Source: Tubulanus polymorphus (taxonomy: Eukaryota > Animalia > Nemertea). Taken from it: a DNA stretch of 64,000 nt. The notes below the pieces were generated by a model. It was given only the letters and a program-made list of their open reading frames with translations. It made no database searches and was not told the origin of the DNA. Location: contig NC_134026.1 in NCBI RefSeq assembly GCF_964204645.1, forward strand, positions 30,662,150-30,726,149, in the 5' to 3' direction. Positions within the stretch are counted from its first letter, which is position 1; every line of letters begins with the position of its first letter. Positions 1-64,000 of this stretch are shown here, piece by piece. The translations under genes were made by a program, and so were the position numbers.

Positions 1-1819
1 GATCTTAAAACTATGTTGTTCTGTGACTCTATGCGATAAAATATTTCCAGAGGGTTGATTTGAACTGTATTATAGGATCCTTGCACCATATAAGCACAAT
101 TTATAATTATATTAACATAATTGTCATCATTATCATTAAGATGCTAGAAATCTATGGATATCAATAAAAGAAGATTGAGGGTAGATTCGGCGGGACGCAA
201 GGACGATTTGCTAGATTTTTGTATGGCGGCTGTATCGTGGTTAGAGGTCCACTTGGACGTTCGCCGGCCGGTTCTGGAGACTTGCCTTACATAACAAGAA
301 ATGACAATCAAGGGATTTACAAATTTCGAGGGTCCACCGTGTAAATCGCTTAATGTGTTTTGGCCGTCGATATGGTTTAGTCAAGTCGAGAAAACACATG
401 ACTGCAAAACCTATCACATTCTGAGCTTCATCGTGTATAACATATAATACTATATCTATTTCATCTGAAGTGTGGGACTATTAATTTGTCTTATTAATCG
501 ACCGAATCTCTTCTCATATACACATGATGCGGTCATGAACTCAATTAAGTTTTAGGTCCAGACTTCCGCTTAATTCTTCATCTTTCATTATTATCACGCG
601 CTTCGAACTAATGTCGACAAAGATCTGTAGAATTCAAAATATTCTCGAATTAGTATCAACACAGAGCTGAAGACTTAACACAGCGATAGCGTGAAGTGGA
701 CTGGGGGAACCTTGCCACCATTGACCAGACACAGTGCGTAATTTTGGCCCTCGAGTGTTTAAATGCAGTACACAATTGACGGCCAATATTTGCCAATTTG
801 ACGTACGTCCCCGTATGCACGACCACTTCGGAAACACCGGACGCCTTGCATTCCCGCTGTTCTGTAGCTCTATTTGTCAAGACATTATAGATCGTCAAAA
901 TTTGGCACTCGTCGTCTTGGAAGTTGCATCTTTTGGGAAACGCATTAAAAAAAAAATATCTCTATGACCAAAAGAGCTTCGTTTGAACTGCGCCTTACGA
1001 GGTCCCCTGATAGACTGCGTGAATACTGCATGATCTCAATTTTTGATCCAAGTCGTCGACACATTTCATATTCGGATACAGAATGAAATTACACGATACT
1101 TCAGCCGATTCCAGCCGCCACCAACATCAGTAATTCGATCAACTTTGACGTCATTCGGCACACGCCAGAAATCACCGATATCAACGCGCTCAAGTTCATC
1201 ACGATATTCACAACGATCCATTATTCTTTTCACCAAAAAAAAAATATGAAAACAAGTTTTATGACAAACATGAGAACAAAATAATCTAGACTAGACCATG
1301 TTTTGGTAATTGACTTTTACCTGTGCATATTTCTATTTCGGGATGTCTGAAACGATTCTGATTAATTGATATTACTAGTTGTATGTTCTCGAGTTATTAT
1401 TTCATGCTGAGTGGAGCCGGTTTGCTTGTATTATTTATTAGGACCTTTACACTAGAAATTGCCATGGAAGGAATGCATCACTGTTTTACCCCCAAATCAA
1501 TCATGGCTGACTGCAACATTACGAGAGGTTTCATCTTCAGATCGACCTCGGCAAGAAAAAAAACGAAACAAGCAATATATTCTCTATTTGAGCCAGGACG
1601 TCATCGCTGGGACCAATATTATCCAAAGGCAATATTGCTGTTTATGTGATAGTCTCATTTTACACAGTTCGCGATGCCGCTGCGTATCAGTAGCAAGTTC
1701 TGGGTTTGAAGTGTCATAGTTCTCACAGTTCGATGATCGTTAACAAGTCATTGAACAGTTTCCATGGGGAAGAGCAATTCCTCAAAGCAATCATCACTAT
1801 CGTCATTATATTTCACAAG

Positions 1820-1966
<147 letters not shown>

Positions 1967-4195
1967 TCGTGCCCAATGAAAACGAGTATTTATAGAATTA
2001 ACGAAAGGTCGTCAATATCTGGCGGTAATTCTGCTGCTGGTAAATTCAATTCCACATTCAGTGGCACGACCTTCTTTAATGCATCAGTACCCGAATTAGG
2101 TGAACTACGTCAGCAATATGTGTAGACCACTTGCTACGACAAACGGACACATAGAGTAAACTTCCATGTAGAATGTTATCCTGACAGAACTGGATGAGAT
2201 GTTGATCTATGAATCATTTCATCGAATATCACCATCATCTTGGTACATTTCTATTGATTGTTTGTCCTCTGGTCTGAACGTGACAAGCGACGTCGCTGAA
2301 ATCATTGGTTTTCTTAGAAGTCAATTCTCTCTTATCTACAGGCTTATCTAATTTTCCGCGCTGCAAAATCACTGCATATACATATAATATATGGATATTC
2401 GCCATAAACAAAATAGCTTCAATTCAAACATTGATTGGTTGCGCTTATAGATATATGATCGGTAACGTTGTTGTCGAAAGCTTGATCTCGTGAGAAGTGG
2501 AAAGATGACCTTTTGAAAGAAATGACGTTAGGTCCTTCATAAGAAGATAGATTGGGTAAAATAGAGGAAAGTGGTTCGTCTCGGTATGGCTTCCAGATAC
2601 CGTCTCCACCCATCGCATGCGACCGACAATCAACTTCCGGGTGATGTAGCACTTATTGAAGGCGAAGCTGTACGCGGCACGACTAGAACCGGTTGAACCC
2701 TGGGCGTGTTTGTTTACTGAACCCTTCATAGGCGCCCCAAAGAGGGAGGCGGGGAGGGGTGCGAACGCCCCTTATACCTTTTCGGCCATAGTGCCCTTTT
2801 TGAAATAATGAAAAATATTTCTACAACATTTCACCACGGGATTTAACAGTCATTTTTTCATTTCACATCGGCGCTGTGTGGAAGACTTCAGATAGAAATT
2901 CGACCCTCCCGATTCCTGGTGACGCCCATGATTTGTCGCGTATATTTGTCCTCATTGCGACTGATTCCAATCTCGACTAAAGCTAAATGGTCATTTAGTT
3001 ACGACGATTCTATTCCTATTAGACCTCTATTGTATTGTATCAACTCGGAAATGAAGAGACGTTTTGTCGTCTTTCGTGTAAATGCGTGCGCGCTCTGCTT
3101 CACGACGCCAAAAACCTTGATTGATGAAGACACAGCGGGAACATTAATCATTACGAATCATGGCAGCTAATTCTTGATTCATGATATTACAGTAACAGTG
3201 CCCCCTTAAAGGCCGCATCCCCGGAGAGATGACTGTCAACATGTAAAGGATAAGTCGTCCACCGGAGCAGACTCTTCTTTAACTGTCATTCGATGCTATA
3301 TTCTAGTTCGGCTATATGATATACCAGAGTACTGATCGATTGTGTGTCCGCTTTCCTTTTATTGCGGCGACGCTAAGTCAACGACAAAATCATAATTCTG
3401 ACGTGCAAAGAAAACCGGTATATCGATTCATAACGATTAGATAGATATATGCGCTCAGTGCTCTAACCCAAACTCGGGGGATCGTATATGTAATAATCTA
3501 CCGGTATGAGTAAATTCCACGAATCCGTGGAACGCACCAGTATCCGTTACATCGAAAACTATGCCGAATAAATCCGCCATTAATAGTTATCAACAGGAAA
3601 ATGGAAACGTGATACTTTTTTTAAATTACAGCTATAGATATAAAGGTGTTCTATATTTACAGAGAGAAAAATCTCGTCGGAAACGTTTTTTTTTATGGTG
3701 CCCTAAACTTATCGAGATCGTTTTATATTCGAGTCCCTTGACGATATTTCCATTTTCCTTGTAATTGAGTAAAAGATGAATAGCCTGTCTGGATGGAAGT
3801 GACTAATGATTGGTTCTTCTGGGAGAAGATGACACGCGCGCCACTTATATCATATAGTCTAAAAACCTTTTTCACTGAGTTCATAACAAACGCTCCTTCA
3901 TAATTAAAATATTGATTCGAAACAGAAATGTTGCCCTAAACGAACTAATCTCTAATTTTTACAAGAGTGAACTATATTCAGGATTGTATTCATACTTCAC
4001 CGCAATGCTATGCCTTACACATTATACCTGGCCGTTATGTCAACAGCCAGATTCATAATCTATTTACGACCTCATTTCGACTTTTTCACGTCGATTTTGG
4101 TTCGAATTTAACAGTAACAAAAAGAAGCGTCGCAGGGAAATTTACGAAATTACCTTCTAACATTAAAACTCAAAATGATTTCATCGCATTTTCAG

Positions 4196-7100
4196 GGGGA
4201 AGAACGAATGTACCTACAGATAGATTTATCAGATGGTCTACTCGCTGAAGCAATGATGCAAGTATTGGATGTAACTGGAATTCGTTACCTGTCAATCCTC
4301 ATGGACGATAACTATGCAAAATATCAGTTTTTACACGCGTTTAACATCTTAGCACAAACGAACGATTGGAGTGTTGAAGACGCTATATTCGTGTCGCGTA
4401 CCGACTCTCAGAGCGAGTTACAACTTAAAATGCTGAGCCTTAAAGAGAATATATCAAGAATTGTGATATTGTTTTGCCACAGAGATTTAGCCAGGCGCGT
4501 GATGAAACAAGCATTTCTTATGGGTTTATTCGATAACGGTTATGCTTGGTTTCTCGCTGATACGTCACCAGAACACGATAACGATATACAATATTATCCG
4601 CTAGGTGTCGTTAGATTAGAACCCGTTCCACCTAGTGATTTTCGTCCTTTGATTAGAGATGTGGTGAGACTAGTGATTAAAGCATCTGAGTCTTATATCG
4701 GAAACTCACCAGCAGCGCTGTATTTACACCGTAACTACTCGTGTTGGAGCAAACCTTTACCTGTACAAAGAAACCGCGCAATATCTTTCTACAAGTAAGT
4801 ATATTACCAACTATTCTACCCCAAACCGCCCACAGCCTGGACAGTTCTTCATTCCGCAAAAGAAAAAAATGCCATAAGCTCTGCCTTTAAGCCGTTCATA
4901 TCTAGCCGTATATTATACTAAAGTGCACATTTATAGCAAAGTATATTCGCATGTTTGCCTTGTACAAGAGCAGTGACCAGTGGGTATGGTGACCAACCAC
5001 GTGTGGTAATCTGTTGTCAGAAGCAAGCAAAAACTTTCATGTCAATCATCATCATACTGCCAGGAATTTTCAAGGGCAGGGGCAACCTCCAAATGTAGTA
5101 TTCGGTGGACTGTAATGTTTTGAAATGTTCAGCTGAACAGAAAAGGCATCGGGGCTTTAAAGGGTTGCATTCAAACGTACGAATCCCCCTGTCTAAGATT
5201 ATATCTTCTTAAGTGCTCATTACTGATTTCAGTTCCGCTTATACATCCATTAATTCAGTGTAAGATTGTTTAAGTCTCGTGTTATTTCATGGTTGTGATG
5301 GAATTCTTCAAGGCGCCGCACGCGATCTATCCGACGATAAAAATCCTGTTTCTGCTTACACTGCACAATTTGATTATTGTATAAGATCATTGGCGGACTA
5401 ATACATTCCCATGGGGACTATTTAACAACAAACGTTGATTGTTCAAGTAGGGAATAAATGCGATTTTTCTGACGACAAATAGCACGCAATATTTCTATTA
5501 TAAATTCGATATTTGCGTATTCTCTTTAGAACGATTTTGAAGTTTTTTAATGATGATTTTGAAGTGGTTTATTTGTCTCTTGCAACCTTATTTTGCATTC
5601 GCATTTATCTACCACATCAAAAACCCCAGAGTGACATTCTGCTGGTAAAGTACACAAAATGGGAGTTAGTCAAACAAACCGACATCACACATAGTGAATG
5701 TAACACGCGTAATCAATGATTCCCAGAATCGTCATATTGTCACACGCAACTCACTGCTGTTCGCTGTGTGTTAACGCTTGGAATAAACCTCGGTTTATCG
5801 CTGCCTCTTCATCAGCCTAATGCCCTCTTTCCTCGTTTAAACTATTGTCCAGTTCAGCGTTAATTCCTGCAGATTGATCTCTCTGTCTGGACCGGCAGTA
5901 AACTCTCTTATCTAATCCCCTTGATCTTCAATCTATTAATGATTATGGCTTATTCTATTCTTACATCGAAGGAATGTGCGCTGAACACTGCATAGTATTC
6001 ACCGATGATCCTGTATATCAACTGTTGGTTAAAGCTTGGAGTAATCATTTGAAATGATTACTCCAAGGTTTAAGTCACGAAATCAATTGCTAAAAATTTC
6101 AGTAGTTCCAAGGAATGCTGAATCTCCGGTTTGTCAGATTGTGACCGTCAAGTGCTGCCCCTATATATTACATTGACGGCGAACGGTTAAACTAACTTAC
6201 CAGCGCAATATTCTTACTGCGGCATGTGGGTAATAGGTTGGTTCGCATATTCACCGGTAACGTTATATATAGGGGCAGCACTTGAAGTATTGAATTTTAC
6301 TTCTTGTTTTTTGTAAATAATTGTAAATACTGTTTTTCTTCCATATACTATGGAAATAGTTGGAGTGTAATAAATATTCGTATTCGTATTCGTAATTTAG
6401 CACCGCTCGCTATGCGAGATATTCATTTCAAGGGAAGTTTTGACATTATTTCAAACTGCCCATTTCATTTTACTCGCAGTATATCTGGTGTCTGAATCGG
6501 GCCATATGAAGTCACATACGAATCTGCAACCATAAATATAAATACATGAAGTCATTCATGACTATATTTTTTTAAATATAATCTATTCTATTTTGAAATC
6601 GCAACGCAAGTATTTACGCAAATTCATTCAATTCCTGGATATTGTTATGAGGCGGATCTAGAGTCTGAAGGTCGTACCAAATATTTTCAGCGCAAATTAT
6701 TTTGCAAAGTGCATTTCCAGAATTTTGACAAAATTGTGCCTTTGACTTTACAGAAATTGCCCATTTAGAAGTTATTTTGGATAGAATTCTGCCCTTTTTG
6801 AGAAACGCTTTTACATAGATATATAAGCACAATTCCCCCCCCCCACCGGATCGTATTGAATATTGTCTCTACACGTACGGAATAAATATACGAGTTCTTA
6901 TTTTTCAGTGCAATCAAAGATACCGAGATTGTCGGCGAAACTGGACCTTTCACATTTAACCAATTCGGTGCTAGAATCCAAGGAAAATACGAAATATTGA
7001 ACGTCGTTTACGAACACGGAAGCGTATTGAAAAAATGGCGCCACGTCGGTCACGTGACGAACGGAAGCGCTACTATGGAGTCGATTGTGTGGCCGGGTAA

Positions 7101-10100
7101 CGCCGTGTCGAGACCAGTCATTAACGGCATTAAAACATTCAGGGTCGTTACGAATAACGTAATGCCGTTCGTTATGAATCAGAAAGCTTACTTGCACGAA
7201 GATTCAATGCATGAATACAATTGCGGTACAGCGGAACCGTGTTTAAGAGTGAATACATCCAACTCAGACGTGTTAACCGCCATATTTGAAGATTTCAAAA
7301 AACACGTGCATAACGATAGCCGGCCTTACGAAGTTCACTGCTGTTCAGGTCTTACAATTAAACTCTTCCAACAACTGTCTAAAGATCTCAAATTTGACTT
7401 TAATCTCTACCTGGTGGCTGATCGAAAATATGGAAAACAATTAGCTAATAATACATGGAACGGTATGGTGGCTGATATACAATCGGGCGCCGCTGATATC
7501 GCTATCGGGGCTTTCAGTATTACTAACAGTCGTTTGGCTGTGATCGATTTCACCCAACATTATTTTCAATCAGGTTTTTCAATGATGATAAACGAACATA
7601 AAGGTAAGACGCCGCCGCTTAACGCCATTTTCGAACCTTTCGGACCCGAGGTGTGGTTTTCGATAACGGGCTGCGCGTCCGTTGCCGCCATTGCTATGGC
7701 TATATTCGAGTGGAATAGTCCGTTTGGATTGACCCCAAAAGCCAGAAAACGAGATAAAAACTATACTTTAGCGTCGGCTGCGACTATGGTCTGGTCGGTA
7801 CTGTTCGGACACACGGTAAAAACGAAAACGCCGAAATCTTGGCCGTGTAAAGTATTACAGAACGTCTGGGCCGGCTGTTCGATATTCATAGTAGCCAGCT
7901 ATACTGCAAACCTGGCTGCGTATTTGGCTGGTGAAACTGGACAAAAAACATTCAGCGGAATTAATGATCCGAAAGTAAGTATTTCTATAACACGGCTTCA
8001 GATGATGTTGAATCGTTCGAGAATAAACACAACTATTGAAATCTTCATTTTGATAAGGTTTCATTTTTTCAACTTTGTTTCGATCGATTTTTCATCTCTC
8101 AGGAAAGAGTCCTTTTCAGAAATTCACAAAATTCTTGAATTCTTGGTCCTTTAATTCTTACGAGGACTCGAGGGAAATGAGTCGAAATCGGACGTAACAT
8201 GTTGTAAATATAAATCTTATCAAAACGAAGATTTTAATGGTTGAGTTTCTTCGATTATTAACTATCTGGACCGAGTTCTACCGTTCCTGAGTTAAGATTT
8301 GACTCACTGAAAATGAGCCAATCTTAACTCAGAGTTAACTTTAGCTCAAAACTGTGGAACTGGGTCCAGGATACTAATACTCTTCCTAACTCATAATACG
8401 AGTTTGACTTCGAGGAATTTATTTATAATACTGGTTATATCTATATGTATGAAGCTGCTACAGGAGCGTCACCTGGCGATAGGTTCTGTCAGTAGCAGCG
8501 CCGTCGATATGAGAATTAGAAAACTAAATCCTCAACTTTATCAACTGGTTAAAAATAATCTAGTCCAAACTTCAGGGATCGGCATTGAACGAATTAAGTA
8601 TGTTATAAATACACGAAATTACGTTCGTTTATGTTGGTAGATTTTAAGATCCATTGCTTGCCAGGGTCGGTTCTTTGAAAGATGGCAGCAGGATAAGTAT
8701 AGAAAAAGGGGACTGACCCTGGCAAGTGACGCTGTATCCCAGTGTTGTACCGTGATGCCGTATTTACTAAGAGTGTATATGAATTTGATTTCAATGAATA
8801 ATTCACCCGAAATGTGCAACATTGCATTAGCTTTTTTAAGAAGAAAATCTATGCAGTTTTATTGCATCCTTTCCTTGGCAGGGGTTCGAACCTGATGGCA
8901 TCACTAGACCCGTGCCATCAGGTTCGAACCCCTGCCGAGGGAGGATGCTCTGTTGTTGCGGAATGTCTGACCGTTTCGTGATCGGGTCGAATCATTCATA
9001 TTTTCACAATCACTGCTTTTTTATTAGTCAGAGGTTTTGTTGTCGCCTGTCCTGCGATAAAAATGATATGGATGTCGTCGTTTCGATAGCGATAGGAAAT
9101 AATGAGGCTTTCTGTCGATTACTGAGTAATGGATAAGCAACACGTCATCATTCTTATCAAACATCCGAGCATTTTTACGAAATCTAGACATATACCAGTA
9201 AACCCTGGCGAGGTCCGGGTAAAAGAAAAATAAGATCAGAGGAATATAGAAAATAACTCGTAAAATCATCAAAGATGTGTAGTTTACAATAATCGACAGA
9301 ACGCTTTAGATTCGTCCGTTTTTGTGAAAGTCTCGTGAAAAGTAATTCCCAAAATTACATCATATAAATACACCCTTTTTATACATACATTATGATCAAT
9401 GTTGTATGAAGTGTTCTTTTGATTTTCAGTTAATTTACCATAAAGTTGCGGTAGTGAATAGTAGCGCCGCTGAGGAACACTTGAGAAAGGTCAACCACGC
9501 CCTTTATTTGAAGCGTATTACTCTCGAAGATGACAAAGTCCCAGTGCGATCACTTCTGTAGGTTCGCGAAAACAAAACTCAAATCATTTTAAATCATTGA
9601 TTGCATTTCGATGTTTTCTTCAAATTATTTGATGATCTCTGATGCAAATCAGCAAAAATCAATTCGTCTTTCGGTGGTTGTAATCATCGCCGTTTCATAT
9701 ATGTTGCGATCTCTTATTTCTTCGTGGATTCTAAACTGAAATTCAATTCTTTCCTCGAAAACACATAAATCTCTAATTTCAATTAGTTTAAGTTTGCATG
9801 TGGTGTTTGTGAACTCATCTGGTGTTTGTGGTGTTTGTGCACTCGTGATCATCAGAGATGATCTCATTAATGAAGGGACCTCATTTGTGAATCTCTCTGT
9901 GATTACAGTCTATATTAGATTATGTTTGCATTTACTGAGTGCTATTTCATGATGAGACACGTAACTGGACCCGGTTCTCTAGTTTACGTTGATTCTACAG
10001 ATAAAACTAGTTCATTTTCTCAATCTGCCTTGTATTCGGTCAATTCCTAACCGAGAACTGTGGAACTGGGACCCGCGGCTGTTCTTTTTACCTCTCACTA

Positions 10101-13100
10101 TCTGTGTGATGCAAATACTTCTATTATTTACAGTTTTTGAGCAACAAAAACAAACTAACTTAGTTTTAGGTAAACAATTTTTGCTAATTGAGATATAGGT
10201 AAAAGTGGGTTTTTTTCAAATCTCTTTCATCATATGTATGTTGTGACCACGTTGTCTAGTGAACTCCATTTGATTCATCACTACACTTTTAAAAACAAAA
10301 TTCATTTAAAAAATGATGAACTTAACAATCAACTGTTTTTTATGCGAGTCTGGCAAAACACAAATATCGTCAATTCGTAAAATATCTTATAGCAAGATCG
10401 ATAGCCTAAAAATGCGTCATTAAATTTAGCCGATGTTACGGCATCATCATCCATAAATTTGATTGATACATGAGCTGCGTCCATTAGATGCATTCGCAAA
10501 TTATTTACAATTATGGAAACCGCCTAAAGGTAAATCGGTACACTGCTTACAGGAACGGCTCTTTAGACGTTTACCTAGATGATACACCAATATTAGAATA
10601 TGCAAAGACACAATTAGACGATAACTGCTCATTGAAAATAGTTGGAGAGAGTTTCGGAGACGATGGTTATGGCTTCGGTCTAACGCACGGATCACCTATG
10701 AAGGTATTAAAGCGTGTAATCAAAGTCGAGTTACGCGACTGAAATATCAGCCCTAAATGAATGAATGATTCGTATATTTCTAGGAACCGATTTCTCGGAA
10801 GTTGATCGAATACAGGACTAACGGATTTCTAGAAGAGCTGCGCAATGACTATTTTAGCTATGTTCCGTGTCGGTCATACCCGAAAATGAAAGACGATGCT
10901 CGGGACATGGGTCTGACGTATAATCAGTTTCTAGCACTGTTTGCTGCTCTAGGGGCTGGTGTATTTGTTAGTATATTCATACTATGCAACGAACACGCTA
11001 TTTTTCTATGGTTCGTGCCCTATCTACGATCGTTGCCGACAAAAAGCCCGTGGAAAAGTTTAAAACTGATGTTTATAAGCCAGGTAAATATATCTCGACC
11101 GGGAATTCGAACCTGATGGAGAGGGATCTTCTCTAACGCCTATATCCCGGAGCCAAAGACCCTAATCCCTAACCATCTAGAGCGGTTTCGAAAGCCAAAA
11201 TTATGTTTTTTTTTCATGCCTGGATAAGGTCGTTATCCTGATAGCATCCCATGGCAGAGTTTCGATGTCATCAGGTTCGAGTCCCGTCTCGGGGGAATGG
11301 ATAAACTGCACCCATGGTTTCCATAGACAATACATTGACTGTCTACATGAATTGAAGATAAACCCCACAATAATGAAGAAAAACAAAGTATCGTATGCCA
11401 ATTTTGAAAATAGATTGTTTTGAAATCCGCTTTGAGAATGGCTCGTAGAATCGCGTGGAAACGTCACTATATCCTCCTCTTCAAACTGCACCTTTTTGTT
11501 CGGAACTTGTGCCTCAAATGTTGTGTCTCATTTCTTATGGTAATTTTCTCCTTGTATTTCCAAAGCGTTTGTATAGAATAGTGCATAGTCACGAGCTTGT
11601 GTCGCCGAATCATTCAGCTAAAGAGATGGTCACAGTGCTGAAAAACAGGCAATTCGAAAAATTATTCCAGAAGGACACAAAGGTTAGAGATGATAATAGG
11701 AAATACCTTACGAGAATTATATGTAATATTCTTAAGTCCCGCTTATTGCCTTGAGTGAATCGTTCATTTTAACATTCAATAGTCATATTCATGAATTACA
11801 CTAAATGCTATTGTGATATTAGGTTCAATGAGAATCATATGTATAACATTATAAAATCCCGCACCAAAAGAAGAGATCGAAATGTTCCCATATGTTATTC
11901 ATTTATTTCAATCAACCTATAATAGTCACCTTACCATTAGAATACCTCCGACAAGTTGAACGAACTATATTGGCACAAGGAATCATTTTATGTTCTTATT
12001 GTGGGATTCTATAATCATCAGTTTTATCAGTGGTTATACACAGCATCGTACGTCTTGATTTTGCCAGAAGAATCATTTTGTATAAAACTCAATGACCTGC
12101 GCCATCAGTAGATATTCTACACGTGGTTTTATCGAGGAGATACTTTTGAAACGTCGTGTAATTCAATATATTCGCAAGTTTCTTCTCCAATTTACAGGGT
12201 ACCGCTTCGCAACAAAAGCAAATGAATGGCATTATTGGCGGCAAGGCTTCGCTGTGCGACCTCAGCAATCAAATAATTGCGTATGTATCCAGCACCAATT
12301 TCTCCATATTGCCCAAAGAATTTTAGTTATTGCCTCGAGCATATTGTCAGATATGATTGGCAATCACACTGCGTCGATGAATAAATGAATAAAAGAAGAG
12401 TGGTTTTCATTTACCTCGGAAACTCTTCGGTTTTTATGTCAATCAGGGATGGTTTAATAAAGTACAATTGTGAGAGTTTCAATTTTTGTTACCAAATTCT
12501 AAAATAAACAGATTCATTCTGGTTTTTAGGTTGAGACGCCAACAGCCGGCGGGCGCGACCGCTTCCGTATCGGGCAGCGTCAGTCATAAAATCGAATTAG
12601 ATTTCGTAGATATAGCAACTCAAACTATGGAAGAGGATTTGTTTTTACATTGTACGCCTAGCAGTAGCAGCAGTAGTGGAACTACTCGCGTCATCAGAGC
12701 TGGTGGAAACACCGGTGAAGCGGAATATATCGAATTACATCAGGTTAGCCCATCGTGGCACGGCGACTGGGATAGGAGTTGGTTAGACGAAGACGATCAG
12801 AGTAGCGACGAACATCCGGCGTCTTATAACAACGAATCGTTCACGATGGATGAATCTGTCGATGAAATCAGCGTCAGGATTCCACCTCCGCCTGAATTCA
12901 GACAGATCGAAGACCACGACCAAATCGAACCCGATCGTAGGTATTCGCCACCATCCCCGACGTCGCAACAGGAGAAACAACATCGAGACGCGCCTGTAGG
13001 GTTCTCCATATCGATGGGAAACGCGGCTTTATCGAAAAAGACGACTAATAAAGACGTGAATATCGCGCGGGCGGCGGCGCGAGTGAAGAGTTTTCCGTTG

Positions 13101-13337
13101 AAAGATAATCGAGTGAAATCGTCGTTTTCGAAAAGCCGCAATTTGTCGATTAATAACTCGTTATTGGAAAGCAAGGCGGATGTACCACTGGAGAGTCTAA
13201 CGAAAGAGAACTTATTTCTAATGTGGAAGCAATCAGAGGCGGAATTAAACGCGAAATTGGAAAACGTTTTAGCGGAGAAGGAATTACTGGAGAGAAAGTT
13301 ATCGTTGATTTCACCGTCTGATTTACACTGGGTGTGA
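4196..13337 (+). CDS. Ionotropic glutamate receptor, NMDA family, GluN3 (GRIN3)-like subunit; 5'-incomplete, multi-exon
   Basis: Phase-consistent GT-AG exons 4196-4794, 6909-7974, [8455-8597 or 9430-9557], 10553-10703, 10784-11083, 11566-11682, 12198-12280, 12530-13337. Motifs: S1 'WNGMVADIQSGAADIAIGAFSITNSRLAVIDFT', M1 'FEWNSPFGLTP', pore 'LFGHTVKTKTPKSW', M3 'SYTANLAA', S2 'GESFGDDGYGFGL', post-M4 'SQRLYR' and a C-terminal coiled coil. These resemble vertebrate GluN3 (LFGRT..PKCW, TSQRLHR). The signal peptide and first ATD exon were not identified. Confidence 0.92.
6149..6284. mobile_element. MITE-like element with 20-bp inverted repeats (intronic)
   Basis: caagtgctgcccctatatat ... atatataggggcagcacttg; a diverged reverse-orientation copy lies at about 31192-31345. 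Confidence 0.75.
8266..8369. mobile_element. ~100-bp palindromic MITE (ctggacc...gttccacag / ctgtggaactgggtccag family)
   Basis: Terminal ctggacc/ggtccag with internal gagttaagatt/aatcttaactc. Related copies at about 9965-10074, 18333, 20736, 35779-35945, 42420-42520, 55240-55355 and 61694-61808. Confidence 0.7.
8455..8597 (+). CDS. GluN3-like gene, S2 ligand-binding-domain exon, alternative A
   Basis: aag|CTG...AA|gtatgt; phase 0 to 2; LLQERHLAIGSVSSSAVDMRIRKLNPQLYQLVKNNLVQTSGIGIERI(K); joins GINDPK to NGSLDVYL in frame. An in-frame alternative acceptor at 8464 is possible. Confidence 0.85.
8864..8948. mobile_element. Foldback element with B-box-like arms
   Basis: gcatcctttccttggcaggggttcgaacctgatggca-(12 nt)-tgccatcaggttcgaacccctgccgagggaggatgc; relatives at about 11100-11300, 34863-34930, 36300, 40763-40856 and 58840-58921. 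Confidence 0.75.
9430..9557 (+). CDS. GluN3-like gene, S2 ligand-binding-domain exon, alternative B (mutually exclusive with A)
   Basis: ttcttttgattttcag|TTA...CT|gtaggt; open frame, phase 0 to 2; LIYHKVAVVNSSAAEEHLRKVNHALYLKRITLEDDKVPVRSL(L); aligns with exon A (VSSSAVD/VNSSAAE, IRKLNPQLY/LRKVNHALY). Confidence 0.8.
9965..10074. mobile_element. Copy of the ~100-bp palindromic MITE family
   Basis: ctggacccggttct ... actgtggaactgggaccc. Confidence 0.6.
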
Positions 13338-13630
13338 CCGGTTATATTTTACCTTAGCAGTATTGCCTATTAACATATTCCATGATCGTGCCAATAATAT
13401 ACATAATAATGATAATAGTAAATACTAGCCCCTCAAAATACAGCTACAATTTAACATGATTTTGATATTAATAATAGGACGTGTGCCTTTATACATATCT
13501 ATATATATAATATTAGTAGATGGTTAGATTTTTGAGGAGGATGTGGCGTCTTGCCAGCCCGATCTCTTATCGTCAAATTTGCATAATAACAAAACTACTG
13601 TTGATTATTCATAATTATTTATCGTGAATC

Positions 13631-13730
13631 ATGTACTATCATGTACTATCATGTACTAGCATGTACTATCATGTACTAGCATGTACTATCATGTACTAGC
13701 ATGTACTATCATGTACTAGCATGTACTATC
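13631..13730. repeat. 10-bp tandem repeat (atgtactatc/atgtactagc) x10
   Basis: Ten consecutive units, with the two variants largely alternating; lies in the probable 3' UTR of the GluN3-like gene. Confidence 0.95.
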
Positions 13731-14700
13731 GGCTATTTTGAGTTCTTTACCTGGAAGTGTTTGTTAGATCAGTTCATGAAACTTTTAAACCGATAATCTT
13801 AGAAAATCCCCACAATAAGCAAGAATAATAGTCCGAAAATGTTTCTTTCTTACTGATTTTCGACGTTTCGACTTTATTCTGATAGTTACCTTCAGGAATA
13901 TTTCAGTCGCGACTATTTCCTGAACTAAACGACCATTAGGATATAGTAGAAACGTCGAAAATAAATCAAAAAATAAAGGAACCTTGTCAAACTTGTTTTT
14001 CATTTTGTGAGATTTTCGTTAAAACACGGACTCAGAGTGTTAGTACATACCTATACCCATCTCGAACCATAACGCCATCTTGCGGGATTTTTCAATGTTA
14101 TAACAGATACACGCGCTTTGACTGTGATACTGTGTTGAATTGTTTATAATTATCTCATAATTCATATATTAATCATATCGGTATATGTTATATGTATAGT
14201 TAATTTATTACTGTTATTTTATTATGAATTGTAAAATACTAATGGAAGTAGAGTGTCAAACCCACAATGAAAAAACTGAAATATTTCAAACATCGAAAAA
14301 TTTATAAAAAAAATAAAAACACTACGAAATTTTCTTTTTCCATCTAATAACCAAAATATTGATTGATAACAGTTTCCATGATTGGTTGTTTTCTGTTGGA
14401 AGCTGATTTTGATTGATTTTTCGATATCGTTCGGTAATTTCATCGCTGATTCGACTCGCTGTAGTTTTATTTGCGCAAGATTGTAAATTTCTACCACTAA
14501 CACTATATACTAATGGATATAGATTAGAAGTAGAATTAGATCCCCCTAATTGAGGCTATGATTTAGAAATTGACGGACGATGACACAGAAATCTCTATTT
14601 ATTTATTTATCTGTAAACTCATTCCTCTGTCAATTTGATAAATCTGTCAAACCTTTCACGATATAATCGTTGTGTATAATCTAGCAGCATTTATTTGCGT

Positions 14701-14782
14701 TTAAAGCCTGGCGTAGGTCGACTGGCGATCAGTCGCGACTGGAGGAACCAGTCCCAGGAGGCCGACCTACGCGCCCGGCTAA
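14701..14782. mobile_element. Short GC-rich foldback/MITE
   Basis: agcctggcgtaggtcg ... cgacctacgcgcccggct, with internal hairpins gactggcgatcagtc and gactggaggaaccagtc. Confidence 0.5.
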
Positions 14783-15864
14783 ATCAAACATCTCCTTATC
14801 AAACGTGCGTATATCCCTTTCATAAAGACTATAAATAACCTCATAATTTTGGTATTTTTTATCTTCTAGAATATTGTATATACACTTTGAATATTGTACA
14901 TAAATTGAATAGTATAACGTATAATGTAGATTGATAAATACTAGTATATGATATATTAGTATAACACTAAATGGTGGGGCAGCGCGGATAAGTGATCGAT
15001 ATATAAAGAGTTTATCATATACATTTCAATCCGCCATTAATCTCTTATAATAAACCGCATATCAATGTGTTAGTGTACTTCCTTCAGCTAGTGTATTTCC
15101 TGTGTCATATGTGGCTATTTACATTGTATTATATTCAAAACGTTGGACTTCGGAAGCAGGAACAGATTTAAGCCCGGGTCCATAATTCCTCCCATAAAGC
15201 AGCCATTCCAGAGGCTGCGAGCAAGGCGGGCTTCCCCTGACCGTTAGAATATGTTTGAATAGTTTTGCTTCCAATTTTGTCTAAACACTTCACACCGATA
15301 TGATTGTTATCAAAAACAATAAAATAGAAAACAATTCTGATATTTGGATTTTAGAATAAATTCACCGTTATTGTAGCAGCTGTTCATGCACCTTATTAAA
15401 CATATGAATATTTAGCAGCTTAAGTCAAAATGACTCCTAAAACGCTTTTAAACGCACACTTTTGCCATAAAATAGACTAGTTCTATGATATATGTATGCA
15501 TACCCCTGTAACTTGTATTCATTCACCCAGGTATATACCGCGATTAATCATCAAATCAATATATTCTGAATTGTATTGTTATATTTGCCGGCTGTTACAT
15601 ATTGAAATTTGACGATTCATTTTCAAAATCATATGACTTCATTATTTCTTTGATAGCATTTCAAAAATGATTTGTTCGTTTTGTATTTTTCGGAACATTC
15701 GATAGTGTAGCGTGTGTCGAGCAGATACGAGATTTTCTATAGGCTGATTATAAATAATGTAAATAAACTGTATATATTTTCTAATACTAATAAACGAAAT
15801 GAGGGAAATTCATAAATTCATCTTGAATTCTCAGTGCATTTTTTCGGATCTGGCCAAATCGAAC

Positions 15865-16150
15865 CTGTAACGGACTAAATTAGAACGGACCGAATCAATG
15901 ACGTGCGTTCACACGTCAGATCACCGGTCAAGCGGACGCAACATTGATTGACAGAGTTCTATTCACACACAGAAAATGTCCATTCTAAAATTCAGAACGG
16001 ACCTAGATCGGTCTTTTTGCTTTGATTCTAATTGTTCCGTTGGAACGAACCAATTTAGAACGGGTTTTTCACAAGTGCGAACGCTTCTTAATTCGAACGG
16101 ACTAAATCTATACCGTTAATTCTCAATAACGTAGTGTAGTGTGAACGCGG
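15865..16150. mobile_element. Non-autonomous DNA transposon remnant (aacggac repeats, ends gtgtgaacgcgg)
   Basis: Repeated (g)aacggac/aatttagaacgga motifs; colinear homologue at about 37850-38165 and a fragment at about 27680-27735. Confidence 0.6.
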
Positions 16151-16267
16151 CATATTGAGTTGGATATTCCCCTCGTTCGTTCGTTCGTTCGTTCGCAGTT
16201 ACTTCGGCAATTTCCGCAGTAGTTACGTGTAAAGGTTGGATCGGACGCGGGAAGGAGATGTGCATCT

Positions 16268-16275
16268 TATAAATA
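16268..16275 (+). promoter_or_regulatory. TATA box candidate for the two-TM gene
   Basis: TATAAATA about 270 nt upstream of the ATG at 16540. Confidence 0.4.
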
Positions 16276-16539
16276 ACCGGGTGATAAGGTGAAGTACATA
16301 CAATACACACACAGATTGAAAGTATCGTTGTTGTTCCGCGCGTTTTACCGAGCAACATTAGCGAATAGGAAAGTAATTAACGTTTCATTCTCTATACTGC
16401 TTTATTCAGGTAATATAACGATTAAAAACTACAGGATTCGGAAACTTTTCATTCGTTTTTCGTTAATCGATTAGTGACTGTGTAATTGAGAGGACTTGGT
16501 GATTTTTTCCTAAATTTACCTGAACTAACAACACATCAA

Positions 16540-19500
16540 ATGAACGCGTCATCGTTAGCTAGTATGCAGCCGTCCATCTACATTTTCGGCAATGTAAAAA
16601 GATACAGTTTCAGAAAAATCTATAACCGACGAATTTACGACCGACCTCGAAAACCCAAACAGAAAAAGGACAAGTATAAACTTCCTCATATAAAAGACGA
16701 TGACAAACCACCGTCTTTAATGGCAAAGATTGGATTGATTATTGTGGCGCTAGTGTTTCTAATAACGGGAATTGTAATGGTCATATGTGGAAATATACAA
16801 GGAGGAAATAACCTGTTGTAAGTATATATGATAAAAGTAGATTTCTGTTTGTATGTAAAAAAACCTACAGATATGAAGAATTAACGACTACCTGTAAACC
16901 ACAGACTGAGCTTTATTGCGATGTACGGGAAAATAATCCCTGGGAACATATTGAAATTTGTCACTCATTACCATCATTGCTCATTATTATCATGGTGGTT
17001 GTCAGCCAGGCTGAGGATTAATCCCTAGGGTAGCCTTGATACCCAGTCTATAAAACCAGGCCCCGTAGTTTCGGATAGAAATTACTTATTTCCATTTTCA
17101 TAGATTTCGTTCGAAATGAATAAATCTCTGAAAATCGATAGTTTTATAAATCTACCCAAAACGTCGTCAGTGATTTTCGTTGTTAAATGATCACATGGTG
17201 CGTGTTTTATTTTGGCCCCGACACTTGCCTTCAGTCTATTCGACGGATTCAATAGTTATAGTTATTGAAACGCGCCACCCGATGGACAAAGCGAAGTCTC
17301 ACAAATCGATTTAAAATTCAGTAATAATGAATTAGTTCATTGATAACTTTTGACTGTTCCTTATAACAGACATTACCAGAATTCGAATTAGAGCTAACTG
17401 TTATTGCTCCACAAGAATTCCAATAACTTACAACACAAAAACAGACAATACAAGGATTGATTCAGTTTTCATAAATCAATGAAGATCAGAAATAAGCATA
17501 AATGAGAACATGAATAAAGTGAATGCGTTTAGTAAAGCTTCCTGCCTTTAATAATCTGTACACGCATGGCCTGGTTCCGAAGAAAGGTGGTTGATTACTT
17601 AAGTTAATGACTTTCTAATTGACTTTCACAACGACGTAATCGAGAATCGATTGATGTGAAACCGATATCCGTCAAACCGCGATCGTCTTTTCGACAAATT
17701 CGTAAAATAATGTACGGTTTTAGATACAATATTTCTAACGGAGAATGTAAGAAAGTACACACACCGATTCTCTGTGCTTGGAATCGAACTTTGTTTATGT
17801 AGTTTGCGTACATGATGCCCTTGTAGCCTCATATTTCGTTCGCTGTTTAGCTTCTGCGGCGGCAGTTCCTGAAAACAAGAACTCGTAGATGAAGGTGTGC
17901 GACGTACATATCTCTTAACGGCAGCGAGAAAACAACGCACATATATTCGTGCACATATATTGGAATCTTTAAAAATGAAATCGTTCTGCATAACCGCGTA
18001 CTGACGTCAAGTCTGTAGGCAAAAAGCTAAATTGGGTTTCCTAAGAATTCTCCTCTGTTTCGTGTTGAAATTCCCAATTTACAAGAAATATATGGCGATT
18101 TAGGCGCATCACTTGTCATTTGTTGCAACGTTTTCTCAGAGGTGTCAAACAGCTTCATGTTACTAATTTTCTTGTTTGTCATTTTATCTCTGACTCTTAT
18201 TTCGTATACAATATTACAGAAATAGGCCACTAGCCTTGATGATATTTCAAATATCGAATGCTCATCTAATCATCAACCTCATCATATATACGTTACAGCA
18301 ATTAAACGAAGTCTTGTCTTCTAAAAAAAACTCTGGATCCAGTTACACGGTTGTGGGTTAGAGTTAACCGTGAGTTAAGATTATATAATATTCAATGTTT
18401 ATATTCAATTCAAAATTTTAATCCAGAACAGTCTAAACCACTTGAGTCTAGGCGATAATACTGATAGGTCTGTCTTTCTTGTAATACGTGGACATAATTT
18501 TTTAATCTCGACGCCAGACCTGCTGCGGCTTTAACTGACTATATTGACTTACCGTAGGTAGATTACACGGGTTTAAGTTTAAAGATTACGTATGTTTATG
18601 AGCGTTGAATAAAAGCCGTTCTGTTCGCCAGGAATGTTAAAGTCATTAATATAATAATCCTAGTACACGAGCGCTTTGTCCGGTTTGAGAACACTGAGAA
18701 TGAAATATTCATAAAAAACCGATAAACTACGTGAACATTGTTCACTCTTGAATCATGAACTGGTTTTCAAAAATTCTGATTTATGCGAAAGATAATTTTT
18801 TCCCGGAGTGCATCTAGGGTTACTGGAAGAAGGCGAGGGTCCAAAGGAAAAGTATGGTCATTTTTTGGATAAAGCCGTTAGATAACGAGCGGGCTACCCC
18901 TCGGTGTTCAGGGGGGGGGGGGAGGATCAGTGTAAAATTTGCAGGGTTTCACAGATTTAGATTTCAATTGATTTAGATTAGATTTGAATTCATTGCTCAA
19001 GAAATTACATTTTTTTCGAGCGAAGGGTACAAAGAAACAGTTACTCAGTATATCAGTATACACGCAATTGAATAAACGCAATATTCGTCATGACACACAT
19101 GGGTAACCTCAATGGCAAGAGGCAGGGGTCCGAACCTTCGAAAATATCCCGTCGATCCGCTCATATTACTGATAAACAAAAAAATCGTCTTCTTTTTCAA
19201 TATTATGTTCGTTTTTAAAGCAGTTTGTTCATATTTGAACTATAATTGTTTCTGTCAATCTTCGTTTCGAAGTTAAGTGAGTTTGGATTTTTTTTGTACG
19301 CTTGGTTATATTTTCTATGCGCTATAAGCTGAATGCCGATGTTCGTGTTATCCATCATACCGAGCATCACTTACAAAACATTTACTAATTACTAGTGTTC
19401 GTATATGTAACACCTGGTAAAATAGTCGATTTGATATAAATATCCCCCGCCTTCATCGCTAAATTTCCGTTCTATTTAGAATCTATTTTAATCTAGGCAT

Positions 19501-21127
19501 TCGATAATTAGTTATTGAATAGAGTTAAGGTGATTGACAGCCCAGGTTTACTACAAACATTATCTTCAATCAGTTTAAAATCAGTAGTTTCTCCGCCAGT
19601 TTAACTCTTGTTTATCAAACGCGAATTTGTGGCTAATTCAACCGCGCATATGTGCATCATTTCCCCAAATCTCACAACAATCTTTCCTCTTATCGTACAT
19701 TGCACACTCATTATCTTATGACACCTTGCCCGGCTCAAGTATATTTCTAATTGATTATCACACTTTAATCTTTCAGAAGATATTACCCGGTGCGAGCGAA
19801 GCTTTAATATACATATTTTCTCCGAATATCAGTTTGAATATAACTCGTAGATGATTATACTATCGAGTAGGTGGTTTGTTTGTATAATACTCTACACTAA
19901 CTGCTCTCAAGAAAATATCCGATATAGCAACTGTTCCAATATCACATAAACTAATTACAATAATTGCTTCTATGAAATACAAATTATATTGAGCTCATTT
20001 CAACCCACGCCCTGATGAAATTATTACATTATTTTTGTTAAGAATTTTACTTCGAAGAATTGGCTGAATTAAGCCATTTTTCTCGGACATTAAGATTGTG
20101 AATAATCTATTACCTAAACAAAAAACTTGTCATTAGAAGATTTTACAGAACTGCAGCAGAATGTTCTCCATACAATCAATCATTAAAGTTGGCGAAATTA
20201 CTGATAGAATTGACCGATCAAGAATTTTGGTCTTGTGATTTTAGATATTCTGAGGTGGAAGCGCAATTTTGTGTTATAAAAAACGGGAAAATGTTAATGC
20301 AGATTGAGTTGTAATCGTCTGACAAAGATACAATGAACTTTGCCGCATTCAGGCTGATATTCTTTTTACCCGAGCCAAGTACCTGGATAATAGTTCAATG
20401 TTTTTATTTCGCAGCTTCTACATAGTCGGTGGTTTGCTGATATGTGGCGCACTAGTGATGCTAGTCGTTTCAGTCGTGAAGTTTCGCATGGATAAACGAA
20501 ACCACGTGAGTTCATCATAACGGAAAAAGTTTCTTCCGTTTTTCATCATTTCTGACATTTCCTTTATTAAAGAATCATTACAAAACGTCACGTATACAAT
20601 TACCAGTTACAGGGTATATTAAAGCTTTATACGTGTATATGTTACAGTAGTAATTTTGCTATCCGTTGAGAGAACTTACAGAATAACAATGTCTTCCTTG
20701 TTATTTCGTATTTTTTCAATCTACGTAATTTATTCAGGATCCAGTTCCACAGTTGTGGATTAGAGTTGATTTAGTTGCTGCTGGTCAGTTCATGTTTTCA
20801 GCGAGGACAGCAAAATTCGGCCGTTTTATGCATGGAATATTAATTGGGCCACGCGAATCAATGCTCGTTGAAAACGTTTGCATTTTTTTCCAGGAGATGA
20901 AACAACAACAGACCGCACTGCATCGTATAGAAGAGGGGAATGAAGATGACGTAGATGATAAAGAAAAGGAGGATATACGGGAGGAAAACAATACAACGGC
21001 GTCGACTTCTACTAATCATCAACGACAGGCTGATCATCAAAGCCACACCAGCGACAGTCCTACGGATATACAACACTCTCATGATCACCACGGCGAAAGC
21101 GGTCACCATCAGACCCTTCCGACGTGA
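16540..21127 (+). CDS. Uncharacterised ~200-aa two-transmembrane protein (3 exons)
   Basis: Exons 16540-16817, 20415-20505 and 20894-21127 with canonical splice sites and matching phases (2, 0). Basic N-terminus, TM1 IGLIIVALVFLITGIVMVICG, TM2 FFYIVGGLLICGALVMLVVSVV, acidic/His-rich tail. Confidence 0.75.
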
Positions 21128-22611
21128 CCTTCACCTTCTAACAATACGACAGGTCTTTGATTTCCAAGTACATGCATTCTCTGAATGCAGTAAACGTACT
21201 AAGTTGAAGTACGCATTGTACGTCCCTTAGTCGACGGCTGAAAGAGTCTCCGATGAGTGTGTATATAATTATCAAAATGTTTTCAACGTAAAATATGTTT
21301 TCATCATGAATATGACTGTTGTATTTATCTATCTATCCATTTTCAGTGGGTGTGGTTTTTTAGAGTAGGAATGCGAGTTTCCATTTAATGGTTATCTATT
21401 CATCGTGATAGTGATAAAATCATCCCAGCTAAAAGAGTATCCCGTTACTATCCTTAAGGGACGAGAGATAAGTTCAAGTGGGTCCAAACACATTAGTGGC
21501 CACGCTTAGTTCAGTTTTCGGCGTACGGTTTTCCTTTTTCCTCGAGCGATTTGTTTGTGTTTTAATGATATTTCACTTGTTTTTCATCCCTTGGTTTTCA
21601 CTTCGTTTCTGCCTGTATCTGATACACATAAACAAAACATCCTCTGTACAAACATTGCTTTTGAAATAAAATAGATTCAAAAGAGTCGTTTTCAATAATA
21701 AATGATGGCGGCGTTGTTTAATCATGTCTGACATGCGTTCTTCGTTTTTCGCGTGATGCTGAAGATGCGCCGCTCGAATAGAGCTGGAATTATTTGTAGT
21801 TGGAAATACTGACAGACTCGGCGTAAAGAAGATTATCACCGTCTTTTAATTGTCGTAAAAATTCGAGCGCTGATTGAGCTTCCAACAAAGAACAGATATA
21901 GACATAGGTCTTTTGATCGATGGGAAATAATCATAATTCTCGCCAAATCAAAGAAACTGATTATTTCTCGTTTTCAAGAAGATTAATAAATCACTATTCA
22001 CATCGACAGCGTGTTGTCACTCTCACCGTGAAGACGCCTCTTTCTCTCTCTGCTGACCTCCAGGAATGACTCGTATATTATAGAATGAATGACGCGCAGG
22101 AACAATCCGTAAACTCAAACGTGCAGAATCGATAATGAAATTAAAACTGTTGTTACAAATTTGAAAGATTTACAACAAAATTTATCTATCAAATTTCCTT
22201 ATTTTCATATAATTGGTTTAAGTTTTGTTAAGATATAAAAAATGCTTAATACCCGGATAAGAAATCCGTTTTCACATTGCGTCTGTCACCCTAACAGTTT
22301 TCAAACCTGTTTTCTGTGGCCCCCTGAAAGATCCTTAAAACGTGTACGAATAATTGATATAACGAGTTACGTTGGGAATTACTGTCATCACTGATCAATT
22401 AATGTCAAAGTAACGACTGATTTATAGCACATTGAATATTTACTCATAGGCTACACATCATTTATAGCAGAAAGGTTTTATCACTCAAATAATGTCTGAT
22501 TAATGGTCGTTCAAACTTCACTCATTTGTCATAGTCTCATTTCGGTTATTTATGTCACCAATTTACCCTTGTATTTCAATTTGCGACCAAAAGCAGCGAT
22601 TTGAGATTATT

Positions 22612-22690
22612 ACATGCCCTACTCAACATGCCCTACTCTACATGCCCTACTCTTCATATCTTATACTCCACATGCCGTACTCTTATTGGC
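22612..22690. repeat. Degenerate 14-bp tandem repeat (acatgccctactc.)
   Basis: acatgccctactca acatgccctactct acatgccctactct followed by diverged units. Confidence 0.7.
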
Positions 22691-25600
22691 CCTAATCCTA
22701 CATGCCTTTCTCAATTTCAAATATTTGTCCGTTTTCAGGAGGATAAATCAATAGTCGATATGTTTTTTCTATCAAATCCTCCCGGCGCCGGAATTTACCA
22801 TCAGATCAATCTACTTATAGCTTTAACTGGAATCTACCTAATTTTACTCGGGAGAGAAGGAGAGAGATCCATTTTCGTCCATTAAGCAGACGCGGGACCA
22901 GTCAGACGTGGGCGACTGTCATTCCGACACAAAACAAAAAACATTTCCGTCATTCTAGCGGACAAAGAAGCTCTGATTTAAAAATCCGTTCACTCTTGTA
23001 CACAGTAGCATGAAAAGAATTACTTCCGTTTCATTTAGCGCTATCACAAATGATGAGAGATCCGTCTAGATAGATTACCAGCATATAGCGATATAGGAAA
23101 CAATTCTCGCAGAGAAAAATGAGTAGTCATTACTTATCACTGCGCACATTGTCGATGATTGAATATAAAATCCCACAATAAACATAAAGATTCTGAAATC
23201 GTCTCGGCGAGCCAATGATTCATTCGACGTTTAGACTATATTATCCTGCTATCAGGAATATTGAAGATGTATTTTCGTACTCTATTTTTTGACGCCGTAA
23301 AAACCGTTACAAAAATGTTTTTGTTATTCAGGTTCTGTGTGAATTGATGTGCACTACGTCATCAACGTTGGTGTTTCAAAATAACAATTGCAATTGTGAA
23401 TTTCGGCGTTTCTTTTTGTAATATTTCATAAATGTTATCTTGTTTTTTTTAAAAATAATTTTCAATAATCATCTTTGAGAGGATGCGCACTACATCATCG
23501 ATATATCGGGGCTAGACTGGTTGCCGGTCAATTCAATTCAATAATCGATATATTCAAATCCAAAATAACTTTATTGTTCCATAGAATTATATAATTTATA
23601 TCATATTATTTATTGTCGACGATACCAAGCAATATTCATGTGTCATTTTTCAGGCTCGTGAATTATATTTTCATTCAAAGAGCAGGGAAGAAATACAAAC
23701 ACAGTTTGTAGAAAACGAAATGCAATCTATGATGCGTAATAAACATCAGCCGGGTCGTGACGACGAAGGAAATTGAAAACTAGTTGATCGCGTTAAGATT
23801 TCATATTCATACTCTACTTATGTTAACGAGAAGTTATTATTAATGGCCTCGTGATGTCATAAAGATGTGTGTGATCAGAGATGATGAAGTTGTTGAAGGT
23901 AATTGGACTGCGTTGAGATAAGGGTGAAGAGCTACAGGTAGCTTCAGGTAGCTTATAGCTATCGACCTGGAATACAGGCGCAGCTTCTGTGCCGAACTAG
24001 AATTAGCTTCTAATGCACCAAACGATCTTATTCGGCGGAATCGGAAACCGTCTGATGTTTGATGTTCTGTATAAATGTTTCTAAATGGTAAAAGCTATTT
24101 GCTTCAAGGATTTCTCCAAATCCGCCGCCTTTAGTGCTATTTACACTTAAACGAATGACACATTTTTACCGATCCGTCACCGACGCGACATTTTATTTTT
24201 AGATATCTTCCCCGAGTAAACCGACAGGGCTATTGACAATATCATCCGCCGATCTACCCTCGACACGGAGACGACTAAATCCATATGTCAATTACCGGCC
24301 AATCAATCTATAATAGAAAATCTATTCATCAATATTTGATTGGTACAAGCTAATGGTAATTAACTACCGTATAAGATCAATCTAATGTTCCACTGGAGAC
24401 CGTTCTCCCTGATGTATGATACCCTATCATCTTCCGGGAAACCCGTCCATGGCGGTGCCAAATGGGTATGTGCCTGTTTTGCCAAATTTGGCTCGACCAA
24501 ATAGTTTGGAACAGACCCGAACAAAATCTTGTACATGCTGATTGCGGTTCCGGAAGAGGTTCAACTCGCTTACCGCAGCATGATCTTTGATAGCATTTTA
24601 ATGACGAGTGAGTGATTTACATGCGCTAGGCCAAATTTGACTCGGACGTGATACGGGCCAGTTTGACCCGGGCCAAAACGTCCCCTTGTGATCACGGTAT
24701 CATTTTCAGAGCCAATGCACTTGGCCTGCGTTATTGAAATCATTTTCAGGTGTAATGTTCACCAGGATACAACCAAACATCGGACTCGAGAACAAACACG
24801 TTTTAAAGTCTATGTTTAAACTGAGAATTGCTTTCGAATTTATTTTAGTTTTAACACATATCTGACGAATAAATCAACGTACCATTAAGTCAAAATTATT
24901 CGATATTTTCAAAATACGGTTGTAAATATTGTCATGTTGTTGTGTAGTGTTCAACGCGAGTTGGTTTATTGCTGCTGCTGCTGCTGCTGTCTGTATCATT
25001 AACAGTAGCGCCGACAGTTGCGTCAACATCAGCATCAATTGCGCACTTCACTTCCCTCTCTCTCACTCACTCTCTTACTAACGATTCCTCATCAAACATT
25101 TCAACTATTATACGGGATATCAGTCTTATAACTACATATACTTGGATATGTTACAAAGGTATGTTAACTTTTAACTCTAAACTCTGGAGATTTATTATAT
25201 TTAAGTTTTGTTGGATTTCGATGCGTTTTTGGTCACCGCGTAACTTGGAAAAAACGATTTTTACCTATTTTCAATGATTGTAATGAAATATGATCTGTGT
25301 ATTTTTTTATGGCAAATTATAGAAGATTATAGATATTTTGTAATAAAATTACTGTAATATGATAATAGTTACACCGATAGTTGAAAACATCTACGCATAT
25401 GAAATGTTATACAGAACCGAGAAGTTGTTGAAGGTTGTCATGAATTTTCGATATTTTCAAGATTAGAAAACATAAATGAAAGAATCATGAATAATTTATG
25501 AATTTTACATAGAAAACGAGAGAATGACAATAAATTTTGTGCTATATTTCTAATTCTGAATTAATAAATTCTGAATAATTTCTAATATGAATAATTATTA

Positions 25601-28600
25601 TTATCGACACATTGATGTTACAGTTTTGATCTACGATATTTGATAAGAAAACCCTCACTGTGTACGAGATTAAAAGCAAAATCAATTGTTCAAAAATGTA
25701 AGATTGAAAACACGACGTTTCGGACTCTCGCTTGAAACCATCATCAGTTGAAGTAAAACTGGGGTTATATACAACACAAGAGGAGTAAATCAACTGTTTC
25801 ATATATGTTTATTTTCTAGTCCTAGTGACTGAATGTCTGTATTTCCCAGACCTATTGAGGCATGACGCTCCCTTATTAGACGCGCGTTCGAGTGAAAAAG
25901 AGAATTATATGATGTTTATTTCTTCTCGTTTTTATCGATGTTTTGTTCAATGAAATTGTCGATGATGCGTGGATTGATTCATTGACAGATGATTCTTTGA
26001 AAGAGCTACCCCGCGTAGTTTGGTGAAGCGATGGCGTCGCTCATTCTCTTTGACATCAATTACGATGATTCCATTAAGCGTCTGATCTACTTTGTGTTTG
26101 ATTCCCGCGAGGTCTATTACTCTCTATACCCTCCTACACTCACATTTCAATTGACATTTTCTCGGTATTCGAACCGAATTACGCCAAAAAAGACCATTAG
26201 AAATATCCAATCGAAATCAGCTATGAAATCCAACATCAAAGTTAGGTTGAAATCTCAGTAGCGATGATACGGGCGAGTTACGATTCAGAAATATTCATTT
26301 TATTGTGTATATCAGAAATGATGCTAGCAATATTTCATCCATTCAGGAATTTATTAGAAATGATTATCTATCTTTAGATGGCGGGTGTCATGATTCGCCT
26401 TTTCCCATGTATTCAATTTGTAGACTTTTCGTTCATTAGTTGCTGTCGATGATCCTCCTTGAGACACTAATGACGAACCATCCTGCGCACGGTCCCCGGG
26501 GCACCACGCATGAAAATGAAATATAACGAACTGAAATTCGCTAATAACAACGCCAGGCAATGTTCTATTGTGTTCTGATATAAACAACTATATATGTGGA
26601 TTAGTTTGCGGAAATTGTAACATTAAGTATCGATATTCGTTACTGTAGCGCGTATATACGGTCGCTAGAACCAAATAGAACAAAGTACAAAACTGGATAT
26701 AAACAGAGCTGAAGCTGTAGTCATTTCTCTGTGTCTATCTGACGTTACTCTTACAACATTAGACATTATTTTCATTCTGTGTTATTTTCGCATCGTTGCG
26801 CACTGTACTTTACATGATTAACCTATACGTGCTTTCTGTTCCTAGAAATATCTTCCTGAACCCGAAGTATTTCTTTTCTTATCTTTCTTTTTCTGCGTCT
26901 GTCTGGTATAAATGCTATTTTCGTTCCGACAAAGATTTAAACAGTAGTGCATGGGCCAACGTGCTTACTAATATAAGATGGTCATGAAATTGAAAATGAC
27001 GACGTACATTCAGCCGCATCTTAAAACGTGTTTGCATTGCTCAGTAAGTCTCTAGGTTTAGCTACCGTCACGTACATAGTCCCAGCCTAAGCTTATGATG
27101 AAAAGGCCACTTGTATTGACTTAGGTCTCTAATCAGTAATATAAAACGTTGAGATCAATCAACTTTCCCCGGCCTAATCGACTGAGATTTGTAGGCTGGA
27201 AATTCTTCGCTGCCTCAAAAGGCAAAAACCAATATTACCCTTCACTTCGATTGGAGTTCACGTTAGGGAAGGTGGATGGTTGATTGCTTCAGTTTAGCGT
27301 GTTTGTAATCGTGGATAGTTTTAGTGATTTTGTGTAGGATGATATTGTGTGTTATACACGTGCTTTTTTCATGTGTAAATATATCTTCTTGTTGACGACG
27401 GTCTGAGAGAAGGGCATCTGATTAATTTTCGTAAAAGCGTTAGGGAAGTCGTGCAGTTATGACAACGAAAGTTCGACGCAGAGGTTTCAATCGATGGAAC
27501 GATGGAACCCCCTCAGTGTCCCCCGATACTTGTTACAGACTGCACCACTTTCCGCAAATACAGATGTGCCATTCTTTGTTTTCTCAAACGATTAGTTGAT
27601 CAAAATTCAAGTCCCACTCGAGTGGACCAGCATATGTAACAGCTTATTTATTAAAGAATGCCAATGCAGAGTATTTATTTGGTCCGTTCAAAATTGGTCC
27701 GTTCTAACATGGACCCTAAAACGAGAGCACGGACTAACTATAGCGATAGTGCATCTTCACCCGTCAAGGGATTCGAACCCACTCTGCTAAAGCTGTTCCC
27801 CGAGCTGGTGGAAGCGAGGATGGCGATAGTGTGAACCGGCTGTAGTCCTAGTGCCACTTCACGAATTCAGATATTGTGCCTTCCTTGTTTTATGAAACGA
27901 TTTTTACTCAAAATCCAGATCTCACTTTTCTGTTCCTATGAGTTCGTATTCAGTTCAAATCGATGAAGTCTTTTCCATCAATATTTACCAGCAGTCTTAA
28001 ACCAGACGTGACTTTATCCAAAATCTTTACGTATATTGAACGTAACGCGTGAATACAAATTATTGGTCAATTACAAAGATGAAAAACATTTCATTGAATA
28101 CCTTCGAAATTATATTATCGCTCTTATTCTAAATCTCTTTTCAACTTTCCTCGCTAAATACCTAATTGAATTTAACATCGCTAGATTTTCCATTACATCG
28201 AACACAAAGAACCGATGACGACTGAATACGCGATACTGGGTAAATATACAACTTATCAATCGCGAGATGATTCTCGAGTGAGGTGAAAACCCGACCATTG
28301 ATGAAATACTCTGAGTCCGCGTTGTAAAGATGCGTTATAAAATTTTGTGGCGGTCCCTCGAGGTCCCCAATGTTGCCATAATAATCTTCGCTCCTTTTTG
28401 AAACATAAGTTTAGATGTCAATTAGCTCTGCAGTCCCTTGCTTGATAAACGTATGCATCATTCTGAATATTCGTTCATTCGTGCTTTGACATGTATTATA
28501 TAGTATGTATGCTCGGTATACATACCAGTTAATGTCCTTTCATCTGTTTTTGAAACAGTTACAGCAATAAAGACATATATATATATATATATATTATTAC

Positions 28601-29340
28601 AGCAATAGTTTACTAACACCACAGACATAAATACTGATTTAGGGTCGATATCTATGAAACGATCTATAAAGATATTTCTTGAATGTTTACAAATACAAAA
28701 ATCAGTCCTTTGCTGTTTGAAAAGACATGGATAAAGGCAAGGATGTACGTTCATCCTGAAACTAAATAGGTTGAAAAGCCATGACTATGTACGTAGTTTA
28801 TACAACATCTAGTTTATACGTCCATGGCGTGATAAATGCAAAGTTTACAACATGGACTTAATGGACCCATGGTAAACAGTTTGACCGGTGCCTAATTATC
28901 AGTTTTAATAACAGTTTATGAAAACATATTGAATGGGTTAGTTAGTGATTGATTCATTGATTATTTAGAAATACACTGTGGGAAACAGATGGAAAGCTCC
29001 GAGAATTTCATATGCGTCGTTGTAACGACATACTAAGTGCTTTATTTGATGTGTCCTTAATATTTACTTATATACTTTAGCCGGTGTAGAATGTGATTCA
29101 TCGGCTGTTAGAGAACCAATATAACCGCCATTTGTGGTTGATAAAGTGTTCCAGTCTATTGTGTGACGGAAATGTCTGCAGCACCAGCAGCTAAATATCT
29201 ACATGAATTTGTCTGTAGCGGTTTATTGTTGTTTTGTCAGAGATGAATTTTTGCCGGTAATCTGCGGATGGGTTAGATCGAATGTATTCGGCAAATTAGC
29301 GGAATGTTTTCTAATTCAAATACACCCGGTATCTGGTGCG

Positions 29341-29738
29341 GCCAATGAGAATCCGCTATTCGATCACGTGACATTAAGTGAAATGGTCTCTGATTGGTCC
29401 GTGCACGATGTAGGTCGTTTAGATTGAACCAACCAATTAACAGAACAGTTGAATTCACGACTTATTTCCGGAAGAGGAATTATCTGCTTTCGCTTTCGAT
29501 TGCCGCGTTCGGAATCTCTGCCAATTCTCTCATCTCTGTGACGGCAGAAATCTCCCGGTAAAACAACAGCCGTCAAACCTGATAAAAAAGGTCGTCAAAC
29601 CGTAAACAACTTGTTTACAAAGTGCGGTGTGGTTTTTACAAAAATAGACATTGTTTTTGTACACAGTGATTCCAGGCCCACAGCTTGACTTATGTCATCA
29701 TCCTTAAAATGCATACCTTTTTCGTAAACCTTTCTGAG
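29341..29738 (+). promoter_or_regulatory. Candidate TATA-less promoter and non-coding first exon
   Basis: Clustered CCAAT/ATTGG boxes (about 29342, 29393, 29433), E-box TCACGTGAC (about 29364) and ETS-like TTCCGGAAG (about 29466), followed by a donor gag|gtaaag at 29738/9. Confidence 0.35.
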
Positions 29739-31191
29739 GTAAAGATGTCTTCCTTGTCAGTTTTATATACCCGTATGCTTTTTGGAGCGGAAGTAAATCG
29801 AACAATCCCAAGACTTTATGATATTTCTTGAATAAATGTTTATTCTAATTAGTTTATTTCTGATATTCATTTTCAAATGCGGACCTTTTTATATTTTGGA
29901 TGGTTCTTCGTAAACCCGTTAAACCCCGCTCGCAACAGGCCTGGAATCTGACCGACAGTTGAACCAGTGCTCAGGGGAAGGGTATGGCTATGCATGAAGC
30001 AACGTGTTTATACTTGAATGATCATTGATCCCCGCTTTACCTCCGGGTTGTTTCATCCATACACACGCCAATCACTGTTAATTGGGATAACCTGATAAAA
30101 GTATCGGCCACGGAGAATAATATGAATCTGTACAATATATGGATTGAACCTGCAACAACAAGACATGATCCAAATTATCGTGTCTATGCCCTGTAGTATG
30201 TCTACCACAGTTTGTGTTCGTTATTACTTTTCCTATGCACATAATCATTTTCTCCACTACAACGACAGTCGTAAAGGTAAATTGACTGTATGGTCCATTT
30301 GATTATTAGGCACCGTGATAGATTCATAATAAGCTACTGCAGCATCTGTCTATAACTCTTCGTCACCGAGTAACACATTGAGTCTATATATAGTAGAGGT
30401 TAGTACTGTTTATTCCGCGCAAATAAGGATTCTGTCAACATTCTAAACATCAAAACACGATGATCAAACAAGAAATGGTTGATATCTCAAAGTTGCATAC
30501 AATGTACCTATAAGGATTCACATAAGTCTAGAATCTATATAAACTTCCATTTTGTTTTTATTTTTTAATGAAAAAGATACCAGCCAGAAACATACGCGGT
30601 ATAAAACAAGTGCACACAATTTGTTAAAAAAGATTAGTTTTTTTGAGCTGAGAGGCAACCATTAAAAACATGATATTGATCATAATAATAGTTTATTTCA
30701 TGTAATTCTCATATCTCGACATTAAGTCATGAATACAATTTTGGTCAGTGACAAGCGAGACAGTTAATGCGAGTAAGTAGGCTGTATACGTACTTAAAAG
30801 GTCTCTGTGATGGGCATCATATCTTCATACACGAACAACATGAACATCTGAAATAGTTGAAGCAAATGTCATCAATATGAGATGTGATATAATTAGTCTT
30901 TGTTTTCGCGACAGCAAATTGAATATTAGGAGGTTGTTTTTCTTTTCGCGAGACGAAAGTAAAAATAAGAATGATCGATCGTAAATGTGATATTGAAGAG
31001 AATTTCAGGTAGAATTGAACATTTTTTTTCAATAATTCATTATTTTGACGTCTGATTAAAAATCGTTTGATATATGATCTAAGCTTGTTGAAACGTTAGA
31101 TAAGTCGTTTGATGTGTGTGTGTCGAACCGGTAAATAGGGGATTAACAGTTCCTCTAGTGTATCAAGAGTACCTGTTATTTTATTTCTCTC

Positions 31192-31345
31192 CAGTGCTGC
31201 CCCTGTACATATCGTTAACGGCGAATATGTGAACTAATTCATTACTCGCATGCCACTATAGGAATATTGAGCTGTCCGGTTAGTTCACAAATTCACCGTC
31301 AATGTTATATCTAGAGGCAGCACTTGACGGCGAAGATCTGACAGC
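31192..31345. mobile_element. Second copy of the AGTGCTGCCCCT foldback element
   Basis: cagtgctgcccct ... agaggcagcacttg; the internal sequence is the reverse-complement homologue of 6149-6284. Confidence 0.7.
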
Positions 31346-32736
31346 CTCAAACCGTCGCATAAATCAACTACTAGAACTTAATATCTGTATCGCAGATGAA
31401 CAAACGCCCTGAATTTTTGCAGATCTAGCCGAATGCCATCAGCTCTTGTTTTCAGTAGTACGTAGAAAATAGAATCCTTAAAAAATAAATGTCGAAAGTG
31501 CAAAATCGAATTGGCGCCGTCTCCTCGCACTGGTAGAAAAACGGATTTGAAAGCCAATTTTGCGTCTCGTTCGCTTTCCGTGAAGTTGCCTATTTATTGG
31601 GCATGAGTTGTGATACGTGCAAATCAGGGAAAATGGGTAATAAGATAATGCAACCGTTGATGGAATGCATCGATCGAAACGGCTGAAAATCCATAGAATG
31701 CTCTTCTATTGCTTATTAATTAGACACCGGTGAATATCGTCAATTGGCTTCTTTTGCCTCAAATATAAAACGACGAATTGGTTCGGTGTAATTGCATTCG
31801 GTAAAAAAGTCTACGAGAAATATCGTTCTCTGGTGGTTTCTGAACAATTTCTGATTGGTACATTGTAACTGCAGCGATGCAATAATATTTTTACAGTCAT
31901 GGAATCGGGTGTGAGCCACAGGCCTATCACATCACAGAATTATTGAATATACCACATTCTAGACGGGAAATCTGCTCATTGCTAATCAAACAAACAAATG
32001 TTACCAGTTCGACGGAATATATTAAATTGCCCCGCAGAACAATGACATTTTTCATTTCGCCAGAAGATTCGCATCAGAATAGTGTAGCGGTCAACTCTGC
32101 ATCAAGTCGGGCAATTTTAAGAGCATTTATTTGGAAAAAGCTTCTATTTCCCTGATTCTCAAATCGATGAAATACCGAACACTATCGCGACAGGCTGAGT
32201 TCAATGTAGTATCAGGTGTTTGTTGCTCGTTGAGTATTTGTGATTTATTTCACAGATAATCTCGGATTTAGAGGCATGCGAATTTATGAAATTCCCGCTG
32301 ACAGCTAAAATCTCACTTCCCAAGTTGATTTTCTGGTTAGAATTACCATTGCGTGTTACATACAACCACCCCCAATCCTTCTGGTTCTTGGTAAAAACAG
32401 ATAACATGCGACAGTAGTTACAGAGGAAGCCAGACAATGATTCCTGTGCAAGAACACGAACTTGTTTTGAACACGGACACGGACGCGTTACCTGGAAAAT
32501 ATCACCTTCTCGAAGCTCGTTGAATAATGCCGTTGATTGAATTTGTCTTGAATGATCATCACGTCCCTTGAATATAATGAACATAACTAAGAAATGAAAC
32601 GTGTAATTGCTGATAGGGTTCCGTAGCGGGTAATACCGGGTAATACACGGTAATACCGGGTAATCAGGCAATCATAATCGGCATGATTAATACACCATAG
32701 TTTGAGATATCATTGCACCGATCACGTGTGCGTGCG

Positions 32737-32918
<182 letters not shown>

Positions 32919-35900
32919 TGCAGGAAGAGCCTGGAGAATAAAGTGTGTGCGCAATGTATTAGAGCTAAGATCTAAGCTAGAGCTTAGAGCTAAAGCTAAA
33001 AAAACGAAATATTTATTTATCAAAATTTAGAATCACAAACAGCTGACGATGGTCTCTAAAGAGTCGTGTCCTTTAATATTAATAATTGATGGATGAATTT
33101 CGACATTTTCAACCTTTTAAATTATGTATAAAGTAATCTACGTTATTATCTATTATCCACGTACGGGTGTGCGGGCTGTTCGAGGGGTCCCAAATACCTA
33201 CCCTACAACAACTCACAAGCTCTTTACCAGTATCCTTATAATATCACATATCTAGAAAAACAGCATATTCTCGGTGAAGTGTTGACGAGCCCCGGTAGTA
33301 TAGAGATGTGATGTATAGAAATTTTATACGCATTCGATATTCTTATATTCACGTAATATAATAAATCATTTCAGGTTTTCGCCTTTGAGTCAAAATCCTT
33401 GTAAATAGTGAAAAACAGCTCGATATGACGTCATTTGATTTCTGGTTAAACGATCTCATATATTAGTTTACGACATCGAGTAGGACATTAGTGGATAGTT
33501 AAAGATTACCTCGCAGATCTCGCGCAGTGATTAACATCTTTAGGATCAAGAGCGCGATCATTTCTGTGTCGAGGGACGCTGCTAAAAGTGTTTCAATAAA
33601 TCAGTTGATTGATACGCTGCTGCTGCTGCTGCTGCTGCTGGCTTTCATTAAAGTAAAAACAAATCTAAAACAGTCAAACATTGAGTAAGGCGACATTTAC
33701 TGTATTTGTGCGATTATTGATAATACTTAAGCTTTATTGTCAGTTAATAAACCTTTGAGTTGAGTTGTCCTAAAGGGTTTCTTTTAAACATAGACATGTT
33801 TGAACATAATTTGTTTTGCCCATTAAATGTATGAATTTATAGGTAGTCGGGTGTAGAAAATACTTTCTGAAGGGATGTTTCGAGATGTGGGTGTAGCGTA
33901 TGCGGGACAAACTAGTAAAATATGGTATAAGTCTTCTACGGCATCACCAACGCCGCTGCGTCACGTCGTGATGTACAAGGAACCTCCAATTATCGCGGTC
34001 TACAGTAAGTTCCTCCAAGAAAGTTGATGTTTCGCTTGGCGTCAATTTATAAATCTTCAACTTGATCATCATTGCAAATAAAGCAGGTTCGATTCTCATA
34101 AGGTTGTGGTCGTCGCCACCTGCCTGGTTCTACGCGTTATCACTCAAGCATCGGTACCTAATATTGTCATCCACTTCGGTAATTCTAGATATTGTAGTTA
34201 ATCTGCTATAATGAAAGCGTCAACAATTTAGTGATTTTTGAGAACGAAAGGGAAAATTTCTACAAAGATAAGTCGGAATCTGATCGCTTAATTTAATGAA
34301 ATGTTTCTGTTTAATCTGCTGCTGAATTGTATCTAGTAATTACAGTATGATTAGTACACGATAGTAGAAATAATACATTAAGTTCAGTTAATTACAACAT
34401 CGCGTGTCATAATCAGCCATACAAAACTTCTTCATCCACATTTTCTTGAAAGCGGTTATCAATAATCGGTTTACAGCGTGCGTGCGTTAATCTCAGTGCT
34501 CGTCCAACATGTAGTTCAAACTCGCTGTCGAGGATCCTTCCTTCGACTGTGGCAAGTGAGGATTCCGCTTGTGGCAAGCGAGGATCCGTCGAGTGTCGCT
34601 AGTGTGTAATACAGTCAACGATACCGGATTTGATGAAAATAATTATCGCTAATTGTCTATTATTGCAAGAAACTAATCAGAAATTAATCCTTTCTGACAT
34701 CGTTCGTTGTTGGTAGAAATCGAAATCGAATTATCTAATGAAGGAAATGTTTATAGGATCGGAAGCCCCTCGTTATAAGTGACTGACTGATTGTTGGTTC
34801 ACACGTGTTCCCCGCCGTGCTAGGGGTTCATCCAATAGAAACTTTCCCCCAGCCCTCGGCACATCTCCCTCGGCAGGGATTTGAACCTGATTGTATCGGG
34901 ATTCAGTTACGGTGCCTTGGCGAGAAGCAATTTGCTCGAGAGCGCTCGGTAGTTTAAAGAAACTTAAACTTGGGAACAATAAAATATCTTTCATTGAAAT
35001 GAGTCTTGAAATCCTGTAAGCAGCTCATGTCCCAATATAAGCGGGTTATGCGTATTGAGCTATCAAAATCAGGCTCGAACGAATCGACTCGCCCGAAATT
35101 TCCCGATATTGTATACAATATTCTATCATTTCGAGCTTGGGCTTTTGATCCGTTTCACGTACAAGCACAGACCCGTGAAAATAGACGGGTCCAAAACAAA
35201 ATGGGAAAATGGAAAAATTTTGCACATGACAAATACAGCGAGCAAACAGTTTAATTTCATGATGAATTTTATAACATTTGTGCCCTTTTCAATTAAAACT
35301 TTGGGCCTTTTTCTACAATTTGCTCAGCTCTAGAGCTGTTATATAACTTCGTTGGGTTTATCTTAGGAGTTCGTGTGAACCTCGCAACCCTCTCCCCAGG
35401 GAGCGAAGGAGTTTCGTGTCAGTTGTAACTGGATGAACTGGACTATCACCCAATACTTACCATACATACAGTATGTAGATGGTATTAATGCCCACCCGTC
35501 ACCAATCTGCGGTCGGGATAAATGGATCTGATCGGATCAAATGTGCAATTTTCACACTCACTGTGACATTTCGCTATTAATCGAATCAGTTGATAAAATC
35601 TATGTTCCAATTAAGCCGCAGATCAATCATTCCTGTTAATATAAAATGGTGATCAAATCCCCTTAGCTTGCACTCGATTGAGTTTGTATACGATGTTGTT
35701 ATTCATTATTCAGTATTCAGTGATATCGCAGGTATCACTAGGATTTTTTTGCTGTAATTCTATCCATGTGGTTATAACCTGGGCCCAATTTCACAGTCGT
35801 GATCTAAAACCATAAGTGGTCTTAGTTGTTAGATTGGCTATAGAACCAAGATGAGCTTAGACTGGTCTTAGTTGTAAGATTGGCTAGAACTAAAATTAGC

Positions 35901-36987
35901 TTAGGCTGGCCTTAAATCTAAGTCAAGACTGTGCAACTGGTCGCTGATCGTATGGAAATCATGATAAAGTGGTCTCAGATTCGTTCAATTTCTCATCGTT
36001 ATCACTATTTACGATATTTCTAAAACCTATAGATCGATGCTGTGTCGGTTTTATGATTCGGTTCCTATTCATTTTGCTACTTAAATCTCAATTGAACATA
36101 ATTGAAACGGTGATAAATCTTGGTTCGTGTACGCGGCGGAAAAGACTCGTAAATCATCATCTAAATTCAACCTTTTAAAACAAATTCATTCACATCGATG
36201 TTTCGTCTAGTCGTTTATATCCGTAATGTTTTGCGGTTTAGCCAGAAACATCCCGCAATATTCGAACCGTATGGCATAGCTACCTCAGCTACAGACACAG
36301 TCTCGATGCCATCAGGTCCAAATCCCTGTGATATATATGTACCAAGTTGATACGATTTAAATTGGTTTAAATCGTCAATGTTATATATATACACACACAC
36401 ATGTATAACCGCTCACAATTCGAGATCGATTTATACTCATATGATAATCACTTCAGCACTGTGAGTGAGGAGGGGGAGAGAGAGTCCTTTGGTAAACGCC
36501 GGGGTGGTGGGGATGAAACCCCCCTTTCGAAATCAATCTCTAATTAAGATAAATTAGAAAACTATCACACGATTTCTACTCTATTTCACCTCAAAGTTCT
36601 TTCCTGAACATAGATGACACCCAAATAAACGGATAAATGATGAATTCGTTTCTAAATACGGTATACAACTTATCACAAATTATAAGTTAGTTCAATAGAA
36701 ATCCGTGTGTAGTTGTGAACGATATTGAGTCAGCGTTGAGTTCAAAATTGAAAAATGCCAACGGAAAAACGTTTTAATTGAAGCGGAAAGAAACGAACTC
36801 AGACAGAAGCATATTGGAAAATTGGATTGGAGATTTTTGCACGAGTCAAATCTGAAGAGGTTCATAATACCACCACTGTATTCACATGTATTACTGCATT
36901 AACATTACCAAACCCACTATATACAAATTACAAGAATTTTAAAATCGAGAATCTATTTATTCAAAAAATGAAAAATGTAAAATACTC

Positions 36988-37021
36988 GACGTTTCGATCT
37001 CACCCTAGAGATCATCGTCAG
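36988..37021 (-). ncRNA. Minimal type-I hammerhead ribozyme motif (Penelope-like-element type)
   Basis: Minus strand CTGACGA-T-GATCTC-tagggt-GAGATC-GAAACGTC: intact core, 6-bp stem II, palindromic ACGT stem III, GUC cleavage triplet; stem I is weak. Confidence 0.55.
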
Positions 37022-37849
37022 GTTCAGCACGTTTGAGTGTGGTTATCGTACTATTACCGGTATATTCCCCAGATAGAAATCATGATACAGGGTTATGTCC
37101 GGGTGGGTTACACTTTTTGACCAAGTTACAAAAGACCTTTCATTCATTTAAATTTCAAAAAAACTTTAATTCAAACCCATAAACTTGACGAAGTTGAAGA
37201 GTCTAAATCTAGAACATATATCTTTCATTTTTGTTGTGTTTTAAAGTGATATTTATTTATTTCATATCCATGTATTTCATATTTTCGCGTCTACAACTTC
37301 TGGCTACACCCCTAAAAAATAGAAGCATTATTTTCAGAAGGCGCCTTTCATCAGTTATTGTGTAAACTAATATCTATCAGTCTGACCACCGACTATCACA
37401 CGCCAGACTTGGGTTTGTCTTTCAATTTCCTGTTGGTTAGTTCACTGTCGCAATCAGTGCAACCTCCAGCTTTCTGATTCTAATCTGATAGCTTACAAGA
37501 CTTGCGGTTTGTCTCGGCCAATTCGCCGTGCGTTCTATTACTTTTCTGCCATTCTGAGCGCCGTTAAGTACTTATTCTCGAAGAAATAGCGATATCTATG
37601 CGTTCTGCATCAGATTCCTCTTTACTGACTTGTATGCATTATGTACTACTTCTTCACCGATATTGCGTTTTGAGAGTTGTTCTATATACGCAGAATACAT
37701 CAACTGAAGACGTCGTAGACGATGAACCATGAGAATATCTATACACGCGAGTCACCAGACGAAATCTGTACATTACCCCCACAGAAAACCGGTAATTGTC
37801 CACAATGTCCTCGCGTTTAGTTAGTCCGTTCATATGCGTACCCTATCCA

Positions 37850-38165
37850 CGGTCCGTTCTAATTTGGCTCGTACCTGGAAACATAACCACGCTGGAACGG
37901 ACCAAATTTAGAACGGACCAACAGACGGACGTTGCTGTACGTTCGCACCACTTTTTTAAACTAGCTGTTGCAATTAGACCAGCTAGACGCATCACTGCGA
38001 TTGACAGAGATCTGTTTTCACACATAAAAATGGATCAGTCTTTTCGGTTGGTTCATAGTCTCATTCCTAAATGGTTACGGACAAATCTAGAACGGATTTT
38101 TCGCTAGTGTGAACGCTCGGTCCGTTCCAAATTGAAACGGACTATATTTAACAACGTGAACGCGG
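37850..38165. mobile_element. Second copy of the aacggac-repeat element
   Basis: Shares gattgacagag..ttcacaca, aat.tagaacgg.ttttt and gtgaacgcgg with 15865-16150. Confidence 0.6.
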
Positions 38166-38519
38166 AGACAAGACTTTGTGACTGTGCATGAATCATCAAA
38201 TACAGTCGGAACACTCTGATCGATGCTTCATATGGCAAATCATGACCAGGATTTTCCTGTCTCCTAAAATTAAAGTTTCAGCAAGTCAACCACACGAAGG
38301 CAATTACATGTGACAGGTCGTTAAACCCGTTGAGATTTAAACACGCCTCTTTCCAGTTCTTACTGTGATCGCGTGGAGGAGGGAATTGATTAGTTTGGTA
38401 TCAAAAGTCAGAATTAGTTCATTTTCAAGTGCGGAAAAACTAACAATCATATAACATCCTATACACTAAGAATGAAACATGGAATCCAAAATGGTTCTTT
38501 AAGCTACGTATTGTCATCC

Positions 38520-38648
38520 GTATTCCTGAAGATGACCAATAGAATAATAGTCTAAACGTTGAATAAACTACACTAGCTCAAGGAATACAGTATTCCTGAA
38601 GATGACTATTAGGATATAGTCTAAACGTTGAATAAACTACACTAGCTC
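38520..38648 (+). repeat. Tandem 70-bp duplication of a degenerate minimal hammerhead motif
   Basis: Two units of tattc-CTGAAGA-tgac...gtc-TAAACGTT-gaataaactacactagctc starting at 38521 and 38591; the core G12 is replaced by T in both. Confidence 0.7.
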
Positions 38649-39562
38649 CGGTAGGAAACATTTCTTTCTTTCTTGGTGTTGGATTTATTCGATCTCTTCA
38701 ACACATACTCAAAATGTTTCATCAATAGTTAACAGCTGGATCCAGATGTAGGAATAGACTTGTCTCGTGATATATGTTAATTTATGACATCGCCATGCGG
38801 AAAACCGTCGCCAAATTGTAACTAGGAAATGTCATCTAATCCCATCATCCCATTAGTCATCCATAGAAATAATTGTCGTATTTGCCAATGATAAAACAGC
38901 ATTCGTAACTTGAGCCTTCGATATTTCCAAGGCTTTGAATCTATTACATGTAATTGTTCACTAATAATTGTGTTGTTTACAAATGACGGCGGCGCAGAAG
39001 TCTTTATTATTTGACTTGTTTGGTTGAAGGGCTGTTTAAACGATAGTGGCATTGATTATCGGGAATACCTATCATTTGTCTCGGTGAAATATTCATTAGT
39101 TGAACTCCCAAATATTTACCGACGAGAAATTCTAAGAGAGCGAGAAAAGGAAAGACGAAATTAAAGTAATAGTCAGGCACTGGTGTAAGAGGTCCTGCAT
39201 GTGACGTCACTGCTTGTTGGATTATTCACTTATTTCATAATTTTGTTGTAACTAAAGTATTCCTGAAAATTACTGTAAGAATTTAGTCGAAACGTCTATG
39301 TGAAGGTCAAGTGTGTCTTATTTTAGTGAAGGTGCGAAGCCTTGACTTTTCATGGCATCTTTGATCTCATTTTCTACGTTATGGCAACTTGTAAACTATA
39401 AATGTCTTTATCGAAACGTATTTTTTTAAAAAATTAGGCCAGAGAAAAGAGCACTCGGATAATCTCATGGGGCGCACTCCCTGCAGCACTCCCTCTTCAT
39501 CCGCCCCCATTTCATGACTCTTTTTTCGTATCGCGGGATTTTATGTTATACCATGGACTGTA

Positions 39563-39586
39563 TCATTAATATCATTATTATTATCA

Positions 39587-39665
<79 letters not shown>

Positions 39666-39678
39666 TATTATTATCATT
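39563..39678. repeat. (ATT)n microsatellite
   Basis: Long att tract with atc interruptions. Confidence 0.96.
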
Positions 39679-40762
39679 AATCTTACTCTAGTTAATCAGT
39701 TAATTTCCCTTTTATACTGAGTAAATAGAACTGAATTTATAGAGTAAATAACAGTTAGTAACAACAGTTCTGTGTACGGTTTCAGACCCGGTCAGTTTAT
39801 CTAACACTCCTAGTGTTTGTAGTAGTCGACCGTGTTCCGTTAGAAACGGAAATTTCACAGCTATAAAACTGGAACTGTATCGTGCGCGCTAGAAGCGAGC
39901 GATCGCGTAGATTGCTCTATTAACTTCAGTCCCGCAGTTTTCTCAAATTTTCAGTTGGCTGAATCTAATTGTTTCCGTCATGGAACGTGAAATCACGATC
40001 TGCAAAATTGGTTTTCACGCAGGGAACAATACAATGTTGATAGCGACTGTAATAAGCCTTTATTTCGGACACTGAAGAAATTATGAATATTTATGATAAA
40101 TTAACATTAAAACGTTAGTTACAAAAAATTTAAAACCTATAAAGATATGCAGAGATCAGATACACGCTTAGTTTAAGAACTTCCCCCCGCGAGTTTGGGA
40201 TTTGTTCGAAGTATGAATTTCTAATCGACTATAGGAAGCAATGTTTCCATTTCAAACACTAAACAGACGATAAATTATGTAACCTTATTGTTTTTACATC
40301 AGCTACACTTAGCTTAGATAATGGAAAAATGAAAGTTTCCAGAAACAAGGAAAGAAATTCGGAAGTAGATTTTACGACAATGAAAACTGCATACGTCCCC
40401 GAGGAAGTACTTTAGGTTCTAGCAAACCACAGTCCAAACCTGAAGCTACTATTTACTTTACAATTTCCCCAGTCAGTGCTACTGTTTCCTGCTGGATATA
40501 ACCAGCACCATTAGTGTCCATTAGGACCACGGCTTTGTTCTCAAGCGTTTTTCTCGAGACACTCTGCAATGGATGGCGTCATATCGAAATGCTTTTAACA
40601 CTGCTTCAAAAGTAATACGACGCAACAAACATAGAGCTGAAGATCTACTAAATATTCTCAAGCGTTTACAACTATGGCATACAACTGTGATCCGAGTTCG
40701 AGCTCCCCCGAGACGGGATTTCTGAGGACTTTGTGCTCATTACCCCTAGGACTATGTTTTAA

Positions 40763-40856
40763 CTCCCTCGGTAGGGATTCGAACCTGATGGCATCGAGAC
40801 TCATCCACGGCGGCATAACCTCGCGATGCCATCAGTTGAAATCCCAGCTGAGGGAG
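40763..40856. mobile_element. Copy of the B-box foldback element
   Basis: ctccctcggtagggattcgaacctgatggcatcg ... cgatgccatcagttgaaatcccagctgagggag. Confidence 0.7.
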
Positions 40857-43800
40857 GATCACTTCCCCCAGGACTGTTCCGACTCAGAACCCTCAGCGCT
40901 TGGTTCCACGGCTCAATGAATAAGGGTCTGATTGACACGATAGGGTCATGCGTGTGTTCCCTATTATTTGCACCTGGCAATACACGTATAATATGTGTAT
41001 GAATTTTCTGTGTACGAGAACACGCACAGCCTCAAAACGCATTCGACATCAGACATTTGACTCTTCGACATCAGTCATTTGATACTCGCTAAAACCGATG
41101 ACTGACAATATTGCTGAAAGCATCGTGTATTCAAAATTAATTTTCATTTTCAGTAGGAAGTTCGTTTCTGTTGGGAGGGATATATCACGCCTGTGTTACG
41201 GGGTAATTCTTTTTAAAACTACTCTGCGCGCAGTTAGGGCCACGGGCATTTGGAAATCGCTTTCAACAGGTAAATGTATTAAACCATTGTGACGGATCGC
41301 TTCAGGTCGAGGCTCCCAGTTTATTTCCACTAATATATCATGGTAGAAACGCTTGAAGCAGCTGGCCAACAAGATGAAATAGTTTGCGCGCGATTGCGTT
41401 ACGGCAGCAGGTGGCAAAATGAATAATTTATATTCTTGAAATTCTATCGGATACACTATAGTACTGGTACCGTTATGAGGTTATTCTTTATTTTTCCTAC
41501 CGCTGACCAAGTTTAGGGCTAAGGAAAGTACAGCATCTCGACTCTTACTCATATTGATTGGTGACCTGCTGATAAGCGATGGTCTCTATGTGCAAATATG
41601 CTGTCCCTGGTTCGAGAAGCTGTAAATTCTTGAGCGACCAATCGAGAATCTGTTATAAATGGCCGCATGATGCAGTAATGACTATTTACTAGCAGAGGAA
41701 TGCCAGTGCATGAAGGGGGCCGGTACCCATAGACTGGGATCGCTGGTGAATGACTGCGGTTTGGTAGCCGCCGACAGGGGTCGCTTTTGATCAGCTGCAG
41801 GCTGGGGTCACATAGGTGTCGCTTTTGAACGGGCGCCAGGGGTCGCTAGTGACTGAAATACTACTCGTAGCCGCCGCCAAGGATCACTAGTCACTGAGAC
41901 GCGACTGGCAGCTGCCACCAGGGGTCACTGGTGACAGACTGGTAGTCGCAGTCAGAAAGGTCACAGACACGAGTAAATACCACGGATGTTCATTTTATTT
42001 GTTTAGATCAGTTAGCGCCGTATTCTATTCCACTTCGTGTCACTTACACGACAACTGCCGGAAATCAGGCTGTAATAAGAAAGTCTAACCATACAAACCG
42101 CACCTTCATTTTCCCCTACGTTCTCGACAAGCGAAAGCGTCTGTCCTGATATCCGGAATTTTCCGATAAAAAAAAAAATCAGCGATGTCTTTCGTTTATC
42201 GAGTTTGTATGTTTTAAACATACAAACATTATCAGCTGTAAATGAATCTATACGAGATAATTTGATCGGAACATGGACGAACGTACATATACACGATACA
42301 GTTCATAGTGTCCGTGATCAGAGCAAGATTCCAGATCTAGAGCTTTGTGAGTTCGAGTTAGTCAGCTGAAATTGCTTAATCTTCAATGATTATTTACTCC
42401 GAATCAAATTTGAATTCAGAGGGATCTAGTTCCACTGTTATGAATTAGAGTTAACTCTGAGTTCAGGACTCAGTTCCACATTCGTGAGTTAACTCAGTTC
42501 AAATCGGTTCATTTTCAATGTCATCAAGATAAAGTTAAAACTGGGCAATGGATGGAAATTTGACTTTTGGTACACATTAAAATATACTTTTGTCCAAAGC
42601 ATTGGTAAATGAGTCAATATAGAATGAAACTCAACCACGAATGATGAAAAATAGCCTCATTTTTAAATATTCATGGAGTTAAGAGCTCACAGGTGTCTAG
42701 CTATACGACACTGCACATATACCCTTTCATCACGTATGTCATGGTTTATAAAACGTTTGCTGGTTAATACAATGATGCCCCTTGTATGGTTGTATAATCC
42801 CACGAGTTATAAACTGGTTCCGGTACATCGGAAATTAACGTCGATTAACTGATATAAACTGACATTTTCTCTTAACGAAACCCGACACAAAATACTGACT
42901 GTTAAAACACACGGGATACTCTTGAGGAAGACACAGATACACGACTGTCAATCATGCGGCCATATTTGAAAAACAAGATTTATGTTACCATTGCCATCAT
43001 AAAAACATCGTGTAGTTTGCTATATCGAGATATTGGGCAATTAGTGAAATAATGTAATATCTTGAATTACAGACATCTGATTTTATATTTGATATATTCA
43101 AATATCATTTATATTTCCGATTCCAGAAAATGTATTTTACTATTTGATAATGATTCTAACTTTCTTCTTAAACGTCCCCAATCTTATTTCGATTTCAAAA
43201 AGACACACGTATTTTAGACCCATTGAATCTAACAGAGAGTCGACTGATAATCGTGCTGCATGGAGTGAACGGTGTGAAACCTGCAGATGTCGATATCAGA
43301 GTTTCCACTGAATGGTTAGACCATAACGTGTAGAGCACTCAACCGAATTACAGAACTGACTGCTGTAATTGGTCGTGTTGAAATGTTCTTCTCACTCGCC
43401 TTTTTGATACGATAACGTTGTCTGAAAAAGCCGAGCGCTTATATTTACTAAAGAATTCACGCTTTCAGTTGCGATTGATCAAAGAATATGAGACATGAAC
43501 AGTATCCAAAATCTCATACTAAAAATGAAAAAATAAGGGTCGGAAGCCATTGAGCTAAAGTTAATACCACTGAGTATTCCTGAAGATGACTATTAGTACA
43601 CTTCAAATAGACTCTTATTATATATAGATAGACTATGTTTTCTCGTTGTATGGGCGGGCAATTCCTATTTTAAGATCAAAAGGTTTATACCAACCGGTAC
43701 CGTAGTTTGTATCAGATCTTATTTAAGGTAACTAGTAGGTTGTAGTCGAAAGTTACATATATTATTAGCTAAAGGAAACTTTTTGGATTTTTCATTCTTT

Positions 43801-46800
43801 GTGTGTTGAGGTTTTACATTATCATCATAACACGAACTGTGAGTGTGATATGACACCACAGCTTTTAGAACCACGATTGAAAATATCATATACTTCAATA
43901 TCTTAATGGATAACGAGAATAAGTCGACGAGGACGAAATGACTGACGATATTCAGGTCATTATCGCATCCACTCTGGAAATAGAAGAAGCCTTAAAGACG
44001 ATGACAGCGCTCTCTCTCTCCAAGTCGTCGAGCTGGTCACTAGTGCATTCATTAATAAACTACCGGTATCCACCGTATCTGCTTGAAGTGATGACAGTTT
44101 ACCTCGAGTCGGTGACACCGACAAAATACCGGAGATATATATGAGTTGATATATATTTTGGTGAATTCCGGCCAATTGGCGTCATTACTTATCTAACGTC
44201 ACAAGATGTTTCGCTTGTAACTGACGGGTATACAACCGCCTTATAAGGTAATGCACGACGTCACAAGTATTGTTGTTCATTCGCGTCAAATTGGACAACA
44301 AAATTACAGTGAACTGTCACCTCTAACTAGCTCGTGACGTCCAGTATGACGAGTTGTGACATACTTCACTATTGACTCTAAAATATTCGAGTATAGATCA
44401 ATACTGTATGAGTGATCGAGGATAGGTCTATTTCTAGAATAAATATTCCGTTTCATTTCTTTATATTCTATAACACAATCCATGTAAAATCATTACTGCT
44501 TTAGCGTAGAACGTGTTTAAAAGGTTATTGCTATGTCAGAAATTGATGCATTTGGCACGTTTGTTGACCGCAAAACTATGTTCTTTGAGCGCATATCATA
44601 ATGTATTTAGAGCATGTTGAAGAGATGTCGAGCGGCTTCATACACAGCCGACAGTGTGAAGAAATGAGACACCAACAACGTCTCGGCTTACACCGCATAG
44701 TAAGCCCCTGAAGCTAGTCTGTTAAACTAATTAATTAATCAAATGAAAATGAACATTTAAAAAGCCGCGCAATGTAATTTTCTTGTCAAATACACTTCAA
44801 ATTATGAATGCGCGTTCGACGGAATATCGGGGAGTTTTAGTTCGCGTATAGGAAAAGGTCAAAATGTGCAAAATATCATATATCTCGTGGCCTAGTCTCT
44901 GAATTATGCTGACTGCGTCCGGGAATCAAACAGATATTTGTAAAGAGAGAAAATCAAACTGAAACTACTCTCATATCGATGTGGTTGATTGACATTTTTA
45001 CCACGTACCAAGCCAGCGTCTGATCCCGAGAGACTAGAAAAATTACCTTATTTTTTCCACACAAATCTTTGATCTTTTTTCTGAAGCGCATTATCGCAAT
45101 CATCTCGTTTTAAATGAATAAAACCGCATTTCTCCCGACTTCGCCCGCGCCGGAAGAGACGGCAGCGAAACACGACGAATCGTCTGTGAAATAATCAATT
45201 TCCTTGAAATTACATCAAAAAGACGAAAGTTCATAAAGTTAAATGTTGGGTTCGATTTCACGAATAAGAAGTTCAAACGTTTGGTTTACTTTGGTTCCTT
45301 AGTGTTTTCAACAATTCAAACTTAACCGTTTTAAGCTTAAACTTTTTTGTGAAACTGGGACTCGAGTTCTATTTCAAACAGTAAAGGAGACGAAGAATCG
45401 TGTTTGTTTTGTTGATTGGTTTGAAATTCGTTCGAAGTTGGAAACAGCGTGTGATTTGGGAAAATTGCTTCAAAACTCGGCTGAATCTAGGAAATCTGGA
45501 AGGACAGGGTCCAGAAGAAAAGGATGATCTCTGTCTTGACAAACGAGTAACCTCAGTGGGATAGCAGAATACTCTTTACATACATGATTCAAAATGATAG
45601 ATATTATCAGAATGTGTAGAAGGAGTGTGACCTTTTTAGAGACAGCATTTATTTTTTTTTCATTCGACAATACGTCAAATAGTCTGCTTCTAAAATTGGA
45701 AAGAGCACATCATCACCCGCGGTCGGGTATCAGATATTCTGAAAATAGAATTAATAATGGACGGAACTATTATTAGACTAATGGTGATCGCAGGTGGACG
45801 CCAACATCATCAAAACATACAATCGTGAAAACGAATTTCATTAATTTACCATCGAACATTGAAAACATGATATTTATCGCGTGGTGATGGATTTTGATTA
45901 TCATACGTGTAGTTTTTTACCAGCACGCCATGCGTATATAAAGTATAATCATAGACTTAGAATTCCTGTTTTATCATAAAGAGATGCTAGCTAAGTATTA
46001 CATGAAACTCTTCTCAAGCTCTCTTGAGAAATACTACATTGGGCTCTTCAACCGACGAACGAGAGAATAGCTTATGAGTATACGATGTATATGACTATAT
46101 GACTATATTCAGTACAAAGACAAAGTATGTAAATATCAATTTTGAGGGAAGGTCACAAAGACTGCTTTGAAATCGAGGGAACTAAGGCAGCGATATCCAT
46201 TCACAAATTGCAGTCCTTCGTCATAACGAATGTTGGCAGCCTCAAACGCTATTGTCGGATCTATCCATCGTCTATATGAAATGTCAAATAGAACGAACCT
46301 TAAGTCATATAAATTCTTTTAATTTGGCTAAAAGCTGACATGTAAAAATACCTTATGACGCGAGCGTCGTGGTGGCATAATCAACACACGTGAAGGATTA
46401 GAAGAGGTTACCTCATAACATTATATGATTGTGTGTCATAAACACGTTGATATCATTCCGGTTAAAGTCTTGAGGGTCAATGATAAACAACATTTTAAAT
46501 CCTTTTTCTGTTATATTTTGCATAGACACAAAAATGTTGTCAACATGTTTCGGCGACAACCCGTGATACCTGTATCAGATCAAAGTTGGAACTAAAAGTT
46601 GTTACTTGTTAGCCTTAATTCTGATTTTCTCCTGATGCTGGCAGTATGAGTTCTAGCCGCAACATGTTAACAACATTTTTGTATATACGTAAAATATAAC
46701 AAAAAAGGATCCAAAATATTCGCCTCGGGGTTTTGTTTATCATAAACATGTTGATGTTCCTCGCATGTTTCACCGTTTCAATGGAGGTAGTAAAACCCAT

Positions 46801-48174
46801 CGTTGAACTCAGTGTTCTCAATATTTGGCCGTTTTTCCTCTCGCCTAAGTCCTGGGCGTACAGCCGCATTTTATGTAATCAACAATTTCCATACAGGTAA
46901 TGAATGTAATACCAAAACGGGAGCAGATACGACGGTCTGTCGGTTGGTTGATTTGATTTTGTCGGCTATTCGTGTTGGAGATTCAATTAAGCCGCGGTTG
47001 ATGATAAGACTTTGTGCCGGGAAACTGATTCTTAGCATTCACCAAGCTCGTGCCGACTGACCGCCAGGGCAATTCTTGAACTAAACCAATCTAAACGGCT
47101 GTAAGGAATGTTTCGGGGATGATGAAATTCCGTGACCAATCGTGCCGAATGATAGTTCTATTACTCGCGTGCGGTCACTATTAATAATGTAGACTATAGG
47201 TTCCTACACTCCTTACTACAACAAGTCGAATCTATACTTTTACCTTTCATTGACACCTTTTACATCGAATTTATCCCATTCATAGAGCATTCATCAATCT
47301 GAGCTGAGATATGAATATCAAATCGTATCAGTGATATACCGTAGTATGAAACTACATTCTGAACATTCACATCAGCTACTTTATTATCATCAAACAGCCC
47401 ATCAAATCATTCTAGCAAATATGGCACCCTCTAGAAATCCCTCTTATAACATTCATCACGATGTTCCTATGTACACTGTTCTAAACATCAGAAGATGCCT
47501 CTGCTATTAAGTGCCCTTATGACGTCATTTGCCTCTATAAACCATACCAGAACGAAAAGATGACTGCCTACGTACATGAATTCCAAGATGACATCATCAA
47601 ATTCTCTGAAGTTTGTACCATTTCGCAACAGAGTCTGTTGACGAGTTGCTAATTGATTACAAATATATATGAACGGTTATTATTGTATTGGGAGTTTAAT
47701 TTTGATAACAGTTGATGAATTAGTTGACGTGTTCATGCCACATCAATACGCGTCTTTCTATCTAGTAATAAACCAATTAGCGACCGCACAAGTAATGACG
47801 CAAGTTGTCCGCAGAAAACAATAACAAGACGACTTTTCTACGAATCTGTCACCATCTACAACATGGCGTATACTAAATTATCTATCAAGATAAAATGCAA
47901 CAGATTTTTTCTCGTGTGCGTTCAATATCAGTCGATGAATAGTAAAAACGTACACACGTGTTCTATGTTAATGGCAACATTATTCTTTAAGTTGTCACGC
48001 CATCGCGCCGCGTATGAAACACGGTCTCAGCTTAGCTCGAAACTTGGAGTGATCAGTCAGACAGAACTCCAAGGTCGACTGCAGCTATTAAAATTCATCC
48101 TGTTGTTTATAACATGCATGGACGCGCCGTATATCCCGGGATCATCATCTAAACTCTAGTTCATATATGTCCTT

Positions 48175-48480
48175 GGTTGGTACGGGTAGGGGTGATGATA
48201 GTTGCCCATGGTTGGTACGGGTAGGGGTGGTGATAGTTGCCCATGGTTGGTACGGGTAGGGGTGATGATAGTTGCCGATGGTTGGTACGGGTAGGGGTGA
48301 TGATAGTTGCCGATGGTTGGTACGGGTAGGGGTGGTGATAGTTGCCCATGGTTGGTACGGGTAGGGGTGATGAAAGTTGCCCATGGTTGGTACGGGAAGG
48401 GGTGTTGATAGTTGCCCATGGTTGGTACGGGTAGGGGTGATGATAGTTGCCCATGGTTGGTACGGGTAGGGGTGATGATA
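48175..48480. repeat. 35-bp G-rich minisatellite, ~8.7 copies
   Basis: Unit ggttggtacgggtaggggtgatgatagttgcccat with few substitutions. Confidence 0.96.
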
Positions 48481-51400
48481 GCCATTGGTGAAAAACTGCG
48501 TGTTTGTTGTAACGAAAGTATCTGTGACAAAAAATGAGTCGCAAAAGTCTCCTTGGGTTAAAATCTCGTTCGACATGTCGTTCTCAATTCATATATTCAA
48601 GATGTTACTGGCAGAAATATTTTTGTAGAATTGTTTATTCACTGCAATGCCAGAAATTCGAAAGGGCACCTTCAGGGGGAGATTTCTTTTCGATCGCCAC
48701 TACATTCCGGAATACCACGACCTGGATCAACATCTGGACGGATCGTAATGATGTTTTAGGGATCGACATACGATTTCGGCATCGGGCTGAATAATGATCA
48801 AATATTGTACCCAGACTAACATCAACTCGGGTTTATTAGTTCACACGCACCACAATGGAAGTACCAATCTTGCGTCACATACTCATATTACAACATAAAG
48901 CTAGTCAGGTGACGAGGTAAATTCTAACCGTTAATTTATTCAAGCGTTTGAAACAGTACTGCACTATTTTGCAGTGTAATAACGACAGCGCTCTTTCGAC
49001 AGCTGGCCTGATTTTGTCTGTCTCTCTCTACGTACTAACACATAAATGTTCACGGCTCCTAACTAAACTTGTGGTCGCGGCTCGCGTGATAATTATCATT
49101 TTCTGGCAATATTTCTGGTGAACGCGAGTTGTTCTGTTAATCTGCCTATTACATCAAAGGAAGCGTGTAAATCTAGAATAGGATAAACTGATGATGATTA
49201 CTCGCCCGCTGTGCTGCACCGGGCGCTGCGCCTCTATTTGGGATCTTACTCTTTTCGTAAACGTGTACGAATTAGACCAACAACCAGTGGTCAATTATCA
49301 GGTAAACTAACTTTGACTTTAATGATAAAATCAATTAGTTCACTAAAAGAATAAAGATATTTTTCAGTCGTTTTACAAGATAAGGTTGTTATTTTCTAAT
49401 ATGAATACCACCAGTTGTTTAAAATAGGGTACAGACCTCTAGAAGGGACTATCAGTTTGTCGATGTTATAATAACGTGTACACGAGTGTGGTCGGGATGT
49501 AGGTAATATATATGAGTTGGCTGTTAATTTTTTATTTCGAAATTTCAGGAATGCCGATCAACTCGTCTACATATAATCCAAGCTGGTTCATTTAGTGTGT
49601 GTGGCTCTTTATTGTGTAGTTTTACATAAAAAACTATGATTGTCAATTGATTCACGCTGCAAACTCACTGTGTATATATGCTGGATGTATTGATGCATTT
49701 AAGTGATGAGGTTATTTGCTTTCAACAGCATGATGTATGATGAATATTTCACGATATTTTCGAGAGAATAAATCTAGGCACTTGATAGAATATGTTTCGA
49801 AAAAATTGGAACGGCTTTATTGAAAGGTAAAACTAATCGATTCAAACTTCCTTATTCCGATGGAAGTTCACGCATATATGACTCATTTCAAACTGCAGTT
49901 CTACTATTAAGTATCAAAACCCATGTATACAAATTAAAAAGATCGAAAACGAATCAAAATCAAAACAAAACACGATGTTTCGGACTGTAAAGAGAGGTCG
50001 AAACGTCGTGACTTCTAGATTTAGACTTAGATTTTGATAAATAGACTTGATTTTTAATCTTTTGAATTTATATATAGTTGATTTGTTAATCCTCTTGGTC
50101 TGGATGTACGGGAATATTCTACCATGAGAAAACGTATTATTTCTTACAAATGGCAGAGGGGTCATCGTTATTTGAGGACTATTTGTTTTGCACTTGTAAA
50201 ATGACTACCGCGATCCGAGTCTGTTCTTATTGACGGCGGTAAAGGATGACACATTTTATGTTGATTACGACTCAATTTACGGCGGAAACTCATAAATTTT
50301 ACTAGTGCTCTTAAATTGGATGGTAGCAACATGTGTCGATTTCTACTCGCAAAAGGAAGTTCGCAATTTTATTAACCCTATTTTATCGTGTATATTCTAG
50401 ACGAATTTAACCCCTATTTCATTTAGTACGAGTCGAAAAGTTCACCCTGAAGGTTTGTAAATTCGTCGTGTAGTTGACAGTCAATTATCTACAGCAAACA
50501 ATCTTTACTCGTCTTATTTTCTTTGATGGTTCATGATCGGTTGAATAAGTGCTGAATATCGTATAGAGAGCCGCTTACTGAACCCAAAAACAAACGCAAA
50601 ACTGATTGTCTATTTATTTCTTTAGAATAATCACGAATTCCTAGAATTTTTAGAGAATCTCATCAGATTCAGATTCTGATGATTTGTGATGGTACCGTCT
50701 TCGGTCCATCGTGTACCTCGAGGTGATTTGAGGTTGGTGCCTTATGGTAATTTTCCTTGTGTAATAGAAATCCATTGGGTTGAAATTGATTGCTCGTGAA
50801 TACTCAACCGTATCGCCATGAATAAAATCGAATTAAGTTTAACCTCTGAAGATACCCTATAAATTCAATTCATCCTGTTGGCACGCTAGAGACCTCTTTC
50901 GGCGCTTTAAACTTGTTAGATTAAACATGTCCGAAGGGAGCTTCCTTATCTTCTTTTTAATGAAGTCCTTTGCCATTCTAAAAAGAAAAGATAAAACTCG
51001 CTGGGTTCACGTAAACATAATTGATTACATTTAGATCAAACAGTTCTTGAATTCCCAACCACAATTGAAAAGGTCACAGCCACCAGAAATCATTCACTTC
51101 CTTTGACCGAGTTCTTTTCAGAATCAACAGTTTGAAAATTAGGACCATTCAGTACCATAGATCGAATAGTAGTCGAATTTTATTAGGCTACACTAGGGTA
51201 GAAATAAGTACATTTCTAATGTTCTCACTGGACCGATAGCTGTGGAACCTAGACACTAAATCTGTATGCTAAATGTTTCTCAAACTTCTACGATTTCAAT
51301 ATATCGATCTCGAAATAGAGGCGATTTTCCGCCTTATTTATTCGATTTTATTTCTACTTATGTGTTGTATCCTATACCATATACACAGTACCGGATACGA

Positions 51401-52297
51401 AATTGTGAAAACGGGAATCGAAGTATAGATATAGTTGGACGGTTGGACGAATTGACAAGATTTTAATATATTGATATATCTGATTCTTATTCATTTCTTC
51501 TTTGATTCATTACAGGGAGTAAAGCTAGCGAGAGTAGCTGAAGGCTGTGTATGGCGGTGACTCAAGAGGTTCTAACACTTCGACGTATGTCACCAAGAAC
51601 CATTGGATCGTTATTTCGGAAATGAGCTCCATGGAGCAGCAGCAGCACCAGCAGCAGCACCAGTTGGATCAGTTTTTCATCTACTTGATCACGATGCTGG
51701 TAAACTAGGAGCGTGTATAACTACATCACTGGAATATTAACAAGTCAACAATATTGGTCAAGTGCTGCATTTACCACTTGGATATTATCAAAAATACACA
51801 CACAAAGAAATTACGAAGAAAATAGATTTCATCAGCGGAGCATATCGAAAAGTTCTTTCTATGCCATCGGATATGAAACTAATTTATAAATAATGAAGAA
51901 GGTGCGGTGATGTCTTGTGATTAAGGACAAACGTCGACAACGTTATTAAATTTACTGCAATATCTTTATTGATTAAATCAGAATAGCCAAGACCTTCGAC
52001 TTGGGTTACTTCCGGTTCGTGCTATGTGTATATATAGTACTTATACGCATTATTCCCGTCGTAAATAGTTATTGAAATATTGGAAACAATTCGCTATCGA
52101 TGATTAGTATATATGCAGCGCAGGAATCACTTACTAGATTACACCATCTGTATTTACACAGTTTCTGTGCCGTGCTTTTGAAGGGAATCACAAATATGAA
52201 ATTTCGCCGAATAAATGCGGTTTGAGCTGTGAGGAAGACGCTATAGTTAAATCGCTGTTATACAATATAAAAAAGCGAAGGTTTTTCAACAAAAACA

Positions 52298-53299
52298 ATG
52301 TGTAATAACAGCGGACCGCCTTATGAATACGGTGTCGGGAGTCGCGTTATTCTCGGCATATTTTTACTGATTCTGATAGTATTGACGATACTCGGCAATC
52401 TCGTAGTTATAACGTCGGTTCTAATTTTCCGCAAACTACGCTCAGTGACTAATGCGTTTGTCGTATCTTTAGCGGTGGCTGATCTGTTAGTCGGTGTACT
52501 GGTGATGCCCTTTGACACGTATAGACAACTGAGTAACGCTGTTTGGGATCTCGGTAAAGGAATGTGCCTGGTGGCGACTAGTTTTGACGTCATGTTCACC
52601 ACCACATCGATCATTCATCTCTCATGTTTAGCCGTCGATCGATATTTAGCCATATGCCATTGTTTTATATACCACCAATACATGAATCAAAGGACGTCCA
52701 TTATTTTATTGTTTTTATGTTGGACGGTTCCTCTTCTCGTGTCGTTCATGCCGATTATGAACGAATGGCACGCGATTGGGATAGAGGGTCTGCAACTGCC
52801 GCATGATGTTCCGGCCTGTGTGTTTATAGTCAATAAACCGATGGCCATAATCGGCTCGTTAGTCGCGTTTTATGCGCCGACAATATTCATGTTCGTCTGT
52901 AACTATCGAATATTCCAAGCCGCAAAAAGACAAGCTCAACAAATCAGGAATCTAGAGGTGGCGACACCTAGCGAAATACACCATAACAAAAGCATGCGCC
53001 ACGAGACTAAAGCGGCGAAAACGTTAACTATCGTTATGGGCGCGTATTGTGTTTGTTGGTTTCCATTTTTTATCTGTAATATCATAGACCCTTTTATCAA
53101 TTACTGTATTCCGGCGCATGTATGGCTAGTAGCCGTATGGCTGGGTTACGTGAATTCAACTATAAATCCATTTCTGTACTACTTTTTCAACAGATCGTTT
53201 CGTAAAGCATTTATTCACTTGCTCTGTCTGGAGAGGTGTGCCCTGGTACGTGAGTTCGACGCTAACGGAAATACAACTCTTTCAACCGTGTCTGAATGA
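52298..53299 (+). CDS. Class A aminergic GPCR, serotonin 5-HT4 receptor-like (intronless CDS)
   Basis: 333 aa, 7 TM; GN, LAVADLLVG, TM3 Asp (SFDVMFTT), DRY, 'CVFIVNKP', 'ETKAAKTL', CWFPFF, 'NIIDPFI', 'WLGYVNSTINPFLY'. These segments closely resemble 5-HT4/TAAR-group receptors. Probable splice acceptor of the coding exon at about 51515. Confidence 0.9.
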   Translation: MCNNSGPPYEYGVGSRVILGIFLLILIVLTILGNLVVITSVLIFRKLRSVTNAFVVSLAVADLLVGVLVMPFDTYRQLSNAVWDLGKGMCLVATSFDVMFTTTSIIHLSCLAVDRYLAICHCFIYHQYMNQRTSIILLFLCWTVPLLVSFMPIMNEWHAIGIEGLQLPHDVPACVFIVNKPMAIIGSLVAFYAPTIFMFVCNYRIFQAAKRQAQQIRNLEVATPSEIHHNKSMRHETKAAKTLTIVMGAYCVCWFPFFICNIIDPFINYCIPAHVWLVAVWLGYVNSTINPFLYYFFNRSFRKAFIHLLCLERCALVREFDANGNTTLSTVSE

Positions 53300-56200
53300 C
53301 AACTGCAAACTAGACGCCCCACGATCCGATCGATAAATCTCATTTCTAACTGTGATTAATTATTTCTTCATTAATGTATCTTTGTACATATTCGATATGC
53401 GTGTAACTCACTTGTTTCGACATATTTCCAATTTTCCGCCCTTATTTATTTTTAACGTTGTATGTAACGTACATTCTATATACGTCGAGCCCCATTCTAC
53501 CGCTGAATACTGTCCAGACGACCAAACCAAAACGATCTATTTCTACTTGTCTGAACGAACGTCGGATGCAGCTTTGGTAATAACTAATACAGATCGGTAT
53601 AGCTTAATTAAAACATCGATTTTAATCCATCTTAAACATTGTATTGAAAGATTGCCAAAAAATCTTGTTTTACTCAAGTTGAATGGAGGAAAGATACTGA
53701 ACCGATGATTTAGTTATTTGCCTATCTGCTCTGGTAGTTTTAACATTAGCTCTGACTGGTCGCCCAACGTTCGTTCAAACAATCTGAAAAAGCCATTAGA
53801 CCCTAATGAAAATACCTCTTTGCACTCTATTACTTCGAAAATGTATTCACTCATGTCCTGTCTGTTCTATCCCACCCGAAAACCCACTTAAATACAGTTA
53901 ACAGAGATAATGGGACGTCTAGTTGTAAACACGAACGAAGATCGGTTTTTATTTTAAATCACTATTTATCAACAATCGTTAATACATCATCATCATTATT
54001 ATATCTATGGAAAAGAGCATTGTGATGTCTAACATTGTAACCGTTAGCAAAAATACAAATTAAAACCTCTCAGAGAAATCCTTTTTGACAATTCAACCAG
54101 CTATGTTATACTTTTATAAGAAAAAATAAACGGCTATATTCATGGTCAGGAGGAGTATATCCCATATTGGGGTGTGTTTTACTCACGAGCAATCATCTCA
54201 ACGATGATTGAGATGATTGCTCGTAAGTTTTATTAAGAGAAAACCGCTGTTTATGACATGAAATTATGCGTAGTTTTCGTTACACAGTAAGAATGCTTGT
54301 TGCTTGTCCGTCCCAGACTCTATTTGTATATATTCCCTATAAAACATTACAAAAAAGTCTGGATGTTGTGTCGTCGAAATGTGTACAAGATGGTGATACA
54401 TGGTTTTTGTGTTAGATAATATTTAACAAGTGCCAAAGTTGACTGAATAAATAGATACTGTCGAAATTCCTAAAGGATAATTATAACCCATATACACATA
54501 ATAAACATAGATCATTGAATTCTTATGTAAGATCTCCCGAGCATTTATCAACGATAAAATATGTATATTGGTTAAAATTTGAAGTGTCTGCATTTCACAA
54601 TTGATTGAAATAAAATCTTATGCCCGTCTTGTATCTGGATCCAGGACGCAATTACAAGTTTTTTTGTAACCGCCAGTCACGAGACTAAAAACGATTTCAA
54701 GTATTAAACTTTTAAACGAAAACCTGGTGCCACTGGATTCTGATTTTTGTTTCTAAAATCAATTCTGTTGTTGTATTGAGGTGATTGAGTTGTTTACTGT
54801 TTACGTGTGCGTAAAATGTTTATATGCTCATAATCTAATAGAAAAAACGCGTTCCTTAAAATCAATGATTAATTAAACACAATACGAGAAAATTTGTAAT
54901 TAATACACAAACAAACAAACATTTATAATATCTGTCAGTATGTGAATCATGTATATAAATATATGTAAATATATAAATATTGTCGTATTTTCATGAATGG
55001 GTATTACAGCTTATACGAAAGTTAAGATTAAGTTGTTCTTTCAATGTAACATGTTGAGACAACTTATGGTTTTCGTTGACGCTTTAAGCCTAACATTTTA
55101 ACATGTATAGTTGCGAATTTCCGAACTATCGTTCACGAGAGAATTCTGGGTAACCTTTCAGCAATCACCAGGTCAATTCCGGATGACCCGGACAATATCA
55201 GTCTAAACACCAATCTAGTAGTCCTTGGGTGCAGCACTCGGGCCAGTTGCGCGCGGTCTAATACCAACTCTGTTCTATGCTTAATACTTTAGATTTCAAA
55301 CTTCAGATTTAAGATCACATTTGGCTTTAAATCACGATTATGGAACTGGGCTCCTGAAAAGTGGACGACATAAACAAAAATTGGTAAAGGTTTCTTTGAA
55401 ATTCCAATTTCGTTTCCCATATTCACGTTAATTTCTAATCTTCTAGTCATCCATTCATAAAAAATGCCCATTCATTTGAAAACCAATTTGTCAACATCAA
55501 TCTCAACACTTTTAATTTGTGGTTATATAATAATTTTTGTGTATATATGTTTATGTATCAAAACGTTGTTATATGTAAAACAGTATGATATCTTCCTGTG
55601 TATATGAAAACCTGTTTATAAGTGATATTCCCTGATAAAAAGCTCTTCAACGATGCTCGTGTATATATTGTGTATATATTGATAATTTGTTTGAGTTGAT
55701 GGTGTAAATTTGAATGTAAATTTCCGTTATATTTTGCATAGTTTAACTTGCAATAAAAATTTAGTAAAAAAGATGGCTGCTTTTTGGTGTGTTAGTATTT
55801 GGTATCAGGGATTGTGTATCGTATTGTAATTACTCTACTCGATGTCACGGTCTATAATTAATGGAGTCTTCTTGCCGACAGTTTCTGTCCCCTGTGGCGC
55901 ATATAATCCACTATTTAAAGTAAAATGGATGTCGATAAGCTGTTATTTGTCACGTTAACAACCTGGCTTCTAGACTGTGAAAAAGATTGAATCGAATTTG
56001 ATCGAAGTGCACCCCAGAAACTGACTACTTATTTTAGGATGCTGAGCCGTGTATACGAAGGTCGTATCGTTCGAGTCACTAAACTCATTGATTCCCCTTT
56101 CACGAACAGTCTCAAGCTTAACAAGATTATTAGTCTGAGATGATTAATTTGCATTAGGTCTACATGATATCAACCACACCAGGATTCCGTTGCACAGTTG

Positions 56201-57766
56201 TTGGAGCGTGCAGAATCTAAAACAAAATCGTTTTTGCAGTTAAGTCTTGAGTTGAGATGAGTTCATTTTCAACGAGTTACCTCAGAATGTGATATATTTT
56301 GGATAGAATAGTTACTCAAGACTCAAAACTATTCAGAAACGACTTCACATTATGACTAGAATTAGTTCACCAGTCGTTTTTTACATATAGCTAGTACAAC
56401 CATCGATATTTTAAAACCACCGATAGATTGGTATGAATTCAGTACCCATCGTAGCATTACATATCATTATCATGGAAACACTCTCCAGAATTTAGAATTT
56501 ATACAATGCAACAAAATAGCGAACACGCCGAAAATATGTATACTACAGATTATTGGAATAACATTTGATAGCAAATCCGCAATAATCCCCGCCATAAGGT
56601 CCTAGGGAAATACATTATGACCGTAACAAGTACATGTTATCAAATTGTTCTACCCGATGACGTCAGTAGGAAGTGACGTCACTAAAGTCAACAGCGTGAA
56701 GCGCCAGTCAAGCGCGTCACTTTGCACGACGTCACCGTATATCCCATATTGAATTCATGAATTTCAGTCGAGCAGTTGAAACATCAGCCCGGTCAGCGTG
56801 GCCGATTGGAAGGCACGATCGTCTGTGAGACCCGAGGTTCGAGATCGAATCCCCGCAAGGTGTCCGACTTTGAGACGAAGCTCCGAGTTTACCCCACACG
56901 CTCAGCGTGACCACAATAACAACACAAATCCGATTTGAATTTTTGATTTGCTTTTGCAACTATTAAGAGCGTCCTATGGGGACATGACAATTAATCGATG
57001 AATCAACCCAATAATTCTAGCGTCATGGTGATCGAAGCAGATGTGAGATTCTTAAAACATTTGGCGATATTTCCGCGAGTCTTTTAGATATTGGTACCCA
57101 ACATTTTCAGCTCATTATCTGAATGGACGATGTAACACTTCATGGTTTGCTGATCGAGATACGACTGGAAGCACTGCTGCAGATGTAGTGCTCTCAAATC
57201 TATGACTTTACGGATGAGTCACTATTTTTCATTGAACGTATCGTAAATCTATACGCGGGGGTTCGAGAGAGTGGAGCAGTACAATGATCAGCTTTGATCA
57301 GTTACTGCAGGCGTAATATGTGATAACAAGCGAGATTCAATAGATTACTGTGTGTTTTCTACTAGATGCATATATAATTATATTGCTGATCTAAAGAGAG
57401 ATTTCTGTGAGTGATAAAATTCTATAAAGCAGCAGAGAGCAGCACAGACTCTGTATCTGCGATGCGTGGACGACTACACTGAATCTGTGACTGGTTACAG
57501 CAGAGTTTGGATTGACAGTCGCTGAAATAACGTGTGCGAGCACACCTTATGTCACCAGCACACGACACACGATGCGCAACATGTTACGCCAGTAAAGGCT
57601 GATATATTGTTTACGGATATTTATACGTATTATAGATTGGAAAATAGTAATTCATATTCGAACGAGAAAAGACAAACGCGTCGAATATAGCGAATACATA
57701 GCAAGTGATTTTCAACGTTATCTAAAAAAAGGATACGGACACCGCCTTTAGGATTATCCAGCCAGC

Positions 57767-58099
57767 ATGTCTGCCGAGTGGAGCAACGGTCTTTGTGGTT
57801 GTTTTACCAATTGTGGGTTATGTTTGACCACGTTTTTAGCGCCCTGTTACACGGCGGGTACGAATGCCGAAGCCGTCGGAGAGAATTGTCTGCTTTGTGG
57901 ACTGGTATTTTTCGTCCCGATCGCTAACATTATCTACCACACGAAAATCAGGGGTAAAATACGAGAGATGAAGGCAATAGGTGGCAGTGTGTTGGGAGAC
58001 TGTGTCACGTGTACTTGTTGCCCGTGTTGCGCTTTGGTCCAAGAAGCCCACGAAATAAAACACAGCGGATATTTCAAACAAACGATTATAAGGGAATAA
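57767..58099 (+). CDS. PLAC8/cornifelin-family cysteine-rich protein
   Basis: 110 aa; 'WSNGLCGCFTNCGLCLTTFLAPC', 'RGKIRE..IGGS..GDC...CCPCCALVQEAHEI' match the PLAC8 domain pattern. TATAAA at about 57423. Confidence 0.92.
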   Translation: MSAEWSNGLCGCFTNCGLCLTTFLAPCYTAGTNAEAVGENCLLCGLVFFVPIANIIYHTKIRGKIREMKAIGGSVLGDCVTCTCCPCCALVQEAHEIKHSGYFKQTIIRE

Positions 58100-58839
58100 A
58101 AAACGATGATGTTGATGAGGAAGAACTTTCATCATTTGCTGTTCTGCTTGGTGGGCTATAGGTGGTAAATGTACGGATGAATGGTTATTGGTTTTGTTTT
58201 CATTTTGTAAACCGCATGATGGCAGCTATAATTGTATTTATTTATCGTCGATTTGAGTTTCGAATGTTGGAATATATGGTAAAAGTAAATTGCTCATTTA
58301 TTCCGATTGGACAGATCGGGCAGAAGGGAGAACTATAAGATACTTAGAAGAAACAATGCAATGCAAGCATGGAATATATATTCAGGGTTATACGTCTCAC
58401 CGGAGAGAGTGGATTAATGAAGTTTGATGCAATGCTCAGTGCCTATATCAACAACGCGCTCTACCTCTCCACCATCAACATCAATAATCGGACGCCTTTA
58501 TTCTTTGTTATACAACGTTTATGTTCAGCAGGGAATGAATAAAAAAAACGTCATCTTCGTCCTGCGCTGCAGTATGTATATCACATTCAGGCGGCAAGAG
58601 ACTGTTGTCATGGTTACTGCCATGTCAGTACTCCACGTAACATTCTCAGATGAAACTAAACTCTGTGTCTAATCATCAGTTAGCTCAACACTCTACTCTT
58701 CCATTGTAATATCAATATGGATCCACTATAATGTAATTTGAATATCAGCAAAATGCAGCAATTTATAATCGATCACCGTACTGCTGATATCTTACAGTAC
58801 CGGTATGAAATCATGAAATCAATTGAACTGACACAACTA

Positions 58840-58921
58840 TCGGCAAGCACTGATTCGAACCTGGTGGATCGAGACGAGTCTTGCGATGCCACTAGGTTCG
58901 AATCCCTGCCAAGGGAGGATG
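58840..58921. mobile_element. Copy of the B-box foldback element
   Basis: gattcgaacctggtggatcg ... cgatgccactaggttcgaatccctgccaagggaggatg. Confidence 0.6.
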
Positions 58922-59330
58922 TTGAACTGATATCTCGTATAATACATTCGCGGAGTGTTCGATGGGTCTTAACTTGACGAAAAATCATTTTCCAAGAATA
59001 TTTCTCTCAATTAAATCATATATCATCTGTGTTGTAATCATTCGTAAATTCAGGGTTCGACCCTGGGGATCGCATGGTAATGGCTACGAAAGGGTTAAAT
59101 TCTCTCTTGACTATCTCCTTTATCATGAACTGCTATTCAATATTATAAACTTAGTTACGAAAGCTACAATCTGCCAAAACTATTCTTAATAAAAATATTG
59201 TAGTTTATGAAATATGTACGTCCAATTTTTCTGAGCTATACTGAGAGCCGTCCGTTCCGGGGTCCGTCCTCATCATCGCGAGGATTCACACAGAAAAGAG
59301 AAACGTTCCTTGGTAGATTATAGTTGTGTC

Positions 59331-60416
59331 TCATTTTAAATCGCAGAAATATTTGATTAGAAAAACTTGTTTCGCTTTTTTCCTGAATGCACCGTTCGTT
59401 GCACAGTAAATGAAGAAGTTTACAGACGAGTCTAAGACACTGAGCAAAATTCCAACTTTGCGCATGATCATCTTCTGCGCCCCTGATAGACCGTAACGTA
59501 AGCGATATGTATAATGCAAGTAATGTAACACGCGATCCAAAGATGCCGGAATTTCAAAAAGAAAATATGCAAAAACAATAAAAAGAACCATTTTTAATAT
59601 TTTGTAATGCGTAAATGTATTTTTAGTTTTATCGCCGGGAGCACCGCTCTCTTCTGAAAATAGTTTCTTTTGATTTCGTTTTCTGAACATCATTACTACC
59701 AATAAAGATAGATTCACCACAAATAATACGCTAAAAGGTACAAGAACGATCATGAAAATGTACGTAATGAACACAAAGTGATATTCCCCTTGAAAATCAT
59801 ACTGAAATGGTGTCCGAATCGTTTTTGCTCCGAAAGCTCCCATTGTAAATAGACCACGAAAACAACGATGTGTGGCCCTTCCAGGTAAACGTAATGGGAA
59901 ATAACGTGGCCAGTTAAAACCTGCGGAAACAAACGCATTAAAAACCGATAGACAGATTATTTGTTTCTTATTCCAGAATCGTCTAAAATACATCGGACTC
60001 GCGATGACTAAAAACCTTTCAAAACTTACGACAACCACTGTCCAATTTCTTGCCATTTGGAATGTGTAGAACAGTGGCAGTGCCCATATTATAATTTCAT
60101 GTCCAAAATACCAATCGTCGTAACGGCCAACAAATAACGGTTTTTGGGATTTTATCACACGTATTCGAAGCGGATAAAGTATAAACACTGAAAATGCGAA
60201 CAGAAAATCAAACGAGGCAAGAATTATCATGGTATGATATGTAGTGCGACCAATCCTTTGAAATATCGCGATCACTGCAGCGTTCAGAATCATTGCTAAA
60301 ACTGAAGCTGCTAAATATCCGTATGTGTAGATATTATAACTAAACAAGTGTTCCCATTTTTGCGGAGGAAGCACGCACTCGGGGACAGGAGTGGAAATGA
60401 CGGTTGTTAAATTCAT
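59331..60416 (-). CDS. Class A peptide GPCR, FMRFamide-receptor-like (intronless)
   Basis: 7 hydrophobic segments, 'ILASFDFLF', 'WTVVVVSFERFLVIASPM', 'FNWPRYF', 'DSSVNFFIYC'. The first in-frame ATG is at 60416 (MNLT, N-glycosylation sequon); the ORF-track start at 60470 is a GTG. Confidence 0.85.
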   Translation of the reverse strand: MNLTTVISTPVPECVLPPQKWEHLFSYNIYTYGYLAASVLAMILNAAVIAIFQRIGRTTYHTMIILASFDFLFAFSVFILYPLRIRVIKSQKPLFVGRYDDWYFGHEIIIWALPLFYTFQMARNWTVVVVSFERFLVIASPMYFRRFWNKKQIICLSVFNAFVSAGFNWPRYFPLRLPGRATHRCFRGLFTMGAFGAKTIRTPFQYDFQGEYHFVFITYIFMIVLVPFSVLFVVNLSLLVVMMFRKRNQKKLFSEESGAPGDKTKNTFTHYKILKMVLFIVFAYFLFEIPASLDRVLHYLHYTYRLRYGLSGAQKMIMRKVGILLSVLDSSVNFFIYCATNGAFRKKAKQVFLIKYFCDLK

Positions 60417-61068
60417 ACCGAGTTCACTGTATTTGACAGTCACAATTTGAATGAAGGTCTCTCCATTCACCGTTGCTGACTATTACTGATACCTCCGGTG
60501 TATTGCCATGTTATCAACTCGTATCTCTCGTAGTGGGTGAATGATAATTTCTTCATGTTTGCAGGGTATAATTTGTTTCACTAGTTCGATATATGCGAAA
60601 TATTTCACTCGTACTATTCAAAAGACTTAAAAATGCAAAGAATGAATTTCGAAATAACTCGAAAACGAAAGGTTTTGAAGTTGAATATCGAAAACAATAG
60701 CGTAGGCCAGACTTTAAACACGATACCGCTTTAGACAAATGGGAACTTGAACCGTACCGTATCAGAGTTCCGAGTGTAAACTAAAGAAATTTGAACTAAG
60801 GCTAAAAATGAAACTTTGTTTCTCCTAATTGGTCGCGTCATTTTGTGAACTGCAATAAATTTGATTTTAAAAGTAAAATGTACAATGTACAGTAAAACGG
60901 GTACAGGGTAAATAGGCGGCCGGCTGGGCCAACTTAGCAGAAATTAGAAACAAGGAAACAATTCTTCTTATGCTTATCTATGAATTGTGAAAAGAATTCT
61001 CACAGAAAGAGATGAAGATCCATTTCCCATAGAAAAAAAAAACAACAAACAATTTTCTATTTTTTAAA

Positions 61069-63964
61069 TTATTTCTTTCCCTTCTTTGTGGAAGAAGTTT
61101 TCTCTTTTCGTTTTTTAACATGTTTAGGTATTTTGATTTTTCGTTTTTCTCTTTGTTCTTCTTTCACTTGTTTTTTACGTTCCTAAAAAAAAAGAATAAA
61201 AAATAAATCAAATTACCACAATATTAAAAATCTTCAAAACTGGTATCTAAATAATTTTATAGAAAATATATTTTTCAACCTTTCTGCTATTTGGAGATTC
61301 ATCTCTTGGTCGGATATTTTTCGTATTTGAATCATTTTCATCACAGTCACTGTCTGTATGACTTCCATTCTCCTCTTCTGTCTCATCATCACCACTCAGT
61401 ATTTCATCTTCATCTTCGAGGACTGCTGGAGTCTTTCATGAAATGAAAATTGTATAATAATAATATTCTCACATTCATGATTAATATTCTTACATTCATA
61501 TACAATACAAGTCAATTGATAATAGATAATCTACTTCAGTAGAACACGTTTCATATGGATTATTTTTTACCAATAAAATTCATCCGTTTCATGAGAAATT
61601 CGCATCATACACTTTATACGACATACATTTATGAACTGGTAAGCACCACTGTAACAAATTCAAACGATCTGGATTCATAGGAGTCTCATGTGCCAGGATC
61701 AGATTCCACAGTTGTGAGTAAGATTAAACTCTGAGTTAAGATAAGTTCATTTTCCATGTCTTAACTCAAGAGTTATTTAACCTAGGAATCTTTGGAACCG
61801 GGTCCATGTTCAATAAAGTTCAGAATTGTTCTACAGAATTGGCAAAATCTTTAGAAGGAGTACGAAGTTTTTCTTACCTCTAAAGCACCTGTGAGATCGG
61901 GTTTTAATCCAGTTACTGTCTGATAATGAATCTACAACCAATCAAATAAATTATAAAGATACTGATTGACTGACTAATGAGCAATACAATAGTCAGGATA
62001 GATACTCACATCCTGATCATCACCTCGTTGAACTTTTTTCATATCCCTCTCAATATCAATGACTTCATCAAGCGTTCGAGGAATATAGGCTCGTTTAAAA
62101 ACCTAGAACAAAAATTCAACTACTATTACACCAACATCTTATTACTGTCAATCATGAGCAGTTGTTACAGTCCAACCTGGTTACAACGAAGTTCTGGGGG
62201 CAAAATAAAAACTTCATTGTATCCGATACTTCATTGTAAAGGTTGAAAAAAAATGATCTCGTTAAAACTGAAGGAATTAAAGGAAATAACGACTTTTTTG
62301 GCCGGGACACAGAAATTTATGAAATGTTATGAAATGTTATGAAATTTCACCTCTTCGTCAATTTTTTCCTGTTCTGTTACTTCCTCTACCGAGCGAGACG
62401 ACGCGATTACCATCATTTTCTCGATGTAATCTTCGATATTCTCGTCGGTAATCGTCATATCGGTGACGAAATCAAACAATTCTTTAACAGTCATCGTGCA
62501 GACGCCATATTTCTTGAAAAATTCTAATATCAGAAACCATCAGAAAACTACAGAGTTCATGAAACTATGAATCGTCAAATTAGCATCACAAATTGTCAAT
62601 GAAGTTTGACTGGAGAGTTGAAATTAGTTAATTTCCAATAGTTTAATCCTAGTGAAATATTAACCAAGGACTGGTGGAACTGAGTCCTGAAATGTATCAC
62701 TTCTCACCATTGATATTTGTGCAGTCTTTCCGTAAGAATTCTAAAGCGTGAGGATGATCATGTTCTACTGATTGAGACACGTCTATAAAATACACTTGAC
62801 CGTTATGATACCTGTTTAATAGAAAATCATCTTTTTTTATAGTCAGCATTTCTTTCATTTTTTTCTACCTGAGAACACATCATTACTTGTACTTACAATG
62901 AAGAAGTAAAAATTTGCAATGTATCACGAATAATGACTTGAGTCTCACACAACCCAAAATCAAAACAACAAAAAACTTATGGTATTAAAAATTTCGACAA
63001 ATTTAGATTTATCACATATTCGAAATTTTTTGTTTGACACAAAAACAACAAGAAATTTGTCATTTCCCTGAAAATAGTGTTAAGTGCAAATCGGAAAATT
63101 CGGATTTTTGATAAATTTCAACTTATTTAGGACTTGTTGATGTTTTGAATACCATAAGTTTTTCAGTGGTTAAGTTTGAGATGGTGGCAGGTGGTTTGGT
63201 GCGTTTTAGACGTTTATCTACTTACAATATATTGAATTCACTGAGATCAGCGTGGACTAGTTTAGCAACAGTGTACATCGTACGTAACAACTGAATACAT
63301 TGTAAATACAATTCTCTCGATTTCGACTCGCTGATATCAACGTCTTTCAGTTTCGGAGCTGACCATCCATCGTTTCCAATAAACGTCATCAGTAACACAT
63401 GACTTCGCAATAAAACCGGTTCCGGACACGGGATACCCGCTTGATACATCCTGAAGTATAAAAACAGAACTTATTCGAACACGCAACTGAGAAACTGTGA
63501 CTCATTAACATTGATTATAATGTACCTCGTTAAATTTCTCATCTCTTTTTCCGCCCAAGTTCTCACCATTTTACGTGGATTATGTTTACAGTATCCATGA
63601 CGAAATCTGAATTCACCGGTCACGTATTTATCCCTGTCTTTAAACACTAATATCGATGTCTTGTAAACCTAGAAAAATATTCAAAGCAATAAACAGTAGA
63701 CTGCGCAAGTTAACACAGAGACTGACTTAATTCCCCAATCCTTCATCAGAGTTTTGATGGAGTCAAATATAACTCACTTTTATGGCTAAATCTTGACCAT
63801 TTTTAGAAGATGCGTGATAGACATTCGCTTCTTTTCCGGTGCTGACGCAACCGTTTATTTCTGTGATGAATCCTCGGTTTAACATTTTGAATATAATCAT
63901 TCGAGTTCGTGGATCTAGAACCTGCTCAACAGTTGCGCGATCGGCTTTATCTCGACCGCGATTT
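61069..63964 (-). CDS. RIOK1: Serine/threonine-protein kinase RIO1, 3' portion (9 exons; 5' end outside window)
   Basis: Exons (-) 63778-63964, 63526-63668, 63226-63450, 62708-62811, 62351-62523, 62010-62102, 61878-61931, 61280-61432, 61069-61182, all GT-AG and phase-consistent. Motifs '[17 protein letters not shown]', '[11 protein letters not shown]', '[10 protein letters not shown]', '[22 protein letters not shown]', '[12 protein letters not shown]'. Confidence 0.96.
61694..61808. mobile_element. Copy of the ~100-bp palindromic MITE family (RIOK1 intron)
   Basis: caggatcagattccacagttgtgag...gagttaagat...tcttaactc...tggaaccgggtccatg. Confidence 0.65.
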
Positions 63965-64000
63965 CTACAATACAATTTCATAATTTTTTAACAAATAATT

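What the first reader, a model, noticed from the sequence alone, without database searches (positions are those of the whole stretch)
8455..9557. Mutually exclusive duplicated exons swap the S2 agonist-binding lobe of a GluN3-like NMDA receptor
Seen: between the M3 exon (ends GINDPK, phase 0, 7974) and the NGSLDVYL exon (10553, phase 2) lie two open exons, A (8455-8597, 143 nt) and B (9430-9557, 128 nt; not in the ORF track). Both have canonical AG/GT and phase 0 to 2, and they are homologous (A: GSVSSSAVDMRIRKLNPQLY; B: AVVNSSAAEEHLRKVNHALY). Including both or skipping both breaks the frame, so productive mRNAs carry exactly one. Known: this segment holds the S2 helix that contacts the agonist (GluN1 KQSSVD, GluN3 RESSAE, GluN2 GSTE), and GluN1 Val689 helps exclude glutamate. 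Inference: A is GluN1-like (AVD) and B is GluN3-like (AAE) at that position, and B is 5 aa shorter, so one gene could switch ligand affinity, selectivity or gating by splicing. The AMPA flip/flop cassette lies elsewhere (end of S2), and I know of no equivalent cassette in vertebrate NMDA subunits.
Basis: partly seen in the sequence, partly recalled or inferred. Interest (0 to 1): 0.88.

Follow-up and report, generated by a model that had tools for sequence, protein, structure and literature searches.

The report
Worm NMDA receptor's swappable ligand-pocket exons
A ribbon-worm gene for an NMDA-type neurotransmitter receptor subunit holds two old, intact copies of the exon that builds part of its ligand pocket; only one copy at a time keeps the reading frame, an annelid worm has two deposited protein versions with the same swap, and the switch likely tunes agonist potency or speed rather than turning glycine-type into glutamate-type binding.

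Summary
Exons A (8455-8597) and B (9430-9557) are open, AG/GT-bounded and phase 0 to 2. Including both or neither gives an early stop. The gene is a protostome GluN3-class subunit of the nemertean Tubulanus polymorphus, and its RefSeq model uses B. A profile built without Tubulanus scores A 32.7 and B 31.1 bits; the next of 50 intronic candidates scores 0.5. In the aligned core, third codon positions are saturated while first and second are conserved, so the duplication is old and both copies are likely constrained. Key new evidence: the annelid Owenia fusiformis has two deposited isoforms that differ only in this exon, at the same boundaries. Other annelid-like, mollusc-like and arthropod-like loci carry one copy. 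No RNA run was available, so splicing in Tubulanus is inferred, and one origin versus two is unresolved. The ligand argument is weaker than proposed. Both exons keep a glycine/D-serine-type alphaF motif (SAV, SAA), and Owenia has Val in both. The shared A/B difference is at the start of helix H (GluN3A T825 and G828 positions), which predicts changed potency or kinetics. Nine literature searches found no report of it.

The parts
4193..4792 (+). ATD-coding exon of the GluN3-class gene (approximate ends, from tblastn)
   Evidence: P0003 residues 121-320 map here; Pfam ANF_receptor
6909..7974 (+). Large constitutive exon: S1, M1, M2, M3; ends phase 0 with a GT donor
   Evidence: the same intron position is seen in mollusc, annelid-like and vertebrate genomic ORFs
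8455..8597 (+). Cassette exon A (143 nt; in-frame alternative acceptors at 8464 and 8467). alphaF motif SAV; Ser and Gly at the GluN3A T825 and G828 positions. Absent from the RefSeq model
   Evidence: closer to Owenia isoform P0004 (score 65) than to P0120 (34)
9430..9557 (+). Cassette exon B (128 nt). alphaF motif SAA; Asp and Pro at the T825 and G828 positions; shorter predicted helices G and H. Used by RefSeq model XP_074641443.1
   Evidence: closer to Owenia isoform P0120 (score 46) than to P0004 (22)
10553..10703 (+). Constitutive exon after the cassette (starts phase 2); carries Asp-Asp at the GluN3A M844/D845 positions
10784..11083 (+). Exon for the end of S2 and M4 (3' end approximate, from tblastn)
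8266..8369 (.). High-copy intronic repeat upstream of A; a related copy at about 9965-10075 lies downstream of B. Probably unrelated to exon choice
   Evidence: contig depth above 10,000 in the bin holding the upstream copy; D6, I3, I11
8873..8940 (.). High-copy 28-bp-arm hairpin repeat between A and B
   Evidence: I2

Best explanation
This GluN3-class NMDA receptor gene carries two old, intact, tandem copies of the lower-lobe exon of its ligand-binding domain, which are likely spliced in a mutually exclusive way to give two subunits predicted to differ in agonist potency and gating kinetics while both likely remain glycine/D-serine-type. Shown: both exons are open and homologous, only single inclusion keeps the frame, and the Owenia orthologue has two deposited isoforms with this swap. 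Inferred: exclusivity is enforced by regulated splice-site choice plus nonsense-mediated decay of double-inclusion and double-skip products. A steric or distant-branch-point mechanism is unlikely, because the intron between A and B is 832 nt and the AG-free zone before B is only 16 nt. Inferred: the cassette supplies the start of helix F, which contacts the ligand, and the helix G-H link with the start of helix H. A keeps the usual Ser/Thr and Gly there, while B replaces them (Asp/Pro in Tubulanus, Pro/Ser in Owenia), so B would hold the clamshell closed less stably or differently, shifting EC50, deactivation or desensitisation of receptors likely formed with GluN1.
For: Frame logic and stop positions. 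Profile scores against candidates and shuffles. Codon-position pattern 14/12/6 of 20. Owenia CAH1776022.1 and CAH1776023.1 differ in one run of 40 columns with the same boundaries; the Owenia genome paper built models from RNA-seq and PASA and reports 31,678 of 31,903 transcripts as RNA-supported (passage; that these accessions come from that set is my inference). Reciprocal similarity A-A 65 and B-B 46, against cross-pairs 34 and 22 and within-species pairs 32 and 26. AlphaFold models of the S1-to-S2 core with Tubulanus B (mean pLDDT 92.0) and Owenia A (91.1) both complete the lobe; helices G and H are 6 and 7 residues in B against 8 and 10 in A. Ligand residues matching GluN3A Y605, S633, R638, S800 and D845 are kept. 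GluN3A T825L, a position inside this exon, raises glycine EC50 from 89 to 785 uM (PMC6707325 Table 1). One X1 contig spans the M3 exon to A and another spans B to the next exons, so the layout is in the DNA.
Against: No junction read was seen for either exon in Tubulanus. RefSeq lists only the B form (cluster of 1). A's acceptor is AAG with no clean pyrimidine tract, though its pyrimidine count (12) is close to B's (13) and above the constitutive next exon's (10). Owenia evidence is at protein-annotation level; its genomic DNA was not seen. Five annelid-like loci (4 distinct) that span the whole interval carry one exon only, so the cassette is dispensable in other lineages. In the cassette tree Tubulanus B does not join the B clade. 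The T825 position is not invariant among single-exon relatives, and its register in Owenia B is uncertain by one residue. The folds used alignments dominated by canonical sequences and two different species backgrounds. Both exons have Ala, not Ser, at GluN3A S801, and the M844 position is Asp, so glycine binding itself is a prediction.
Confidence: 0.62

Rival explanations
1. Exon A is a recently silenced leftover in Tubulanus; only B is spliced, as in Capitella and the other single-exon annelid-like loci.
For: RefSeq gives only B. A's acceptor is AAG without a clean pyrimidine tract. Loss down to one B-like exon appears to have happened in other lineages.
Against: A is fully open, has a GTATGT donor, and is the more canonical copy (score 65 to Owenia A, up to 72 to mollusc exons). 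Third positions between A and B are saturated, so silencing would have to be very recent. No variant in A in the three DNA runs over the part they cover (weak). The RefSeq model may be partly ab initio.
Confidence: 0.13
2. The cassette switches agonist identity (for example glycine or D-serine versus another amino acid).
For: The alphaF motif lies in the cassette and is the main selectivity determinant. In GluA2, GST>SSV and GST>SAV gave different best agonists (alanine versus D-serine) (PMC13648236 section 14). Owenia A has SSV and B has SAV; Tubulanus has SAV and SAA. The Asp at the M844 position leaves a pocket that may admit larger ligands (inference).
Against: Neither exon has the Gly-x-Thr glutamate motif. 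The motif differences are not the same in the two species. The same paper warns that such effects are hard to predict.
Confidence: 0.12
3. One isoform (probably B) binds agonist poorly and acts as a structural, trafficking-regulated or dampening subunit rather than a retuned receptor.
For: B has a Pro at the conserved Gly of helix H, shorter helices and lower local pLDDT (82 for residues 311-320). Glycine-site mutations in GluN3A reduce surface delivery (PMC6707325).
Against: B is the annotated form in Tubulanus, Lineus and Capitella, and B-like exons are the only copy in four distinct annelid-like loci, so B-type subunits are probably functional on their own.
Confidence: 0.13
4. On origin only (compatible with the best explanation): the Tubulanus and Owenia pairs arose by two independent duplications of the same exon rather than one duplication before annelids and nemerteans split.
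For: The AU test does not reject TubA+TubB (p 0.21) or OweA+OweB (p 0.17) as clades. A B-type profile separates Tubulanus B from A only weakly (19.1 versus 15.1 bits). Tubulanus B scores as high against some single mollusc exons (up to 46).
Against: Owenia B groups with the exon of another nemertean (Lineus), Capitella and the annelid-like loci at 95/86, without Owenia A. The B clade including Tubulanus B is not rejected either (p 0.33). The A-A and B-B scores are reciprocal bests.
Confidence: 0.4

Closest known systems
AMPA receptor flip/flop exons (vertebrate GRIA1-4)
   Same: Tandem duplicated, mutually exclusive exons in the S2 part of an iGluR ligand-binding domain; wrong combinations shift the frame, and NMD is the suggested guard (PMC8257547, PMC13520880, passages).
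   Different: Flip/flop is 115 nt, 38 aa, differs at 8-10 residues, lies at the end of S2 in the dimer interface and arose in early vertebrates. This cassette lies right after M3, includes the ligand-contacting alphaF motif, shares only 11 of 43 residues between copies, differs in length, and is in the NMDA subfamily of invertebrates.
Vertebrate GluN3A/GluN3B (GRIN3)
   Same: Best PDB sequence matches (E 3e-94 against 9e-60 for GluN1). Gly at the pore site, S633, R638 and D845 equivalents kept, same intron after the M3 exon.
   Different: The gene falls in a protostome branch, sister to arthropod NMDAR3-type genes and apart from a second Lineus GluN3 that groups with deuterostomes. Pore G-H rather than G-R; Ala at S801; Asp at M844. 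No relevant alternative splicing of human GRIN3A/B was detected in PMC8257547.
Lymnaea Cav3 exons 12a/12b and NALCN alternative exons
   Same: Alternative exons that retune a core property of an invertebrate ion channel (PMC9694082, PMC3557258; search listing and start of abstract only).
   Different: Different channel superfamily; they alter ion selectivity, not the agonist pocket.

Membership tests
Mutually exclusive tandem exon pair | Two adjacent homologous exons with canonical splice sites and the same phases | tested here: met
Mutually exclusive tandem exon pair | Double inclusion and double skipping are non-productive | tested here: met
   Stops at 9431-9433 and 10580-10582, each more than 50 nt before a downstream junction
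Mutually exclusive tandem exon pair | Both exons are found in transcripts of this species | not testable with these tools
   No RNA holder listed; the three runs behave as DNA. RefSeq model has B only.
Mutually exclusive tandem exon pair | The pair is present in an orthologue | tested here: met
   Owenia isoforms P0004 and P0120, at protein level only; one exon in all 8 loci tested across the whole interval
NMDA3 / GluN3 class | Groups with GluN3 against GluN1 and GluN2 in a tree | tested here: met
   100/99 for the GluN3 clade; 46 rows, 394 columns, cassette columns removed
NMDA3 / GluN3 class | Glycine-type binding residues (Y605, S633, R638, S800-S801-A802, M844-D845) | tested here: inconclusive
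   Y, S, R, S800 and D845 are kept; S801 is Ala in both exons; 802 is Val or Ala; M844 is Asp
NMDA3 / GluN3 class | Gly-Arg at the pore N and N+1 sites | tested here: inconclusive
   Gly kept, His in place of Arg
NMDA3 / GluN3 class | Assembles with GluN1 into glycine-gated channels | not testable with these tools
   Needs expression and recording
AMPA flip/flop cassette | 115-nt exons at the end of S2 in an AMPA-class gene | tested here: not met
   Different class, position and size; it works like flip/flop but is not a member

The most novel reading that the evidence does not exclude
A single exon duplication older than the annelid-nemertean split gave a protostome GluN3-class subunit two interchangeable ligand pockets, so that one gene makes receptors with different preferred agonists. 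The pocket's unusual Asp-Asp motif may admit a ligand other than glycine. Some lineages kept both exons (Tubulanus, Owenia) and others fixed only B. This would be the first splice switch of agonist identity in an NMDA-family receptor.
Probability: 0.12. Interest if true: 0.9.

Novelty: new variant of a known kind. Interest (0 to 1): 0.7.

Why it matters
Flip/flop in vertebrate AMPA receptors is the textbook case of retuning a glutamate receptor by exon swap, and the papers read here treat splicing of invertebrate iGluRs as little studied. A second, independent cassette, in the NMDA subfamily, inside the agonist pocket's lower lobe and present in two phyla, gives natural paired variants in an otherwise identical subunit. 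They allow a direct test of how helix F and the start of helix H set agonist choice, potency and desensitisation, and offer a way into the protostome GluN3 class, for which I found no functional study.

Tried and rejected
No whole genome is held for this window. RNA search: no RNA holder listed; the 3 of 3 runs laid cover introns and show no spliced joints, so they say nothing on expression. A protein search with exon A alone found 0 of 9 candidates at E<=10; it is too short and divergent to be informative. Isoform pairs of Haliotis (2), Octopus (2), an unnamed cephalopod-like cluster (3) and Babylonia (1) do not swap this exon: 0 of 8 pairs, against 1 of 1 for Owenia. I considered that the two mollusc paralogues each kept one of the exons. 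This was not supported: the tree puts mollusc type 1 next to the B clade (90/85), but profiles put Tubulanus A with type 1 and B with type 2, and the two mollusc clades are unresolved in the gene tree. A docking/selector RNA structure was not found: the long inverted repeats are mostly high-copy elements or of chance length, and no related intron DNA with both exons was available. Steric and distant-branch-point exclusion were rejected on intron length (832 nt) and B's AG-free zone (16 nt). False duplication by assembly was rejected: A and B share little DNA similarity and both lie in contigs of run X1. The group labels in the table included some wrong rows, so only the tree itself was used. 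Foldseek returned NMDA receptor chains and added nothing to the sequence result. Earlier findings of the scan: none. No supplements were read; a supplementary isoform list could mention this cassette.

Full report
1. Observation. The M3 exon ends at 7974 in phase 0 with a GT donor. Exon A (8455-8597, 143 nt) and exon B (9430-9557, 128 nt) are open, AG/GT-bounded and end in phase 2, and the next exon starts at 10553. Either exon alone restores the frame. Both together stop at 9431-9433, and neither stops at 10580-10582; by the usual 50-nt rule (established knowledge) both products would be NMD targets. The peptides are homologous (local score 45; 1 of 5000 shuffles as high). A profile of 27 relatives without any Tubulanus sequence scores A 32.7 and B 31.1 bits, the next of 50 candidate exons in the intron 0.5, and the best in 100 shuffled introns 5.2. 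In the 60-nt core, identity is 14, 12 and 6 of 20 at codon positions 1, 2 and 3. The copies are therefore old and have likely both been under protein-level constraint. A has in-frame alternative acceptors at 8464 (134 nt) and 8467, and which one is used is unknown.

2. The gene. The large exon matches at 99% a RefSeq model named NMDA 3A-like of Tubulanus polymorphus (P0003, XP_074641443.1, 1204 aa). That model uses B and has no second isoform. Its best PDB matches are GluN3A. In a tree without the cassette columns (46 rows, 394 columns) it lies in a lophotrochozoan clade (98/96), sister to arthropod NMDAR3-type genes (99/98), inside GluN3 (100/99) and apart from a second Lineus GluN3 that groups with deuterostomes. 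GluN3 genes in protostomes are known (PMC6307864, PMC5225553, passages).

3. Relatives. Owenia fusiformis has two deposited proteins, CAH1776022.1 (P0004) and CAH1776023.1 (P0120), identical except for one stretch with the same boundaries as the cassette. The Owenia genome preprint describes RNA-seq- and PASA-based models, with 31,678 of 31,903 transcripts RNA-supported (passage); linking these accessions to that set is my inference. Global scores: TubA-OweA 65, TubB-OweB 46, TubA-OweB 34, TubB-OweA 22, TubA-TubB 32, OweA-OweB 26. The Lineus and Capitella models carry B-like exons. None of 8 mollusc-type isoform pairs swaps this exon. A metagenome scan gave 50 loci. All 50 were screened by profile and 21 were tested for candidate exons, of which 8 were tested across the whole interval to the next exon. 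All 8 have one exon: five annelid-like (4 distinct; B-like, 140-146 nt), one mollusc-like and two arthropod-like (134 nt). The taxon labels of these loci are inferred from sequence similarity.

4. Origin. In a 46-column tree of 45 cassette peptides, Owenia B, Lineus, Capitella and six annelid-like exons form a clade (95/86) without Owenia A. Tubulanus B falls outside it on a long branch. AU tests reject none of: all B together (p 0.33), TubA+TubB (0.21), OweA+OweB (0.17). A B-type profile prefers Tubulanus B over A only slightly (19.1 versus 15.1). One duplication before the annelid-nemertean split (over 500 My, recalled) is somewhat favoured, at about 0.6; two independent duplications remain open.

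5. Mechanism. GluN3A numbers were counted from the alignment and agree with those used in PMC6707325. Y605, S633, R638, S800 and D845 are kept, S631 and S801 are Ala, and M844 is Asp. The cassette covers about L785-K833: helix E, a strand, helices F and G, and helix H (helix names other than alphaF are recalled). The alphaF motif is SAV in A and SAA in B; in Owenia it is SSV and SAV. PMC13648236 (abstract, sections 14 and 20) describes SSV and SAV as the motifs of glycine/D-serine-selective NMDA subunits and GST as the glutamate motif; PMC6307864 (passages) gives the same rule. So neither exon predicts glutamate binding. What both species share is the change at the start of helix H. At the T825 and G828 positions, A has Ser/Gly (Tubulanus) and Thr/Gly (Owenia), while B has Asp/Pro and Pro/Ser (the Owenia B register is uncertain by one). 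T825L in rat GluN3A raises glycine EC50 from 89 to 785 uM (PMC6707325, Table 1 passage). Models of the S1-to-S2 core fold confidently with either exon type (pLDDT 92.0 for Tubulanus B, 91.1 for Owenia A); B has shorter helices G and H and a local dip to 82. Tubulanus A itself was not folded in context. I infer a change in potency or kinetics rather than agonist class; this is untested.

6. How exclusivity is kept. The A-B intron is 832 nt and B's AG-free zone is 16 nt, so steric and distant-branch-point mechanisms are unlikely. Both donors are ordinary GT sites. The long inverted repeats are mostly high-copy elements. Regulated choice plus NMD is the simplest reading, as suggested for flip/flop (PMC8257547, passage).

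7. What is missing. No RNA run was listed, and runs X1-X3 behave as DNA, so use of A in Tubulanus is inferred. Owenia genomic DNA was not seen.

8. Novelty. Nine searches of the paper library listed no description of this cassette. Most subscription papers and all supplements were unseen, so this is not proof of absence. Flip/flop lies at the end of S2 in vertebrate AMPA genes (PMC8257547, PMC13520880, passages), and human GRIN3A showed no relevant alternative splicing (PMC8257547). Verdict: a real, old, tandem exon pair, very likely a working cassette (about 0.8), flip/flop-like in logic but in another subfamily and another part of the domain, and present in two phyla. New variant of a known kind; interest 0.70.

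Noticed in passing
window 10553-10703 and homologues P0004-P0038: The residue matching GluN3A M844 is Asp in this lophotrochozoan clade (motif YLDD) and Gly in one mollusc paralogue group (YLGD). An acidic or absent side chain here may change which ligand fits, independently of the cassette.
   Followed up: partly
window 12198-12281: A small C-terminal exon of the RefSeq model has no resemblance to the conserved stretch that follows in Owenia, mollusc and insect homologues; the model may be partly ab initio here. No convincing better exon was found.
   Followed up: partly
P0006/P0023, P0008/P0035, P0009/P0017, P0010/P0021: Molluscs have two paralogues of this gene, and each pair lists the same longest-contig length, which suggests they lie on one chromosome or scaffold.
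   Followed up: partly
P0046 (Lineus), P0228: A second nemertean GluN3 gene, grouping with deuterostome GluN3, has a long insertion in the same helix G-H link that differs between A and B.
   Followed up: no
P0177 versus P0018 (Babylonia): Isoforms differ by 4 residues at the acceptor of this same exon, similar to the alternative acceptors of exon A.
   Followed up: no
window 52271-53296 (+) and 59334-60479 (-): Two long single-ORF rhodopsin-family GPCR genes (Pfam 7tm_1, E 1e-62 and 4e-7).
   Followed up: partly
window 47728-48588: Several overlapping open frames with repeated peptide units, probably a tandem repeat; no Pfam match for the one frame tested.
   Followed up: no
window about 1800-1980: Long CAG-type microsatellite, read as poly-Gln, poly-Ser or poly-Ala frames, upstream of the ATD exon; the first 120 residues of the RefSeq model do not map in the window.
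   Followed up: no
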